A DNA stretch of 64,000 nt from Planctomycetota bacterium. Lineage in GTDB: Bacteria; Planctomycetota; Planctomycetia; Pirellulales; Pirellulaceae. Positions 1 through 64,000 of this stretch are shown piece by piece. The notes under the pieces were generated by a model, which was not told where the DNA came from, searched no databases, and was given only the letters and a program-made list of their open reading frames with translations. The stretch is from NCBI GenBank assembly GCA_003671195.1, contig QWPJ01000140.1:1329-65328 (forward strand), given 5' to 3'. Both the position numbers and the translations under genes were made by a program. Position 1 is the stretch's first letter, and every line of letters begins with the position of its first letter.

Positions 1-2230
1 CACCAGGCTTCGATGGATTTCCACGGATCAAAAGCGAATCGTTGATACCCTCTCCATCGCGCATCGCTAGAGCCAAATGGGAATGCCAAACTATGCTCTG
101 AGCAAACTGAGCATCCAATCGGCTGGCCTGCTGGGACAAATCGGTAAATACAGTCCCCTCCGATCGATCGAGTACTCCTTGGGTCCAAGCCGCAATCTCT
201 GCACGCTGCTTGGTGCTTAGCTCTAGCGTAGGATTTTGCAACGATCGCAATGCCAGATCCCTCGTTGCATTCCAAAGTGCAAACGCCTCGGGCGGCTCGA
301 TACCTCGCACAGCTCCTAACGCAGGGGCAGGTCCTTCGATGACTTGGACCAACCCAAAGGGCTTGTCCTGCAATGGGGACAACTCGATGTGGATGGTTTT
401 GCCTTGATGCCGATCCAACGATTGGGTGACCCAGCGGTACTCGTTGTCGTCCCCTCCATTCTCGAAAACGGTCTCGCCATGCAAAGGACCAGCGATCAAC
501 CGATGCGAATCGACGCTCGCAAAGGCTCGGAACGATCCGCGTACCAAATAGGAGACTTTTCCCGTCGTCAATGCAAACTTCGACGTCGGCATGATCTTGC
601 CGGCCTCGTTGATCTGCGGATGGCGATTCTGTCGATTGACCCCATGCGAAGTCTGCGTCATCGGATTCCAAAACGGGTCCCGCCACGCCTCGGGCAAAAG
701 ATGGACTTTCCAAACCGAAGCCCCCGCGCCAGTGACCAAACTGACCGACCCTGGCAACTTGGACCCCGCCCCATAGATCACGCTATCGGATTGCCAGAGC
801 ATCGCATCGGGACGCCGTGCATCGAAGACAACCCTCGGATCCTCGGTAGGGACCATCGACTCGGCAAACCTCGCGTAGTTTGCTATCGCATTGGCCCTGG
901 CGACAACGGCCTGAACCTCTTCTGGGGTATCCTTCAACACCCCGAAATCCTTGGCCTCGACCCGCTCGATCTGCTGGCCTAGCTCCTTCCGAAGAGTCGC
1001 TTCGAGAAGCTCCATTTTCTCGCTCCGGACCTTGGCGATTTCCCGATGCTGTACGTCGGTCTCGAAGCGCACCAATCGATAGTCGCTGCTCTTTAAGTAC
1101 CCGTAAATCGCATAGTAATCTTCCTGGGATATCGCATCGAACTTATGATCGTGGCAGCGTGCACACGCGACGGTAACGCCCAAAAATGTCTTGCTGAAAA
1201 CATCGACCATGTTGTCGAATCGATCCGTCTCGTCCTTGCGGGTATCGACCGGCGAGTGAACCCATTCCCCCAGATGCCAAAACCCCGTCCCCAGAACCGA
1301 CTCGTTCCAACCGAGAGCCGGATGCACCCGAGGCGCCTTCAACAGATCTCCCGCCAAATGCTCGACGAGGAATTGATCATAAGGAACATCGGCATTCAAC
1401 GCCCGAACGACATAGTCGCGATAAGGCTCCGCTGACGGGATATCCTCGTCGAACTCATGACCTCGCGATTGCGCAAAACGGACAAGGTCGAGCCAATGCC
1501 GCGCCCAACGAACTCCAAACTGAGGATTCGCAAGGAGCGAATCTACCGTCTTAGCGTACCAGTCCGGATCGCTCGAACCGAGAGCCTCCTGGAGCTCCTG
1601 GGGAGTCGGTGGAATCCCAATCAAGTCCAAGTAAACGCGCCGCACGAGCGTCGAACGCGCAGCGACTTGGTTCGGCTCTAAGCCCTTCTCACGAAGCTTG
1701 CCGATGACCATCGTATCGATACTTCCGCTGGACCAAGGATCCTGTGCCGACGGACGATCGTTCGGAACCGGACCAGGATTCCATACCCAGTGCGATTGAC
1801 GCCTCGCCTCTAAATCGAATGCGTCCTGATGCTGCTTGTCCTCAGGCAACGGCTCGTCGGGCCAATAAGCCCCACGCGCTATCCACTCCTTGATCACCTC
1901 GACTTGGTCCTTGGGAAGCCGCCCATCTGGGGGCATCTCATAGCCCTGATAACTGACGGCTTGGTAGATCAAACTCCCATCGATATCACCGCCTAGGAGC
2001 GCAGGACCTGAATCCCCTCCTTTTTTGATCCAGTCGATATGGTCGAGCCGAAGTCCCCCTTTGGATTCACCGGACTCTCCGCTGTGACACGACCAACAGC
2101 GCTGCGCCAGAATCGGTCGGACACGCTTCTCGAAAAACTCCACGTCCTGATCTTGCCCGCGACTCGGCAAGGCATCCAAGATCCAAACACAGACGCACGA
2201 TAGGAGAACCCAAATCGATCGGTATCGCAT
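1..2230 (-). CDS. PSD1/planctomycete cytochrome c domain protein (DUF1549/DUF1553 type), 3' end runs off the window
   Basis: Manual translation (absent from the ORF track because there is no stop in the window): MRYRSIWVLL... signal peptide, FFEKRVRPILAQRCWSCH (CxxCH), [39 protein letters not shown]. Confidence 0.9.
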   Translation of the reverse strand, partial: MRYRSIWVLLSCVCVWILDALPSRGQDQDVEFFEKRVRPILAQRCWSCHSGESGESKGGLRLDHIDWIKKGGDSGPALLGGDIDGSLIYQAVSYQGYEMPPDGRLPKDQVEVIKEWIARGAYWPDEPLPEDKQHQDAFDLEARRQSHWVWNPGPVPNDRPSAQDPWSSGSIDTMVIGKLREKGLEPNQVAARSTLVRRVYLDLIGIPPTPQELQEALGSSDPDWYAKTVDSLLANPQFGVRWARHWLDLVRFAQSRGHEFDEDIPSAEPYRDYVVRALNADVPYDQFLVEHLAGDLLKAPRVHPALGWNESVLGTGFWHLGEWVHSPVDTRKDETDRFDNMVDVFSKTFLGVTVACARCHDHKFDAISQEDYYAIYGYLKSSDYRLVRFETDVQHREIAKVRSEKMELLEATLRKELGQQIERVEAKDFGVLKDTPEEVQAVVARANAIANYARFAESMVPTEDPRVVFDARRPDAMLWQSDSVIYGAGSKLPGSVSLVTGAGASVWKVHLLPEAWRDPFWNPMTQTSHGVNRQNRHPQINEAGKIMPTSKFALTTGKVSYLVRGSFRAFASVDSHRLIAGPLHGETVFENGGDDNEYRWVTQSLDRHQGKTIHIELSPLQDKPFGLVQVIEGPAPALGAVRGIEPPEAFALWNATRDLALRSLQNPTLELSTKQRAEIAAWTQGVLDRSEGTVFTDLSQQASRLDAQFAQSIVWHSHLALAMRDGEGINDSLLIRGNPSKPG

Positions 2231-2404
2231 AGGTAATTCAAGCAGGTCAGGGGGATGCAAAGGCGGGATTCAAACGGCAAGCCCCAAAGGGCCCAGTCGC
2301 AAAACGCCGAGACCCAAAGGGCAGGGGGGTTCTAGTATAGCATCCAAAACCTTCAATCCCCACCGATCGCAAGCCTACGAATGAAAATCCCCAGGCTCAC
2401 TGCC

Positions 2405-3073
2405 TCACTCCGATCGAATCGATACCGATTCGGGTAGCGAGTTGCCCCCGAGGAGAAATTTTTCATGGGTCAATTTCTCATGGGCCAATTCAACCGTGGC
2501 CGATTCAACAGGGTCCAAACAAACTGGAGCCGAATCGATAGATGCAGGACCGACAGGGGCCGGAACCGCCCGAGTCATCAGATCCCCATGAGCCGAGTCG
2601 GTTCGTACCGGACGCGTCGAGAGGGGCTTGCCTCGCATCACCAAGGTCACCAAAGTCCCTTCCTGGACCTTCTCACCCCTTTGGTTGAGCAACTGTCGGA
2701 CCCAATGGACTTGGCCATGCCGACGACCATGCGACTTAAGGTCCACGACTTCCGTGACGGCTCTGAGAGTATCGCCTGGGAAAATCGGCTTGCAAAAACT
2801 CCAATTGCGAACTTCGATCAAGGCGGCCGTCTGCACAAGCGGAGCCGTCGAGCTGAGTCCCGCCAAAATCGACATCCCCAACATCCCGTGCGCGACGGGT
2901 TTACCGAAGGGTCCTTGGCTGGCGAATTCCTCATCGGTGTGCAACCGATCGTGGTCCCCCGTCAATTGCGCAAATTGCTCAATATCGCGAATCTCGATCG
3001 TTCGCGGTTCGCTTTGCCATCGATCTCCGACGCTCAAATCTTCGAAAGCAAGGCCGCCTGCATGGGTGATCAT
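2405..3073 (-). CDS. MaoC/PaaZ-like hot-dog fold dehydratase
   Basis: FEDLSVGD...FAQLTGDHDRLHTDEEFA...FGKPVAHGMLG motif; start placed at MITHAGG. Confidence 0.85.
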   Translation of the reverse strand: MITHAGGLAFEDLSVGDRWQSEPRTIEIRDIEQFAQLTGDHDRLHTDEEFASQGPFGKPVAHGMLGMSILAGLSSTAPLVQTAALIEVRNWSFCKPIFPGDTLRAVTEVVDLKSHGRRHGQVHWVRQLLNQRGEKVQEGTLVTLVMRGKPLSTRPVRTDSAHGDLMTRAVPAPVGPASIDSAPVCLDPVESATVELAHEKLTHEKFLLGGNSLPESVSIRSE

Positions 3074-3244
3074 CGCTAGAACCAAGGCTTTCCGAAATCG
3101 GCCCGCAGTAGGGCCCTTGAAGAACATCGTTCGAGAAGTGCTGAGTGACTCTCAAGATTGTCCAGCACTTCGGATCGCTTCGCAAGTCCATCTGTGCCAA
3201 TCACTGGTTGTGTCAATCACTGGTTGTATGGGTCACAAGCAGGC

Positions 3245-4207
3245 TCAGTGAATCGAGCCCCCGGCGCCGAACATCGAGCTGATCGATTGGTTCGAATGGA
3301 TTCGACGGATCGCCTCGGCCAGCAAAGGGGCCACCGAAAGCACAAAGATATTGTCGAGCTTCTTCTCGGCGGGCAAGGGGATGGTGTTGGTAATCACCAA
3401 ACTCTTGATCGGAGCTTCTTTGATCGATTGAATCGCTCGACCGCACAAGACTCCGTGGGTCGCGGCCAAGTGAATCTCCTTGGCGCCGGCTTCATGGACA
3501 AGTTTGGCTGCCCCGCAGATCGAACCGCCTGTGCTGATCATGTCATCGAACATCAAACAAATCTTCCCCTCGACCGGACCACCGATGATGTTCCGCTGCT
3601 TGGTCTGAAGCGGATTGTCTCGGACTTTATCGATAATGGCGAGTTTGCCACCGATGCGCTTCGAGTGCCCAAAGGCCCGTTTGATGCTTCCTTCATCCGG
3701 GCTGACCACAACGATGTCCTCGGGGTCCAAATTTTGGTTTTGGAAATACCTCGTCAAGGCCGGAGCTGCATACAAATGGTCGACCGGCACGTCAAAAAAG
3801 CCTTGGATTTGCGGGGCGTGCAAGTCCATTGCCAAGACCCGATCGGCACCGGCTCTGGTGATCAGATTCGCAACCAACTTGGCCGTGATCGGAGTGCGAC
3901 CCTCGTCCTTGCGGTCCTGGCGTGCATAGCCGTAGTATGGAATCACCGCAGTGATCCTTGCTGCACTGGCACGCTTGCATGAGTCGATCATGATCAAGAG
4001 TTCCATCAAGTTGTCGTTGACCGGAGGACATGTCGGTTGGACCAGATACACGTCCCGACCTCGGACGTCCTCGTCGATCTTGCAAAAGTTCTCTCCATCG
4101 GGAAATTTGCCCAATTGGATCGCACCGGTCTTGAGATGCAAAAAATCGCAAATCTCTTTTGCCAATTGAAGATTCGCGCGTCCACTGAAAATCTTTAACT
4201 CTTGCAT
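3245..4207 (-). CDS. prs: Ribose-phosphate pyrophosphokinase
   Basis: FPDGE, YYGYARQDRK, DLHAPQIQGFF, VVSPDEG, DDMISTGGS motifs. Confidence 0.97.
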   Translation of the reverse strand: MQELKIFSGRANLQLAKEICDFLHLKTGAIQLGKFPDGENFCKIDEDVRGRDVYLVQPTCPPVNDNLMELLIMIDSCKRASAARITAVIPYYGYARQDRKDEGRTPITAKLVANLITRAGADRVLAMDLHAPQIQGFFDVPVDHLYAAPALTRYFQNQNLDPEDIVVVSPDEGSIKRAFGHSKRIGGKLAIIDKVRDNPLQTKQRNIIGGPVEGKICLMFDDMISTGGSICGAAKLVHEAGAKEIHLAATHGVLCGRAIQSIKEAPIKSLVITNTIPLPAEKKLDNIFVLSVAPLLAEAIRRIHSNQSISSMFGAGGSIH

Positions 4208-5037
4208 CGATAGCCCAGTTCTTTCATCTTGTCCTCAACCTTTTCAAGCTCATCGATGGTGTTGATGCTGAGGGCTTCACACGCCTTCAACGCCGCTAGG
4301 GCATCGACCCGGTCCCCTTGCTCCTTGAGAAGCGCAGGACAGTCCGTTAGATAGTACTCGTTTTGCGCGTTGTTGTTTCCAAGCCGCTCAAGTGCCCAAA
4401 TCAGCCGATCCTGCTTAAACAGATACGTGCTCATATTGACCTCTTGGATCTTCGACTCCTCAACCGATGCGTCTTTTTGCTCGACGATCCTCTCAAAGCC
4501 CCCCTGAGCATCCCGAACGATGCGGCCGAGTCCCTGCGGATCGGGTTTGATCAGAGTTCCGAGCAAACAGGAGAAATCCCCCATGCCAAACGCATGGAGC
4601 AATTCGCCAAGCGACGAGGACTGAACCAGCGGTGAGTCCCCCGCTACCACCATCACCGGACCGGAACCTGAGTCCTGCTTATCCCGAAGCGATGGAACGC
4701 ACATCTGAACCGCATGGCCCGTTCCTAACTGCTGCTCCTGCAAGACAAACTCCACATTTTTGCGTCCTTGAAGCTCTCGCCTTACATCCTCATGGCGATA
4801 GCCTACAACCACCAAAACCCGACTCACAGGAACCTGCTCCAACGCATCGAGCACCCAATGAATCATGGGGCGACCGAGCACCGGAAAAAGGACCTTAGGC
4901 AACTCGCTCTTCATCCTTGTCCCTTTTCCGGCTGCCATCACAATGGCCGTCGCTCCGCCCGAAAAACCCGTGTTGCCAGACGAGCTTGCTGCCGAATCGC
5001 TTTTTGCCGCCGAATCTTTATTTTCCAATGGGTTCAT
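4195..5037 (-). CDS. glmU: GlmU-like N-acetylglucosamine-1-phosphate uridyltransferase (NTP-transferase domain only)
   Basis: MAAGKGTRMKSELPKVL, QQLGTGHAV, GRIVR, IVEQKDA, NAQNEYYLTD; ends before any hexapeptide domain; overlaps the prs start. Confidence 0.85.
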   Translation of the reverse strand: MNPLENKDSAAKSDSAASSSGNTGFSGGATAIVMAAGKGTRMKSELPKVLFPVLGRPMIHWVLDALEQVPVSRVLVVVGYRHEDVRRELQGRKNVEFVLQEQQLGTGHAVQMCVPSLRDKQDSGSGPVMVVAGDSPLVQSSSLGELLHAFGMGDFSCLLGTLIKPDPQGLGRIVRDAQGGFERIVEQKDASVEESKIQEVNMSTYLFKQDRLIWALERLGNNNAQNEYYLTDCPALLKEQGDRVDALAALKACEALSINTIDELEKVEDKMKELGYRCKS

Positions 5038-5247
5038 GGTCGCCTGGGGCTCCGTCAAGCCTGTGATAAGAGTTTTTAAGGGTATCGAAGTCGAATGTTC
5101 GCGTAAGATCAAGGCGCCCCCGGGGACGGATATCTTGCCATAAGCAACCCGAGTCGAACAGGTCCAAGATTGACTAAAAATGGAGCTTCGACTATCGTTT
5201 CGGTCTGGAAATCCACTCTACCGCCTCCAAATTCCACAGGATTCAAC

Positions 5248-5427
5248 ATGGCCAACGAACGACCCACCGAACTGCGCCGACGCCGACAACGCAAAGCAAA
5301 GCTGACGCTCTTGAAGAAACGCTTGGATAAAGCCAGCAAATCCGAGAAGGCTGTCATCATTGCCAAAGTCCGACGCCTGAGCCCAGGGGCCGAACAACTC
5401 CTGGCCAATTGGAAAGTCTCCTCATAA
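5248..5427 (+). CDS. Small basic protein (DUF6800-like)
   Basis: MANERPTELRRRRQRKAKLTLLKKRL...KVRRLSPGA; ACAGGA upstream of the ATG. Confidence 0.65.
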   Translation: MANERPTELRRRRQRKAKLTLLKKRLDKASKSEKAVIIAKVRRLSPGAEQLLANWKVSS

Positions 5428-5498
5428 GTCGTCGAAGCTAAACATCACACTCCGCAGGGCACCCCTGCGGAATGCCCCTCGAAGCCAAGCCGATTACC

Positions 5499-6830
5499 AT
5501 GCACTTGCTCATCACCGGCGGTTGCGGCTTTGTCGGCTCGAGAATCGCAAAATGGTTTTTAGCCAATGAGCCTCTCTCCAGCGGGCCCCTCTCTAGCGGG
5601 CCTCTCTCTAGCGAGCCTGTGCCCGGGTCGTATCCTGACCGGCGAGCCCCTGCAAGTTCTGGCGATGGATCCTCGGGAAGCCTCACCCCAGGACTAAAAA
5701 TCCCAGGGCTAAAAATCACCCTGGTCGACAATCTCATGCGACCCGGCAGCCAGACCAATCGCGCACCCCTGGAATGCCTAGGCGCTGAGGTCATCCTCGG
5801 AGACCTTCGCCAAAGAGATTTCGTCGAATCGCTGCCAGCTTGCGACTGGGTGATCGACTGCGCAGCGAACCCCAGTGTGCTCGCTGGATTGGGCTCTGCG
5901 GCGCTTGACGCTCCAGCGAACATCCCTTCGCAAGCGAACCAAAGCCCTTCGCAAAACCTCGTCGATCACAACCTCGGAGGGACCATCCATCTGCTTGAGT
6001 ACTGCAAACGGCATCGCGCCGGGATGGTCCTCGTGAGTTCCTCGCGCGTCTACTCCATCCGGGAACTCTCGCGCATTCCTCACCAGATCAAGAACTCCGT
6101 GCTGCAGTTCGATTGGGATCGCATCGAATCGGAAAACCTCATCCCTGGACTCAGCCGTCAGGGCATCGACGAACGCTTTAGCATCGAGCCCCCCTTGTCC
6201 CTCTACGGAGCGACCAAGCTCGCCTCGGAGTGGTTAGCCAAGGAATACTCGAACGCCTTCGATTTCCCACTGTGGATCAACCGCTGTGGCATCCTTGCCG
6301 GCTCAGGCCAGTTCGGAAAAGCCGACCAAGGCATCATCACGTACTGGATGCATCGGTTCCTCTACCGACATCCACTGCGAATGCTCGGTTTCCAAGGCTC
6401 AGGAGCCCAAGTCCGCGACTGCCTCCACCCCGATGACCTCGCACGACTGGTCCAGTTGCAAATAGGTGAATCCATCGGTGAATCCCAGGGACGGCAAACC
6501 CAACAACCCCTCCAAAACCAGCCATCGCTCCGATCCAAACCTATCGCGGTCAATGTCTCGGGCGGGATCGAATCGGCCTTCTCCCTACAAGAGCTCCACG
6601 AATGGTGCGCGCGGCGCTGGGGCTCAGAGCGATTCGGAGCGGTCAGCGAACTCCAACGCATCGACCAACCTCGCCCTTACGATGCACCTTGGATCGTCCT
6701 AGATTCCAACAAGGCACGGCAAACGTGGAATTGGGAACCGTTGCGCGACCGTCTTTCGATCTGGGAAGAAATCGCCGAGCATGCCGAGGAAAATCCCAAT
6801 TGGCTACAAATCTCAGGTGGCATCGATTAA
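5499..6830 (+). CDS. NAD-dependent epimerase/dehydratase (CDP-paratose 2-epimerase-like)
   Basis: LITGGCGFVGS, CAANPSVLAG, YGATK (YxxxK), GKADQG, QVRDCLHPDDL. Confidence 0.9.
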   Translation: MHLLITGGCGFVGSRIAKWFLANEPLSSGPLSSGPLSSEPVPGSYPDRRAPASSGDGSSGSLTPGLKIPGLKITLVDNLMRPGSQTNRAPLECLGAEVILGDLRQRDFVESLPACDWVIDCAANPSVLAGLGSAALDAPANIPSQANQSPSQNLVDHNLGGTIHLLEYCKRHRAGMVLVSSSRVYSIRELSRIPHQIKNSVLQFDWDRIESENLIPGLSRQGIDERFSIEPPLSLYGATKLASEWLAKEYSNAFDFPLWINRCGILAGSGQFGKADQGIITYWMHRFLYRHPLRMLGFQGSGAQVRDCLHPDDLARLVQLQIGESIGESQGRQTQQPLQNQPSLRSKPIAVNVSGGIESAFSLQELHEWCARRWGSERFGAVSELQRIDQPRPYDAPWIVLDSNKARQTWNWEPLRDRLSIWEEIAEHAEENPNWLQISGGID

Positions 6831-6878
6831 AATCTCCAACTAGAAGACCGCCCCCTTATTCTTACGAATGCAAACGCC

Positions 6879-7502
6879 ATGAGCTCTTACTCCTTCAAGT
6901 CGCCCCTAGAACCCAATACCTCCGAGTCCTTCGAGCAACCCAAAGGACTCTCGACCGCGACGATGATCGCTACGATCCTCATGCTCGTCTTTGGACTCTC
7001 CGGATTGATGGGAATCATCGGACTATTAGCTTCGTTGGCCAGCTTGGCCAACGCCCCTGCGCCCGGTGTCAATCCACCCCCTGGCCTCAAGCTCAATGCG
7101 ATTCAAATCGCAATAAGCGTCTTTGACCTGTTGATATCGATCCCTTTGGTGGTGCTGAGCATTATGGTCCTCCAGCGCAAACGTTTCGCTGCCGTGTACC
7201 TCTCGTGGCTAGCCCTAGCCTTGGCGATCCTTACCATCCCACGTGGAATCCTGACCTACATTCTGTCTCCTCAGATTATCGAAAGCATGAAATCGAGCAT
7301 TGAGCAAGCCCAGCAACAGCAACCCAACGGCAACATGCGAGCCGAGGATATCGATATGATCATGCAGATCGCAAAGTATGCCTTGCTCGGATGCACCGGG
7401 GTCAGTCTGCTGGCAGCATTCCTGGCCTACATGTTCAGCTTCCAGCAACTGCGCAAACCCTCGACCTTGGAACGACTCTCGACGCACACGAGCACTCCAT
7501 GA
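6879..7502 (+). CDS. Hypothetical membrane protein (~4 TM)
   Basis: Four hydrophobic segments; its stop overlaps the coaD start (ATGA). Confidence 0.75.
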   Translation: MSSYSFKSPLEPNTSESFEQPKGLSTATMIATILMLVFGLSGLMGIIGLLASLASLANAPAPGVNPPPGLKLNAIQIAISVFDLLISIPLVVLSIMVLQRKRFAAVYLSWLALALAILTIPRGILTYILSPQIIESMKSSIEQAQQQQPNGNMRAEDIDMIMQIAKYALLGCTGVSLLAAFLAYMFSFQQLRKPSTLERLSTHTSTP

Positions 7503-8017
7503 CCAAACTCTCCGCTCGCAAAGCAGTCTACACCGGGTCCTTCGATCCGATCACCCTCGGACATCTGCACATCATCGAACGCTCCTGCGTGCTGTTTGAC
7601 CAACTCGTCATCGGCATCGGGGTCAACCAAGAAAAAAAACCCCTTTTTGAAATCGAGGAACGCTTAAGACTCGTTGAAAAAGTCACCGAGCACCTCCCGA
7701 ACGTCTCGGTCTGCTCTTTCGATGGACTGGCCGTCGACTTTGTCCGCAAGCTCGGAGCCAAAGTCATGGTCCGGGGCGTTCGCCCCCTGACGGACATCGC
7801 TGGCGAATTCACGATGATGATGGCCAATCGTCAACTCGATGCCGACCTCGAAACCGTCTTCCTGATGGCCGATGAGGAATTCGTCCACGTCTCGAGCAGC
7901 CTGATCAAACAAATCGCAAGCTTAGGACATGGCCGCTCGCTCGAAAAGTTCGTTCCTGAGGCGATTATCCAACCCCTGCTCGAACGGGTAAAAGTTCCCT
8001 CGACGGATGAATCCTAG
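7499..8017 (+). CDS. coaD: Pantetheine-phosphate adenylyltransferase
   Basis: AVYTGSFDPITLGHLHII, VRGVR, MANRQL, VSSSLIKQIA. Confidence 0.96.
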   Translation: MTKLSARKAVYTGSFDPITLGHLHIIERSCVLFDQLVIGIGVNQEKKPLFEIEERLRLVEKVTEHLPNVSVCSFDGLAVDFVRKLGAKVMVRGVRPLTDIAGEFTMMMANRQLDADLETVFLMADEEFVHVSSSLIKQIASLGHGRSLEKFVPEAIIQPLLERVKVPSTDES

Positions 8018-9344
8018 ACGTCCGCGCGGTAGCCATCGGAGCTATGACCCACTGAGCCACCTAGTCTTCCTGCGCAGCCAAGGGGAATACGTCTGGGATG
8101 AGCAAGGCAGGAAATACCTCGATCTGATCTGCGGTTACTCAGCTTGCAACCTCGGGCACGCACACCCCCGACTAGCCGCCGCAGTGTGCGAGCAAATCGC
8201 GGAGCTGACATGGGCACACGGAGGGCAATCCCACTTGAGGTCCAGACTCGAAGAGACCCTCGGGAGCCTCTGGGACCAAAACGCACCCGCAGGTCGCAAT
8301 CCCCACGGGCACTCCAAAGTGTGGCTGACCGTCAGCGGCGCAAGAGCCATCGAGATCGCATGGAAACTCGCCTATGCAAAACGCCCGGGAAGCACCATCG
8401 GTTTCGATCTGGCTTACCACGGACGCTCGTTGGCCAGCGCCCTCTTGAGCGATACCGAACGCTCCGACGCGTTGGGTCCGCATGGGCCGCTTGAAAACCA
8501 TGCGACAATCCCCTTTCCACGCCACCTCCATGGTCTGTGTGCTCCAATCCTGGTTCATGATGCCAGTCATGATGCCAGCGGCAATCCCCTGGAAGCTCAT
8601 GCAGACAAGAGCCCCTTATGCGATGAGTGCCAGCGGGCCCTGGAGCAGGCGAGCCTGACGTTTGAGAGACTCAAGCCACGAGCCTCGATCCTTTTTGTCG
8701 AGCCGGCTATCGGAGCCCGAGGCTACTACTTCGCACCCGCAGCCTTCATGCAACAACTTGTCGCTTTGGCCAGAAGCTATGACCTGGCCATCGTGTCCGA
8801 CGAAATCCAAATGGGACTCCGCCGAACGGGCCCGATGTTCCTGAGCAAAGGCCAAGCCTGGGAACCCGATCTGCTGGTGCTTGGAAAGTCCCTCGGTGGC
8901 GGAATCCTACCGATCGCAGCCGTCGTCGGACCCGACGACTGGATCGATGGAATCGGACCGGGAATCGAGTCGGAAACCTTCGCGGCCTATCCCATGGCCT
9001 GTCGGGTGGCGCTCGAAACGCTCGAAATCCTCCAAACGCCAAATCTCCAATCCGATATTGAACGCAACGGGGAGTTTTTTCGTAATCTGCTCAGAACTCA
9101 CTTGCCCGAACCGCTTGTCACCCTGGGCTCCGGACTGGCCTGCTGTGTAAGTTTCGAGAACCTTGCGAATTCGGGATCCGAACTGGCTTTCCAAGTCGTG
9201 AAAAAACTCGCCGACCAAGGGGTCTTGGTCCACCTGACAGGCCCCAAACGAAACCGTATCGCCGCGATCCCATCGCTCCTGATTCAAAAATCCACCCTCG
9301 AGATGGCTGCTCGAAGCATCCTCGAGGCCATCGATGAATGCTAG
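8007..9344 (+). CDS. Class III PLP-dependent aminotransferase
   Basis: YLDLICGYSACNLGHAHP, AYHGRS, DEIQMGLRRTG, GKSLGGG. Confidence 0.9.
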   Translation: MNPRRPRGSHRSYDPLSHLVFLRSQGEYVWDEQGRKYLDLICGYSACNLGHAHPRLAAAVCEQIAELTWAHGGQSHLRSRLEETLGSLWDQNAPAGRNPHGHSKVWLTVSGARAIEIAWKLAYAKRPGSTIGFDLAYHGRSLASALLSDTERSDALGPHGPLENHATIPFPRHLHGLCAPILVHDASHDASGNPLEAHADKSPLCDECQRALEQASLTFERLKPRASILFVEPAIGARGYYFAPAAFMQQLVALARSYDLAIVSDEIQMGLRRTGPMFLSKGQAWEPDLLVLGKSLGGGILPIAAVVGPDDWIDGIGPGIESETFAAYPMACRVALETLEILQTPNLQSDIERNGEFFRNLLRTHLPEPLVTLGSGLACCVSFENLANSGSELAFQVVKKLADQGVLVHLTGPKRNRIAAIPSLLIQKSTLEMAARSILEAIDEC

Positions 9345-9399
9345 GGCTCCGAATGCGATCCATCGATAACCTACTGAATCCAAGGACAACCATAAAGCA

Positions 9400-10227
9400 A
9401 TGATCGGCGAACCCCCACCGAGCCAATACGATTGGCGATTTAACTTTTTGGGATTCCCCATTCGCGTGACTTGGCTTTTCTGGCTCATCACCGCAGCCCT
9501 GGGCTACAGCATCGCCATGAGCGCCAACCAGCTCTTCTCGCGTCTCGGTCAATCCCCGGGTATCGCGCCGTTGCTAGCCATCTGGGTCGCATGCGTGATG
9601 GTCTCGGTCCTTGTCCACGAACTCGGACACGCACTTGCATTCCGATTCTACGGGATCGAATCGCAAATCGTGCTCTACCACATGGGGGGCTTAGCGATCC
9701 CCACAGCCGGCTTTTCCTTCAATCGCTCAGGGGCTCGCTACCGCCTCCAACACATCGACCACATCGTGATCTCACTTGCTGGACCACTGCTCCAGTTCGC
9801 ATCGGCGATCCTGGTCGCAGCAATCGCCTATGCCATGGGTGTATTTGTCCCCAGCGCCGCAGACTTCGTCGAGTGGATCAAACCCCGTGGCATCGAGAAT
9901 CCATGGGCCCAAGGGGACCTGAGCATCGGCAATCCATGGACGTACACAATGCTGAATTTCTACATACTCGTAAGCATCTGGTGGCCCCTGCTGAACCTGC
10001 TTCCGGTCTATCCGCTCGACGGAGGGCATGTCGTGCAACATACCGCTGCGATCCTTCGCAGGACCGACGGATACAATGAAGCCTACCTCATCGGCGCTGG
10101 CGTCGGATTCCTCGTCGCTTGGTGGTTCTTCCAAAGCGGCAACCCGATCAACGCACTGCTGTTTTTGTCCCTGGCGATGAACAATGTGCAAGCCATGCAA
10201 CGCTTCGGTGGTCCTCCCGGATGGTGA
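9400..10227 (+). CDS. Site-2 protease family (M50) membrane metalloprotease
   Basis: LVHELGH (HExxH), ISLAGP, NLLPVYPLDGG. Confidence 0.92.
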   Translation: MIGEPPPSQYDWRFNFLGFPIRVTWLFWLITAALGYSIAMSANQLFSRLGQSPGIAPLLAIWVACVMVSVLVHELGHALAFRFYGIESQIVLYHMGGLAIPTAGFSFNRSGARYRLQHIDHIVISLAGPLLQFASAILVAAIAYAMGVFVPSAADFVEWIKPRGIENPWAQGDLSIGNPWTYTMLNFYILVSIWWPLLNLLPVYPLDGGHVVQHTAAILRRTDGYNEAYLIGAGVGFLVAWWFFQSGNPINALLFLSLAMNNVQAMQRFGGPPGW

Positions 10228-10957
10228 TCGCAGAAAAAAATCAAAAAAATTTTGACCTCGAAACAACCCACTCTCGACCTCTTACGAAGCACTCGAGCGC
10301 ACGCAGAGCGATCGCTCAAACATCCCTCGATCGATCGCAAAAGCCCAAACCAAACCCCTCTGATCCCAAGCGCAGCACAACGGGCTTGAGCGCAACGATT
10401 TGTTAGAAAAACCTCTGCGGTCGCGTGCAGCTAAACCTCCCGGACTACGAACGAACTACTGCTCGAACCCTTTGTTTTCATTGACAAATAAGACCTTGCG
10501 ACCCTGACGCAAAACACCCGCCCTGACTCAAAAGCAATCGCAAAACCAAAAGTTCATTTTTGCGAACTTACGCTAAAACACAATTACCATAAAGCCTATC
10601 GCACCGAAGTTCAGGCATGATAAACCGTCCCTTGAAATCCAGTCGCAAAGGCCTCTAGGGTCCAAGTCATAAGAACCTTTGAGGTTCAACATCCTCAAAA
10701 AAATCGTTTCATGTTTGTGGAAAAATTGTCGAAAAGATGTTGCATTCAAGTTCGAGTTTTATACAACTACTTGGAACTATGGTGTCCATAGCTCAAACGT
10801 TCGATCCTGTCACGGATCGATAGGTCATACGACCAGATCGAAAGTTTGCGGCGAAGGACGTTTTGTTTCGGTTGTCGGGTTCGACCCCTTGAGTCTGCTG
10901 CTTCGGACTAAAGGTGTCGCGACAATCATCATGTTTGGTTTATTGGAGGGCACAACC

Positions 10958-11134
10958 GTGGCCAAGAAAAAAGCTGGAGTAACGAAGGTAGCAACCAAGA
11001 AGGTTGCGACGAAGAAAGTAGCCAAGAAGAAGGCTGCGAAGAAGGCAGCTGCTCCTAAGAAGGCTGCTACCAAGAAGAAAGTAGCCAAGAAGAAGGCTGC
11101 TGTGAAGAAGACCACCACGAAGACCCCTTCGTAA
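10958..11134 (+). CDS. Histone H1-like Lys/Ala-rich basic protein (58 aa)
   Basis: GTG start 7 nt after GGAGGG; MAKKKAGVTKVATKKVATKKVAKKKAAKKAAAPKK...; followed by a terminator. Confidence 0.8.
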   Translation: MAKKKAGVTKVATKKVATKKVAKKKAAKKAAAPKKAATKKKVAKKKAAVKKTTTKTPS

Positions 11135-11192
11135 TCGCGTTGCTCTTCTAAGATTGACTTCCGTTCTGTCGGAGTCTCTTTTCAATCCATGC

Positions 11193-11228
11193 AACCGCTG
11201 AGCGGCCCAAGGCTCTCAGCGGTTTTTT
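11193..11228 (+). terminator. Intrinsic terminator
   Basis: AACCGCTGAG...CTCAGCGGTT stem followed by a T-run. Confidence 0.85.
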
Positions 11229-11307
11229 CGTTTCTACCTATCCTCCCTAAGTTCTCCTGTTTCCATTTTCCATCCACATAACCACACAACCGGCTATGCG
11301 GAATATA

Positions 11308-11458
11308 GCTCGTGCTCGTGCTCGTGCTCGGATGCTCGGATGCTCGGAATTGCTCAGTGGAATGGAGTAGAAGCTCGTGGTCAAACTCCTATTTGCCGAT
11401 GCTGAACTCCTTTCGAGCACGAGCACGAGTACCGTTTCACTGAGCACGAGCACGAAGC
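11308..11458. repeat. REP/REPIN-like inverted repeat built on (GAGCAC)n
   Basis: Left (GCTCGT)n...GCTCAGTGGAATGG; right CGAGCACGAGCACGAGTACCGTTTCACTGAGCACGAGCACG. Confidence 0.7.
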
Positions 11459-11483
11459 AACCACACAACCCAAGGAAAGCCCG

Positions 11484-12587
11484 ATGAGAGAGGAATCCCA
11501 AGAGGAATCCCAAGAGGTATCCCAAGCTGCCTTGTTTCACGGCCCTAACTCTCCCTGGGAAATCCGAACCGCTCAGAGAAGAACAACAGAGAACTCCGAA
11601 ATCCTCGTCCGAGTCGTTCTGTGCTCGATCTGCGGAAGCGACCTACATACCATCTGCGGCCGAAGGCACGCACAGACTCCCGCAATCCTAGGTCACGAAA
11701 TCGTCGGCCAAATTGTTCAATTCGGCCCCTTAGCTCCACGCACAGATCTGGCAGGAAACCACCTGCAAATCGAAGATCGCATCGTATGGACCATCGTCGC
11801 CAACTGCGGTAAATGCTACTTCTGCCAACACGACCTGCCCCAAAAGTGCATCCATGGATACAAGTACGGACATCAACAGGTCCAAAATGACAGCGCTTGG
11901 CACGGAGGGTTTGCCTCCCACTGCACTCTCATGGCCGGAACCCATATCGTCAAACTCCCAGAACAAATCGACGAGCGATCGGCTGCACCCTTAAGCTGCG
12001 CTACGGCGACCATCGCCGCCGCGATCCGTACCGCAAACCTCGTAGGCCACGAAACAGTCCTGATCCTAGGAGCCGGGATGCTCGGCCTGACGGCCTGCGC
12101 TTTTGCCAACAAACAGTATCCCTGGAATGTTGTTTGTATCGAACGCGACAGCCATCGCCGGCAATTGGCCAAACAGTTCGGCGCGACGAGCACCGCCGAA
12201 CCGAACTCCATGACCCTCGATCCAAACGACTCGATCATCCCCTACGGTTTTGACGTCGTTCTGGAATGCTCCGGTACCAACGACGGTGCCCTCGAAGCTC
12301 TCCGCCTTGCTCGTACCGGTGGACGAATCATCCTCGTCGGGGCCGTCTTCCCCTCCCAACCCGCTCCGATCGTCCTGGAAACCATCGTCCGCAAGCAACT
12401 CTCGATCCACGGCGTGCATAACTACCAAAGCCAAGATCTACTGGCCGCCGTCGAATTCATGACCAAGCACCACCGAGACTTCCCGTTCGCACAACTCATC
12501 GAACACTGCTACGGACTCGAGGATATTCAAAACGCGATCAACTCGGCTCAAGACCCACGGAATATCCGAGTCGCCATCCGTCCCTAG
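11484..12587 (+). CDS. Zinc-binding alcohol dehydrogenase (resembles the phosphonate-associated HpnZ type)
   Basis: CSICGSDLH, GHE, CGKCYFC...C, GAGMLG, GVHNY. Confidence 0.88.
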   Translation: MREESQEESQEVSQAALFHGPNSPWEIRTAQRRTTENSEILVRVVLCSICGSDLHTICGRRHAQTPAILGHEIVGQIVQFGPLAPRTDLAGNHLQIEDRIVWTIVANCGKCYFCQHDLPQKCIHGYKYGHQQVQNDSAWHGGFASHCTLMAGTHIVKLPEQIDERSAAPLSCATATIAAAIRTANLVGHETVLILGAGMLGLTACAFANKQYPWNVVCIERDSHRRQLAKQFGATSTAEPNSMTLDPNDSIIPYGFDVVLECSGTNDGALEALRLARTGGRIILVGAVFPSQPAPIVLETIVRKQLSIHGVHNYQSQDLLAAVEFMTKHHRDFPFAQLIEHCYGLEDIQNAINSAQDPRNIRVAIRP

Positions 12588-13491
12588 CCGACTCGACCTC
12601 CCGAAGCACCTTGGCCACCCTCTGGCGATCCTCAGGCCGAAATCGGTGAAACGGATCGGCCAGAAAATCGTCGCAAATCCCCAGCAGCGACACTCCACAC
12701 TTGGTCCCCTTGATGTGCCTCGATGCGTACTTGCCTATGTCATAAATCCTCTGCAAGCTCTCGATCTGCCGCTGCAACAATCGACTTCCCGCCGTATCCC
12801 CTCGAACAACCGACTCGATCAGGCTCACAAACAGGTTCGGATACAAATTCGCTCCCCCTGCGACCCCACCGTCGGCTCCTAACTCCATAGCCCTTGCCAA
12901 CAACGCCTCAGGACCAATCATGATCGACCAATCGGATCGCAGTCGCTTAAGCCCCACGGCACGTTGAAAATAATCCATGTCCCCACTGCTATCCTTCAAT
13001 CCAACAATCTGGGAATGATCGCTCAGAGCCTCCAGCGTTGGTATCTCAAACCATACCTTCGTCAGCGAAGGGATGTTGTAGAGCATCACCGGCAGTGGCA
13101 ACTCCGGAACAAGTTGATCGACGTAATTCTTGAGCTCCGTTTGACCGGCAGGAAAATAATAAGGGGTCGATAGAACCAAACCCGACGCTCCACTCGCAGC
13201 CGCATGCTCGGCCAATCGCACCGTCTCGACAAACGACGGGTCGGTGATCCCTACGAGAACCGGAACCCGAGCAGCCACCTTCTCGACCGTCCTGGAAACG
13301 ACCTCCTGCTGCATCCGATGACTCAAACTCGGCGCCTCTCCGGTCGTACCCAATACAAATACTCCACCAACCCCACCCTCAATCAAATGATCGACCAATC
13401 GCCCAAGCCCCTCGGTGTCCAAACGGTCCCGGACCGTCATCGGAGTGACCATCGGAGGTATTAACCCAGAAAACTTCTGCTGTGCCATCAT
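12538..13491 (-). CDS. Dihydrodipicolinate synthase/N-acetylneuraminate lyase family protein
   Basis: PPMVTP, VLGTTGE, LYNIPS, GLKDSSGD. Confidence 0.9.
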   Translation of the reverse strand: MMAQQKFSGLIPPMVTPMTVRDRLDTEGLGRLVDHLIEGGVGGVFVLGTTGEAPSLSHRMQQEVVSRTVEKVAARVPVLVGITDPSFVETVRLAEHAAASGASGLVLSTPYYFPAGQTELKNYVDQLVPELPLPVMLYNIPSLTKVWFEIPTLEALSDHSQIVGLKDSSGDMDYFQRAVGLKRLRSDWSIMIGPEALLARAMELGADGGVAGGANLYPNLFVSLIESVVRGDTAGSRLLQRQIESLQRIYDIGKYASRHIKGTKCGVSLLGICDDFLADPFHRFRPEDRQRVAKVLREVESARDGWRLGYSVGLEPS

Positions 13492-13577
13492 GCCATCTCG
13501 CGACAAAAATAAGGTATCGTAAAGCAAACATTAGGACCTGACCGCCCGCCTCGATGCTCCGGCGAACAACGGCCGAT

Positions 13578-13663
13578 CGGCTACCGACACACGGCTACCG
13601 ACTCACGGCTACCCAATCCAAGGGGGCCCAATCCACGGGTGCCCAATTCAAGGGAGCCCAATT
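13578..13663. repeat. Intergenic short tandem repeats (14-mer x~3 then 15-mer x~3.5)
   Basis: CGGCTACCGACACA/CGGCTACCGACTCA/CGGCTACC, then CCCAATCCAAGGGGG/CCCAATCCACGGGTG/CCCAATTCAAGGGAG/CCCAATT. Confidence 0.75.
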
Positions 13664-13714
13664 ATAGTCCCCCTCCCAACCATTTCGGCACCCACTTCAT
13701 TTCACCATCATCAA

Positions 13715-15787
13715 ATGCACAGCGGTATCTTAATCCTCTGCAATGCCTTCCTCCTTTTCCTCATCCAACCCATCCTAGGCAAATCCCTCCTACCCAAATG
13801 GGGCGGGACGGCACACGTTTGGACTACGTGCCTGCTGTTCTTTCAAACCGCACTGCTGGCCGGATACCTCTACGCTTGGAAAATCGACAAAAAACCTAGC
13901 CTCTCGGCCCAAGCCACTCTCCACGCAGCCCTATGGGCAGTCTCCGCGACCCTCATCCCCGCTCTGGCCTTCTTCCCCGCAATCCTCCCCGAACTGACCG
14001 CATTTCCGACCCTGGCTATCCTCCTGGAACTGACCCTTCGCATCGGGCTGCCCTTCCTTCTGATGGCCAGCACCAGCTCGCTGCTCTCGGCTTGGCATTT
14101 CCGGACCTCACACACCCAACACCCCTACGCTTGGTACGCCCTTGCGAACCTGACCTCCTTGGCCGCCTGCCTGCTTTACCCCATCGCAATCGAACCTTCG
14201 ATCGACTCTTCGAGACAACAAAACCTCTGGATGCTCCTTTACGGATTGCTCGCCCTGGGAATGATTCTGCACTGTTTAAACATCGCCCGAGGCTCCCAAG
14301 ACATCCTGCCCCGAGATCCGATCGCATCGCCTGCAAACCAACAGAGAAACCCTTGGCTTTGCCTCAGCCTGTCGGCTTGCTCCTCGATCGTCCTGGCTGC
14401 GACCACGAACCATGCGAGCCAAGCCGGCATGATCGTACCGGGGCTCTGGGTGCTCCCTCTTGCGATTTACCTAGCCACCTGGTGGCTGGCCTTCTGGCAC
14501 CCGATCTTTCAATCCTGGATCGCTCAAACAGGCCTGTTTTACCTAGGCTCCCTATGCGGATTGAGCGCCGTCGTCTTGAAACTATGGCTCCCCTGGTACG
14601 GCCTAGTCGCTCTCTGCATTGCGGCACTGGCTTGCATCGCACTTGCATGCCATGGACTGATCTACCGACTGCGTCCCTCGTCCGAATCGATGCCCGGCTT
14701 CTACCTGCAAATCGCTATGGGAGGTGCGCTGGGCTCGCTGTTCGCCTCGGTGATCGCCCCTTGGTGCATGAACGACTACTACGAACTCCATGCAGGGATA
14801 GCCCTAGGTGCCCTGGCTCTTGCTTGGTTCCACTCCCGAGATCTTTACCCCAAGCTCTTCGACGATCCGATGACTCGCCGGTTCTCATGGCCCCTGACCA
14901 TCCTGTGCCCAACACTCCTGCTGGCCGCCATGACGATGCTCCTGGTGACCCCAAGCCTCGAAGCATGCATCGATAAAGAAAGGGACTTCTACGGCGTCGT
15001 GACCGTCATCGAAAACCAAAAACAAGGAATCCGTGCCATGCTCCACGGACGTATCCGACATGGCACAGAGCCCCTCGAAGGTCCCTTGCACCCAGACCAA
15101 ACCACCTACTACCAAAGCGACTCAGGAGCCGCTCTGGCTTTCGGCTGGTGCCAGAGCCACTTCTCCCAACCTCTGAACGTCGCCGTGCTCGGACTAGGCA
15201 CAGGATCGCTATCGCTCTATGCCCGCGCTCAAGACTCCATGCGATACTACGAAATCAGCCCCGCAGTATGCCAAATGGCCGAGAAACACTTTCGCTACCT
15301 AAGCTCCCATCGCGGTTTGACCGAAATCCTAGTCGGCGACGGCCGAAAACTCCTCGAACGCGAAACCCTCAAGCCCGGTACACCGGCACACCACCTGATC
15401 GTCGTCGACGCTTTCTCAAGCGACTCGCTTCCGATCCACCTGCTGACGACCCAAGCCCTCGAACTCTACAAACAACGCCTTGCCCCCGAAGGAATCCTGG
15501 CGCTGAACATCACCAACCGAAACCTCGACCTCGCACCCATCTTGTTTGCTACGGCCAAACAAGCCGCCCTCAAACCCCTACTGGTCGAGTCAAAACTCTC
15601 ACCCTTCGAACCTCCAACCAGACAAGTCCGCTGGTTGCTGTTGTTCCCACCCGACGCAACCCTCCCGGCCTGGCCCGGTGCGAGGGACCAACTGGCCCCC
15701 TCGAACCGCCCCTCGGATAGCACCGCTTCGAACCGGCCGGTATGGACCGACCAGTTCGCTAGCCCCCTGCACGCGATGCGATGGTGA
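13715..15787 (+). CDS. Fused membrane (MFS-like)/spermidine synthase-like SAM-dependent domain protein
   Basis: Many TM helices, then DFYGV, HGRIRHG, VLGLGTGS, YEISP, GDGR, VDAFSSDSLPIHLLT. Confidence 0.9.
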   Translation: MHSGILILCNAFLLFLIQPILGKSLLPKWGGTAHVWTTCLLFFQTALLAGYLYAWKIDKKPSLSAQATLHAALWAVSATLIPALAFFPAILPELTAFPTLAILLELTLRIGLPFLLMASTSSLLSAWHFRTSHTQHPYAWYALANLTSLAACLLYPIAIEPSIDSSRQQNLWMLLYGLLALGMILHCLNIARGSQDILPRDPIASPANQQRNPWLCLSLSACSSIVLAATTNHASQAGMIVPGLWVLPLAIYLATWWLAFWHPIFQSWIAQTGLFYLGSLCGLSAVVLKLWLPWYGLVALCIAALACIALACHGLIYRLRPSSESMPGFYLQIAMGGALGSLFASVIAPWCMNDYYELHAGIALGALALAWFHSRDLYPKLFDDPMTRRFSWPLTILCPTLLLAAMTMLLVTPSLEACIDKERDFYGVVTVIENQKQGIRAMLHGRIRHGTEPLEGPLHPDQTTYYQSDSGAALAFGWCQSHFSQPLNVAVLGLGTGSLSLYARAQDSMRYYEISPAVCQMAEKHFRYLSSHRGLTEILVGDGRKLLERETLKPGTPAHHLIVVDAFSSDSLPIHLLTTQALELYKQRLAPEGILALNITNRNLDLAPILFATAKQAALKPLLVESKLSPFEPPTRQVRWLLLFPPDATLPAWPGARDQLAPSNRPSDSTASNRPVWTDQFASPLHAMRW

Positions 15788-15788
15788 A

Positions 15789-17381
15789 CTAACGCATCAA
15801 CTGCGGCCTGTTGTGCTCGACGACAAACTCGGCTCGGGTCTGAAGCTCCGCTCCCGGACGGTCGACATACTCGACAGTCCGGTAAAAGGTTTGCCACTGG
15901 CCCTCGGTCACCCTACAAGAAACATAACCGCGTTCAGCATTGTGGAACTTGATGAACGGATTCTCCTCGAACAACTCGTCTTCCTGCTTGCTCTTGGCAT
16001 ACCCATTGCCCCCCGATGAAATACTCGTCCCGACAAACTCCACGGCCACCGGACCGTCATCGAGCTTATCGAAGTCCTCATAGAGCTCATTGGCCCAATT
16101 GCTGTGGATATCGCCCGTGAGGACCACCGTATTGGCCTGCTCCATCTGCTTGAGCTGACCCAAAAGCCGCTTGCGCGGCGCATCGTACCCAGACCATTGG
16201 TCCATGCTGTAAAGCTTCGACTCGCCCGAACTGCGCCCCACACGACCGACCATCACCTGCTGGCCCAGTACATTCCAACGCGCTTCGGATTCCTGAAGAT
16301 GAGCAAACAACCACGCCTCCTGCTGCGAACCGAGCATCGTCGACTTCGGATGCATCGCTCCCCCATCGAGCTTCTTGGCGCCATCCCCATTGGGCTGATC
16401 GGATCGGTACTGCCTGGTATCGAGCATCGCAAAACTCGCTAACTTCCCATAAGCGATGTCCCGATACAACTTCATGTCCGCACCGATAGGCATCGAACCA
16501 ACTCCTAGCGGTTGGTTTTCATAATACGCCTGATACGCGTTGGCGCGGCGAAGTGCAAACTCGCGAGGATCGACCCACAACTCCTCGGAGATCAATCCCG
16601 CACAATTGTTGTCGAACTCATGATCGTCCCATACCACCAACCATGGCGCATAAGCATGAGCGGCCTGGAGCTGCTCGTCGGATTTGTACAAACCATAGCG
16701 ATTGCGGTAGTCATCTAGGCTGACAATCTCCGGACTGTTGTGCTTGCGCAAGGAACTCCGACCAGGTGGCCCCTCGTAGATGTAATCCCCCAAATGCAAA
16801 ATCAAATCGAGCTCCTCGGTGACCATGTGCTCGTAAGCCGTAAACAAGCCCGACTCGTAATGCTGGCACGAGGCAAAAGCAAACCGCAACTCGTCGACCA
16901 TCTGCTCGGATCCAGGAGTCGTTCGCGTCCTACCGATCGGACTGCTCGCATCCCCACTGTGAAACCGATACCAATACCATCGGTTCGACTCCAATCCATG
17001 CACCTGAACATGCACCGAATGCCCCAACGCCTCGGTCGATAAGACTTTGCCACTCTTGAGGATTGTCTTCATCGATGGATCGTCGGATAACTCCCAAACC
17101 ACCTCGATCGGCCCCTTGGGATTCCCCCCAATGTCCACCGGATCGATCGCTAACCTCGTCCATAGCACCATGCCGCTACTGCTCGGCTCCCCCGATGCAA
17201 CCCCCAACGTAAACGGATCGCTTGCCCAAGTGATCCTGGATCGCACCGCTCCTGGGGCGATCTGCGATGCCAATGGCAAAATCGCAAGACTCCCGCCAGC
17301 CATCAAAAACTCTCTGCGACTTGCGACGAACCTTTCCGCCAATTGCCAGTCTTTTCGGGTCCCAAAAAATCGCGGTCGCAT
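15789..17381 (-). CDS. phoD: Alkaline phosphatase D
   Basis: Tat motif SRREFL; FTLGVASG, LHLGDYIYE, WDDHE, LDTRQYR, TGDIHSNW. Confidence 0.95.
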   Translation of the reverse strand: MRPRFFGTRKDWQLAERFVASRREFLMAGGSLAILPLASQIAPGAVRSRITWASDPFTLGVASGEPSSSGMVLWTRLAIDPVDIGGNPKGPIEVVWELSDDPSMKTILKSGKVLSTEALGHSVHVQVHGLESNRWYWYRFHSGDASSPIGRTRTTPGSEQMVDELRFAFASCQHYESGLFTAYEHMVTEELDLILHLGDYIYEGPPGRSSLRKHNSPEIVSLDDYRNRYGLYKSDEQLQAAHAYAPWLVVWDDHEFDNNCAGLISEELWVDPREFALRRANAYQAYYENQPLGVGSMPIGADMKLYRDIAYGKLASFAMLDTRQYRSDQPNGDGAKKLDGGAMHPKSTMLGSQQEAWLFAHLQESEARWNVLGQQVMVGRVGRSSGESKLYSMDQWSGYDAPRKRLLGQLKQMEQANTVVLTGDIHSNWANELYEDFDKLDDGPVAVEFVGTSISSGGNGYAKSKQEDELFEENPFIKFHNAERGYVSCRVTEGQWQTFYRTVEYVDRPGAELQTRAEFVVEHNRPQLMR

Positions 17382-17494
17382 GATAAAATCCTCGTCGAAA
17401 TTTCTACTCAAAAGGGCAGGGGAGCCTTACCCAAGCTATCCGGCCTGTTATACCCTAGCGGGTCCATCCAATTCAAGAATCAGGAAATGAAGCT

Positions 17495-18229
17495 ATGGCA
17501 AATTATTCCTACCTAGACCTCGCCAAGATGATCGACCACTCCTTACTGGTCCCAACCATGACGATCGAGGACCTCGAGCGCGGAATCGATCTAGCCATCG
17601 CTTACGATGTCGCCAGCGTCTGCATCATGCCCTACTACCTCAAACGCGCCTCGAACCGGTTGGCCGGTACCAACGTCAAATCCTCGACAACCATCGGATT
17701 CCCACACGGCGCAAATCGCCCCTCGATCAAACGGCTCGAGACAATCGCCGCTCTGGATGACGGTTGCCAAGAACTCGATGTCGTCGTGAACATCAGCCAA
17801 GTCCTAAGCCTTCAATGGGATTTCGTCCGCGACGAAATCGCGATGCTCACCGATCTGGCACACCAAGCCGGCCAAAAAATCAAAGTCATCTTCGAAAACT
17901 GCTACCTCAAAGACTCCCACAAAATCGAACTGTGCCGTATCTGTAGCGAACTAGAAGTCGACTGGGTCAAAACCTCCACCGGCTACGGGCCCTCAGGAGC
18001 CACCATCGAGGACCTCAAACTCATGCGGGCTCACGTCTCTCCAGAGGTCGAAGTCAAAGCCGCAGGGGGCGTACGCGATCTGGCCACCCTCCTGGCCGTC
18101 CGAGATCTAGGAGTCTCTCGCTGCGGTTCGAGCCGCACGCGTGAACTCCTCGACCCAGCCCGCGCAACGCTGGGCCTAGAACCGATCGTCATCCCCAATA
18201 CAACCTCATCGAATCTGCCGAACTACTGA
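17495..18229 (+). CDS. deoC: Deoxyribose-phosphate aldolase
   Basis: MIDHSLL, IGFPHG, ELDVVVN, KVIFE, VKTSTG, VKAAGGVR. Confidence 0.95.
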   Translation: MANYSYLDLAKMIDHSLLVPTMTIEDLERGIDLAIAYDVASVCIMPYYLKRASNRLAGTNVKSSTTIGFPHGANRPSIKRLETIAALDDGCQELDVVVNISQVLSLQWDFVRDEIAMLTDLAHQAGQKIKVIFENCYLKDSHKIELCRICSELEVDWVKTSTGYGPSGATIEDLKLMRAHVSPEVEVKAAGGVRDLATLLAVRDLGVSRCGSSRTRELLDPARATLGLEPIVIPNTTSSNLPNY

Positions 18230-18264
18230 GGTTCCGCCCAACTCGAAACCTGTTCGACCCATAC

Positions 18265-19080
18265 TCAATCGAACAGGATCTTATAGACCGTCTTGGTCTC
18301 GTCGAGCATGCTCGGCAGATGCCGCACTAGGATCTGTTGCTCCGCATCGCCTCCGACAGTATTGCCGTCAGCAATCACCGGACCATTCTGGATCAAGTAA
18401 TGGGCGATATTCGAAATGAACTCGAACAGGTCCTCAGGCGATAACTTGCACCGATCGACCTCCAGATCCATCATGTTGAATTGTTGCATCCCAAGGGTAT
18501 ACATGCCAAGCTCGTCGTCGGCACCACGGACGAATTGAAACCGAAGCCAAAGCGGAACCGGGACCTGTTCGAGCGACATCCCCTCGCTAAAACTCTCAAA
18601 GACGGATCGGGAATTGCTCACGTTGGCATTCCCCCAGTAAACCCCGAGTCCATCGAAGATCTCCAAGGCGACCAAGGCCAGACGGGTCACTTCCAAGGCC
18701 GCCTCGATCGGCGGTTCGTCCCCTGAATGCATCGTCGTGACAATCACATGCGACTGGTGCTCGGCAGCCTCTTGCTTGCCCTCGGGCCACAAGAAATTCC
18801 CCTCGGCATTGTTCTGTGCCTCCTGACCCGGGATCGGTACGGGCATGTGCGCCAAAAAACCAACCGTGTCTTGACCCCGCTGAACCACGAAAATATTCGG
18901 ATCGCTACAGTCGACCGAGTACCCTGGACCAAATACCCTTACGACGGCTCGGGAGGCTAAAGCCGGATCGCCTAACTCGGCCGTCTTGCACAAGACAAAA
19001 CAATGCCTCGGCGCATTCTCGTTGGCAGAGGGCTTCTTCTTCGGGGTCTTGTTCCTTCGGAATCGATCAAAAAGCGACAT
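18265..19080 (-). CDS. DUF4261 domain-containing protein
   Basis: C-terminal MYTLGMQQF..DLE..IAHYLIQNGPVIADGNTVG. Confidence 0.75.
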   Translation of the reverse strand: MSLFDRFRRNKTPKKKPSANENAPRHCFVLCKTAELGDPALASRAVVRVFGPGYSVDCSDPNIFVVQRGQDTVGFLAHMPVPIPGQEAQNNAEGNFLWPEGKQEAAEHQSHVIVTTMHSGDEPPIEAALEVTRLALVALEIFDGLGVYWGNANVSNSRSVFESFSEGMSLEQVPVPLWLRFQFVRGADDELGMYTLGMQQFNMMDLEVDRCKLSPEDLFEFISNIAHYLIQNGPVIADGNTVGGDAEQQILVRHLPSMLDETKTVYKILFD

Positions 19081-19136
19081 GATGTTCCTGTCTGTCAAAA
19101 ACCAATATCAATAGACTAACCGCCAGTCTCCAGCCT

Positions 19137-19721
19137 CTAGCCTCCGACCTGCTTGGTCAACGCCCGCTGCAAATCCAACAACGCATTGGTCTCGTCGTGC
19201 GAGGTCTTATCCCCAAGACCCAAGATACCCCCAGAAGCCTTCGCAATTCGCTTGGCGCGCTCGATCGTCGCTTGCCGTAAAACCTCCAGACTCGGCTCGT
19301 CGAGCTCCCTGGAAAGCGCCCCGGCATAGGCGATCCAAGCCTCGATCATCGACTCGCTGGGACGCTCGTCGAGCCAACGGCTGAGCAAGCGGTACGATGG
19401 GGTTCCATAGACGATCCCATCCTCCTCGGCCGCCTTGAGCAACGCTGCGAACTCCCCCTGAGAAACCTTCGTGTCTGCCCATGCCAAACGGACCAACGGT
19501 AAAAGCGCAAAGGCGGTCATCGCCGATGGTCCCACCCCAAGGTGCTCGAGCCTTGAGAGCACCTCGGGATCCTTGACCCCTGCGGCCCGCTGCAATGCAT
19601 CTTGCTTTTGCTGCTGCTCTTCGAGTCCAACTTGCCCAAGAAACTCCAAGAGCTCTTGGTCCCGATCCGTAAAAAACGCATCGTGCAGCGCCTGACGCTG
19701 TTTATCCAAAGTCTCACTCAT
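19137..19721 (-). CDS. Conserved hypothetical protein, TerB-like helical domain
   Basis: LPLVRLAWADTKVSQGE motif; ASGGILGLG..S..E C-terminus; start overlaps the upstream stop. Confidence 0.7.
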   Translation of the reverse strand: MSETLDKQRQALHDAFFTDRDQELLEFLGQVGLEEQQQKQDALQRAAGVKDPEVLSRLEHLGVGPSAMTAFALLPLVRLAWADTKVSQGEFAALLKAAEEDGIVYGTPSYRLLSRWLDERPSESMIEAWIAYAGALSRELDEPSLEVLRQATIERAKRIAKASGGILGLGDKTSHDETNALLDLQRALTKQVGG

Positions 19722-20658
19722 GACCGTCTGCTCCACGACGAGGTAAATACCGTATGCATAAGCCCACGAGAATCATCAACCCACCGACCCAAGTCCACCA
19801 ACTCGGAGCCCGATAGTCCGCATCCCCATGACGCACCAAATGCACCCAAACCGGCAATAACACCGGCTCTAAGAGTGTAATCAAACTCGCGATGTGACTC
19901 GGGGTCGTTCGCAAGCCCTGCGCAAAAAGCCAATAAGGTAGCCCCATCTGCAAGACCCCTATCCCAACCAAGAGCGGCCACATCCATCCAGAGGGATATG
20001 CCACTCCAAAACTCCAAACCAACGGAAACATCACCAAAGCAGTCACCAGATGGTTCAAGGCGATGAGCCAAGCCGAATCCAAATGCCTCAACGACCGCAA
20101 CGACAATATCACACCCGCATAAAGCACACCACTGGCTAAAGCCAACCAAGGCGACCACCACCGATCCGATGGACTCGCATGCGCATAGCTCATCTCCATG
20201 ACCAAAAGAAACAATACCCCTGCTGTGCACCAACCCAACATCCACCAATCGCTTCGCAACGTCGGCTCGCGAAACCAATAAACCGTCGCTAACATCACCC
20301 AAACCGGCGCTAGATTCTGTAGCCAAATCGCATTGGCCGGCGGTCCGCTGACCAACGCGGTCAAATAGGTCCAATTCATCATCGCAAAACAGACCGTCAT
20401 GGGCAACAACCGCCAAACCCATGTCACCCGGCGCACCAACGGTACCAAGATACATAGGGCAAAGACCGCTCGCCAAAAGGCTAAGGTCGCCCCGCGATAC
20501 TCCAAGGGCCATCGATCAAACTCCGGCGATCTGGCAAAAAAAGCGCTCGTGCTCCATAGCACCGCCGCCATCACGCATAAGAAAGGCCCCCAGCCAAAAC
20601 CACCAAGCCGATCAGGAAACTCTGGCGTATCGCCCAATACTCGATCCGGTGGTTTCAT
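19714..20658 (-). CDS. EamA/DMT family transporter
   Basis: ~10 TM; AAVLWST, LQNLAP, ASLITLLEPV. Confidence 0.88.
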   Translation of the reverse strand: MKPPDRVLGDTPEFPDRLGGFGWGPFLCVMAAVLWSTSAFFARSPEFDRWPLEYRGATLAFWRAVFALCILVPLVRRVTWVWRLLPMTVCFAMMNWTYLTALVSGPPANAIWLQNLAPVWVMLATVYWFREPTLRSDWWMLGWCTAGVLFLLVMEMSYAHASPSDRWWSPWLALASGVLYAGVILSLRSLRHLDSAWLIALNHLVTALVMFPLVWSFGVAYPSGWMWPLLVGIGVLQMGLPYWLFAQGLRTTPSHIASLITLLEPVLLPVWVHLVRHGDADYRAPSWWTWVGGLMILVGLCIRYLPRRGADGHE

Positions 20659-20694
20659 ACAAAGTTAGCCGTCCAAAGTGCCCTTAGGCAGAAC

Positions 20695-21729
20695 TTAGGT
20701 TTCATCCACCCGTCGCGCAATACGCAGCTTAGCAGATCGACTCCGAGGATTCGCATCGGTCTCGGCTTGCGTGGCTACCAACGGTTTTTTTGTCAAATTC
20801 TCTAACCTCGAATCGTCGCGTATCGCATTTTTGACCATCCGATCCTCGAGCGAATGAAAGGAGATAACCGCCAACCTACCGGCCGGCTCAACCCCGCTCG
20901 CCTCGGCCGACGGGGGCTCCAAGCCGGGAGCCGCAAGCACCCCTGGTAGTCTGGCCAATCCAGCCTCGACATGCTCAAGCTCCCGATTGACCACGATCCG
21001 CAACGCCTGAAACGTGCGCGTCGCCGAGTCGACCCGGCCATGCACCCGACCGGGTACCACGCGATGAATCAAATCCGCAAGCTGCTTGCTGGTCATGATC
21101 GGTTCGCCTCGATTCTGCTCGACAATCGCCCTGGCGATCCTCCGACTCAATCGCTCCTCACCAAACTGATAGATCGCATCGGCAATCTCCGTATCGCTGT
21201 GCTGCTGCAACCACTTCCAAGCCGGTATTCCCGACGTCATGTCGAAACGCAAATCCAAGGGAGCATCGAGCCGAAACGAAAAACCACGCTGCGTGTCGGC
21301 TAACTGATCGCTCGATAATCCAAGATCCAACAAAATCCCATGCACCCGGGGAATCCCAAGCCCTTCGAGCAAATCCCCTAAATTGCAGTAAGAGCCACAT
21401 GCCAACGTCAAGCGACATCCCGAAGGAAGCTCGAGGTCCTCTAGCCCCCATCGACCCCGATCCCCAAGATCCAAAACACCACCGACTGAAATTCGACGGT
21501 ACTGACCGTGCGCAGTTATAAAATCGCGAATCGCTCCAGGATCGCGGTCGATCCCAAGAATCCGATCCCCCGAGCCAAGCCGCTTGGCGATCTCGAGCGT
21601 ATGCCCACCACCCCCAAATGTTCCATCGACAATCACCAATGGAGCTCGGCCTGGAATCTCAGGACTCAATCCCCCAAGCCACTCGCGGAGAATCGGTTCG
21701 AGAAGTACTGGGATGTGGATCGAAGGCAT
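20695..21729 (-). CDS. rsmH: 16S rRNA (cytosine1402-N4)-methyltransferase
   Basis: HIPVLL, DGTFGGGGH, DLGLSSDQL, RGFSF, ATRTFQALRIVVN, ISFHSLEDR, NPRSRSAKLR. Confidence 0.97.
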   Translation of the reverse strand: MPSIHIPVLLEPILREWLGGLSPEIPGRAPLVIVDGTFGGGGHTLEIAKRLGSGDRILGIDRDPGAIRDFITAHGQYRRISVGGVLDLGDRGRWGLEDLELPSGCRLTLACGSYCNLGDLLEGLGIPRVHGILLDLGLSSDQLADTQRGFSFRLDAPLDLRFDMTSGIPAWKWLQQHSDTEIADAIYQFGEERLSRRIARAIVEQNRGEPIMTSKQLADLIHRVVPGRVHGRVDSATRTFQALRIVVNRELEHVEAGLARLPGVLAAPGLEPPSAEASGVEPAGRLAVISFHSLEDRMVKNAIRDDSRLENLTKKPLVATQAETDANPRSRSAKLRIARRVDET

Positions 21730-21734
21730 AAAAG

Positions 21735-22030
21735 AAAAAAAAGGCCGGTCGGGGAAGATGCACTGGGTTTCAAGGTCCCGGTGGCATCAATTCCACCGCT
21801 CCCTCCATCGCAGCATGCACTCTGATATTCCATTCAACGCGCCGTGCTGGTAAACCGAACCGATAAAGTTCGATCCTCTTCGAGCGTGCGTGATAAGCAC
21901 TTCTCGGGCAACCCCCTCTGCTCAGGAAGTTGACGCTCTGAGCCCGTGGCCGCGAGACTCAGTTGCTACCCAAAAAAAAGCCTCTCACATCGCTTCGATG
22001 GTCCAAGCATCCTACATCCCGACCGGCTGA
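21735..22030 (-). ncRNA. Candidate structured RNA / leader upstream of rsmH
   Basis: 5' GCCGGTCGGGATGTAGGATGCTTGG pairs with 3' CCCAGTGCATCTTCCCCGACCGGC, followed by U8. Confidence 0.4.
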
Positions 22031-22248
22031 GGTTCGAGCTGTAGTCTGTCCCTTTACAATAACCGAAAGGGGGGCAGATTGACTACCTATTTTTCCCGAA
22101 TTCTCTCCCCGCAACCCCCAAAAACCTGAGCGATTTGCTAGCATTTTTATTGATAAATCGACCCTCGCCCTATTCGGCCGTCGGACGCTAAACTCCCTAA
22201 CCAATGACCCGATATGGACTTAAGCTACATCGGATCGAAAGCCTGATC

Positions 22249-23166
22249 ATGGCCATTACAGCATTAAACTTACTACTTTTAATCTTGGGCGCTGCCGGAT
22301 TGCTCCTGACCTGGCTGCTGCTCCGACCCGGGAAGTACTCCCCCTGGGAACGCATTCTCTACGGGCCGATCTACTTGATGGCCCGCTATCTCTGGAAAGC
22401 CGAAATCTTCCGACAAGATCCAGCGACCGGAAAATGGAATCCCTCGCCATGCCTGATCGCCGATGCGTCCGACTTGCTCGAGCCAAACTCAGTAAACCCA
22501 AACCCCTACTTCGGAACCTGCAAGCATCGTGGCGCTGTGGTTGTGGCCAACCACCGCTCTTCGGTCGACCCATGCTTTATCCAACTGGCCGCTGGCGATC
22601 GTGTCCACTGGATGGTCGCAGGCGAGTACTTTAAAGTCCCTCTGGTCGGTCAACTGCTTCGATCCTTCCAATGCATCCCAACCAACCGGGGGGGAATCGA
22701 CACCGCGTCGACCAAACGCGCCATCGAGATGACCAAACAAGGTCGCTTTGTGGGTATGTTTCCCGAAGGACGCATCAATCGTACGGATCAGGATTGGATG
22801 TCGGTCCGCCCCGGAGCGGCGCTCGTGGCCCTGCGCGGACGCGTACCTTTGATACCCATCTGGATCCAAGGCGCTCGGATGGGCAAGTCGGTCGTTAGCC
22901 CTCTTTTTATGCCCACCTCGGTCAAGGTCTTCCTGGGTAACCCTGACTATTGGGGGCTCGAACAGCTCGAACTCCAAGACGGACGATCGGATCGCCAAAT
23001 CGCCGACCAATGGATCCAACGCGTCCTGAACGACTGCGTGCAAAACGCTTGCGGCCGTTGCAATTCGATCGAACTGGCCGGCTCGAACTGGCTCAATGCC
23101 ACGGAATCTCCAACGGATATTCCAAACTCTCCGACCGATACGACCGACTCGCAAGATCCGACCTAA
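22249..23166 (+). CDS. Lysophospholipid (1-acyl-sn-glycerol-3-phosphate) acyltransferase family
   Basis: ANHRSSVD (NHxxxxD), MFPEGR, PLIPIWI. Confidence 0.92.
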   Translation: MAITALNLLLLILGAAGLLLTWLLLRPGKYSPWERILYGPIYLMARYLWKAEIFRQDPATGKWNPSPCLIADASDLLEPNSVNPNPYFGTCKHRGAVVVANHRSSVDPCFIQLAAGDRVHWMVAGEYFKVPLVGQLLRSFQCIPTNRGGIDTASTKRAIEMTKQGRFVGMFPEGRINRTDQDWMSVRPGAALVALRGRVPLIPIWIQGARMGKSVVSPLFMPTSVKVFLGNPDYWGLEQLELQDGRSDRQIADQWIQRVLNDCVQNACGRCNSIELAGSNWLNATESPTDIPNSPTDTTDSQDPT

Positions 23167-23188
23167 TGAGAAGCTCGAAACGCTTCGT

Positions 23189-24055
23189 TTAATCCTCGAG
23201 CGTCCAGTCCTCCTGGCCGTTTCTTGTGATCATCGCCGCCAAGACACTCGGCTTGCAATGATTCGACACAAAGAGCGTTCGGCCACAAGCAAACAAAACC
23301 ATCGCACCGTTGCGGTGGTGGGATCGGATCTCGTTGTCCATAGCCCAAGCCCTCGGATCGTTGATCCCACCGGACTGCTCGAAAATGTTGCTCCCGTTGA
23401 TCCACTCGCCATCCGGACCACCCGTGTCCTCGGCTACCGCCGCAGTGAACGTCAGACCATCGCGTATGTCCCGAAATTTGAACGGCTGGTTGTAGACAAA
23501 TACACCGTTGTCGGTGTTGATACGCGTGGTAATCCGCTGTCCGTAAAGCCCACCATAATCGGTCTTGCCCGATTTACCCTCAACCGTCGGAACGCTCGGA
23601 CAGACATAGGTCGCCACGTTGGTCTTGCGTGCAGCAGCGTTGATCGGATGGTCGAAAGGATGGTCGAAATCGACCAACGAATGGACGTTCTGAGCTTCCA
23701 TATAAGGCAAAATCAGCGCCGACCACGCATAGTTCTTGAGAAAACGCGGCCCATTGAATGGACGCCACTGCATGCACCCAGGTGGCAACGTCCGAAGCAC
23801 CGAATGGTAGTTGTGAAGGGCTAAACCTACCTGACGAAGGTTGTTCTGGCATTGCGCCTGACGGGCCATCTCGCGGGCACTTTGCACCGCAGGCAACAGA
23901 AGCGCAGCCAAAATGCCCATGATCGATACGACGACCAACAACTCAACGAGCGTCACACCCCAAGGCCTGGATCGTCGGTTCACCCGAAAGTTCGCCGGGA
24001 GGGTCGCCGGGAGGTTCGCCGGGAGGTTCGCCCGTACTGAAATTCTAAATCCCAT
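23189..24055 (-). CDS. DUF1559 prepilin-type (PulG-like) protein
   Basis: GVTLVELLVVVSIMGILAALLLPAVQSAREMAR..C.NNLRQ; HRNGAMVLFACG C-terminus. Confidence 0.93.
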   Translation of the reverse strand: MGFRISVRANLPANLPATLPANFRVNRRSRPWGVTLVELLVVVSIMGILAALLLPAVQSAREMARQAQCQNNLRQVGLALHNYHSVLRTLPPGCMQWRPFNGPRFLKNYAWSALILPYMEAQNVHSLVDFDHPFDHPINAAARKTNVATYVCPSVPTVEGKSGKTDYGGLYGQRITTRINTDNGVFVYNQPFKFRDIRDGLTFTAAVAEDTGGPDGEWINGSNIFEQSGGINDPRAWAMDNEIRSHHRNGAMVLFACGRTLFVSNHCKPSVLAAMITRNGQEDWTLED

Positions 24056-24222
24056 TCCAATCACAACACCCCATCGCTCAACGGCATCGACTCGCCGAAG
24101 ATCTATCGTTGCGCCAACAGGTGCAACATAGTCTCCGAAACACCGACGTCCCGATAAGGTATCGTAATTCGCTCAAACCGGCCAGATCCACCAAGGAATC
24201 TAAAACCGACTAGGGACTAGCC

Positions 24223-24444
24223 TTAAATCACCCCGCCATGGGTCCTGTATGGACTCATGTGGTCAGGCTGATCGAGAAACCAAAAACGTTCCCACTCCTG
24301 AACCATCGCCCTGAGATTTTCCGAAGTGAAAATCAGCTGCTCGGCTCGTCGGCCAGGCAGCGCGGAGTAAATCGGTATGGCACATCCGACCATCGGTACG
24401 GTCGCCATCGTCACCAACAAGCACATTAGTATTCGACGTCGCAT
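24223..24444 (-). CDS. Small putative lipoprotein
   Basis: Signal peptide with MVGC lipobox; SENLR..EWERFWFLDQP..RTHGGVI; GGAG upstream. Confidence 0.75.
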   Translation of the reverse strand: MRRRILMCLLVTMATVPMVGCAIPIYSALPGRRAEQLIFTSENLRAMVQEWERFWFLDQPDHMSPYRTHGGVI

Positions 24445-24466
24445 CGGTTCTCACTCCGTGAACAAG

Positions 24467-24874
24467 CTATCCTTGTGTTCCTGACTCCGATTCCCCCAGG
24501 CTCTCGTCGACCATAGACCCCTCCTCATCCTCCGACACAACCTCCAGTTGCCCAGATGCTACCGCGTCGCGAATGGCTTGGGCAAGCGGTGTGGTGCCTA
24601 TGGCATTGACCCGCTCCTCCATGACCTTCCCAGGCTTGAAGCTCACCACGAACTTTTCGGGGACTTCTACCTGCCTGCCCGTCCGCGGATTTCGTGCCTT
24701 CCTGGCCGCCCTCGGACGCACCTGGAAAACTCCAAAATTCCGCAACTCGATCCGGCCCTCTTCCACCAACGTTTGAACAATCGAGTCGAACGTCTTCTGG
24801 ACGACTTGCTTGATCTGCTGCTGATTGAGTCCCGTCTCATCGGAAATCGTTTTCACGATCTCTTTCTTTGTCAC
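24467..24874 (-). CDS. HU/IHF family DNA-binding protein
   Basis: [30 protein letters not shown]; acidic C-terminal tail. Confidence 0.95.
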
Positions 24875-25226
24875 AACAGAATTCCCCGCGCTTCAAGGCA
24901 CCCTAAGTCTTTTACTAGTTAGACTTTAATGCCGAAAAGTCTAGGTCGCGATTCCGTAGCCGTCAAGGTATTCCCAAACGGGATCAACCCTGCCGACCGG
25001 ACAATCCAGACGATCGTTATGGCTCTTTTCGGCGATACAACCCGCAAATCTTCACTCCGAAACCAAAACCTATCCCCTTTTTTCCCCCTCCGGAAAAAAA
25101 CATAAGTTTTACTGTTCAAGCGATCCTGTCCCCTTCTGGCCTGGAGTCCGACCCGAGGGTTTTGATATGACTCTCTCCTAGCTTCCCCCCAATCGTACCC
25201 CATTTCATTCGATTCCCCAGGTGCGT

Positions 25227-25955
25227 ATGTTGCCCTACCAGCCTCGGCTTGCATCCCAAGGAACCCTTTCGGGAATCCTCGTCCTTGCACTCCTCTCGCA
25301 AGGCTGCATCGATGGCCCATTCTTCCAACTCAAAAAACTCAACCCCTACATCCAAAACCAATGGAAACAAGACCGCGAGAAAGTCGTGGTCTTCTCCGAA
25401 CGTATCGAGGAGCTTCGCCTCCTACGCACCCAATTCGCCACGATGGAACCGCAAGAACAAAACGATTGGATCTCCAAACTGGGCCAAATGCTCAAAAGCG
25501 AAACGAGCCCCGAAATCCGACGCGAAACGGTCCTGACTCTCGATCCAGTCAAACAAAATCCCCAAGCCCTTGAAATCCTGACCCCACTTGCCAACGACAA
25601 GAACGAAAAAGTTCGCATGGCCCTCGTTTCGACCCTTCGAAATACCCAAGCCGAATCCTCAACCAATACGCTCATCGCCATGGCCTCCTCCGATCCGAGC
25701 AACAACGTCAAACTCTCCGCCACGCGAGCCCTCGGAAGCCACAACTCCGATGCGATCAAACCATTCCTCGGAGCCAAACTCGAGGATCGGAATATCGCTA
25801 TGCGATTCCAAGCCTCCCAAGCTCTCGGGGAACTGACCGGCAAACGTTACGGTGGCGATATCGATGCCTGGCGACAGTACCTGGCCGGTCAAGATGTCCC
25901 CGAACCCGAACTCTCTCTGGCCGAAACCCTCGAGTCGATGCTCCTTCTTCGATAA
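25227..25955 (+). CDS. HEAT-repeat lipoprotein
   Basis: LSQGC lipobox; repeated D...VR..A..AL units. Confidence 0.8.
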   Translation: MLPYQPRLASQGTLSGILVLALLSQGCIDGPFFQLKKLNPYIQNQWKQDREKVVVFSERIEELRLLRTQFATMEPQEQNDWISKLGQMLKSETSPEIRRETVLTLDPVKQNPQALEILTPLANDKNEKVRMALVSTLRNTQAESSTNTLIAMASSDPSNNVKLSATRALGSHNSDAIKPFLGAKLEDRNIAMRFQASQALGELTGKRYGGDIDAWRQYLAGQDVPEPELSLAETLESMLLLR

Positions 25956-26018
25956 TCCCCCACCCATCCTTGGCCCACACCCAGCCACATCGTAAAATCC
26001 GTTAAAAGGATCTTACCG

Positions 26019-27059
26019 ATGCTATCGACCCGGCCCTGGCGTTCAGAATCCCAAGCGGTCCTCTATACCGACCGACTCGACCAACTCTCGTCGACTGCCA
26101 AACTCGATCCCCAAGCCGTGCTGCTCTCGGCGCACTGGTGCCTTCTGTGGGACCGACAAATCTGCATCGAACTCGTCGGAGATTCCCAAGACCAACTCGA
26201 AGTCGCTGCGCTGCAGACCCGCTCGCTCAACGCCGAACCGCCCGGAAAAACTCCCTTCTGGGAACACCCCACCCTGGTCGCTCAAACCCTCGAACGCTTC
26301 GAGTCCCTCCACCCCCTAACCGAGAACCCCAACCAAACCCGAAAAGCCTTCGCCAATCTCCTTTTGGAAATCATCAAGCAGGAAACCCAAGCATGCTTGG
26401 CCGACTCCCTTCATCTCGGTCGCGACGGGTTTCTCTCCCAAGCGGCCGAGCTAGCCGATCCCGAGTCGCTGTTCCTGACACTCGATGGTAAAAAAGTCGA
26501 TTCCAACATCCAAACTCGCTACTGGGGACACTGGTTCCCCGGTCTGTCCAATGACGATCGCAAAGTCTCCGACGCTATCGCGGATCTCCCGGGCGCGATC
26601 GATGCAGAGATCCCAGAAGTCGTCCAACGCTTGGAAAACCCATCGAGCCCTGTTGCGCTCCCCGGGGCTGTGACGCTCGGCCGCCACGACGTCCTGCACA
26701 TCCTCCTGGGCCGTGGACTGCTCGACCAAGACGAAGCGTTCGTCATCGGCTTTACCATGGGCAATGCAACCCGCTACCGCGATGACGATGGCCTCCTGAT
26801 GCGCCAAGCTCTAGCCCATTGGTACCCGGAACCCTTCCGTATCTGTGGCTCCAAACTCCAAGTCTTCGACCTAGGAATCCAAGCCGGAAAAGCCATGGGA
26901 ATCCCCGACATCGCTCAGATCCCAATCGAAAACCTCGGTGGCTGGACCCTGGGGCACGCGCGCCGAGAACTTCAAATCTCCACCGACCTGCTGCGAAGCT
27001 TCTACCACCAGGAAAAACAATCGATCCGAAACTCGCTCGAAAGCGGCAGACTCCCCTGA
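26019..27059 (+). CDS. Hypothetical protein with a Coq4-like HDxxH-x11-E motif
   Basis: LPGAVTLGRHDVLHILLGRGLLDQDEAFVIGFTMG. Confidence 0.75.
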   Translation: MLSTRPWRSESQAVLYTDRLDQLSSTAKLDPQAVLLSAHWCLLWDRQICIELVGDSQDQLEVAALQTRSLNAEPPGKTPFWEHPTLVAQTLERFESLHPLTENPNQTRKAFANLLLEIIKQETQACLADSLHLGRDGFLSQAAELADPESLFLTLDGKKVDSNIQTRYWGHWFPGLSNDDRKVSDAIADLPGAIDAEIPEVVQRLENPSSPVALPGAVTLGRHDVLHILLGRGLLDQDEAFVIGFTMGNATRYRDDDGLLMRQALAHWYPEPFRICGSKLQVFDLGIQAGKAMGIPDIAQIPIENLGGWTLGHARRELQISTDLLRSFYHQEKQSIRNSLESGRLP

Positions 27060-27066
27060 TAAAACG

Positions 27067-27237
27067 CCGAATTAGGCCCCCCCGGATCAGGCCCGAATGG
27101 CGTTGAATTAAAAGCGGAACGGCGCAAGCCGTCCGGTGAAAAACATCGCGATATCGAGGACATTCCATCACTCACTGGAGTACTTGCGCACTTCCGCTTA
27201 CACTAATTCAACGCCCCCCGAATTAGCCCCCCGGATC
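27067..27237. repeat. REPIN/MITE-like element with ~41-bp inverted arms and flanking ~20-bp direct repeat
   Basis: Arms at 27099-27139 and 27172-27215; direct repeat CCGAATTAG(G)CCCCCCGGATC at 27067-27088 and 27218-27237. Confidence 0.7.
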
Positions 27238-28224
27238 GCCCGGCCTTGAGCCCAAACCAGGAATCCAAGTCCCCTCATCGAGGTTGCTCGTGAGAATCTC
27301 AACCTCTCCATCCCTGGGCCCGGGCAAGATCGCCAGAAAACCGACCTCAGGTCGAGCGGCACAAAACTCCAAGGCCCCCTGGCCTCCCATGACATACAAT
27401 CCCGTCGCCAACGCGTCTGCCCAAGCCGCGTAAGGATGCAGCACCGTGATGCTCAAAGCCCCCTTCGCAGGCCTGCCCGTCCTCGGGTCGATGATGTGGC
27501 CATACCGCTGACCCTTAAAATAAAAGAACTGGTTGGCCGGTCCACTCGTTCCCAAAGCCCGATCCCTGAGGACCAACGTACCGAGAATCCGCTCGGATTG
27601 CTCCGGATGACGTACCGCAATCTTCCATCCCGATTCGGAACCTTCAAGCAACTGCTTGCCATAAGCGCTTATGCTGCTCTTGCCACCATGGATCGCAAAA
27701 TCCTCGACACCCCGATTCCGCAACATCGATACCGCCTGATCAATCGCATACCCCTTGCCGATCCCCCCAGGATTAACAGCCACAGGCCCGGAAAACCTCA
27801 CCCGTCGCCCCTGGCGATCCATTTCGATTTGTTCCGATCCAACCTCCGAAAGCAAATCGGCAATCTCCTGCTCACCGGGTAGACGCCCCCGACGACTCGA
27901 AAACCCCCAGGCCTCCGATAGCTTGGCCGCCGTCATATCGAAACAACCCGCCGTTTGCTGGTGGATCTGTATCCCTAACTCGAGCATCTCCAAGGCCGGC
28001 AACGAGACGTCAACCCAAGCCTCATGGCCCCTGGCATTCAATCGGCTCAGGTCGCTCGTAGGGATATAGATGCTCAAGAGACGCTCGAGCCATTCGATCA
28101 ACTCCAATGCCTCGACGGCGACCTCCGGACCATGCTCGGGACGCTCGGGATGAAGCAGCACGTCGAATTGACATGCCATGGCTCTGCGAGTGAACTCCAA
28201 CCATATCGGTTCGCGACGATGCAT
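27223..28224 (-). CDS. apbE: FAD:protein FMN transferase
   Basis: AMAC.F, SDLSRLN, T.G.FD, GGIGKGYAID, TSG, YGHIIDPRTG, ADALAT. Confidence 0.93.
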   Translation of the reverse strand: MHRREPIWLEFTRRAMACQFDVLLHPERPEHGPEVAVEALELIEWLERLLSIYIPTSDLSRLNARGHEAWVDVSLPALEMLELGIQIHQQTAGCFDMTAAKLSEAWGFSSRRGRLPGEQEIADLLSEVGSEQIEMDRQGRRVRFSGPVAVNPGGIGKGYAIDQAVSMLRNRGVEDFAIHGGKSSISAYGKQLLEGSESGWKIAVRHPEQSERILGTLVLRDRALGTSGPANQFFYFKGQRYGHIIDPRTGRPAKGALSITVLHPYAAWADALATGLYVMGGQGALEFCAARPEVGFLAILPGPRDGEVEILTSNLDEGTWIPGLGSRPGDPGG

Positions 28225-28235
28225 CGACTCTCTGC

Positions 28236-29534
28236 CTAACGATTCGAACGGTTCGAGTTCCCAGGGCGGCGACTGCGTTCTCTTAACACCCTACGAATCT
28301 CCTTGGGATCCAACAAATCGATTTCATCCTGCGTTTCTCGACGCTGCCGCTCGTAGATCTCCAACAACCGCGATGTGCTGTTGACCCCCTCGGGAATCAT
28401 CCATGTCGAAATCACGAGCAACTGATCGCTCTGGTCGATCGATTCGAGCAATCGCCTTGGAAACAAGGAGAGCCGACCAGCTAAATCGCTGATCAACGCA
28501 TCCTGATTGTCGAGCCTAAAGCCCTCTTCGACAGGCCTCGCAGAGTTCAAGGTCATCAACGCGGATTTGACGTCCGTTTCGCGTCGCAAAAAGGGCATAT
28601 TGGACATGATCGCTGGGAGCAACATGGTCTTGCTCCACTCGTCGAGGACCTCAGCATCGGTCCCTTGAAGGTCCGCTGCATAGAGTATTGCTGCGCGAAA
28701 CGATAACTGCTCCTGAATAAACCGGATCCTCGGGGCCGCCTTGAGCTCCTCCAAAAGCCGACGCTTGCTCGTGGGCATCGTGTCGAGCACCACACCGACC
28801 ATGCGGGCCGCCAAATTCAAATCCTCGGCGTTGGACTGTAAATCGATTTGCTCCTGGACAGCCTCGAGTCGCTCTCGTACCTCGGGCGGATACTTGCCCA
28901 CCAATTCGCGCGCTCCGTCCAACTTGGCCATCTGAATCGAATTGAGACTCCTTACCCAACTCCGCCGCTCATCGTACGACCTTGGTACCATCGGAATCAA
29001 AACATCTCGAAAATGCTGCTGCAAGTACTCCATCAACTCCCGATCCCTGGCCAGCTCCTCGATCACCGCGATCTCCCCAGCATCGTAGAGCCCAGGCATG
29101 TTCGAAGCCAAATCCAAACGCCCTAACTCCCGTCGCCCCTGAAGTCGCGATGCGGTCACCCCAAGCCCAACACCGATCGCCAGGGCAAGGGCCAGAGGGA
29201 CCCACGCATAAGGCATCGAAAACCATCGCTCAAAACGCTTCCAAATCGAAAACGGCCCCCCAAGGCTCTCGGGGGATATCGCCGCCGAGACCCCCGAACG
29301 CTTCACATCGGCCACGACCATCTCGATCGTCGTCTGCGTGAAACTTTTGCTGTGGGACACCTCTGGCAACTCGTCGAGCAAATCGTAAGCCTTCCGAAGT
29401 TCGGCAAGCCGCATCCGAAGCGACTCTTGACCTACGAGCCTTCCCTCAAGCGCAGCAGAATCCTCGGCCGTTAACTCTCCATCAAGATAGGCAGTCAACT
29501 CCTCATCGATCGCGTCCGTATCCCGGTCGCTCAT
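28236..29534 (-). CDS. Anti-sigma factor (membrane-anchored)
   Basis: EELTAYLDGEL N-terminal anti-sigma domain, one TM helix, directly downstream of an ECF sigma gene. Confidence 0.8.
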   Translation of the reverse strand: MSDRDTDAIDEELTAYLDGELTAEDSAALEGRLVGQESLRMRLAELRKAYDLLDELPEVSHSKSFTQTTIEMVVADVKRSGVSAAISPESLGGPFSIWKRFERWFSMPYAWVPLALALAIGVGLGVTASRLQGRRELGRLDLASNMPGLYDAGEIAVIEELARDRELMEYLQQHFRDVLIPMVPRSYDERRSWVRSLNSIQMAKLDGARELVGKYPPEVRERLEAVQEQIDLQSNAEDLNLAARMVGVVLDTMPTSKRRLLEELKAAPRIRFIQEQLSFRAAILYAADLQGTDAEVLDEWSKTMLLPAIMSNMPFLRRETDVKSALMTLNSARPVEEGFRLDNQDALISDLAGRLSLFPRRLLESIDQSDQLLVISTWMIPEGVNSTSRLLEIYERQRRETQDEIDLLDPKEIRRVLRERSRRPGNSNRSNR

Positions 29535-29626
29535 ACTCTTTTCCCGAAACCTTCCCCGCTCAAACGGTTGCTCGCTTCCATTTCCTTACAAAGTCTTTGC
29601 ATCCCCCAGGTCCGCCGTCGCTCAGG

Positions 29627-30328
29627 TTACTCGTCAACATCGGATTGAGGCTCGCTTCCAGGTACAAGCCCCTCGTGCAAATAGGGCTCCAAAAGATTCT
29701 TGAGATTAACCCGTGCTCGCATCAACAACGACTTGACCGCCTGGACGGTCAAACCCATCGTCTCGCCGATCTCTTGATAACTCATCCCCTCGAACTTACT
29801 GAGCAAAATCGCCGTTCGCTGACGCTCTCCGAGCGCCTCCAAGGCGATCATTATAACGCGTGATCGCTCCTGGTGATCCATGTTTCTCGTCGGCTGATAA
29901 CCACTAGGAGAAACGGCGATGTTCTCGAGCAACAAACCCGATGTCGACCCGTTTTCAGCCTTGGACAACTGATACTCCTTGCGAATCGACAGGTCCCGAA
30001 CATGGTTGGCCGCCACGTTGTGCGCGATCCGATACAACCAAGTGGAAAATTTGGCGGTCGGAACGTACGTTTTTCGCGACTTGTAAACCCTTAAAAAAAC
30101 CTCCTGGGCTAAATCCTCGGCATGCTCTGCATTCCGGGTCCACCCATTCATAAACCGAATGATCTTTCGCTGAAAACGATCGATGAGGTACTCGAAAGCC
30201 ACCGCGTCGTCCTCCTTGACACGCAACATCAACGCCACATCGGGATCCGAATGCATCCTGGACTCAGGTTCCTGGCTAAGCCCCAATTCCGTGGAGTCGT
30301 TTTCGTTAGACACAGGCGTTGCCTTCAT
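29627..30328 (-). CDS. ECF (sigma-70 family) RNA polymerase sigma factor
   Basis: AEDLAQEVFLRVY, FSTWLYRIAHN, GMSYQEI, VKSLLMRAR. Confidence 0.95.
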   Translation of the reverse strand: MKATPVSNENDSTELGLSQEPESRMHSDPDVALMLRVKEDDAVAFEYLIDRFQRKIIRFMNGWTRNAEHAEDLAQEVFLRVYKSRKTYVPTAKFSTWLYRIAHNVAANHVRDLSIRKEYQLSKAENGSTSGLLLENIAVSPSGYQPTRNMDHQERSRVIMIALEALGERQRTAILLSKFEGMSYQEIGETMGLTVQAVKSLLMRARVNLKNLLEPYLHEGLVPGSEPQSDVDE

Positions 30329-30459
30329 TCAAGTGTGACTCGATGTTGATGAACCCAACAACGCGTGTTTGTCCCGGGAGCAATCATCACTCCATGAATC
30401 TTTTGATATCCACACAAAACAATAAGAATGATTCGCTCCGAATCGCCATGACTGCCTCG

Positions 30460-31434
30460 TCAGATTGGCTCATCGAATACAGGCAAAAAATCTCGCAAAA
30501 TCGAACCATTCGATAACACACCGGTTATGCATCGATAAAGACATCCCGCGTTGGGGGCACCGACCCGACGATCGCTTGCCATATGCTCGACGGCCGTTGT
30601 GATCACAAGCACCAACTGACCACCTATTTCAACCCACTGCGGACAGGTCGCCTGTGGACTACCGACCGTTTGCCACTCGCGTTCCAACAACCCACTGGTT
30701 ATTCCAACCTGAATCGTTCGCCCAAAGGCAGCCTGATCGGGGTTGTAAAGCGAGATGATCAAACTCTTGCCATCGAGACTCATCGTCATCCCATCGGGAA
30801 CTCCAAGTTCATCCTTCAGATCGACGACCAAGCGCCCCTCGTCGATGGTCCCGGCGGCAATGTCGAGCCGATAGGCCACCACCTTGCGGGTCGGTGAATC
30901 GATATCCAACAAATCGACCGCGCCGTCCTCACGCGGCAAAACCACCTTGCCATTGCTGCAGATCTGATCGCTTCGCAACGAGATCAATTTGCGGTCGCTG
31001 CGCCGCCAAAGATACAAACCCGCCTTCTTGGTCTTAAACTCCAAGTCCTTCGTGCCAAATATCAAATTCCCATCCCAAACCAAGCCGTCGTTGATGATCG
31101 TACCTTGGACATGAGAATCGACCCCATCGATCAAAGGCCTCCAACTCCCATCCATCGGGGAGAAGATCCCAACGCTCCGCTCGCAACCGACCACGAAATT
31201 CCCGCGATCGGTAGGGAACGCAAATCCAGGCCGGCCCGCCAAAGCATAGCTCTGATTGACCCCCGATTTCGCGTCGTAGATGTTCAACGATCCTACCGAT
31301 GCCTCCGCACCATGCTGGATCGCTACCCACGAAAATCGATCGGAACCCAAGGGATAAGGTCCCTCAGGAAGGAACCTCAAGGACTCACTTCCTGGATCGA
31401 AAAACAACTCGGCTTGTTCGACAATCACGCTCAC
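30460..31434 (-). CDS. SMP-30/gluconolactonase/LRE family protein
   Basis: PEGP, INDG, CSNG, IDSPTR, PDGM, TCP. Confidence 0.88.
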
Positions 31435-32435
31435 GCTTGCTCCTTGTCAAAGGCCGAATCAAAGGCCCGGTGGCTCGGAGAAAAATCCATCCGCTTGACA
31501 AAGGCTGCCGCCTCGCGGGCCCCGAACTCGCGATCCATCCCACTGTCTTCCCACTCGACACTCAAAGGACCCTCATAGCCCACGCGATTGAGCTCACGAA
31601 TGATCTCCTCGAAATTCACTCCACCTCGGCCCGGACTGCGGAAGTCCCACCCACGACGCGAATCGCCAAAGTTGATGTGACTCGACAATATCCCCGACTT
31701 GCCGTTGAGCGTCACCTTCGCATCCTTGATGTGCACGTGGTAAATCCGGTCGGGAAACTCCCGAATAAACTCCACAGGGTCGACCCCCTGCCAGATCAAA
31801 TGGCTCGGGTCGAAATTGAATCCAAACTCGGGCCGATGCTTCAGAGCCTCCAAGGCCATCTTGGCCGAGTAAATGTCAAAGGCGATCTCGGTCGGATGGA
31901 CTTCCAAGGCAAATCGTACCCCGCATGCCTTGAATTCATCGAGGATGGGATTGAAACGGTCCGCAAACAACTTGAACCCATCGTCGATCATCGACTGCGG
32001 GACCGGCGGGAACGAATAGTTCATGTGCCAAATGCTCGAACCCGTAAACCCATTGACCACCTTGACCCCAAACTTCTTGGCCGCATGCGCCGTCTTCTTC
32101 AACTCGTCGGCAGCCCGCTGATTGACCCCCGCCGGATTCCCATCCCCCCAAACATATCCCGGCAAAATCGACTTGTGACGAATGTCGATCGGGTCGCATA
32201 CGGCCTGCCCAACCAAGTGCGCACTGATCGCATGGCACTCAAGACCCACCTTCTCCAAAAGATCCCGCTTGGACTTGCAATACCCAGGGTCCGAATGCGC
32301 TTTGTCCACCTCGAAATGGTCCCCCCAACATGCCAACTCAATCCCGTCGTAACCCGCATCCTTGGTAAACTGAGCCATCTTGCTCAACGGTAAATCTGCC
32401 CATTGGCCAGTAAACAAAGTTACAGGTCGTGACAT
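31431..32435 (-). CDS. Sugar phosphate isomerase/epimerase (xylose isomerase-like TIM barrel)
   Basis: [45 protein letters not shown]. Confidence 0.92.
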
Positions 32436-32593
32436 CTTGCAAAGTCTCCAATTCCAAAGGAAGGTGTGACAAAATAATGAGGACCAAAACCGCTTAAGAT
32501 AGCATCCAAAGGACGGATGTGACAACCATCCTCGGTTAGAATTGTGCCAATACTCAACAGGCAATCCCCAAACCACCGAAGCCCGCTGAACCG

Positions 32594-35548
32594 ATGCCGA
32601 CTCGAACCACCCCAATCAACTGGCCAACCAATGCGTTGAACCCAACGCGGATTCCTCAAGCGATATCCCTCGGCTTGCTCCTGGCCCTCCTGGCCCTGGT
32701 CCTATCCGACGAATCCTACGCCCAAAATCCACCCGGAAATCCTGTACCCCCCAAGGCTTTGCCAACCCCAGATCCAAACCCCTATGCCGATCGGATCCAA
32801 CCCATCCTGGCCAAATACTGCGTCGCTTGCCATAGCCACGACGCTCCCGAGTCGAACCTCAAACTGCTCTCCCTGGCCTCCATGATCACCGGCGGAGACT
32901 CCGGTCCAGCACTCATCCCCGGCAAACCCTCCGAGTCCCTCATCCTCCGACGTATCCTCGGTCTCGATGAACCGAAGATGCCCCCCGAAGACTCCGCTCA
33001 ACCAACCCCCGAAGAAATCGAAACCATCGAGCGATGGATCGAACAAGGTGCCCACGGGACCGATCCGGCAAACTCCCTTGCCGACCGATGGAAACGAATC
33101 GCTCCGAACTCCAAACCCAACTCGGCGATCACCGCCGCTGCGCCCCTAAACCCCACGCAATCGCTTGTCGGGAAATTCGCCCAGATCGAACTCGTCGAAC
33201 GGTCCGATATCCCCTCGAATCCCACTCGTATCCTCTCGATCCCGTTCCTCGGGAAAATCTCCCAAATCCGACTCGACCGCGACGCCAAACGCGCCGCGAT
33301 CGCAGGCGGAATCCCCGGACTCGGGGGCATCGTCCATGTCCTGGAACTCGATCAAATCGCAAACCTCAACAAAGACCACTCCTCCGGAAAAAGGATCGAA
33401 GCCCACTCGGATGTCCTCTACTGCGCCACCTTGCACCCGAAGCAACCCTGGGTCGCCACCGCAGGCTACGATCGGACCATTCGACTCTGGGACTACAACT
33501 CAGGAAAACTCCTGCGCAGCTTCGAAGGACACAACGGTGCAGTCTATGACCTGGACTTCGATCCCTCCGGAGATGTCCTAGCTAGCGCAAGCGCTGACGA
33601 AACAATCAAAGTCTGGCGCACCGACTCAGGCCTCCGACTCGATACGCTAGGACAAGGCGAAGCCGAACAACTTCGAGTCCGATTCCTGGACCCGACCACG
33701 ACCAACAACCCAACGGAAAACAACCAATCTGTTTGCCTTATCGCCACCGGCGCCGACCGCCGGATCCGTCAATGGAGGCTCCCCTCGCTCGATCAACCCT
33801 CCGTTAGCCCCATGCTCCACTCGGTCTTCGCCCACGAAGCGACTATCCACCAACTGGCCCTCTCCCAAAACCACCTCTATGCATGCACCGCAGCCCATGA
33901 CGGGACCATCAAAGTCTGGAACACCCAAGACTGGCAACTCATCGAAGACCTCCCACCCTCGAAGGAACTCCTGACCTCCCTGGCCTGGACCCACGACTCG
34001 ACTGCCATCGAATGGACCACTCTCGAAGGCTCCATCCAACAGCATTCGATCGCCGATGCGATCCGATCCTTTCAAGAAAAGAACCGCTCCATGGCCCCGG
34101 CCACCTCGGCCCCCCCCCAAAGCACTCTATCCCCAATCCAACCCGATCCACCCTCGATCCAAGAATCCGACGCAGGTCCTCGCTCGATCCAAAACCCACA
34201 ACTCGTCGTACCACCGGTCCGAGTCCAAGCCACCCTCGAACCACAGGACCTAGCCCATGGAGGCGACTGGTACGCCTTCGACAGCAAAAAAGGCCAAGTC
34301 TGGTCGATCGGAATCTTCGCAGCACAAGACAAAAGCCCCCTGGATAGCTACCTGGAAATCACCGACCCTCAAGCCATCCCAATCCTGCGCACGCGACTCC
34401 AAGCCGTCCGCGAATCCTACTACACCTTCCGCGGAAAGGACTCGCTGTCGATCGACGATTTCCGACTCCATCGATGGGAAGACATGCAACTGAACGAATG
34501 GCTCTACTCAGGAGGCGAAGTCGTCCGACTCTGGCTCTATCCTCGCGGCCCAGACTCAGGGTTCAAAGTCTATCCCGGATTCGGCAACCGTTTCACCTAC
34601 TTCGGTACCTCGCCGATCGCCCACGCTCTGAACGAACCGGCCTGGATCGTACGCGAACTCGCTCCCGATCAACCCCCGGTCTCCAACGGCCTGCCGGTCT
34701 TTCCTATTTTCTATTCCAATGATGATGACCCCATGCGCAAGTCTGGAAAAGACTCCAGCATCGAATTCCTCACCCCCTACGACGGGCGTTTCCTCATCCG
34801 ACTCCGAGATACCCGAGGCCAATCTGGTCCCGAATACCGCTACCGACTCTCCATCGTGCCTCCGAACCCCCGATTCGACTTCAAACTCGAAACCAACGAA
34901 CTGACCCTGCGCCCCGATGTGGGCTCGGAATTCATCGTCTCGATCGATCGCTTCGACGGCCTCGACGAAGATGTCCAAATCGAATTCGAAGATCTTCCCG
35001 AAGGAATCCGCGTGATCCAACCCCTGAAAATCGAAAAAGGACAACTCAAAGCCATCGGCCAAATCCGCGCACTGTCGAACAAGCTATCGGAATTACCTAA
35101 AGAATTCGAAATCACTCTCAAGGCCAAATGCCAACTCGGAATCCACGAACGCATCGCCGAACAAAAACCCAAACTTAAAATCAAAGTCAACCCAAAACCG
35201 ACCATGACCCTCAAAATCGTCGGCAAAGACGATCCCGATGATGCACCCCCAATCGAAAAACTCCTGATCCGTCCCGGTCAAACCGTCTCGGCTAAACTCG
35301 TCATCCAACGCGGCGAACTCGCCGGCGATATCGCCTTCGGTGGCGATGACAGCGGTCGAAATCTTCCCCACGGTTGCTTTGTCGATAACATTGGTCTCAA
35401 CGGACTACTGATCCCCGCCGGAGAGTCGACCCGAGAAGTCTTCATCACCGCCGCTCCGATCGTCGAACCCCAACGAAGGGTCTTCCACCTGCGAGGCAAT
35501 GTCGACGGCAACCCAACCTCCCTGCCAGTCGAACTGATCGTCGAATAA
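32594..35548 (+). CDS. Planctomycete cytochrome c domain + WD40 repeats + PPC-like domains
   Basis: [23 protein letters not shown]40 units ([23 protein letters not shown]), GDWYAF..LDSYLEI. Confidence 0.88.
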
Positions 35549-35554
35549 CACCCC

Positions 35555-37633
35555 ATGCCCAATCCAAAAATGCTCAAACCCTTCCTTGCCTGCTGCCACT
35601 TCCTTGCCTGCTGCCACTTCCTTGCCTGCTGCCTCGCTGCGTTGCTTCTTGCCCAAAGTGCCCTCGGCGGTACCTCGGCAAGCCAATGGATCCTGGTCGT
35701 CAACGGCCAATCTCAAAACTCCCTTACCCTTGCCAACCACTACTGCGTACTCCGGGACATCCCCGCCCGCAACGTGGTCATCCTCAACGATATCCCCAAT
35801 ACCAACTCGATTTCCATCGACGAGTTTCGAAAACTTATCCTCTCCCCTGTGCTCGAACAAATCGAAGCCCGCCAACTGACCAACCACATCCAAGGCGTCG
35901 CCTACTCCTGCGACCTACCGACGGCAATCGATCTGCAAAGCGACCTGAAAAACGTCAAGGATCTACCCAAAGTCCTGACTCCTACAGGCTCGATCAATGG
36001 CATGACCTACCTGTTCCGATGGGTCATGCAAAACGACCCGTCCTACATCGGCCCCGATTCGAATTGGTACGCCACCCACGACGCTGCCTCACTATTGAAG
36101 ATCTTCCAAGGTACCCCGGAATCCATCGAAGAACTCCGAAAATGGATCGAAGAAGATCAAAACGAACAAGCCGCAGCTAGACTCGATCAACTCCGAAACC
36201 AATCGGCCAATAGCTACCCCCTGGATTTCCTCGCCGCACGGCAATGGGCACTGGCCGGCGACTCGAAAAAAGCCATCGTTCGACTAAACGATGCGGTCCG
36301 AAAAGGCTGGAGATACCGAAGTGAAATCCTCGACGACCCAAGCTTCGATGCCCTCCGCGATGACAAAGAATTCCAACGCATCATTTCAAAATGCCCCAAC
36401 GAAGAATTCAAAGTCCTCCCAGCCAAAGGCTTCGAAGCTAGAAACTTCTTCGCCCCGAATTGCACCGAATCGACCAACCCAAAACACGGGGTCTCCTACC
36501 TCCTATCGATGGTCCTGAGCCACACCGCCAACAACCGCCTGACAATCAACGAAGCAATCACCCACCTGGAACGCAGCAGCCTAGCCGACTTTACCCGACC
36601 CAGCGGCACTTTCTTCTTCTCCAAAACCAGCGATGTTCGGACCACCACCCGCGAACCGAACTTCCAAATCGCTATCGATGAACTCAAGAAACTCAAACAA
36701 AACACCCAAATCATCGAATCGGTCCTCCCCCCCGTCGGAAGCTCCGTCGCAGGAATTACCTTCGGCGTCTCGGACTTCGACTGGAATCGCTCCGGTGCAA
36801 AACTCCTTCCAGGAAGCCTCGCCGACAACCTCACAAGCCTCGGCGGTGTGATGACCCCGAGCAGCCAAACCAAAGCCACCGAACTGCTCCGCTTCGGAGC
36901 CGCTGCCGCCTCGGGTACCGTCGCCGAACCTTACGCCCTCCAATTCAAATTCCCTCTGCCCTCACTCCATGCCCACTACGCAAGAGGATTGACCGCCGCA
37001 GAATCCTTCTACTCTTCCATCCATAGCCCCTACCAACTGCTCATCCTCGGTGATCCTCTTTGCCAACCCTATGCCACACCCCCGCGATTCAAACTCTCGG
37101 GTTGCACAGATCGCCAAAGAGTCACCGATAAAATCGCCCTGGAATTCCTTCCGAGCGAAGAAGACAACTCATGCGACTCAGTCCAATTGACCTGGCTCAT
37201 CGATGGGAAAATCCAAACCCAAACCAACTTCCTCACCAAACTCAACATCGATGTCGCACCCGAAGATCGGGGCGCCTACGAATGGAGATTCATCTCCAAA
37301 GGCCCCAAACCCATCGAAACACGATGGGAAAAGTCCCTCTGGGTCCTTGCCGGCCCCGAAGAAACCCACGTGTCGCTCGATGCTCCTAAACGATGGTCCC
37401 GGAAAGATGGCCAACGTCTCAAACTCAAAGTGCCGAAGATCCCAGAAGGAACCCAAATCCGACTTCGATTCCACTGGAACACCCTCGAGGCTCAGCACGA
37501 CGACCAAGGACAATTCGAACTCGATCCGAATCTGCTCGGCTCTGGCCCAATTCGACTCCAACCCCTGGTCTGCGATCTAGACGGAAATATCCTCTATGCC
37601 GGACTCCCTTCGAAAATTTATATCGAAGACTGA
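35555..37633 (+). CDS. TIGR03790-like secreted protein
   Basis: LVVN..S..LANHY...R.IP, PGSLADNLTSLGG, GTVAEPYA..KFP, ILGDPLCQP. Confidence 0.8.
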   Translation: MPNPKMLKPFLACCHFLACCHFLACCLAALLLAQSALGGTSASQWILVVNGQSQNSLTLANHYCVLRDIPARNVVILNDIPNTNSISIDEFRKLILSPVLEQIEARQLTNHIQGVAYSCDLPTAIDLQSDLKNVKDLPKVLTPTGSINGMTYLFRWVMQNDPSYIGPDSNWYATHDAASLLKIFQGTPESIEELRKWIEEDQNEQAAARLDQLRNQSANSYPLDFLAARQWALAGDSKKAIVRLNDAVRKGWRYRSEILDDPSFDALRDDKEFQRIISKCPNEEFKVLPAKGFEARNFFAPNCTESTNPKHGVSYLLSMVLSHTANNRLTINEAITHLERSSLADFTRPSGTFFFSKTSDVRTTTREPNFQIAIDELKKLKQNTQIIESVLPPVGSSVAGITFGVSDFDWNRSGAKLLPGSLADNLTSLGGVMTPSSQTKATELLRFGAAAASGTVAEPYALQFKFPLPSLHAHYARGLTAAESFYSSIHSPYQLLILGDPLCQPYATPPRFKLSGCTDRQRVTDKIALEFLPSEEDNSCDSVQLTWLIDGKIQTQTNFLTKLNIDVAPEDRGAYEWRFISKGPKPIETRWEKSLWVLAGPEETHVSLDAPKRWSRKDGQRLKLKVPKIPEGTQIRLRFHWNTLEAQHDDQGQFELDPNLLGSGPIRLQPLVCDLDGNILYAGLPSKIYIED

Positions 37634-37752
37634 CCCGATCGAGGAGGAGCCCGCAGAGCGGATCGCTCAACGCATCGAAGTCCCCAAGGGAATTCGACGC
37701 GCATTTGCCATGTAGAATCCCATAGTATTGCTATCCGGTCATCCTTGTGCTT

Positions 37753-37850
37753 CGTTTAACAGTTAGCCGGAGGCGTACTGGATTCATTGCCATCTTCGAC
37801 GGCCTGTACGCCTACGGCTGACTGTTAAACGAAATGGGGCCCTCTTGCCC
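37753..37850. repeat. REP-like hairpin, copy 1 (left border of kinase islet)
   Basis: CGTTTAACAGTTAGCCGGAGGCGTAC...GTACGCCTACGGCTGACTGTTAAACG, 26-bp imperfect stem. Confidence 0.85.
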
Positions 37851-38185
37851 GGTACCTGCCACTTACCTTTGGCCGCAATGCGATAAATCCCGGGGGTTTA
37901 GAAACAGCGCCCCCAATGGAATTGGACTGAACTCTAACTTGAACCAGGGCACGGCAAAGATCTTCATGCAAATGCCGCCGAGGTTCGATGGCTGTTTGAA
38001 CTTCGGCGATACCGATCGTTGATCGAGGCTCTTGGCGGTAACTTGCGGACCGATAGGCCAGATTGCTATATTGGTTCGAATCGAGTACGAGTACGAGAAG
38101 AAGCGCGAAGAATGTGGTGCACTGAAGTCGCCGATGGTGCTTTCCTGACTTATCCAATCGTGGTCTCCGGCGACCATTCATTCTA

Positions 38186-40918
38186 ATGGAATCCGAAATG
38201 AACCCATCGAGCGATAAAAACCTTCTGTTCGCATTGATCGCCCACCATAACGGCTATATCTCTATGGAGCAGTTCTTCGAAGCTGCAGCCGTTTGGAACA
38301 AGGAACCAAAGCGGGAACTTGGGGAAATTCTGGTCGAAAAGAAATTCCTCGACGAAGTCGAACGCTTCAATATCCAAGGGATTGTCGAAGACCGAGTGCG
38401 TCGCCAAGGTGGGATCGATGATACGCTAAGCTTCATCGTTGCAAGTGGCAGCGTGCCTCAGAAGGATGCCTTGCCCGAGGACTGGCAAGATAAAATCGAT
38501 GCGATCACCCAGGTAATTAGCAACAAGACTCCACCGAACCCACCAAACTTCGGAACACCTGAAGCAAACCCAGGTATCCATCGGTACATCATCCGAAAAT
38601 CACTCGGGCATGGTGGCCAAGGATACGTCTGGGAAGCCATCGATACGGAACTGAATCGAAGGGTTGCCATCAAGAATGTCGTTCCGAGTCTCAGCAGCGA
38701 TCCACTCCATCAAGAACTGCTGATCGATGAGGCCCGCAAGACCGGTAAGCTTGGTCATCCTGGAGTACCTCCGGTATTCGATATTGGTAAGGACGCCGAC
38801 GGCAAACCGTTCTTCACGATGCAACTGATCAGCGGTAAAAAACTCTCGGAAAGTTATGAGACGCTCAAGTACGAATCGATCTCTCGAAGCGATTTTGTCA
38901 ATCAAATCCGACCGTTGCTCCGACACCTGATCGCTGCCTGCAACACCGTGGAGTTTGCATTTGATAAAGAAGCAGTCATCCACCGAGATTTGAAACCTGC
39001 GAATATTATGGTCAACCGCTATGGCGAAACAGTCGTCATGGACTGGGGGATGGGGAAGATCGTCAACGATTCCTCGCAAATCAGTGACGATGCCTCTTCG
39101 GTCCTCTTTATCCCTATATCTCAAGGAAGCGGCTCTGAAGAGAGAACCTCCGTCGGAACCATCAAAGGGACAGCGGCGTTCATGAGCCCTGAGCAGGCCC
39201 GCGCGGAGAACGATAAGCTCGACCATCGCACCGATGTCTATGGCCTAGGAGCGATCCTGTACTGGATCCTTACTGGCAAAGCTCCACACAAAGGTACTCG
39301 TGATGCTTTGCCCGATATCCAGAAAAATCGATTCCCAACACCGAGTCAGGCAAGACCATCGCTTTCCATCCCCCCCGAAATTGAGGCAATCTGTCTTAAG
39401 GCGATGGCATCGAAGCCAGAGGACCGCTACCAAAAAGCTGGGCAGATGGCTGCGGACCTGGAGAATTTCATCGCTGGCGAACCGGTCATCGCCCTGCCCG
39501 AAAACCTCCTGCGGAAAACCGAACGGTTTCTGCGCAAGCATGCCCGGGCAGTCATTGCCAGCTTGCTCGGCCTGACACTCGCAACAGTTGGCCTAGCCAT
39601 GGCAAATAGCATCATCGCAAATAAAAACGAGCAACTCAAAAACAGTCGAGCAGTTGCATCCAATCTCCTTGAGGATCTCGTCGGAGGATTGACGGACAAC
39701 AACCTATCCCAAATACCTGGAGCAAACGAGGTTAGGCTAACGCTACTCGATGAAATTGCAGCGGATGTCGAAAATTACATCGTGCAGAATCCCGACGACA
39801 CCGAACTCAAACTCGATCTTATCCGCCTCTTGACCCGCTTGGCAAAGCTCGAGGGGGAAAACAGCAAGCCTCAAGAAGCCCTCAAGCACTGGCAACGGGC
39901 CGATGAGCTTCTTGAACAAACCAAGGGTAAATCCGACCAAGTCTTCAAGGACAACTGGAACAAGACCTTTTGCGACAAGAGTTACTATCATTCCTCTGAA
40001 CTTTTAAACCAGGGACTTGTCGATCAAGCGGACCCATTGATCGCACAAGCTTGCGTCATCGCAGAGCAATACAATGCCAGCGTAAAAGCCGACAGGCTAA
40101 AGACCAAAGAATTTGCCCCTGCCTTCGCTAGACTTCATCGTCAGCATGCATCGATACACGCACGACGCGAAAACTGGACGCAAGCCCTCGATGAAACCAT
40201 CAAAGCGAAAGGTGTTTTACAACCATTTGTCGAGGTACATCTTCCGAAGCTAACCTCAGAACCAGATAGTACAGAGATCATCGATGGCTTTGAATTTGGC
40301 GAGCTAGGCTATTACGTTCTTTTGTGTGAGGATAAGGGCGATTATGAAACGCTACTGATTCGTTATACCGATGCGGAGAAAACATTCCTGGATGCGTTCC
40401 AAGCGTGCAAACTCGCACCAAGGGTCGAGAATGCTACTAGGGATGGGATCATAACCACCTCAAAAATACTTCGAAAACTTCAACGAATTGCTCTGATGAC
40501 TAACGATTTCCCAAATGCAGACAAGTACTACCAACAAGCCGTAGCTTTAATATCCAAGAAACGTTTAACAGATCCTCTGGTCGAAGCAACATGGTTCTAC
40601 ATCGAATCCGATCGAGCGAGGGGATTGGCAGTAAACAACCCAGAGGAGTCTCACAATGCTTTTAAAAGAGCAGGGGAATCATTCAACAAAATCCAAACCG
40701 ACCCATCTGCCGAATTCATTGCCATGCGGGGGAACGAGATAGATATCGCCGAAGTTGTTTATAGTTTCGCAGCAGCGAAAAGTGCAATTGCTAAGGCCAC
40801 TGTAGACGGAGAAGAACTTCAGAAGCAGCAGGATCAAGAGAAAATGAGGCAGCTAGGCATACTTCAGAAGCAAAATGCCGGCCCCCTCAAACTACGTGAA
40901 CTGTTGTTTCTGCCATAG
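38186..40918 (+). CDS. Hanks-type Ser/Thr protein kinase with TM helix and helical (TPR-like) C-terminal region
   Basis: LGHGGQG, VAIK, HRDLKPAN, DWG, GTAAFMSPEQ, DVYGLG; TM AVIASLLGLTLATVGLAM. Confidence 0.95.
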   Translation: MESEMNPSSDKNLLFALIAHHNGYISMEQFFEAAAVWNKEPKRELGEILVEKKFLDEVERFNIQGIVEDRVRRQGGIDDTLSFIVASGSVPQKDALPEDWQDKIDAITQVISNKTPPNPPNFGTPEANPGIHRYIIRKSLGHGGQGYVWEAIDTELNRRVAIKNVVPSLSSDPLHQELLIDEARKTGKLGHPGVPPVFDIGKDADGKPFFTMQLISGKKLSESYETLKYESISRSDFVNQIRPLLRHLIAACNTVEFAFDKEAVIHRDLKPANIMVNRYGETVVMDWGMGKIVNDSSQISDDASSVLFIPISQGSGSEERTSVGTIKGTAAFMSPEQARAENDKLDHRTDVYGLGAILYWILTGKAPHKGTRDALPDIQKNRFPTPSQARPSLSIPPEIEAICLKAMASKPEDRYQKAGQMAADLENFIAGEPVIALPENLLRKTERFLRKHARAVIASLLGLTLATVGLAMANSIIANKNEQLKNSRAVASNLLEDLVGGLTDNNLSQIPGANEVRLTLLDEIAADVENYIVQNPDDTELKLDLIRLLTRLAKLEGENSKPQEALKHWQRADELLEQTKGKSDQVFKDNWNKTFCDKSYYHSSELLNQGLVDQADPLIAQACVIAEQYNASVKADRLKTKEFAPAFARLHRQHASIHARRENWTQALDETIKAKGVLQPFVEVHLPKLTSEPDSTEIIDGFEFGELGYYVLLCEDKGDYETLLIRYTDAEKTFLDAFQACKLAPRVENATRDGIITTSKILRKLQRIALMTNDFPNADKYYQQAVALISKKRLTDPLVEATWFYIESDRARGLAVNNPEESHNAFKRAGESFNKIQTDPSAEFIAMRGNEIDIAEVVYSFAAAKSAIAKATVDGEELQKQQDQEKMRQLGILQKQNAGPLKLRELLFLP

Positions 40919-41133
40919 CAGATCTGGAATCCTAATTTTGCCTGCGCACGTCAATATTTGATAGACAAAAAGAATGGTCATCCGTGCGTTTTGATTGATC
41001 TGTTACTCACGGGCCTGGAAGTCGAGCCTCCCGTTGTCGACCCCTGAAACACTAACTTCCATCTAGAAGTCGACTACATAAAGCCGACTTCCTTAATTTA
41101 GAATAATTTATTGCGTTTCATGCCCTACCTATC

Positions 41134-41553
41134 TCACGCTTTTCTAACTGTCTTTTTCGTCAAAACAGTTACCACAAGTTCTCGAACCGCAAGCCCTATA
41201 TCGTCATCTGCCCAATAGGGCAATTCAAACTCTACTTCGCTTGAACTCTGAGCTGGATTCCTAACTTGGCCCTCTACATCGATTGGAGGTAAACGAAGGC
41301 CTGGATCAACTTGAATGAAGAATTTAAAGTTGGATAACGCGTAAGGATTACCTTCGCAATCTTTTGCTGTCGCTAGGAATATTATAACGAAAGGGTCACG
41401 AGGCCTACCTCCCCCTGAGATTGTATAATCTCCAAGGAGAACATGTGCGGTCGAATTTTGTGGGAGTGCGTTTTGAATTCCAAGGCGTTTCTTTTTTCCT
41501 CCTGCGATTTTCTTCCTCCCTGCCTTCTTCACTGCTGCTTTCTTCTTGGCCAT
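41134..41553 (-). CDS. Hypothetical protein with Lys-rich N-terminal tail
   Basis: GGAG RBS; MAKKKAAVKKAGRKKIAGGKKKR followed by a ~115-aa beta-rich-looking region; AT-rich. Confidence 0.65.
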   Translation of the reverse strand: MAKKKAAVKKAGRKKIAGGKKKRLGIQNALPQNSTAHVLLGDYTISGGGRPRDPFVIIFLATAKDCEGNPYALSNFKFFIQVDPGLRLPPIDVEGQVRNPAQSSSEVEFELPYWADDDIGLAVRELVVTVLTKKTVRKA

Positions 41554-41873
41554 GCTGTTCTCCAATTGCTTTCATGGGCTCGCTGCCCGGTTGATCCCAA
41601 AGCGTGGTCCGACTCAAGTCGGGCTGTGAATCACTACCTTGAGTACAGATCTCATCCTAAGAGATCCAAGCGATGCGATGTTGTTACACGCATCAAAAAA
41701 CATGAAAAATTCTCAAGTCAAATCCCGCTTGCATTTTTGGTTCTTAGGGAATTGTCTTGGAATGGAATTGGATAAGAAAGGGGCACTCCCGCGGAATTTG
41801 TGGGGGAAAAAAGGTCTAAGAGCCCTGAACTGTGGCGTTTTCCTCGTTGCCGATCCAGTGGTATGCCTGATCG

Positions 41874-41970
41874 CGTTGAACAGTCAGCCGAAGGCGTACT
41901 GATTCATCGCCATCTTCGACGACGTGTACGCCTACGGCTGACTGTTCAACGAAAAGGGCCCTCTGGCCTC
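41874..41970. repeat. REP-like hairpin, copy 2 (right border of kinase islet)
   Basis: CGTTGAACAGTCAGCCGAAGGCGTAC...GTACGCCTACGGCTGACTGTTCAACG, same orientation and near-identical loop as copy 1. Confidence 0.85.
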
Positions 41971-42714
41971 TCAGCGGATCGCAATGCAACTCTGCAAGGG
42001 CTTGAGTATGTTCTCGACGACATAACTGTCCATCAACTCGCGCATGTGGACCTCAAGCCGATCCAACTCGCCGACAAAGGTCTCCTCGGGCGACAAGGAA
42101 TCAAACCGTCGGACCGTCACGTAAACACTCAACAAATCCTCGGCAATCTCCGGACCCTTGGTCTGAAGCGATCCGTTGCGAGGCTCAAAGTTGATCCGAG
42201 CATGCGTGCGAAACGTCTCGTCGAGCGATATCTGGATGACCGGCTCATAGCACATCACCTGCGATCCGGGCCGCTGCGAAAAACTCTCAAAGGCCGCCGG
42301 TAACCCCAAGGCATCGCACAAGAGCTGGTTGTGGTTGCCTCGATAGGCAAAGTCAAATCCATACATCAAACTCAAGGCCTCGCAATCCAACCGACTGACC
42401 GAAAGCATATAAGGCGCCAATTCGAGCACCTGGCGATGCTGCTCCATCGCCTCTTGAATCGATCCGGGATTGACCATCGAACTGCTGATCCGACGCAACT
42501 CGGCCGCTACCCACCGATAAGTTCCCTGATCCTTATCCTCCTCCAAGATGAACTCGCCGCGCTCGCGCTCATAGAAATGCGCAAGCCTCGGGAAACGCTT
42601 CTGCAACTGCTCAAAGAAATGAAGCACCGCATCCCGCCCCGTCGGCAAATCCATCTCGGTCTGCAAGGTTACGTTCGAATAAAAGTCGTCGCTAAACGAT
42701 CCGTAGGAATCCAT
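41971..42714 (-). CDS. Conserved hypothetical protein
   Basis: Long ORF with host-like codon usage; DDFY.N..L.TEM.LP..R..VLHFFEQ, FDFAYRGNHN. Confidence 0.8.
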   Translation of the reverse strand: MDSYGSFSDDFYSNVTLQTEMDLPTGRDAVLHFFEQLQKRFPRLAHFYERERGEFILEEDKDQGTYRWVAAELRRISSSMVNPGSIQEAMEQHRQVLELAPYMLSVSRLDCEALSLMYGFDFAYRGNHNQLLCDALGLPAAFESFSQRPGSQVMCYEPVIQISLDETFRTHARINFEPRNGSLQTKGPEIAEDLLSVYVTVRRFDSLSPEETFVGELDRLEVHMRELMDSYVVENILKPLQSCIAIR

Positions 42715-42834
42715 GCTCTGTGCGTCTCTGCTAAACCACCGAAGTTACCAAAATACCCCAAGAAGGCATCAACAACTCTCAGGCCCATGTCGCCAAGAGC
42801 CACCCATCGACGAGCCAGTGCTCCCTGGGAACTC

Positions 42835-43617
42835 TCAGATCAACTCGAATGCCATATTATCCCTGGCAAGCTCAATAAGCCTAGGGGCTTGCTCAGGAGT
42901 ATTTTCCAATCGCCGCTTCTGAAGCACTTCCCGCAAACCCACCGGGTCCGGGTGGCTGACCATGGGGTTAAAATGGGTCAAAATCAAACGCTCAACCCCA
43001 TGCTTCGCCGCCTGCGCTACCACCTCGGTCGGCCAGCTATGGCCCGTGTGCCGCGCCATCTTCTTCTCCTGGTCGGTGAAATTGCACTCGTGGACCAACC
43101 AATCGACACCTTGGAGATTCCTCCAGTATTCGGAATCGTCCTCACAGGTCGTATCGGTCACATAAGCCAACGATACGCCTGGGAAATCCAGTCGGTATCC
43201 GACCGCACCCCCGGGATGCTCAAGCGGAAACCAAGAGCACTTGGCCCCCCCAAGCTCAAATCGCGGCCCCAAGTCCTCCAACACATGCCACTCAAAAGGA
43301 GGAATCACCGGAAACAACGAAGAATGAAACAGATGCTCCCGAATCGCGTCAATCTTCTCCCGCTGCGCATAGATATGAATCCTCTTGAGCGGCGTGTTCC
43401 CACCCAAAAGATCCCAAAAGAACGTCAGTCCCATCACATGGTCCAAATGCGTGTGCGACAAAAGGACCGAGATCGACTCGGTCGCGATGAGCCCATGCAA
43501 GCGAAACAGTGAACTGCCCGCATCGAACGCAATGCCCGGCTCTGGCAGAAAAAAACAAGCCGTATGCCTAGCCTCGCTCGGGTGATACCCCGCCGTTCCC
43601 AGGCAGTGTAGTTTCAT
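42835..43617 (-). CDS. MBL-fold metallo-hydrolase (RNase Z-like)
   Basis: LGTAG, DAG, SHTHLDH (HxHxDH), YVTDT, HECNF, GHS, LTHF. Confidence 0.9.
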   Translation of the reverse strand: MKLHCLGTAGYHPSEARHTACFFLPEPGIAFDAGSSLFRLHGLIATESISVLLSHTHLDHVMGLTFFWDLLGGNTPLKRIHIYAQREKIDAIREHLFHSSLFPVIPPFEWHVLEDLGPRFELGGAKCSWFPLEHPGGAVGYRLDFPGVSLAYVTDTTCEDDSEYWRNLQGVDWLVHECNFTDQEKKMARHTGHSWPTEVVAQAAKHGVERLILTHFNPMVSHPDPVGLREVLQKRRLENTPEQAPRLIELARDNMAFELI

Positions 43618-43826
43618 GATGGAATATCCGCAAAAAATGCAAAAAGCACGCCGCGATCCTCGGTCCTCTCCGAAGCTCCAGCATACTCAAAATCGACCCG
43701 AATTCTCGCCTGCAATCCTCAGCGATCCAACGGATTTCGCGGAATAGTTTCCGACCAAGCCCACCGACAAAATCTTTGCAATCCCTACAAACACTCCAGT
43801 TGGCTCATCCACCCCCCCCCAATCCA

Positions 43827-45092
43827 CTACTTGACCCCAAGCCCATTGGGACGCGGACTCAAGATCCCTCGGACCCCCATCTGCGCCGGATCCCTGGCCA
43901 ACTTGTCGGCCGTCACTCGCACATCCTCGATCACCGGCTGCAAACGTCGCGTTATCAATTCCACATTCCCCGATACCAACCGGATATTGTCCAACGTATC
44001 GTTGAGCTTGCCATACATCGCAGGGTCATCAATCAACCGCGCCAATGTCCCTTGGCTACTGTTGAGCCTCCTTGCAAAAACCTTCAAGTCAGCGGCCAAG
44101 CCCTCGATGTTCGCCAAAGCGTTCCCAAGATTCGCCGCAATCTGGTCGCTGCGTTGACTGATCGGTTCGGTGATCTCGGCCAAATTAGCAATCGCCTCGT
44201 CGGCATTGATCAACGCCGATCGCACCGTCTCGCCAATCCCCGTAAACTCCCCTCCGATACTCTCGAGACTGTCGCTGAACTCCTCGAATCCTTTGAGGGT
44301 TCGTTGCAACTGCGTCAAGGTGCCTTCGGCGTTCTTGATCAACCCCGGTAAGGTCGTCAACGCCTCGGCGATCAAATTGGGAATGTTGGCCCTTTCGACC
44401 TGTGTGCCAATCCGATTGATCGTCCCTACCGTCACATTGATGTTGTCGAGCGTCGTTTGCATCCGACCTGTTACATCCTTGATCGATGCGGTGTCCCCAC
44501 CGAATGTATCCTGAGCCACCGAAAGGATGTTATCGAGCTTCTGCGCTACGCGCTGCAAGGAATTCGCTAAACCAGCCATATCGCCAAAAGCCTCTAAAGG
44601 ATCAGGGACCACCTCCCCCTTAGCTATGAAGTCCTGCTGGCCAATGACCTGCATGGAAGCTTGCATCTCCCGCTCATCCAAAACGCCATCCCGAGGCGAG
44701 CCCGAAAAACCATCGAAACGGGTAAGCAACTCCTTGGGGTCCGGATCGATAAACTCGATGATCGAGTCGCCACTGATGAGCGACCCAGTCTTGATCCGGG
44801 GAACCTCACCGACGAGCAACTCGCAAGTCCGATCGATCTCCAAGAGCAAGTCGACCCCGCCCCCACGCTGCGTGCGCAACTCCACCTTGGCCACTCGACC
44901 GATCAACACCCCGTTTTTGCGCACGGGTGTGTCGACTCCCACATTCGGCGCACTCGGAAAATTGACCGTAAAACGATACCGATCTACCCAAAGCTTGGGC
45001 ACAGCTCCAAAAAATGCAATCAGCAGTACACCGATGATCGCAGAGGCCAATACCAATACACCTACGCCAAACCGATATCCATTATCGTCCAT
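43827..45092 (-). CDS. mlaD: MlaD/MCE family substrate-binding protein
   Basis: N-terminal TM, MCE motif F.SA..V..DTPVRKNGVLIGRV, coiled-coil tail, GTLARLIDD. Confidence 0.85.
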   Translation of the reverse strand: MDDNGYRFGVGVLVLASAIIGVLLIAFFGAVPKLWVDRYRFTVNFPSAPNVGVDTPVRKNGVLIGRVAKVELRTQRGGGVDLLLEIDRTCELLVGEVPRIKTGSLISGDSIIEFIDPDPKELLTRFDGFSGSPRDGVLDEREMQASMQVIGQQDFIAKGEVVPDPLEAFGDMAGLANSLQRVAQKLDNILSVAQDTFGGDTASIKDVTGRMQTTLDNINVTVGTINRIGTQVERANIPNLIAEALTTLPGLIKNAEGTLTQLQRTLKGFEEFSDSLESIGGEFTGIGETVRSALINADEAIANLAEITEPISQRSDQIAANLGNALANIEGLAADLKVFARRLNSSQGTLARLIDDPAMYGKLNDTLDNIRLVSGNVELITRRLQPVIEDVRVTADKLARDPAQMGVRGILSPRPNGLGVK

Positions 45093-45097
45093 AGTCT

Positions 45098-45991
45098 TTA
45101 CTCGGCCTCCCTTCGCGCAATCGTGTCATGCAGCCGTGGTGTCTCATCGACGTGCGACACGCTCGAAATCGATAGCAACTCCATCAAACGCTCGCCAGCC
45201 TCGCCGCGCACAAACTGACGAACCCGCCGATCCTTGCACTCCTCGAGCCCCTCGGGTGCACCATCAAATAACACCTGGGACTCTCCAGGCAAAAGACGGC
45301 TGTAAGGATAAAGCATGATCACCCGGTCGGCAATCTTACGAGCCGAATGCATGTCGTGCGTCACGACGATACTCGTGACCGAATACTTTCGCTGCGATCG
45401 CAAGATCAACTCGTTGATCACGTCGCTCATGATCGGATCCAACCCAGTCGTCGGTTCGTCGTAGAGCAGAAGCTCGGGCTGCAAAATCAAAGCTCGGGCC
45501 AATCCCACCCGCTTGCGCATCCCCCCTGATAACTGCGATGGCCGCTTGGGCAAAACACTCGTCGGTAAACCTACCTCCATGAGCCGCTGCTCGATCAGAG
45601 TCTGGGCCGTAGCTCCAGGTGGAACCCCATGCTGATCCAATGGAAAGGCAATGTTCTGCTGGATGCTCATGCTGTCAAACAACGCCGCATTCTGAAACAC
45701 AAAACCAAATCTCCGTCGCAACTTGGTCAACTCCGCTTCCGAAAGCGATTTCAAATCGCATCCATCAAACCTGACGGTTCCCTCCGTCGCCGGCAGTAAC
45801 CCCACAAGCGACTTGAGCAACATCGTCTTGCCGCATCCACTCTCCCCAATGATCGCTACGGTCTGCCCCCTAGGGATCGATAGAGTGATCTGATGCAATA
45901 CGATCTGCCGTCCAAATCGAATGCTCAAACCCTGCGTCTCAATGATCGCAACGTCGCTCGGCGGACTCTTGGAAATCACGGTCGTTACCAT
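45098..45991 (-). CDS. mlaF: MlaF-type ABC ATP-binding protein
   Basis: GESGCGKT, FQNAALFDSM, LSGGMRKRVGLARAL, YDEPTTGLDP. Confidence 0.9.
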   Translation of the reverse strand: MVTTVISKSPPSDVAIIETQGLSIRFGRQIVLHQITLSIPRGQTVAIIGESGCGKTMLLKSLVGLLPATEGTVRFDGCDLKSLSEAELTKLRRRFGFVFQNAALFDSMSIQQNIAFPLDQHGVPPGATAQTLIEQRLMEVGLPTSVLPKRPSQLSGGMRKRVGLARALILQPELLLYDEPTTGLDPIMSDVINELILRSQRKYSVTSIVVTHDMHSARKIADRVIMLYPYSRLLPGESQVLFDGAPEGLEECKDRRVRQFVRGEAGERLMELLSISSVSHVDETPRLHDTIARREAE

Positions 45992-46014
45992 CGATGCACC
46001 CCCGAATTCCCCTC

Positions 46015-46899
46015 TCAAAAAAGCTTCGAGCCACTCGTCGGCCAAAACGTCGAGTGAACCCCATCGAGGAACATGTTCAATACAATGTCGACGGCCAGTA
46101 TCATCACGAAACTCTCCACGAATGCCGATGTCGCCGCTCGTCCCACACCCTCAGCTCCAGCCTGGCAATGAAACCCGCGATAACAACTGACAATCGCGAT
46201 GATCGCCCCAAAAAACACACTCTTGAATATCCCAGTGAAAAAATCAAACCCCCCTACAAAGTCCCGGCTGTTCTTCAAGTACTGCGCATGGTCGATCCCA
46301 AAAACGATCACACTGAAAAAGTACCCGCCGACAATCCCCATGAAGTCTGCCATGATCGTCAATGCCGGTATCAATAACACACAGGCCAAAAATCGAGGTA
46401 CTACCAAGTAATGGATCGGATTGGCTCCCATCGCAACCAATGCGTCGATCTGCTCGGTCACCCGCATCGTACCTATCACCGCTGCCATCGCACTGCCAAC
46501 CCGACCCGCTAACATCGTCGCCGCCAAAACCGGACCTAACTCCCGTACCAGCGACATCGTAATGACCGCGCCTAACTTCGACTCCAATCCCATCGTCTTG
46601 AACTGATGGTAACTCTGCAAAGCCAAAACCATCCCTATGAACGTCCCCGTCAATGCCACCACCGGTAAACTCAATACCCCTACCGCATAAAAATTCTGCA
46701 TCAACGTTCCACTCCGTGGCCTCGAAGATACCATCCACATCAACATCCGACACGTAAACAAGGAAATGTCCCCCAAGGTGTTGATCCCCTGGATCACGAC
46801 ACCCCCCCAAGCATTGGCCACCTTGCCAAAACTTTGACTCATTCGACCCGCAAGCGAATCCCGCGATGTTTTCCGAGTTGTTCCCATATCGCGTTCCAT
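46015..46899 (-). CDS. mlaE: MlaE-type ABC permease
   Basis: RELGPVLAA..LAGRVGS, MRVTEQIDAL, GAEGVGRAATSAFV. Confidence 0.92.
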   Translation of the reverse strand: MERDMGTTRKTSRDSLAGRMSQSFGKVANAWGGVVIQGINTLGDISLFTCRMLMWMVSSRPRSGTLMQNFYAVGVLSLPVVALTGTFIGMVLALQSYHQFKTMGLESKLGAVITMSLVRELGPVLAATMLAGRVGSAMAAVIGTMRVTEQIDALVAMGANPIHYLVVPRFLACVLLIPALTIMADFMGIVGGYFFSVIVFGIDHAQYLKNSRDFVGGFDFFTGIFKSVFFGAIIAIVSCYRGFHCQAGAEGVGRAATSAFVESFVMILAVDIVLNMFLDGVHSTFWPTSGSKLF

Positions 46900-47034
46900 C
46901 GACCCCGATTTTTGGTAACTTGAGCTGACTTTGACGGATAGCCAAAGATTGACGGTTCGGACGACTTTTCAACCCCTCCTTTGACTCTCCTTCCCAATAT
47001 TCCACTCGAACTCCGACCGATGTATCCAACAAAG

Positions 47035-47065
47035 CTCCGTGCCCTCTGTGCCTCTGTGTTCCAAA
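47035..47065 (+). repeat. Solo arm of the GxxExxY-associated repeat
   Basis: CTCCGTGCCCTCTGTGCCTCTGTGTTCCAAA matches the array R arm. Confidence 0.8.
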
Positions 47066-47114
47066 CGGATTTCGTCCGAAATCTTTCTCGGGAGTAAGCC
47101 TTACCTGGACGTTT

Positions 47115-47131
47115 TGCTAGCTTTGTGCCGA
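47115..47131 (-). promoter_or_regulatory. Possible sigma-54 (-24/-12) promoter for mlaEFD
   Basis: Minus strand TCGGCACAAAGCTAGCA: GG-N10-GC with GGCAC, imperfect TTGC. Confidence 0.3.
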
Positions 47132-47327
47132 AACCAACCACCTGGAGTTGCTTGACAGCCTCCGGTCTGCCTGCGTAGCATTTAGTAACGCTCCAGAAGA
47201 TAAACACTTCTGGTGCCACCCTCCCTCCCCAAAAGAGCCCCGTTTTCCTCCCCAAAACGGCTCATAAATCGCCCGCCCACCCCTGAATCTCGATACTCCC
47301 AATCTCGATACTCCCCCGAGTAAGCCC

Positions 47328-49682
47328 ATGCGGCATGCCCAACGGCTCTTGATCGCCGTTTTCCTCCGACACTTCACCTCGCAATTCCTTGCCACTAGCC
47401 CCGGCATGGTTTCCGCCTCATGCGTAGCCCTGGCGCTGTGCCATCTTGCCGCCGCTCAAGACTTCGAACAAGGAAAAGCGCTCTGGGCAACCCAGTGCGC
47501 CTCGTGCCACGGCTCAACAGGGCAGGGGGTCGAGAACCACTTCGCCGACCCGCTGACCGGTGACCTATCGATCAAAGAACTTGCCGAAGTCATCCAGGCG
47601 ACCATGCCCGAAGGCGCCCCGAAAAGCCTCACCGATCCACAGGCCCAAGCCCTCGCGCAGTTCGTTCATCACGAATTTTACTCCCCCTACGCACAACTCC
47701 GTAACTCCCCACCAAAAATCGCCTTCAGCCGCCTGACTGCAGACCAGTACCGCCGCAGTGTCTCAGACCTGATGGCCATCTGCAACGGACAAGCACAAGC
47801 TTGGAGCCAAGAACGTGGACTCCAGCGACTGATCACCCAAGGCGAGTGGAACAAGGATCGAAAGGATGTCGAAAAGAAGGTCGACGGGAAACTGGTCTGG
47901 GACTGGCCCGAAAACAAACCGCTCGGAGAAATCGACCACGAAAAATGGCAAATCCGTTGGTCTGGTACCCTTCTTGCCCCCACCTCGGGTCGCTACGAAT
48001 TCCTCCTGGATTCGACCATCAACACCAAACTCTTCGTCAACGACGAACGAACGCCACTGATCGATGCAAGTGTCGTTTCCTACGAGAAAAGTACCAACTC
48101 AGCGAGCATCTTCCTCGTCGCAGGCCAAGTCTATCGCTTCGTCCTGGATGCATCCAAAAACAAAGAGCCCAAAGCTCGATTGAGCCTTCAGTGGAAGCCT
48201 CCCTCCGGTGTCCTTGAGCCTATCCCAGATTCGCTCCTTTCCCCCACCTGGGCCCCCCAAACCCTCCTGATCGAAACCCCTTTCCCACCCGACGATGCAA
48301 GCGTCGGGTACGAACGCGGAACGAGCATCTCCCGCGATTGGTTCGAAGCCCTCATCGCCTCGGCCATCGAAGTGGGAAACCAAATCACCGAGGATCCAAA
48401 ACGCTGGATGCCCAAACAAGCCAATGACCCAACAAACCTCGAGCACGTCAAAAAATGGTGCGCCCTTTGGGTCTCTGCGGCACTGCGTCGGCCCCTGACC
48501 CCAGACGACACCCAACGCTTCGTCGAAGCCCATTTCGATGGCGAATCGTCCATCGCCGTGGGGATCAAAAAAGTTTGCCTCATGACGCTGACCTCCCCAG
48601 AATTCCAATACCCTGGATTCTCAGGCTCCGAGGATGAAAAAAATATCGCTCGCTTGGCCCTAGCCCTCTGGGACTCTCTGCCCGACCCGTGGATGATCGA
48701 ACTGGCTGCCAAACAAGAATGCCACCATCCGGATCAACTTCGACCGATCATCGATCGCATGATCCGCGATCGACGCTTCGAACAAAAATTGACCCGCTTC
48801 TACCTCGAATGGCTCGGCCTGCACTCGGCCAAAGACCTCACCAAAACCAAAGATCGCTTCGAAGCCTTCGACGAATCCCTCCAATCGGACCTAAGGCAGA
48901 GCCTCCAGCGAATTCTCAGTGACTACGCCAAAGACGATGTCGATATCCGTGGACTCCTGAACTCAGATGCCATCTACCTCAACGGAAAACTCTCAAGCGT
49001 CTTCGGCGGTGGACTCCCACCCGATGCACCTTTTCAAAAAGTCGCTATGCCCACCGAACGCGCAGCAGGCGTCCTGTCTCACCCCTTCGTCCAAGCTTAC
49101 TACGCCTACCACGATTCGGGCTCTCCGATCCACCGCGGTGTGTTTCTTGCACGAAGAGTCCTGGGCCGTTCGCTCCGACCACCTATCGATGCGATCATCC
49201 CCGCATCCGAAGAAACCGATCCTGGCCTAACGACACGCCAGCGTGTCGCAAAACAAACCTCGGGCGCAATGTGCCAATCCTGCCACCGGATCATCAATCC
49301 CCTCGGATTCGCTTTCGAAAACTACGACGCCATCGGTCGCTTTCGCGCCGAGGAAAACGGCAAACCCATCGACGCAGCCGGTGCCTACGTCACTAGCCTC
49401 GGGGACCAAGTCGAGTTCAATAGCTCCAAACAACTCGGCGACTTCCTGGCCGCATCCCCTGAAGTCCACCAAGCGATCGTCAAGCAACTCTTCCAGTTCT
49501 TTGTCAAACAACCCCTCCCGGCCTACGGACTCGATCAATCCGACTCCCTGACCAAATCCCTCCAAAACCATGGATTCAAAGTCCGACCCCTCATGCAGGA
49601 CATCGGACTCCTGATCTGCCAACCCCCTTCGATCCCCAAACCGCCAGCGAACCCGGCCGTTGCAAATCTAGAGAATCCCTAA
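47328..49682 (+). CDS. DUF1592/DUF1588-type protein with cytochrome c and PA14 domains
   Basis: CASCHG, PA14-like IRWSGTL..P.SG.Y.F, SPIHRG, CQSCH.IINPLGFAFENYDAIGR. Confidence 0.9.
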   Translation: MRHAQRLLIAVFLRHFTSQFLATSPGMVSASCVALALCHLAAAQDFEQGKALWATQCASCHGSTGQGVENHFADPLTGDLSIKELAEVIQATMPEGAPKSLTDPQAQALAQFVHHEFYSPYAQLRNSPPKIAFSRLTADQYRRSVSDLMAICNGQAQAWSQERGLQRLITQGEWNKDRKDVEKKVDGKLVWDWPENKPLGEIDHEKWQIRWSGTLLAPTSGRYEFLLDSTINTKLFVNDERTPLIDASVVSYEKSTNSASIFLVAGQVYRFVLDASKNKEPKARLSLQWKPPSGVLEPIPDSLLSPTWAPQTLLIETPFPPDDASVGYERGTSISRDWFEALIASAIEVGNQITEDPKRWMPKQANDPTNLEHVKKWCALWVSAALRRPLTPDDTQRFVEAHFDGESSIAVGIKKVCLMTLTSPEFQYPGFSGSEDEKNIARLALALWDSLPDPWMIELAAKQECHHPDQLRPIIDRMIRDRRFEQKLTRFYLEWLGLHSAKDLTKTKDRFEAFDESLQSDLRQSLQRILSDYAKDDVDIRGLLNSDAIYLNGKLSSVFGGGLPPDAPFQKVAMPTERAAGVLSHPFVQAYYAYHDSGSPIHRGVFLARRVLGRSLRPPIDAIIPASEETDPGLTTRQRVAKQTSGAMCQSCHRIINPLGFAFENYDAIGRFRAEENGKPIDAAGAYVTSLGDQVEFNSSKQLGDFLAASPEVHQAIVKQLFQFFVKQPLPAYGLDQSDSLTKSLQNHGFKVRPLMQDIGLLICQPPSIPKPPANPAVANLENP

Positions 49683-49797
49683 GATCCCAGCAAACCAAAC
49701 CCCTCCGATGCGACCCTACGCTCATCGATGACTATACTTGTAGATCCCACGCCCCGCGATCACCGAACCGAATCACTCACCTTCCCATTCACCGATC

Positions 49798-51108
49798 ATG
49801 ACCTCCCTTTATTCCCGACGCGACTTTGCCAAGAAAATCGGTATCAGCGCAAGCGCTCTACCCTTCCTCCTGAACCTCAGCAGCCTCGGACATGCCAGCC
49901 CCACGTCTGGAAAACAACGGCTGATCGTCGTGTTCAGCCCCAACGGCGTGATCCCCACGAATTTCTGGCCCGACCAAGAAGGAGATCAGTTCGACCTCAA
50001 ACCGATCATGGCTCCCCTGGCTCCCTTCAAAAATCGATTGCTTACCCTCCACGGCGTCAGCGACAAAATTCGAGGAGATGGCGATAACCACATGCGAGGC
50101 ATGGGCTGCCTGCTGACAGGCATCGAACTCTACCCAGGAAACATCCAAGGCGGTTCGGATACCCCGGCAGGCTGGGCCAGCGGAATCTCCATCGACCAAG
50201 AAATCAAAAAACACCTCCAAGCACGCCCCGAAACGCAAACCCGTTTCGGCTCCCTCGAATTCGGTGTCGGTGTTCCAAGCCGAGCCGACACCTGGACACG
50301 AATGGTCTACGAAGGTCCCAACCGACCCATCACCCCCGTCGATGACCCCTACGCAATGTTCAACAAACTCTACGGACAACGCAAAGACCAAGAGAGCGTC
50401 CGAAGCATCCTCGACGACCTCCAGTCCGATCTTGCGAAACTTCGCTCGAATGTAAGCCAAGACGATCGACGCTTGCTCGATGAACACGAAGCCCTCGTCC
50501 GAGAATTTGAAAAACAGCTCTCCCCCAACGCCGCCGATAACCACGCGGTTCCCTCTCTGGATCCGAAAGTCGAAGACAGCAACGACAACATCCCGACCCT
50601 GACCCGCATGCAAACCGACTTGATGCTCCATGCGATCCAAGCCGACTTCGCACGTATCTTCACCTTCCAATTCACCAACTCGGTTGGACAAGCCAAAATG
50701 CGATGGCTGGGAATCGAAGAGGATCACCACGGACTTTCCCACGAACCGGATTCCAACGAACAAGCCGTCGAGAAACTCACCAAAATCAATACTTGGTACT
50801 GCGAGCAAATCGCCTACCTCGCACAAAAGCTCGCCGATACACCGGAATCCGATGGAAACGGCTCGCTCCTAGACAACACCACCATCCTCTGGACCAACGA
50901 ACTCGGAAAAGGAAACTCCCATACCCTCGAGAACATCCCTTTTGTCCTCATCGGCGGTGGGCTCGGCTTCCAAATGGGTAGATCCCTCAAGTTCAAAAAC
51001 GTCCCACACAACCGATTGCTCCTGAGCCTCGCACACGGCTTCGGTCACTCAATCTCCCAATTCGGAAACGCAAATCACTGCAACGATGGCCCCTTGGCGC
51101 TATCCTAA
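49798..51108 (+). CDS. DUF1552 domain-containing protein
   Basis: SRRDF Tat-like motif, FSPNG, SIDQ, HHGLSH, LLDNT..W.NE.G; follows a DUF1592 gene. Confidence 0.9.
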
Positions 51109-51210
51109 ACTCCAAACAACCCAACGCTCGCTCGGCTCGTACCCTTGTTGCAAACCATGCTTAGGATCCCCAACGCCAAGCAACTCTCTGATGCACCGAG
51201 GTGATCTGCT

Positions 51211-52893
51211 ATGCCGGCTCTTGTCGTCGTGTCGGGACCAAACCTGGGTGCCCGCTACCCCATAAATAGCTCCACAAATAGCTCTGCGGTGAGAATCGGC
51301 AGAGACTCTCGCTGCGAAATCCACTTCGACGACACCGAAACCTCACGCAAACACGCCGAAATCGAACGCGTCGGTGACTCCTACGTCCTTACTGACCTCA
51401 AGAGCAGCAACGGCACTACCGTCAACGGTCAAACCATCGAAACCAAAACGCTCCTCGATGGGGATCGTGTGCAGATCGGAAAACAAATCCTTGTTTTTCG
51501 ACTCAGCGAGGCAGTTCCAAGCGCAACGGATAAAGACTATCTCCAACGAAGCGTTTCGATCGTCCCAGACCATGACCTGGAAAACTCCCAAATCATCAGT
51601 CGGGCCGATCTGAGCGATCCAGTCGGCGAAACCGAATTCTTCGACCCCCAAGTCGCTAACCCCCTCTCGGTCAACAAATCCCTATGGGAAATCATGTACC
51701 GAACCAGTTTGGCCGTCAGCCGAACCCTGGATATCAACCAACTCCTCGAACAAATCGTCGACCTGATCTTCCAATGGGTCCAATGCGATCATGCCTGCGT
51801 CATGCTCACCGATGCAATCTCCAACGAACTCAAACCCGTCTACCGCAAAAACCGTAAACCACAGTCCAACCACCAGATCACTATCAGCAAAACCATCCTT
51901 GACTTCGTCCTGAAAAACGAGGAAGGGGTACTGACGAGCAACGCAAAAGACGACCGACGATGGAACGCCAGCGCAAGCATCGAAGCCAGCGGTGTGTGCG
52001 AAGCGATCTGCGTCCCCATGAAAGGTCGCTATGGCGTCGTCGGTGTCCTCTACATCGACACCATGGTCAATGCCACCGTGCAATCGAAAACTCCCAATCG
52101 ATCCTCGCAAACCCAAATGCATGTCTTCGACGAAGAACACCTTAAAATGATGGTCACCATCGGACATCAAGCAGCCCTGGCCATCGAGGATACCCATTTC
52201 TACCAAACCACGATCCAAACCGAAAAATTAGCCGCCGTCGGACAGACCATCGCCAACCTCTCGCACCACGTCAAAAATATCCTGCAAGGTCTCAAAGGTG
52301 GAGGTTACATGGTCCATGAAGGCCTCAAACGCAACGAACTCGAACCCATTCGGGCCGGCTGGGAAATCTGCGAAAAAACCCACAGCCGTATCGAATCGCT
52401 CGTTCTCGATATGCTGACGATGAGCAAAGAACGCGAACCCAAACGCGAATCGACCAACCTAGTGCTCCTGATCCAAGACGCCCTGTCGATCGCTCAAGCC
52501 CCCGCTAGGGATGCCAACGTCCAACTCGCTTGGAACCCACCGGCCGATCCACTCACCGCATGCGTCGATCCCGAAGGTATCCACCGCGCGGTGCTAAACC
52601 TTATCCTCAACGCAATCGATGCGACCAGCGGTAGACCCGACCCCAAAGTTTCCATAGTGCTGCTGTGCACCAACGACTCAACGCGGATCGAAATCCAAGA
52701 CAACGGAATCGGAATCCCCAAATCCCAACTCCAAACGATCTTCTCTCTTTTCGAATCGACCAAAGGGAATCGAGGAACCGGACTTGGGTTACCCGTAAGT
52801 CAAAAAATCATCCGGGAACATGGCGGTGACATCTCGGTCTCAAGCGTCGTCGACCAAGGTACGACCTTCACCATCCGACTCCCCTCGGAATAG
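51211..52893 (+). CDS. FHA-GAF-histidine kinase
   Basis: IGR..SRKHA..DLKSSNGT (FHA); GAF; LSHHVKN (H box), NLILNAIDA, DNGIG, GTGLGL. Confidence 0.93.
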   Translation: MPALVVVSGPNLGARYPINSSTNSSAVRIGRDSRCEIHFDDTETSRKHAEIERVGDSYVLTDLKSSNGTTVNGQTIETKTLLDGDRVQIGKQILVFRLSEAVPSATDKDYLQRSVSIVPDHDLENSQIISRADLSDPVGETEFFDPQVANPLSVNKSLWEIMYRTSLAVSRTLDINQLLEQIVDLIFQWVQCDHACVMLTDAISNELKPVYRKNRKPQSNHQITISKTILDFVLKNEEGVLTSNAKDDRRWNASASIEASGVCEAICVPMKGRYGVVGVLYIDTMVNATVQSKTPNRSSQTQMHVFDEEHLKMMVTIGHQAALAIEDTHFYQTTIQTEKLAAVGQTIANLSHHVKNILQGLKGGGYMVHEGLKRNELEPIRAGWEICEKTHSRIESLVLDMLTMSKEREPKRESTNLVLLIQDALSIAQAPARDANVQLAWNPPADPLTACVDPEGIHRAVLNLILNAIDATSGRPDPKVSIVLLCTNDSTRIEIQDNGIGIPKSQLQTIFSLFESTKGNRGTGLGLPVSQKIIREHGGDISVSSVVDQGTTFTIRLPSE

Positions 52894-52908
52894 TCTACCT
52901 CCCACCGA

Positions 52909-54246
52909 CTACTCGCTTTGAGAGGGCGCATAATACTCGATCATCCGCTCGATCGCTTCTTGGCAGACGACACAAAATTGGAATGGCTCAAGTCCATCGC
53001 CCATCGCACAGGACCTCTGCGGACGGTACATCCCAGTTCGCAAATAACCGCCCCCCTCGAATGCTCCAACCACAGGAGCCTGCCCTTGGCTCTGACCAGA
53101 AAAATCCTTCGGCGTCGGTAATGGAACCTCCTGGCTCAACAGGGGCCTCCATTTGATGTTCTCACGATCCAACTCCCGTGTGATATTCGGCTCGACCGGC
53201 TCGACTCCCTCTGGATAGAGATCGCTGTAAGTCACCGCGCCGATGTATTCGTCCGCAAGGTAGGCCAGCGAGTGTGCGAATTCATGCAAAAAAACCGCTT
53301 CGCTCCGTGGATCGTCCACCGTTGTGACACAGTAGTCCAAACAGATAGCCCCCCCACCGTATCTCTTCGAGTTGACCAACACGACGATGGTGTCATAAGG
53401 AACCTGTGCCGCGTACCGCTTGAGCGCATGACCATCCTCGGTCAACAAGTAACGGTCGATCCCCAAACTGTTGAACGAAGCGTTCAACGCACTGTTGCGA
53501 TACACTCGTTTATCCGGCTCGTCGACTCCCGACTCGTAGGAATCTCGAAACACCCCAACGACGTTCATCCTAGCTCGGTGCTTCCTAAAAGGCTCATGCT
53601 CGAACATGAACTGCGTCATGCGTTGGGCATCGGCCTGAAACTTCTCCTGTTCGCTTGCTGTGTACCCTTCCGCCAAAAAAACCAGATCCAATCGATCTTT
53701 AGGTTCTCCGGTCTTGTGCAACTCGAACACTGCCCCACGTTGATCCGCCGATTCGCGAAGAATGCCTCGATCCGACGTCTTGATTTCCTCACTCCAAAGC
53801 GTAGCCCAACGGTTGTCCTTGAGTCGTTCGAGAATCTCGATCCGAAACCTCGCTTTGGGTTTAGGGATTCGTACCGAGATCGGAACCGATCGCCACTTGC
53901 CCTGCGCCGCAGGGGGAGTCGTCGCATACTCGCTCAATAGCGTATCGAAACCGTACGAATAGATCAGCTTATCGCTTGCCTGATCGTATACCCGGACGGC
54001 ATTCTTACCGTAAGGGAACGGAAAAACCAGTTGCTTGCGTGGCCCCGGCCAACTCGACTCCTGCACCACTGGCCCCTGAACCACTTTGCTCTCAGACTTC
54101 TTTCCGAATAGAAAGAACTCAAAACGCAACGCCTGATCCTGAAAATACGTATCGAAGTCGACTTGCTCCTGCGCCTGCGACGCACAGCAAGTCAGGGCCG
54201 AGCAGATCGCGAACACCGATAACAACATTCTTATTCTTAATTGCAT
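52909..54246 (-). CDS. Peptidase M64 (IgA peptidase-like)
   Basis: DLVFLAEGYT, YGGG, HEFAHSLAYLADEY, GAFEGG, FCVVC. Confidence 0.9.
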   Translation of the reverse strand: MQLRIRMLLSVFAICSALTCCASQAQEQVDFDTYFQDQALRFEFFLFGKKSESKVVQGPVVQESSWPGPRKQLVFPFPYGKNAVRVYDQASDKLIYSYGFDTLLSEYATTPPAAQGKWRSVPISVRIPKPKARFRIEILERLKDNRWATLWSEEIKTSDRGILRESADQRGAVFELHKTGEPKDRLDLVFLAEGYTASEQEKFQADAQRMTQFMFEHEPFRKHRARMNVVGVFRDSYESGVDEPDKRVYRNSALNASFNSLGIDRYLLTEDGHALKRYAAQVPYDTIVVLVNSKRYGGGAICLDYCVTTVDDPRSEAVFLHEFAHSLAYLADEYIGAVTYSDLYPEGVEPVEPNITRELDRENIKWRPLLSQEVPLPTPKDFSGQSQGQAPVVGAFEGGGYLRTGMYRPQRSCAMGDGLEPFQFCVVCQEAIERMIEYYAPSQSE

Positions 54247-54334
54247 TCGCGTCTGTTTTCCATTCCTCGAAGACCAAGCCACCATCGATTCGCCACACCA
54301 AACATTCTAGCGACTCTCAGCGCGATCCCTCCCC

Positions 54335-54724
54335 CTCCGTGCCCTCTGTGCCTCCGTGTTTCAAAACCCTTTTTAAAACACAGAGGCACAAAGTCCACAG
54401 AGTTTCTTACAAGAGCCTTTCCCCAAACCCCGAGAATCCAATCCGGCTCGGGGGCCCCCCTTCTGTATCTTTTCCCCCCTCTCTATCCCCTCCCTCTGCT
54501 TCTTTCCTCCCCTCTCCGTGCCCTCTGTGCCTCCGTGTTTCAAAACCCTTAAAACACAGAGGCACAAAGTCCACAGAGTTTCCTACAAGTGCCTTTACCC
54601 AAGCCCCGAGAATCCAATCCGGCTTGGGGCACCCCTTCTGTATCTTTTCCCCCCCTCCCTATCCCCTCCCTCTGCTTCTTTCCTACCTCTCAGTGCCCTC
54701 TGTGCCTCCGTGTTTCAAAACCCT
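54335..54724. repeat. Tandem array of ~175-180-bp IR-bounded units, left block
   Basis: R arms at 54335, 54514, 54689; L arms at 54375, 54551. Confidence 0.95.
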
Positions 54725-54741
54725 GCATTTCCGGGAGTCCA

Positions 54742-55119
54742 TTAGTATCCATGGATCACCCTCCGGACCCCATCGGCCAGTTTTACCTCATGAAAATTGA
54801 TCAGCAGTCCCAACCTCATCTTCAGCAAGCGCAAATGAGACAATACTTGAGCTTCATCTACAGGATGGAGTGCCGACTTGGCCTTCAATTCCACGACGAT
54901 AGATTCATTGACAATCAGATCGGCCCGGAAACCGCATTCAAGTTTGATATCGTCGTAAACCAGCGGAACCGGATGCTCCTTGATGACCCGAAAACCACGC
55001 TTGTTGAGCTCATAAGCCAAACAAACTCGGTAGGCAGATTCCAGTAGACCTGGTCCCAAGCGTCGATGCACTTCGATAGCAGCTCCGATGATCGAGTGGC
55101 TCAGTTCGTTCATCTCCAT
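54742..55119 (-). CDS. GxxExxY protein (PD-(D/E)XK nuclease superfamily)
   Basis: IIGAAIEVHRRLGPGLLESAY, RADLIV...VVELKA, GLLINF; AAGGA upstream of the ATG. Confidence 0.95.
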   Translation of the reverse strand: MEMNELSHSIIGAAIEVHRRLGPGLLESAYRVCLAYELNKRGFRVIKEHPVPLVYDDIKLECGFRADLIVNESIVVELKAKSALHPVDEAQVLSHLRLLKMRLGLLINFHEVKLADGVRRVIHGY

Positions 55120-55137
55120 GGACGAGTTCCTTTTTTT

Positions 55138-55504
55138 GAAGCACAGAGGCAGAGGAAACCGCAGCATTTCCCTACTGGAGTCTCCCGCCAACCCTACGAG
55201 TCCAATCCGGCTTGGGCAACCCCCCTTCTGTGTCTTTTTCCCCTCCCTATCCCCTCTATCCCCTCCCTCTGCTTCTTTCCTACCTCTCCGTGCCCTCTGT
55301 GCCTCTGTGTTTCAAAACCCTTAAAACACAGAGGCACAAAGTCCACAGAGTTTCTTACAAGAGCCTTTCCCCAAACCCCGAGAATCCAATCCGGCTTGGG
55401 GCACCCCCTTCTATATCTTTTCCCCCTCCCTATCCCCTCTATCCCCTCCCTCTGCTTCTTTCCTCCCCTCTCCGTGTCCTCTGTGCCTCTGTGTTTCAAA
55501 ACCC
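55138..55504. repeat. Tandem array, right block
   Basis: Degenerate L arm at 55138, R arm 55286, L arm 55323, R arm 55470. Confidence 0.95.
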
Positions 55505-56404
55505 TTTCAAAACCACAAACGGAAACACTTCCGGGATATGAGAATCCCAAACCCCATGTGGACTCAAAGCCCAGCCCCCCGAGTCCTTGGGATTCGACGG
55601 ATCCTTGTTCTGATTGAACCTTGAGAAATCCACACGCCAGATATCTCCAGCCTTCGGTGGCAGATTCCGAGGCTCGGACAGATCGAGCATCGCAAGATCC
55701 TTCCAAGGCACAGCCACCTCAACGGTCCAACCCTTGTCCTTATCGGATGGGTCATTGAGCGTTCCATCGACATGCACGGCAGCTTGAATCGACTTGAGAT
55801 CCCAGTCGAGAAATGCCCATCGAAGGCCCCTAGGGTGCTTGGTGAATCCTACTCCGTTGAAGACTTGGGACTGCACATTGGACTTCGTCCGATCGAATTC
55901 AGGCCACCGAGCGATCCCGGATTTTTCATAAGCCGACTGCCAGACGAACAGTCCATCGTAGATAGTTCCATGCGCGTTGATCTCGAACTCATAGTATCCA
56001 TCCTGACCCGCGATGAAAAACTCCACGTCGTTGTCTTGGTAGATCGGATCGTCCTGCTTGGTGAACTTGGCCGTCACGTTGGGCTCCTCGATTCGGTAGC
56101 CAATGTACAGATTTTTCTCATCCCAAAGGACCGAAACGTGCGTCTTGAGATGGGTCGGTTGGCCACTGACAAGATCGACGAAGCTTTCCGAGAGACCAAC
56201 GCGGGTCCAATCCGGCTCATCGAGCTTGCCATCGATACGCATCGGTTCGCGGACCTGCTGTGCCTCGATTTTGCGTATCGCCGCAGATTCAACCGGCGGG
56301 AATCCAACGGACTCTTGGGCCAACCCACACGCCCCTTCAAGCACCAACGCCAACGCGATTGCGACGATCCCGATCGACCAAAAGCGACCAATGAACATTT
56401 GCAT
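55496..56404 (-). CDS. Carbohydrate-binding family 9-like protein
   Basis: IDGKLDEPDW, LWDEKNLYIG, DNDVEFFI, YYEFEINA.GT, WTVEVAVPW, WRVDFSR. Confidence 0.88.
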   Translation of the reverse strand: MQMFIGRFWSIGIVAIALALVLEGACGLAQESVGFPPVESAAIRKIEAQQVREPMRIDGKLDEPDWTRVGLSESFVDLVSGQPTHLKTHVSVLWDEKNLYIGYRIEEPNVTAKFTKQDDPIYQDNDVEFFIAGQDGYYEFEINAHGTIYDGLFVWQSAYEKSGIARWPEFDRTKSNVQSQVFNGVGFTKHPRGLRWAFLDWDLKSIQAAVHVDGTLNDPSDKDKGWTVEVAVPWKDLAMLDLSEPRNLPPKAGDIWRVDFSRFNQNKDPSNPKDSGGWALSPHGVWDSHIPEVFPFVVLKGF

Positions 56405-56585
56405 ACAATCCCAATCAATCCATGGTGTATTCGTCAGCGTGTCCCTCGACGCCTGGTTGCTATTGTAACCTACAGATCCTAGCGATCACAAAACGGAATC
56501 TTCCTGGCACGGGCATCGTCCAAAACGATGACAACAAGCTGAAACATAAATCAAGTGAGAGTCGTCTGAACCGTTATCGGTTCGC

Positions 56586-56765
56586 CTAACGTTTCGGCGA
56601 TAGACTCGAGAGAACCAGCAGCACAATGCCCGCGACCGTCAGCACACCTCCGACAAGCGGCGTCGAACTCCCCAGTATGCTCAGCAGCTTGAACTGCAGT
56701 CCCATCATAGGAAGAAGAAAAGAACCGATTCCAAAAATCAACAAATAAATGCCCCAGCTTCGCAT
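56586..56765 (-). CDS. Small 2-TM membrane protein (59 aa; below the ORF-track cutoff)
   Basis: AGGGAG RBS, then MRSWGIYLLIFGIGSFLLPMMGLQFKLLSILGSSTPLVGGVLTVAGIVLLVLSSLSPKR*. Confidence 0.75.
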   Translation of the reverse strand: MRSWGIYLLIFGIGSFLLPMMGLQFKLLSILGSSTPLVGGVLTVAGIVLLVLSSLSPKR

Positions 56766-56987
56766 GGCGTGAACTCCCTAAAAGTAACATGAAAGGTTTA
56801 CAGTGATTTCCTAAATCGCTTTTATTCTCAGGCATCAACTGGTCGTTGTAAACCCCCGAGCCTCTGAGAAATCCCACTAGAAAATTGTACTCTTGATGTA
56901 TTTTACAAGCTCAGCAACAAATCGGGTAGGCAATCCGGGTAGGCAATCACAGCGGCCGACGCGGATGAAAAAAATCCGACCGCGACT

Positions 56988-57368
56988 CTAAAGTCCATGC
57001 GGAGTGACCTTGAGCCAGATGGCTCCGAGAAGCAATCCGGGACCAAACAAGACAGCGAGCATTACGACGCCTGCAAGGATGTTAGCAATCGAGAATCCTC
57101 CATCGAGCTCCTTGAGCGTAGCGAGTTCATCTAGCAGCGCAATGATCGATGTAAGCCATAGCACGAGGAACGCATAATAGAAAACCGGATGCACCGCGGG
57201 CTCGAAAAAATGCAAAAATGGACCCAACATCGCGACGATCGGAAGCATGATCGCGAAATACCAACCCAATGGGCCGGATATCTCCTTGCGGGTAGCAAGA
57301 TCCAGCAAGGTCGAGAGACAAAAAAACGCGATTCCGATAGCATAGAGGACCAGCAGAACGAGCAGCAT
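56988..57368 (-). CDS. Hypothetical membrane protein (~4 TM)
   Basis: Four hydrophobic stretches. Confidence 0.65.
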   Translation of the reverse strand: MLLVLLVLYAIGIAFFCLSTLLDLATRKEISGPLGWYFAIMLPIVAMLGPFLHFFEPAVHPVFYYAFLVLWLTSIIALLDELATLKELDGGFSIANILAGVVMLAVLFGPGLLLGAIWLKVTPHGL

Positions 57369-57627
57369 ATAAAATCACCCAATCAAAACGCAAACCGGTC
57401 TGAGCAAAAGATCCAACATGAACATTCGACTTGTATGCGACGACTCGATCGAAGAGGTCACAGCGTTGGTGATGTCTATTCAAAAGAGGAAAGATAAGCA
57501 CGCAGTTGAAAAGATCCCATCTGCTGATCAATCGGAAGAACTCTAGGCCCGTTGCGATCCGGGCTGCAAAGGCATCCTTGCAAGAATCGATGGTGTTGTT
57601 TTCGGGCTAAGCAAAAGGAAGGACGGG

Positions 57628-58380
57628 ATGAAAAAGAAGCTCAAGTCCGGCGTGACGCCGGGGCCATTTATCGAATCGGTTTTATTCGATCGGACGCGGA
57701 TTGCAGACCCTAGTCATTATGCGTTTGACCTGCCGGCAATCCGTGGGCTGAGCAAACTCGATTTGCATCCCAAGGTAACTTTTTTCGTCGGAGAGAATGG
57801 GTCCGGGAAATCCACACTGTTAGAAGCGATCGCGGTGGCCAATGGATTGAATCCCGAGGGGGGAAGCCGCAACATGATGTTTGCCACCAGAGAGAGTCAC
57901 TCGCATCTGCATCAGATCCTCAGACTCCGAAGATACCATGCCTTGATCCCCGATGCATGGTTCATGCGAGCCGAAAGTCTCTTCAACGTAGCTACGGAAA
58001 TTGATAGCTTAGGGGTCCAAGGAAGTTACGGATCGAGATCCTTGCATGAGCAGTCTCACGGGGAGGCATTCATGTCGCTCGTAGAGAATCGATTTTCCCA
58101 AGGCCTCTATTTTCTCGATGAGCCAGAGGCAGCGTTATCCCCACAGCGGCAACTTGAGTTTTTGGTCGTGATCCATAAGCTTTTGGGATTGGACTCGCAG
58201 TTGGTCATCGCGACGCATTCGCCGATCATCATGAGTTACCCCAAGGCACTGATCTACTCGTTTAGCGACAAGGGGATCGCACCGATTGAGTACAAGCAAA
58301 CCGAGCACTACCGGGTAACGCGGAGTTTTCTAGAATCACCAGAGAGGATGCTTGAGCACCTGTTCAAAGAAGGCCCCTAA
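57628..58380 (+). CDS. AAA/ABC-type ATPase (COG3910-like predicted ATPase)
   Basis: GENGSGKSTL, SHGEAF, LDEPEAALSP, IATHSP. Confidence 0.9.
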   Translation: MKKKLKSGVTPGPFIESVLFDRTRIADPSHYAFDLPAIRGLSKLDLHPKVTFFVGENGSGKSTLLEAIAVANGLNPEGGSRNMMFATRESHSHLHQILRLRRYHALIPDAWFMRAESLFNVATEIDSLGVQGSYGSRSLHEQSHGEAFMSLVENRFSQGLYFLDEPEAALSPQRQLEFLVVIHKLLGLDSQLVIATHSPIIMSYPKALIYSFSDKGIAPIEYKQTEHYRVTRSFLESPERMLEHLFKEGP

Positions 58381-58388
58381 GTGTGCCT

Positions 58389-58469
58389 CCACCGTCTGGC
58401 GACAGGTGGCTACGTTCAACCCGTAGCCATCCTCTGCTCCTTTCTGTGTCCTCTGTGCCTCTGTGTTTC
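58389..58469. repeat. Composite REP site: CCACCGTCTGGCGAC(A)GGTGGCTAC hairpin plus a solo GxxExxY-type arm
   Basis: Hairpins at 58389-58428; CTGTGTCCTCTGTGCCTCTGTGTTTC at 58444-58469. Confidence 0.65.
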
Positions 58470-58703
58470 CCCTCTTTACGATGGCAAATCTGGTGGATCA
58501 CAACAGCGAGACAAAACGTCGCTGAAATCCTTTATTCCCATATCGATCGCCGTCTTTCGTAAGCGACTCGTTCGAAGACAACTCGGGCGTCGGATCCTGC
58601 CAACCTAAGCCGTTCGTTAACGGTTTGCGGATTTCCAGCGTTCCGAGTAAAACCTTGCCTTCGCATGACGCATCAATCTCTTTTTTTGAGCACAGGGAAT
58701 CGG

Positions 58704-61301
58704 ATGGCAAGGTTTCGTATTAGTAATTCGCTTCTGTTGGGAACTTGGTGTCTTTGGGTGTACGCAAGTTCTGTTTTTTCGCAGGACAATTCACCTCAGA
58801 CAATCGATCAACGCGAAATCAAGTTCACCCAAGGCTGGGTAGTGTCCAGTGGACAAGGAATGCAGCGAGGGCGTTCCTCATTGCCGACCGACCCCATCGA
58901 ATACGCTTGGATTTACGATCGACTGCAGATGCCTGACGTTGATGCCCAGACATCTGCGAGTGCCGATGGGCTGAGTCCGTGGAAGCTAATCGAAGCGGAC
59001 GAACAAGGTGGCTTTGGAGGACGCGAACTTTTCGGTGGACTGCTTGCCGTGCAGGTTAAGGTGCCTGAGTCAGGCATCTGGCTCCTGGATGCCCAGGGGC
59101 ACAGTTCGGTTCGCGTCGATGGAACTTCCCGAGTAGGCGACGTCTACTCGAACGGTTCCGTCGAGTTGCCCGTCTCTTTAAAGGCCGGAGAGAACTGGCT
59201 GTTGTTTTCCAGTGGTCGCGGAAGGATTACCGCAAAGCTAAAGCCTGCGAACCAAGCGATTTATCTTAGCCTCCGAGACACGACCTTTCCGAGTGTATTG
59301 AGGGATGAGCCAGGCGAATGGCTCGGAGCGTTGCTGGTCGTCAACGCCTCGGATCAACCCCTCGACGGCTTGAGCATTACGGCCAAAGCCAACGATTGCG
59401 AATCGTTGGTTTTGGAAGTCCCGATGATCCCGCCGCTTTCTTTGCGAAAGGTACCGATCAAACTTCGTACCACCTCGAACAGCGAAAAGACCTTGGAAGC
59501 CAACGAATTGAATGTCTCCGTCGAATTGACTCGCTCAGCCACTGGAGACAAGCTCGATCAGGTCGAAGTCAAGTGGCCGGTGCGGACCTCGCAACAGATG
59601 CATCGTCGCACGTTCATCAGTCAAATCGACGGAAGCGTTCAGTACTACGGTGTGGTCCCTCCTAAAGAGGGCTCCTTGCGATCCGATCGAGCCCCTAGCA
59701 TGATCCTGACGTTGCATGGTGCGGGTGTGGAAGGAGAGGGACAAGCCGCCGTCTACAGCCCCAAGGACAACGCGTATGTGATCGCGCCGACGAACCGTCG
59801 CAATTACGGCTTTGACTGGGAGGACTGGGGACGTTGGGACGGACTCGAAGTCTTTGAATTGGCTCGCGAGCGATTCAAGACCGATCCAAAGCGGTCTTAT
59901 TTGACAGGCCATTCGATGGGAGGCCACGGGACCTGGCATATCGGAACGTTGTTTCCGGACCGATTCGCAGCGATTGGGCCTAGCGCAGGATGGGTGTCCT
60001 TTTCGAGTTATGCGGGACGTGGAGGAAACATTGCCCAGGATCCGTTGTCGCAGTTGTTGCGTAGAGCCCAGGGTGGCAGCGATACCCTAGCAAGAGTTGA
60101 GAATCTCAAATACCAAGGGGTTTACATCCTCCATGGGGATGCCGACGACAACGTACCGGTCGATCAAGCTCGAACGATGCGCCAAGAGCTGGCCAAGTTC
60201 CATCCCGACTGGGTTTACAAAGAGCAAGCTGGGGCTGGCCATTGGTGGGGAAACCCTTGCTGCGATTGGCCTGCAATGATGGACTTTTTCCAAGCCCACG
60301 AAATTCCGGATTCGACCCGAATCGACTCGATTCGATTTGCAACTCCGGGCCCGCACCTATCCCCTGACTGCCATTGGTTCACGCTCGGTTGCCAAGAGCG
60401 CATCGCGGATCTTTCGACGGTCCAACTCGATCGAGATCGACAGAGTCAGAAAATCACGGTCAAAACCTCCAACATCGCCTCGTGGGGGATCCGTTTATCC
60501 AAGCTCCTGGCACCAGACACCCCGTTGCCGGTGAACTTGAATTTAGAAATCGACACCGAAGCCCTCAGCGTCGAAGGGATCGAGGGACTCGGGCAAACGG
60601 TTTGGTTTGATAAAGTTACTTCGGAGGGTTCTCCAACCCTCTGGCGACAACGAAAGCCGTCGCAAAAAGAGCAGGCACAGCAAGAACAAGGTTCGATCGC
60701 ACGCGACGCCAGCCAATACGGAGTCTTCAAAGAAGCGTTTCGCAATCGGTTTGTGTTGGTTTATGGGACCCGAGGAGATCCTGAGGAGAACCGTTGGATG
60801 CTGGGTAAGGCACGCTATGATGCAGAAACCTTTTGGTACCGTGGCAACGGGTCGGTAGACTGTTGGAGCGATACGTACTTTTTGGCACTTGTGCAGCGAG
60901 ATCCTGAAAGTCTATCGGATCGAAATGTCATTTTGTATGGAAACAGCACGGTCAATGAAGCCTGGGGATCCTTGCTTGCTCGCAGTCCGGTACAGTTGCA
61001 GCGCGGCAGTTGGACACGGGGAGGTCCCGAGCAGATCGCGGAGTCTGTCTCGATGCTGTTGGTGCGCCCGAAGTCCTTGGATACTCAATTCAAGAGTCGG
61101 GGATTGGTCGCAGGGATAGGCGGCACGGACTTGGCCGCGATGCGCGCTAGTAGCAGGCTGCCGATTTTTTCCTCTGGGACAGGGTATCCCGATGTGCTGG
61201 TTCTGTCTCCTGAGTATCTCAAGACCGGGATGGATGCGGTCCGATGGACCGGTTTCTTTGGAACCGATTGGAGCGTCGAGCACGGAGAGTGGTTGCCTTA
61301 G
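58704..61301 (+). CDS. Secreted alpha/beta-hydrolase (prolyl oligopeptidase/esterase-like)
   Basis: LHGAG, GHSMGG nucleophile motif, HGDADDNVP, GHWW. Confidence 0.88.
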   Translation: MARFRISNSLLLGTWCLWVYASSVFSQDNSPQTIDQREIKFTQGWVVSSGQGMQRGRSSLPTDPIEYAWIYDRLQMPDVDAQTSASADGLSPWKLIEADEQGGFGGRELFGGLLAVQVKVPESGIWLLDAQGHSSVRVDGTSRVGDVYSNGSVELPVSLKAGENWLLFSSGRGRITAKLKPANQAIYLSLRDTTFPSVLRDEPGEWLGALLVVNASDQPLDGLSITAKANDCESLVLEVPMIPPLSLRKVPIKLRTTSNSEKTLEANELNVSVELTRSATGDKLDQVEVKWPVRTSQQMHRRTFISQIDGSVQYYGVVPPKEGSLRSDRAPSMILTLHGAGVEGEGQAAVYSPKDNAYVIAPTNRRNYGFDWEDWGRWDGLEVFELARERFKTDPKRSYLTGHSMGGHGTWHIGTLFPDRFAAIGPSAGWVSFSSYAGRGGNIAQDPLSQLLRRAQGGSDTLARVENLKYQGVYILHGDADDNVPVDQARTMRQELAKFHPDWVYKEQAGAGHWWGNPCCDWPAMMDFFQAHEIPDSTRIDSIRFATPGPHLSPDCHWFTLGCQERIADLSTVQLDRDRQSQKITVKTSNIASWGIRLSKLLAPDTPLPVNLNLEIDTEALSVEGIEGLGQTVWFDKVTSEGSPTLWRQRKPSQKEQAQQEQGSIARDASQYGVFKEAFRNRFVLVYGTRGDPEENRWMLGKARYDAETFWYRGNGSVDCWSDTYFLALVQRDPESLSDRNVILYGNSTVNEAWGSLLARSPVQLQRGSWTRGGPEQIAESVSMLLVRPKSLDTQFKSRGLVAGIGGTDLAAMRASSRLPIFSSGTGYPDVLVLSPEYLKTGMDAVRWTGFFGTDWSVEHGEWLP

Positions 61302-61359
61302 TTTGAGGCTTAGTCAACCGCGATTGCCCTTTGATTTCGTTATGTTTCGAAGCAAATAC

Positions 61360-61400
61360 AAAAAGCCCCGCTTGGAGGACCTCCAATCGGGGCTTTTTTT
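61360..61400. terminator. Bidirectional intrinsic terminator
   Basis: AAAAAGCCCCG...CGGGGCTTTTTTT between convergent genes. Confidence 0.85.
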
Positions 61401-61444
61401 AAATCGCCAATCCTACAGGGAACTTACTCAATGTCCTCCCGAAT

Positions 61445-61942
61445 TTAGCTTTTGATGACGATGGTCCGAGACGTCGCCTTGGGCACCTTTGGCACGCGGA
61501 TTCGAAGAACTCCATCTTTGAAGTGCGCTTCGATATGATCGCTGGCTACCTGTTTTGGAAGACGGATCGCGCGAGCGAAGTTTCCTGCAGATCGCTCGGC
61601 TCGGTGTTGGACCGAGCCATCAGCGACGCGGGCACAAGCTTTGGTGCCCGAGACATGGACTTTGTCTTCGAGCAATTCAAGCTTGAGATTCTCCAGCGTC
61701 ACTCCGGGCAAATCGAGCAGCAATTCGTACCCTTGATCGTCCTCGAAAACATCCAAAGCGGGGGTGAAAGCCACCGACGCGGGAGCTTCGCAACCTCCTT
61801 CGGCGCTTGCACCGTTGTTGCTTGGTGAACCCTTGGTCGAACAACCCTTGTTCAAGACTTGGTCGAAGATGCTCTCCATCTCGGTGGCAATGTCTTGCAA
61901 GGCCGACGGAAATTGTCGGATTTGGAAAGGAAACTGAGCCAT
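61445..61942 (-). CDS. Hsp20/alpha-crystallin small heat-shock protein
   Basis: FTPALDVFE, DLPGV, ER..G.F.R.I.LP, AHFKDGVLRIRVPK. Confidence 0.93.
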   Translation of the reverse strand: MAQFPFQIRQFPSALQDIATEMESIFDQVLNKGCSTKGSPSNNGASAEGGCEAPASVAFTPALDVFEDDQGYELLLDLPGVTLENLKLELLEDKVHVSGTKACARVADGSVQHRAERSAGNFARAIRLPKQVASDHIEAHFKDGVLRIRVPKVPKATSRTIVIKS

Positions 61943-62038
61943 GGCGAAAACCTCTCTCTCGAAAACGAATCGATCGCGGGGTGCTCGACAGACATCTGTC
62001 AAGTTGGCAGCACCTTTTTTTGATCAAAACCACAAAGG

Positions 62039-62055
62039 AGCAAGACCCGTGCCAA
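62039..62055 (-). promoter_or_regulatory. Sigma-54 (-24/-12) promoter of hsp20
   Basis: Minus strand TTGGCACGGGTCTTGCT matches TGGCACG-N4-TTGC(A/T). Confidence 0.75.
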
Positions 62056-62284
62056 ACAGCAGAGCCGACGTGAAATCTTTGCAAAACCGCCGACTCTCAA
62101 GGGCGCGGTCGGGGTAGGGGGGCTGGGTATCCCTGATTGACACCGCAGGATCCATCCAAACAATGGAATTGCCCGTCGAGTCTTGGTTTTGTAGGGTTAG
62201 CGTTCGGAATTTGCGTTTCTATATCCCTTGCTCGTTTCTATATCCCTTGCTCCGGGGTGCACTTTGGCTCGAATAACTGCAGGC

Positions 62285-63346
62285 ATGGTTTCATCGGTTT
62301 TGATTTCGCTGGTGGGCCTGCTTTCGCTCAACGCAGGATGTCTTCCCAGCCCAGCAGAAATCGGCTCGGGTTCACCGATAGCGGTTTCTGCTGCACCAAG
62401 CGGTGAAGCCCCGAGCGGAGCGCAGATCACGTCGCGTGGGTGGCGCCCGCCGGCTCCGTTGGATGCCAAGCGTGCGTTCAGTTACCTCGAGAGACTCTGC
62501 AAGATAGGCTCTCGGACCACGGGTACGGCCGGGATGCTTCAGCAGCAACGGTTGCTTGAGGATCATTTTGTAGCTTTGGGCGGCAAACCCGAATGGCAAG
62601 TGTTCATGCACAAACACCCGCTTACGGGCCAGCAGGTCGAGGTGAAAAATCTGATCGTGCGATGGAAACCTGAGATCAAGCAACGAGTGCTCCTGTGCTC
62701 CCACTACGACACTCGGCCCTATCCCGACCAGGACCCGAAGAATCCCAAGGGGCTATTCGTCGGGGCCAACGATGGAGGAAGCAGCACGGCGCTTCTGATG
62801 GAGCTTGCCCATGCGGTGCCCAAAATGGATCTGAAGGTCGGTGTCGACTTTGTTTTTTTTGATGCCGAGGAATTGGTCTATATCGACAACGGAATGACTC
62901 TCGGAGATTACTTTGTCGGATCGACTTACTTTGCAGAGCAGATTGTTTCGACCCCAACTGAAACCACCTCCCCAACTAAAACCACTTATCGTGCAGGGAT
63001 TTTGATGGACATGATCGGCGATAAGGAGTTGCAGCTTTCCTGGGACGAGGTCAGTTTCAAATATGCGCCGTTATTGGCCAAGGAGGTATGGGGAATTGCT
63101 AAAGAGCTAGGGCTCAAGGAATTCAGTCCGCGAGTTCTCCATTCGATTCGAGACGATCACCTTCCTTTGAATCAGATTGCCAAGATCCCGACGATCGACA
63201 TCATCGACTTTGACTACCCAACGATCGCTTCGCGATCCCGTAGTCACTGGCACACGATGGCAGATACACCGGACAAGTGTTCGGGCGAATCGATCACCAA
63301 AGTCGCAGCGGTAGTGATGACTTGGTTGCAGCGGCAGAAGCCTTAA
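62285..63346 (+). CDS. M28 family peptidase / glutaminyl cyclase-like lipoprotein
   Basis: LNAGC lipobox; SHYDT, GANDG, DAEE, DMIGD, DDH, WHT. Confidence 0.88.
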   Translation: MVSSVLISLVGLLSLNAGCLPSPAEIGSGSPIAVSAAPSGEAPSGAQITSRGWRPPAPLDAKRAFSYLERLCKIGSRTTGTAGMLQQQRLLEDHFVALGGKPEWQVFMHKHPLTGQQVEVKNLIVRWKPEIKQRVLLCSHYDTRPYPDQDPKNPKGLFVGANDGGSSTALLMELAHAVPKMDLKVGVDFVFFDAEELVYIDNGMTLGDYFVGSTYFAEQIVSTPTETTSPTKTTYRAGILMDMIGDKELQLSWDEVSFKYAPLLAKEVWGIAKELGLKEFSPRVLHSIRDDHLPLNQIAKIPTIDIIDFDYPTIASRSRSHWHTMADTPDKCSGESITKVAAVVMTWLQRQKP

Positions 63347-63361
63347 GGTTTGGATTTGAAT

Positions 63362-64000
63362 ATGTCCACACCGGACCCAACCCAATGCGGGGAACCTGCG
63401 GTTGAACTCCGACAAATCAGCTTTGACTACCGAGGAACCGTGGTCCTGGAAGATTTGCAGTGGCAGGTTTCGCGAGGGGAATTCCATAGCCTATTGGGTT
63501 CAAGCGGATCGGGAAAAACAACACTCTTGAAATTGATCGCGGGTTTGCAGCGGCCCTCGAAAGGCCATCTATGGCTCATGGGGCGTGAGTCGACCAAGGC
63601 TTCGTCGCATCAAAGAGGTATCGCGTTGGTTGGTCAGACCGCTGCGACTTACGACCATTTGAGTGTCTCGGAGAATTTGAAGCTTGCGGTGGAATTGTCC
63701 GGAAGCAAACCGAGGGGGCTTCAAGAGGACTTGGTCAATCAATTTGAGCTAGAGGGGGTACTGGGTCGAAAGCCAAGTGAGCTCTCAGGAGGGCAATTGC
63801 AGAGACTGGCCATTGTCCGCGCATTGCTCTCTGAGCGTTCGATTTTGCTTATGGACGAACCGCTGGCGCACCTGCAGGAGTCCCTGCGGAGCCCAATTCG
63901 CAAACTGCTGCGCCGTTGGCAACAGGATCGAGGGCTTACCTGCATCTATGTCACCCATGATTCCCAGGAAGCTTTCGAGCTCTCCGACCGGATCAGTGTG
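63362..64000 (+). CDS. ABC transporter ATP-binding protein (partial)
   Basis: Manual translation: GSSGSGKTT, LSGGQLQR, LMDEP, YVTHD; runs off the window. Confidence 0.9.
   Translation, partial: MSTPDPTQCGEPAVELRQISFDYRGTVVLEDLQWQVSRGEFHSLLGSSGSGKTTLLKLIAGLQRPSKGHLWLMGRESTKASSHQRGIALVGQTAATYDHLSVSENLKLAVELSGSKPRGLQEDLVNQFELEGVLGRKPSELSGGQLQRLAIVRALLSERSILLMDEPLAHLQESLRSPIRKLLRRWQQDRGLTCIYVTHDSQEAFELSDRISV

Follow-up and report, generated by a model that had tools for sequence, protein, structure and literature searches.

Two described systems serve as precedents for a gene paired with its own dispersed repeats. Ssn nucleases occur with NTS/SRM repeats, and for SsnA both single-stranded DNA cleavage and an effect on transformation have been shown (Chenal et al., 2025, PMC11893778). 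The second precedent is given by REP/REPIN elements with their RAYT genes and by BIME arrays (PMC3116915; PMC3733652). Here, we analysed a stretch of 64,000 nucleotides from a Planctomycetota genome of the family Pirellulaceae (GenBank assembly GCA_003671195.1, contig QWPJ01000140.1, positions 1,329 to 65,328; hereafter the window), in which a GxxExxY gene is embedded in an array of inverted repeats at 54335–55514. The design recurs across bacterial phyla, and sequence comparisons suggest that the encoded enzyme recognises its own flanking repeats; no movement was seen.

The array between the M64 and CBM9 genes

The array lies between a peptidase M64 gene downstream (52909–54285, minus strand) and a CBM9-domain gene upstream (55496–56404, minus strand), both assigned by profile match. 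Sequence inspection and a repeat finder placed R arms at 54335, 54514, 54689, 55286 and 55470 and L arms at 54375, 54551, 55323 and, in degenerate form, 55134–55154, which confirmed the five R, three L and one degenerate L arms described in an earlier note on this DNA. The 18-nt arm core has 10 matches in the window at two or fewer mismatches, compared with none expected from shuffles. Each arm is ~28–35 nt long, starts with AAAC(A/G)C and consists of three CAC(A/G)GAG heptamers at 9-nt spacing (word CACAGAG), in inverted orientation across the gene. Folding confirmed the hairpin that had been proposed at 55298–55338: the R4–L4 junction forms a perfect 15-bp stem (55298–55312 with 55324–55338) with an 11-nt loop, and its calculated folding energy as DNA is −18.5 kcal/mol on the plus strand (z −7.7) and −23.9 kcal/mol on the minus strand (z −9.3).

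At the M64 end, the solo R arm R1 (54335–54369, plus strand) is composed of three tandem 9-mers (CTCYGTGCC) and a GTTTCAAAACCC tail. It is followed by unit D (54373–54550, minus strand), with the L1 arm at 54375–54402, a ~110-nt interior and the R2 arm at 54514–54548; this interior is purine-rich on the minus strand and contains a small CCCCGAG/CTCGGGG hairpin. Unit C (54549–54725, minus strand; L2 arm 54551–54578, interior, R3 arm 54689–54723) lies directly downstream of the GxxExxY stop codon. The 410 bp between R3 and the degenerate L arm contain the GxxExxY ORF. Unit B* (55132–55322, minus strand; degenerate L arm, interior, R4 arm 55286–55320) bears the 5′ leader of the gene and was found in all four sister genomes, and unit A (55321–55506, minus strand; L4 arm 55323–55350, interior, R5 arm 55470–55504) completes the series. 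The array ends in a duplicated 11-mer, TTTCAAAACCC (55494–55514, plus strand, TRF), which is part of the arm tail; the CBM9 stop codon (55496–55498, minus strand) also falls inside the arm tail. In a same-genus genome, the CBM9 gene lies ~150 bp from the M64 gene with nothing between them, an empty site of the kind that the earlier note had proposed to look for, and the CBM9 orthologue there has a different gene end.

TRF gave a period of 176 for the array. The four ~180-bp units show 83–92% identity to unit A, with a mean column identity of 89% in the alignment, and a CRISPR array is ruled out, as had been claimed before, because the interiors are near-identical copies and not unique spacers. 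The gene-less units had previously been taken for amplified non-autonomous copies. This claim did not hold: the unit interior has no copy elsewhere in the genome, and the ~180-bp units thus result from tandem duplication, at this locus, of the arm-bounded unit that adjoins the gene.

The array is real, with its unit number as assembled from short reads, because the gene occupies this locus in four sister MAGs that were assembled independently, and short-read contigs from two further studies reproduce pieces of the array. That it is a short-read assembly or binning artefact is hardly credible. The genome is a 252-contig MAG with arms often at contig ends, and the short-read contigs of both runs break at every arm, none of them spanning the array; however, unit numbers in the four independent assemblies are related yet not the same, point changes and indels distinguish the units, and two further studies gave an identical 587-nt contig over the gene and unit B*. 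The sequence occurs in lake populations covered by 14 sequencing runs. A 140-nt metagenome contig that joins 54648 to 55423, representing either a gene-less haplotype or another hybrid unit, was not counted.

The GxxExxY gene and its arm words

The GxxExxY gene (54742–55119, minus strand; ATG 55119–55117, stop 54744–54742) encodes a protein of about 125 amino acids. AAGGAA lies 7 nt upstream of its ATG, and a sigma-70 promoter scan found no promoter. The ORF matches PF13366 (PDDEXK_3; E 7e-39, 133 bits against a cut-off of 22) and TIGR04256 (E 8e-41, 139 bits against a cut-off of 35), and both the GxxExxY motif and the D...ExK signature are present, with G25, E28, Y31, D68, E78 and K80 invariant in an alignment of 30 homologues. 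The AF2 model (pLDDT 93.7) displays an alpha-alpha-beta-sheet-alpha core, whose best solved-structure matches (Cas4, a lambda-type exonuclease and Hjc) are weak, with TM values of 0.45–0.55. A PDB sequence search gave no match, and PADLOC reported a weak Cas4 match alone (E 0.006). The protein is a minimal predicted PD-(D/E)XK nuclease with E28, D68, E78 and K80 intact, in agreement with the earlier description of an intact gene in the ~410-bp gap. Its dN/dS of 0.04–0.19 indicates purifying selection. RNA contigs from two studies cover 54707–55165 only, that is, the gene and part of both arms, where stretches without RNA cover do not count as silent.

The association of gene and arms was evaluated in 80 homologous loci from several phyla, with 1228 windows of the same geometry as controls. 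Arms were present on both sides of 51 of 76 GxxExxY homologues and in none of the 1228 control windows, the flank enrichment for which the earlier note had suggested a search; on either side, arms were present in 69 of the 80 loci compared with 33 of the 1228 controls. Moreover, the word differs between paralogues. The three GxxExxY paralogues of this genome have CACAGAG, CGCAAAG and CGCGAAG arms, and the complete genomes G024 and G019 contain four and three paralogue-specific words, respectively. In the protein tree, the genes with CGC(A/G)GAG arms make up a single clade of 24 rows nested in that of CACAGAG, the paralogue C86, which has CGCAAAG arms, groups with a CGCAAAG-armed gene from another genome and C138 with a CGCGAAG-armed Chloroflexota gene, and 29 word changes are required compared with at least 44 in shuffles. 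The heptamer word was thus shown to follow the lineage of the protein and not the host, and the gene and its arms to be inherited together as one cassette, which supports the previous claim that they belong together. Residue 33 is V in CAC-armed proteins and K or A in CGC-armed proteins, which is a lead only, since the switch occurred once on the protein tree.

In this genome two arm families are abundant, with about 55–70 and about 106 sites, and each matches one of two resident paralogues, the CGCAAAG arms being counted with an 8-nt heptamer spacing pattern. In the complete genome G036, 51 CGCAAAG arms match those of its own GxxExxY gene, and the three CAC-type arms of G024, also a complete genome, are all located at the gene. 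Five genomes, all incomplete MAGs (G054, G038, G017, G058 and G041), contain 8–99 arms with the cognate gene absent from the assembly. Across genomes, arm abundance showed a mixed correlation with the presence of a close cognate gene and was consequently not used as support for the gene–arm pairing.

Comparison of 46 hairpins showed that the heptamer cores are 91–100% matched, bar one variable base per heptamer (39–65%), over a range in which synonymous sites are saturated. Pairing at spacer positions does not exceed the chance level (0.35 vs. 0.38 by chance), and position 18 systematically separates L from R arms (G vs. A). The conserved element is the heptamer word itself, not base pairing, and the conservation of the cores despite saturated synonymous sites, together with the non-complementary spacers, points to sequence recognition by the encoded protein.

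The same data bear on a stem-bounded expression cassette of the intervening-sequence type, in which the arms would act in RNA. They would pair into a long stem that is cut by an RNase III-type enzyme or that stabilises or terminates the transcript, a guest gene behind or between host genes would thereby be expressed and insulated, and the gene-less hairpins would be relics of gene loss or independent REP-like 3′ elements. We consider this explanation unlikely, although it accounts for several observations: the gene-sense strand folds better (−23.9 vs. −18.5 kcal/mol), G.U pairs are in slight excess on the sense strand (83 vs. 60), the RNA contigs cover the gene and extend into both arms, arm loci favour convergent and tandem positions and avoid divergent promoter DNA, and the same design surrounds four-helix-bundle genes. 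However, pairing alone leaves unexplained the exact conservation of heptamers across genera while synonymous sites saturate, the chance-level complementarity of the spacers, the distinct identities of L and R arms, the paralogue-specific words within one cell and the 50–100 gene-less copies of one word. Furthermore, the G.U excess, obtained in a test of RNA versus DNA pairing, is a weak strand asymmetry, and no intrinsic-terminator features were found at the arms, terminator-like matches lying off them. A search of Rfam gave only sub-threshold hairpin look-alikes of microRNA families.

The PF05635 four-helix-bundle family was first found in 23S rRNA intervening sequences. In this bacterial family, PF05635 genes, which have no nuclease fold, bear inverted short-tandem-repeat arms of the same kind (as at C187), and the inverted-repeat score reached at least 20 in 16 of 29 such loci compared with 1 of 243 controls. 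The arm design therefore does not need a PD-(D/E)XK enzyme, and its presence around these genes suggests that small ‘self-flanked’ genes form a wider class.

Dispersed arms and the stability of the locus

A genome-wide count, which had also been proposed in the earlier note, located the arm of this locus at 65 sites in about 38 loci, compared with one cognate gene. The dispersed copies share the arms alone between loci; the hairpins among them read L-loop-R (~70 nt), and the other gene-less arms are solo. It follows from this order that the GxxExxY gene sits between two units (hairpin–gene–hairpin), which is the usual layout in Pirellulaceae; arm–gene–arm is found in other phyla. Gene-less arms, either solo or as ~70-nt hairpins, are dispersed in 3′-proximal intergenic DNA, with 28, 29 and 3 of 60 arm loci in convergent, tandem and divergent positions, respectively, compared with about 13, 30 and 16 expected from length. 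Two solo R-type arms, both on the plus strand, lie in the window: one at 58442–58468, 3 kb from the array, adjoins a different REP-like hairpin, and the other, at 47035–47065, 7 kb from the array, occurs in genomes G000 and G112 but not in G113 or G111, and its boundaries are untidy.

Sister genomes share about 30 of their 40 arm loci with this genome by position. The cognate gene occurs once here and keeps its location in four sister genomes. Neither a target-site duplication nor a second gene copy nor a clean filled/empty pair was found in these four. Together with vertical retention under purifying selection, this result leaves unproven the earlier claim of an autonomous mobile unit. The earlier interpretation was thus partly right, in its pairing of gene and arms and its RAYT/REP parallel, and was not supported in its dispersed 180-bp units and autonomous mobility. 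Two candidate events were also rejected. A G112 arm opposite a 6.9-kb segment of G000 proved to be a complex indel and not a clean insertion, and the two gene copies of G077, considered as a transposition, share more than 230 bp of common flank and represent a segmental duplicate or strain variant.

Rearrangements are visible around arms. Two arm copies that enclose one YhcG gene in this genome enclose a type I R-M island of 14 kb in a sister genome, and at L010 the tail of a host gene and a hairpin are tandemly duplicated. Related cassettes occur inside hsdM and Rpn-like genes, and several genomes contain truncated GxxExxY gene fragments. The distribution is patchy among 81 genomes of the family, with none in one same-genus complete genome.

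This patchiness, the fragments, the cassettes inside genes and the empty CBM9–M64 site in another genome would fit an active cut-and-paste or copy-out transposon, with GxxExxY as the transposase and gene-less arm pairs as MITEs, as would the inverted multi-site ends and the gene-less derivatives that outnumber the gene. We nevertheless hold such a transposon to be quite improbable, because the cognate gene is single-copy, strongly conserved by purifying selection and stable in location, no target site was seen to be duplicated, the 180-bp units are local rather than dispersed, and the dispersed copies share arms alone, mostly at orthologous sites in sister species. In addition, the G077 copies belong to a larger segmental duplicate, some genomes have many arms and no cognate gene, and the design is common to non-nuclease genes.

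Dimeric action on palindromes is common among PD-(D/E)XK enzymes. This property would suit a homing-type gene, whose nuclease would cut intact arm palindromes (R–L junctions and short hairpins), the gene copy centred in its own palindrome being immune and copied into cut sites by arm homology repair. The gene is always at the centre of an inverted repeat, and many intact gene-less palindromes are available as potential targets. There is, however, one gene copy despite about 38 candidate targets, which are gene-less in four sister genomes, and these targets would be chromosomal self-cuts; homing is thus very unlikely.

A candidate nuclease–repeat pair and its relation to known systems

We tentatively favour, with a confidence somewhat short of even, the reading that the locus is a nuclease–repeat pair, in which a GxxExxY PD-(D/E)XK gene is flanked by arms that its candidate cognate protein would recognise or cut. 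The protein, probably as an oligomer, may recognise the heptamer arrays, in duplex or in extruded or single-stranded hairpin form, and may nick or cut there. Breaks at arms would stimulate recombination and slippage between arms, which would lead to gain and loss of units at this locus, to variable cargo between arm copies and to slow seeding of gene-less arms. By analogy with RAYT/REPIN or Ssn/NTS, the pair may behave as a domesticated partner and not as an actively jumping transposon, since it is stable at the time scale of sister species and the gene is kept by selection. Weighing against a nuclease–repeat pair, the support is correlative throughout, the five incomplete MAGs hold arms without the gene, the design surrounds non-nuclease genes, about 30 of 40 sister arm loci are static with no clean filled/empty pair, and a single-domain protein of about 125 amino acids shows no evident module for reading DNA.

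PF13366/TIGR04256 is a very common family without known function, and the tracking of word with protein lineage makes binding or cutting of the own heptamer directly and cheaply testable. If the protein cuts or binds its word, many natural nuclease–site pairs would be defined, as Ssn did for single-stranded DNA, and dispersed repeats of this class, in Planctomycetota as in other phyla, would have an explanation. If it shows no specificity, the arms would be left as RNA or REP-like elements. A broader proposal, which we rate as rather doubtful, is that GxxExxY would be a very large family of sequence-specific nucleases matched to their own arm words, that gene and arms together would be a minimal cassette of a new kind, mobile or promoting recombination, from which gene-less arms are seeded, and that the four-helix-bundle genes would do likewise with a non-nuclease binder.

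Among known elements, IS/MITE pairs and those with multi-site ends (Mu, Tn7) resemble the locus in their inverted multi-site ends and in gene-less derivatives that outnumber the gene, but here there is no recognised transposase domain, no target-site duplication and no identical dispersed copies. The intervening sequences of 23S rRNA, which sit in an rRNA helix and are removed by RNase III, likewise enclose a small ORF in inverted repeats, whereas this element lies between two protein genes, not in rRNA, and encodes a different protein family. The literature searched for GxxExxY, PDDEXK_3, TIGR02436 and PDDEXK with inverted repeats does not describe the arms.

REP/RAYT systems share with this locus a single-copy gene flanked by cognate repeats, many extragenic gene-less copies that are often inverted doublets, a bias to tandem and convergent intergenic DNA, and several independent pairs per genome; as in BIMEs, the doublets form hairpins, and arms alternate short and long linkers in tandem arrays. 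In contrast, RAYT is a Y1/HUH transposase and the gene here matches PF13366, REPs are 20–40-bp palindromes with a GTAG or CGTC tag whereas the arms are tandem heptamers with neither tag, and REPIN excision intermediates are seen in population data, none being seen here. The RAYT/REP parallel drawn in the earlier note is nonetheless apt, because five other REP families, and never this arm, flank the five RAYT (PF01797) loci of this genome.

In Ssn/NTS, a small single-domain nuclease gene is flanked on both sides by its own repeats, which are 20–50 nt long, hairpin-forming and present in many gene-less copies in the same genome, as here. Many nuclease–repeat pairs exist, each with its own specificity, and the repeats lie mainly outside genes and enclose variable ones. 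The fold of Ssn is GIY-YIG, whereas the match here is to PD-(D/E)XK only; the Ssn repeat is one semi-palindrome with an upstream tag, whereas the arms are arrays of 7-mers at 8–9-nt spacing; and the activity of SsnA was demonstrated, whereas that of GxxExxY is predicted from sequence and modelled structure. Ssn/NTS and RAYT/REP are the nearest published parallels of the GxxExxY gene and its arms.

The GxxExxY gene and its repeat array

Repeats fill the 1.2 kb between a peptidase M64 gene (52909-54285, minus strand) and a CBM9-domain gene (55496-56404, minus strand), whose stop codon falls within an arm tail. Five R arms, built of three tandem 9-mers CTCYGTGCC and the end GTGTTTCAAAACCC, start at 54335, 54514, 54689, 55286, and 55470, and the L arms, imperfect complements of R, start at 54375, 54551, and 55323, with a degenerate copy at 55134-55154. 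Sequence and repeat search agreed on the arm coordinates of an earlier note on this DNA, and folding reproduced the 15-bp perfect stem and 11-nt loop that it described at the R-L junction 55298-55338. The 18-nt arm core occurred 10 times in the window vs. none in shuffles.

As the earlier note had proposed, an intact GxxExxY gene of 125 codons (54742-55119, minus strand; PF13366, E 7e-39; TIGR04256, E 8e-41) lies between the arms, with the third R arm on one side and the degenerate L arm on the other. The GxxExxY motif and residues D68, E78, and K80 were unchanged in an alignment of 30 homologues, and dN/dS among sister genomes was 0.04-0.19. The AlphaFold model is confident (pLDDT 93.7) and has a weak resemblance to Cas4, lambda-type exonucleases, and Hjc. 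No relative with a solved structure was detected in the PDB by sequence, and no description of the GxxExxY arms was found in the literature searched.

The array consists of four L-interior-R units (A, B*, C, and D; mean column identity 89%) and one solo arm, with the gene between units B* and C. L-interior-R was taken as the natural unit because the dispersed hairpins of the genome read L-loop-R with AAACAC outermost; the earlier layout, with the gene at the centre of an R-L palindrome, is an equally valid description. The ~110-nt unit interior has no second occurrence in the 4.75-Mb assembly, and matches elsewhere are limited to the first ~28 nt, which is the arm. Therefore, the array is the product of local tandem duplication, and the gene-less ~180-bp units are not the dispersed copies envisaged before, only the arms being recurrent. 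Pieces of the array recur in short-read contigs of two further studies, and an identical 587-nt short-read contig covers the gene and unit B*; the unit count is provisional since such contigs break at every arm. A 140-nt metagenome contig fuses unit C to unit A and skips the gene (54648/55423); it may represent a haplotype lacking the gene, or simply come from a hybrid unit in a longer array. In addition, a different REP-like hairpin (CCACCGTCTGGCGACAGGTGG) lies at 58385-58440 beside a solo arm at 58442, and its exact 30-nt copies are scattered in all three sister genomes.

Stability among sister genomes

Three sister MAGs (85-95% nucleotide identity) carry the same gene at the same site with unit B* upstream, and they vary in the number of units or bare arms on either side of it. 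The empty site between CBM9 and M64 genes that the earlier note suggested seeking was seen in a more distant congeneric genome, where ~150 bp separate the two genes with nothing between and CBM9 has different last residues. No clean filled/empty pair was found when the arm loci of four sister genomes were compared. About 30 of 40 arm loci in two sister genomes coincide with an arm in the genome holding the window, and the remainder lie in regions without a matching flank there. Two of the four genomes have the solo arm at 47044 and two lack it, with untidy boundaries, and one sister-genome arm faces a 6.9-kb segment of the genome holding the window. Active transposition is not supported by anything seen. 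Local change was evident in the differing unit numbers, in a tandem duplication of a host gene tail together with its hairpin (locus L010), and in the growth and shrinkage of purine-rich stretches adjoining arms. Moreover, a CACAGAG arm hairpin occurs as two direct copies on either side of a single full-length YhcG/DUF1016 nuclease gene (G000:C154:29150-30480); in a sister genome, the two copies enclose a type I restriction-modification island of 14 kb (L148, G112:C76:54200-69200) containing HsdR, HsdS, HsdM, AAA_15 with GmrSD_N, AAA_13, Bro-N, and a DUF1016 fragment.

Arms, words, and cognate genes

The genome holding the window (a Pirellula-like MAG, 89.6% complete, 252 contigs) contains 65 arm sites in 38 loci against only three PF13366 genes, the comparison of arm and gene numbers raised in the earlier note. 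The gene in the window has CACAGAG arms, and the other two PF13366 genes have different words: the C86 paralogue is bracketed by inverted CGCAAAG arrays with 8-nt spacing and the C138 paralogue by inverted CGCGAAG/CTTAGCG arrays. CGCAAAG is itself abundant (106 sites). Outside the window's array, the arms take the form of solo arms, ~70-nt hairpins (one subfamily with a common loop), and further tandem arrays of period 119 or 174. Their loci are under-represented in divergent promoter regions, with a preference for convergent and tandem gaps (28/29/3 convergent/tandem/divergent of 60 vs. ~13/30/16 expected from intergenic length), and the same orientation bias has been reported for REPs (PMC3733652). 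The RAYT-like (PF01797) loci of this genome, five in number (C59, C164, C224, C206, and C211), served as an internal control: each has its own REP family and none is flanked by the CACAGAG arm; the genome therefore hosts at least seven gene-repeat pairs. The CGCAAAG and CACAGAG families also co-occur in composite elements, CGCAAAG-type arms enclosing a CACAGAG-type hairpin at G000:C142:2780-2900 and C173:27540-27680.

The association was evaluated at 80 loci encoding GxxExxY relatives (44-98% identity) from Planctomycetota, Acidobacteriota, Ignavibacteriota, Bacteroidota, Chloroflexota, Verrucomicrobiota, and others, using a simple two-unit pattern within 200 bp and same-shaped control windows from the same loci. 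The enrichment that the earlier note suggested testing for was found: arms stood on both sides of 51/76 genes vs. 0/1228 control windows, and on either side of 69/80 vs. 33/1228. The cassette is hairpin-gene-hairpin in Pirellulaceae and arm-gene-arm in most other phyla. The dominant 7-mer tracks the protein tree, with 29 word changes vs. 44 or more when the labels were shuffled 200 times. The genes with CGC(A/G)GAG arms all belong to a single clade (24 rows) nested in the CACAGAG-armed clade, C86 clusters with a CGCAAAG-armed gene from another genus, and C138 with a gene of a Chloroflexota MAG that has CGCGAAG arms. Since relatives share word labels, this test shows co-inheritance, which is close to certain for gene and arms, rather than co-evolution. 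Furthermore, single complete genomes contain several paralogue-specific words (four in G024, three in G019).

By hand translation of upstream flanks, two CGCAGAG-armed GxxExxY cassettes seem to split type I methylase (hsdM) frames: in L020 the apparent break follows the NPP motif, with some 110 codons seemingly lost, and in L021 it follows DPA of motif I. A GxxExxY cassette with CACGGAG 8-mer arms lies inside what was judged by eye a putative Rpn/YhgA-like gene, at the identical position in two copies of that gene (L174 and L175, G075).

Arm abundance was also compared with the presence of the cognate gene. The CACAGAG arm is patchy in the bacterial family (28/81 genomes; top counts 59, 50, and 38), and the same scan found none in a complete same-genus genome. 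No genome with a CAC-clade gene has fewer than three arms, and in G024, a complete genome, the only three arms lie at the gene. However, 12 assemblies hold 2-50 CACAGAG arms without a CAC-clade gene. The CGCAAAG family gave a similar picture: the complete genome G036 has 51 CGCAAAG arms and a GxxExxY gene bearing them, and the assemblies G017 and G058 hold 73-99 such arms without a gene bearing them. Although incomplete MAGs, the genomes with arms and no gene weaken a strict dependence of arms on the gene. In G054 (50 CACAGAG arms, no cognate gene in the assembly), R-L palindromes lie inside 250-540-bp composite repeats (L081-L084) that also contain another widespread repeat, and no ORF with a family match was found in these composites.

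A candidate reader of the word and known systems

In 46 hairpins adjoining CAC/CGC-clade genes, heptamer core positions are nearly invariant between genomes and agree between arms at 91-100%, the exception being a single variable base in each heptamer (39-65%). At the spacer positions (10, 18, and 19) the match is 35%, vs. 38% for randomly paired arms, and position 18 differs systematically (mostly G in L, mostly A in the R complement). Across this divergence, the gene's synonymous sites have reached saturation (pS 0.75-0.9; dN ~0.1). Therefore, selection preserves the word and not mere pairing, and as a single cell contains several words, whatever reads them should be specific to a paralogue. 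By inference, the obvious candidate for this reader is the GxxExxY protein itself.

The PF05635 four-helix-bundle family was originally identified in intervening sequences of 23S rRNA. In this bacterial family, PF05635 genes, which are unrelated to nucleases, have the same design of inverted arrays of 6-8-mers, each gene with its own word (GAGTAC at G000:C187:4850-5350; other loci L177-L206); an inverted-repeat score of at least 20 was obtained at 16/29 loci vs. 1/243 controls. Such an architecture therefore does not depend on PD-(D/E)XK chemistry. By eye, several PF05635 genes (L190, L194, L195, L196, L198, and L202) seem to be flanked by tRNA-like sequences, within putative clusters of tRNA genes, and the repeat arms abut these sequences.

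Either each of the two kinds of small protein reads the arms of its own gene, or the arms have a role that such cassettes share, for example as an RNA stem. The better fold of the gene-sense strand, its slightly commoner wobble pairs (83 vs. 60), and the 3'-proximal arms are consistent with an RNA role, as are metatranscriptome contigs from two studies that cover just the GxxExxY gene and extend into both arms, these being contigs alone and thus giving no transcript ends or expression level. Conservation of the word rather than pairing, and different words within one cell, argue against a purely RNA role. The best-supported reading of the locus is a nuclease-repeat pair, in which the GxxExxY protein would recognise the heptamer arrays flanking its own gene and the scattered gene-less copies; as a proposed mechanism, breaks at the arms would stimulate recombination and slippage. 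We consider this reading as a whole possible but place it slightly below an even balance.

New here are the cognate pairs within one genome with RAYT as internal control, conservation of the word instead of pairing, the stability test over four genomes, 180-bp units private to the locus, and the parallel arm design at four-helix-bundle genes. Among published systems, Ssn/NTS (PMC11893778) and RAYT/REP-REPIN (PMC3116915, PMC3733652) come nearest; the enzyme of this locus is not the one that defines Ssn/NTS or RAYT/REP, and the locus is therefore similar to them in working and not a member of either.
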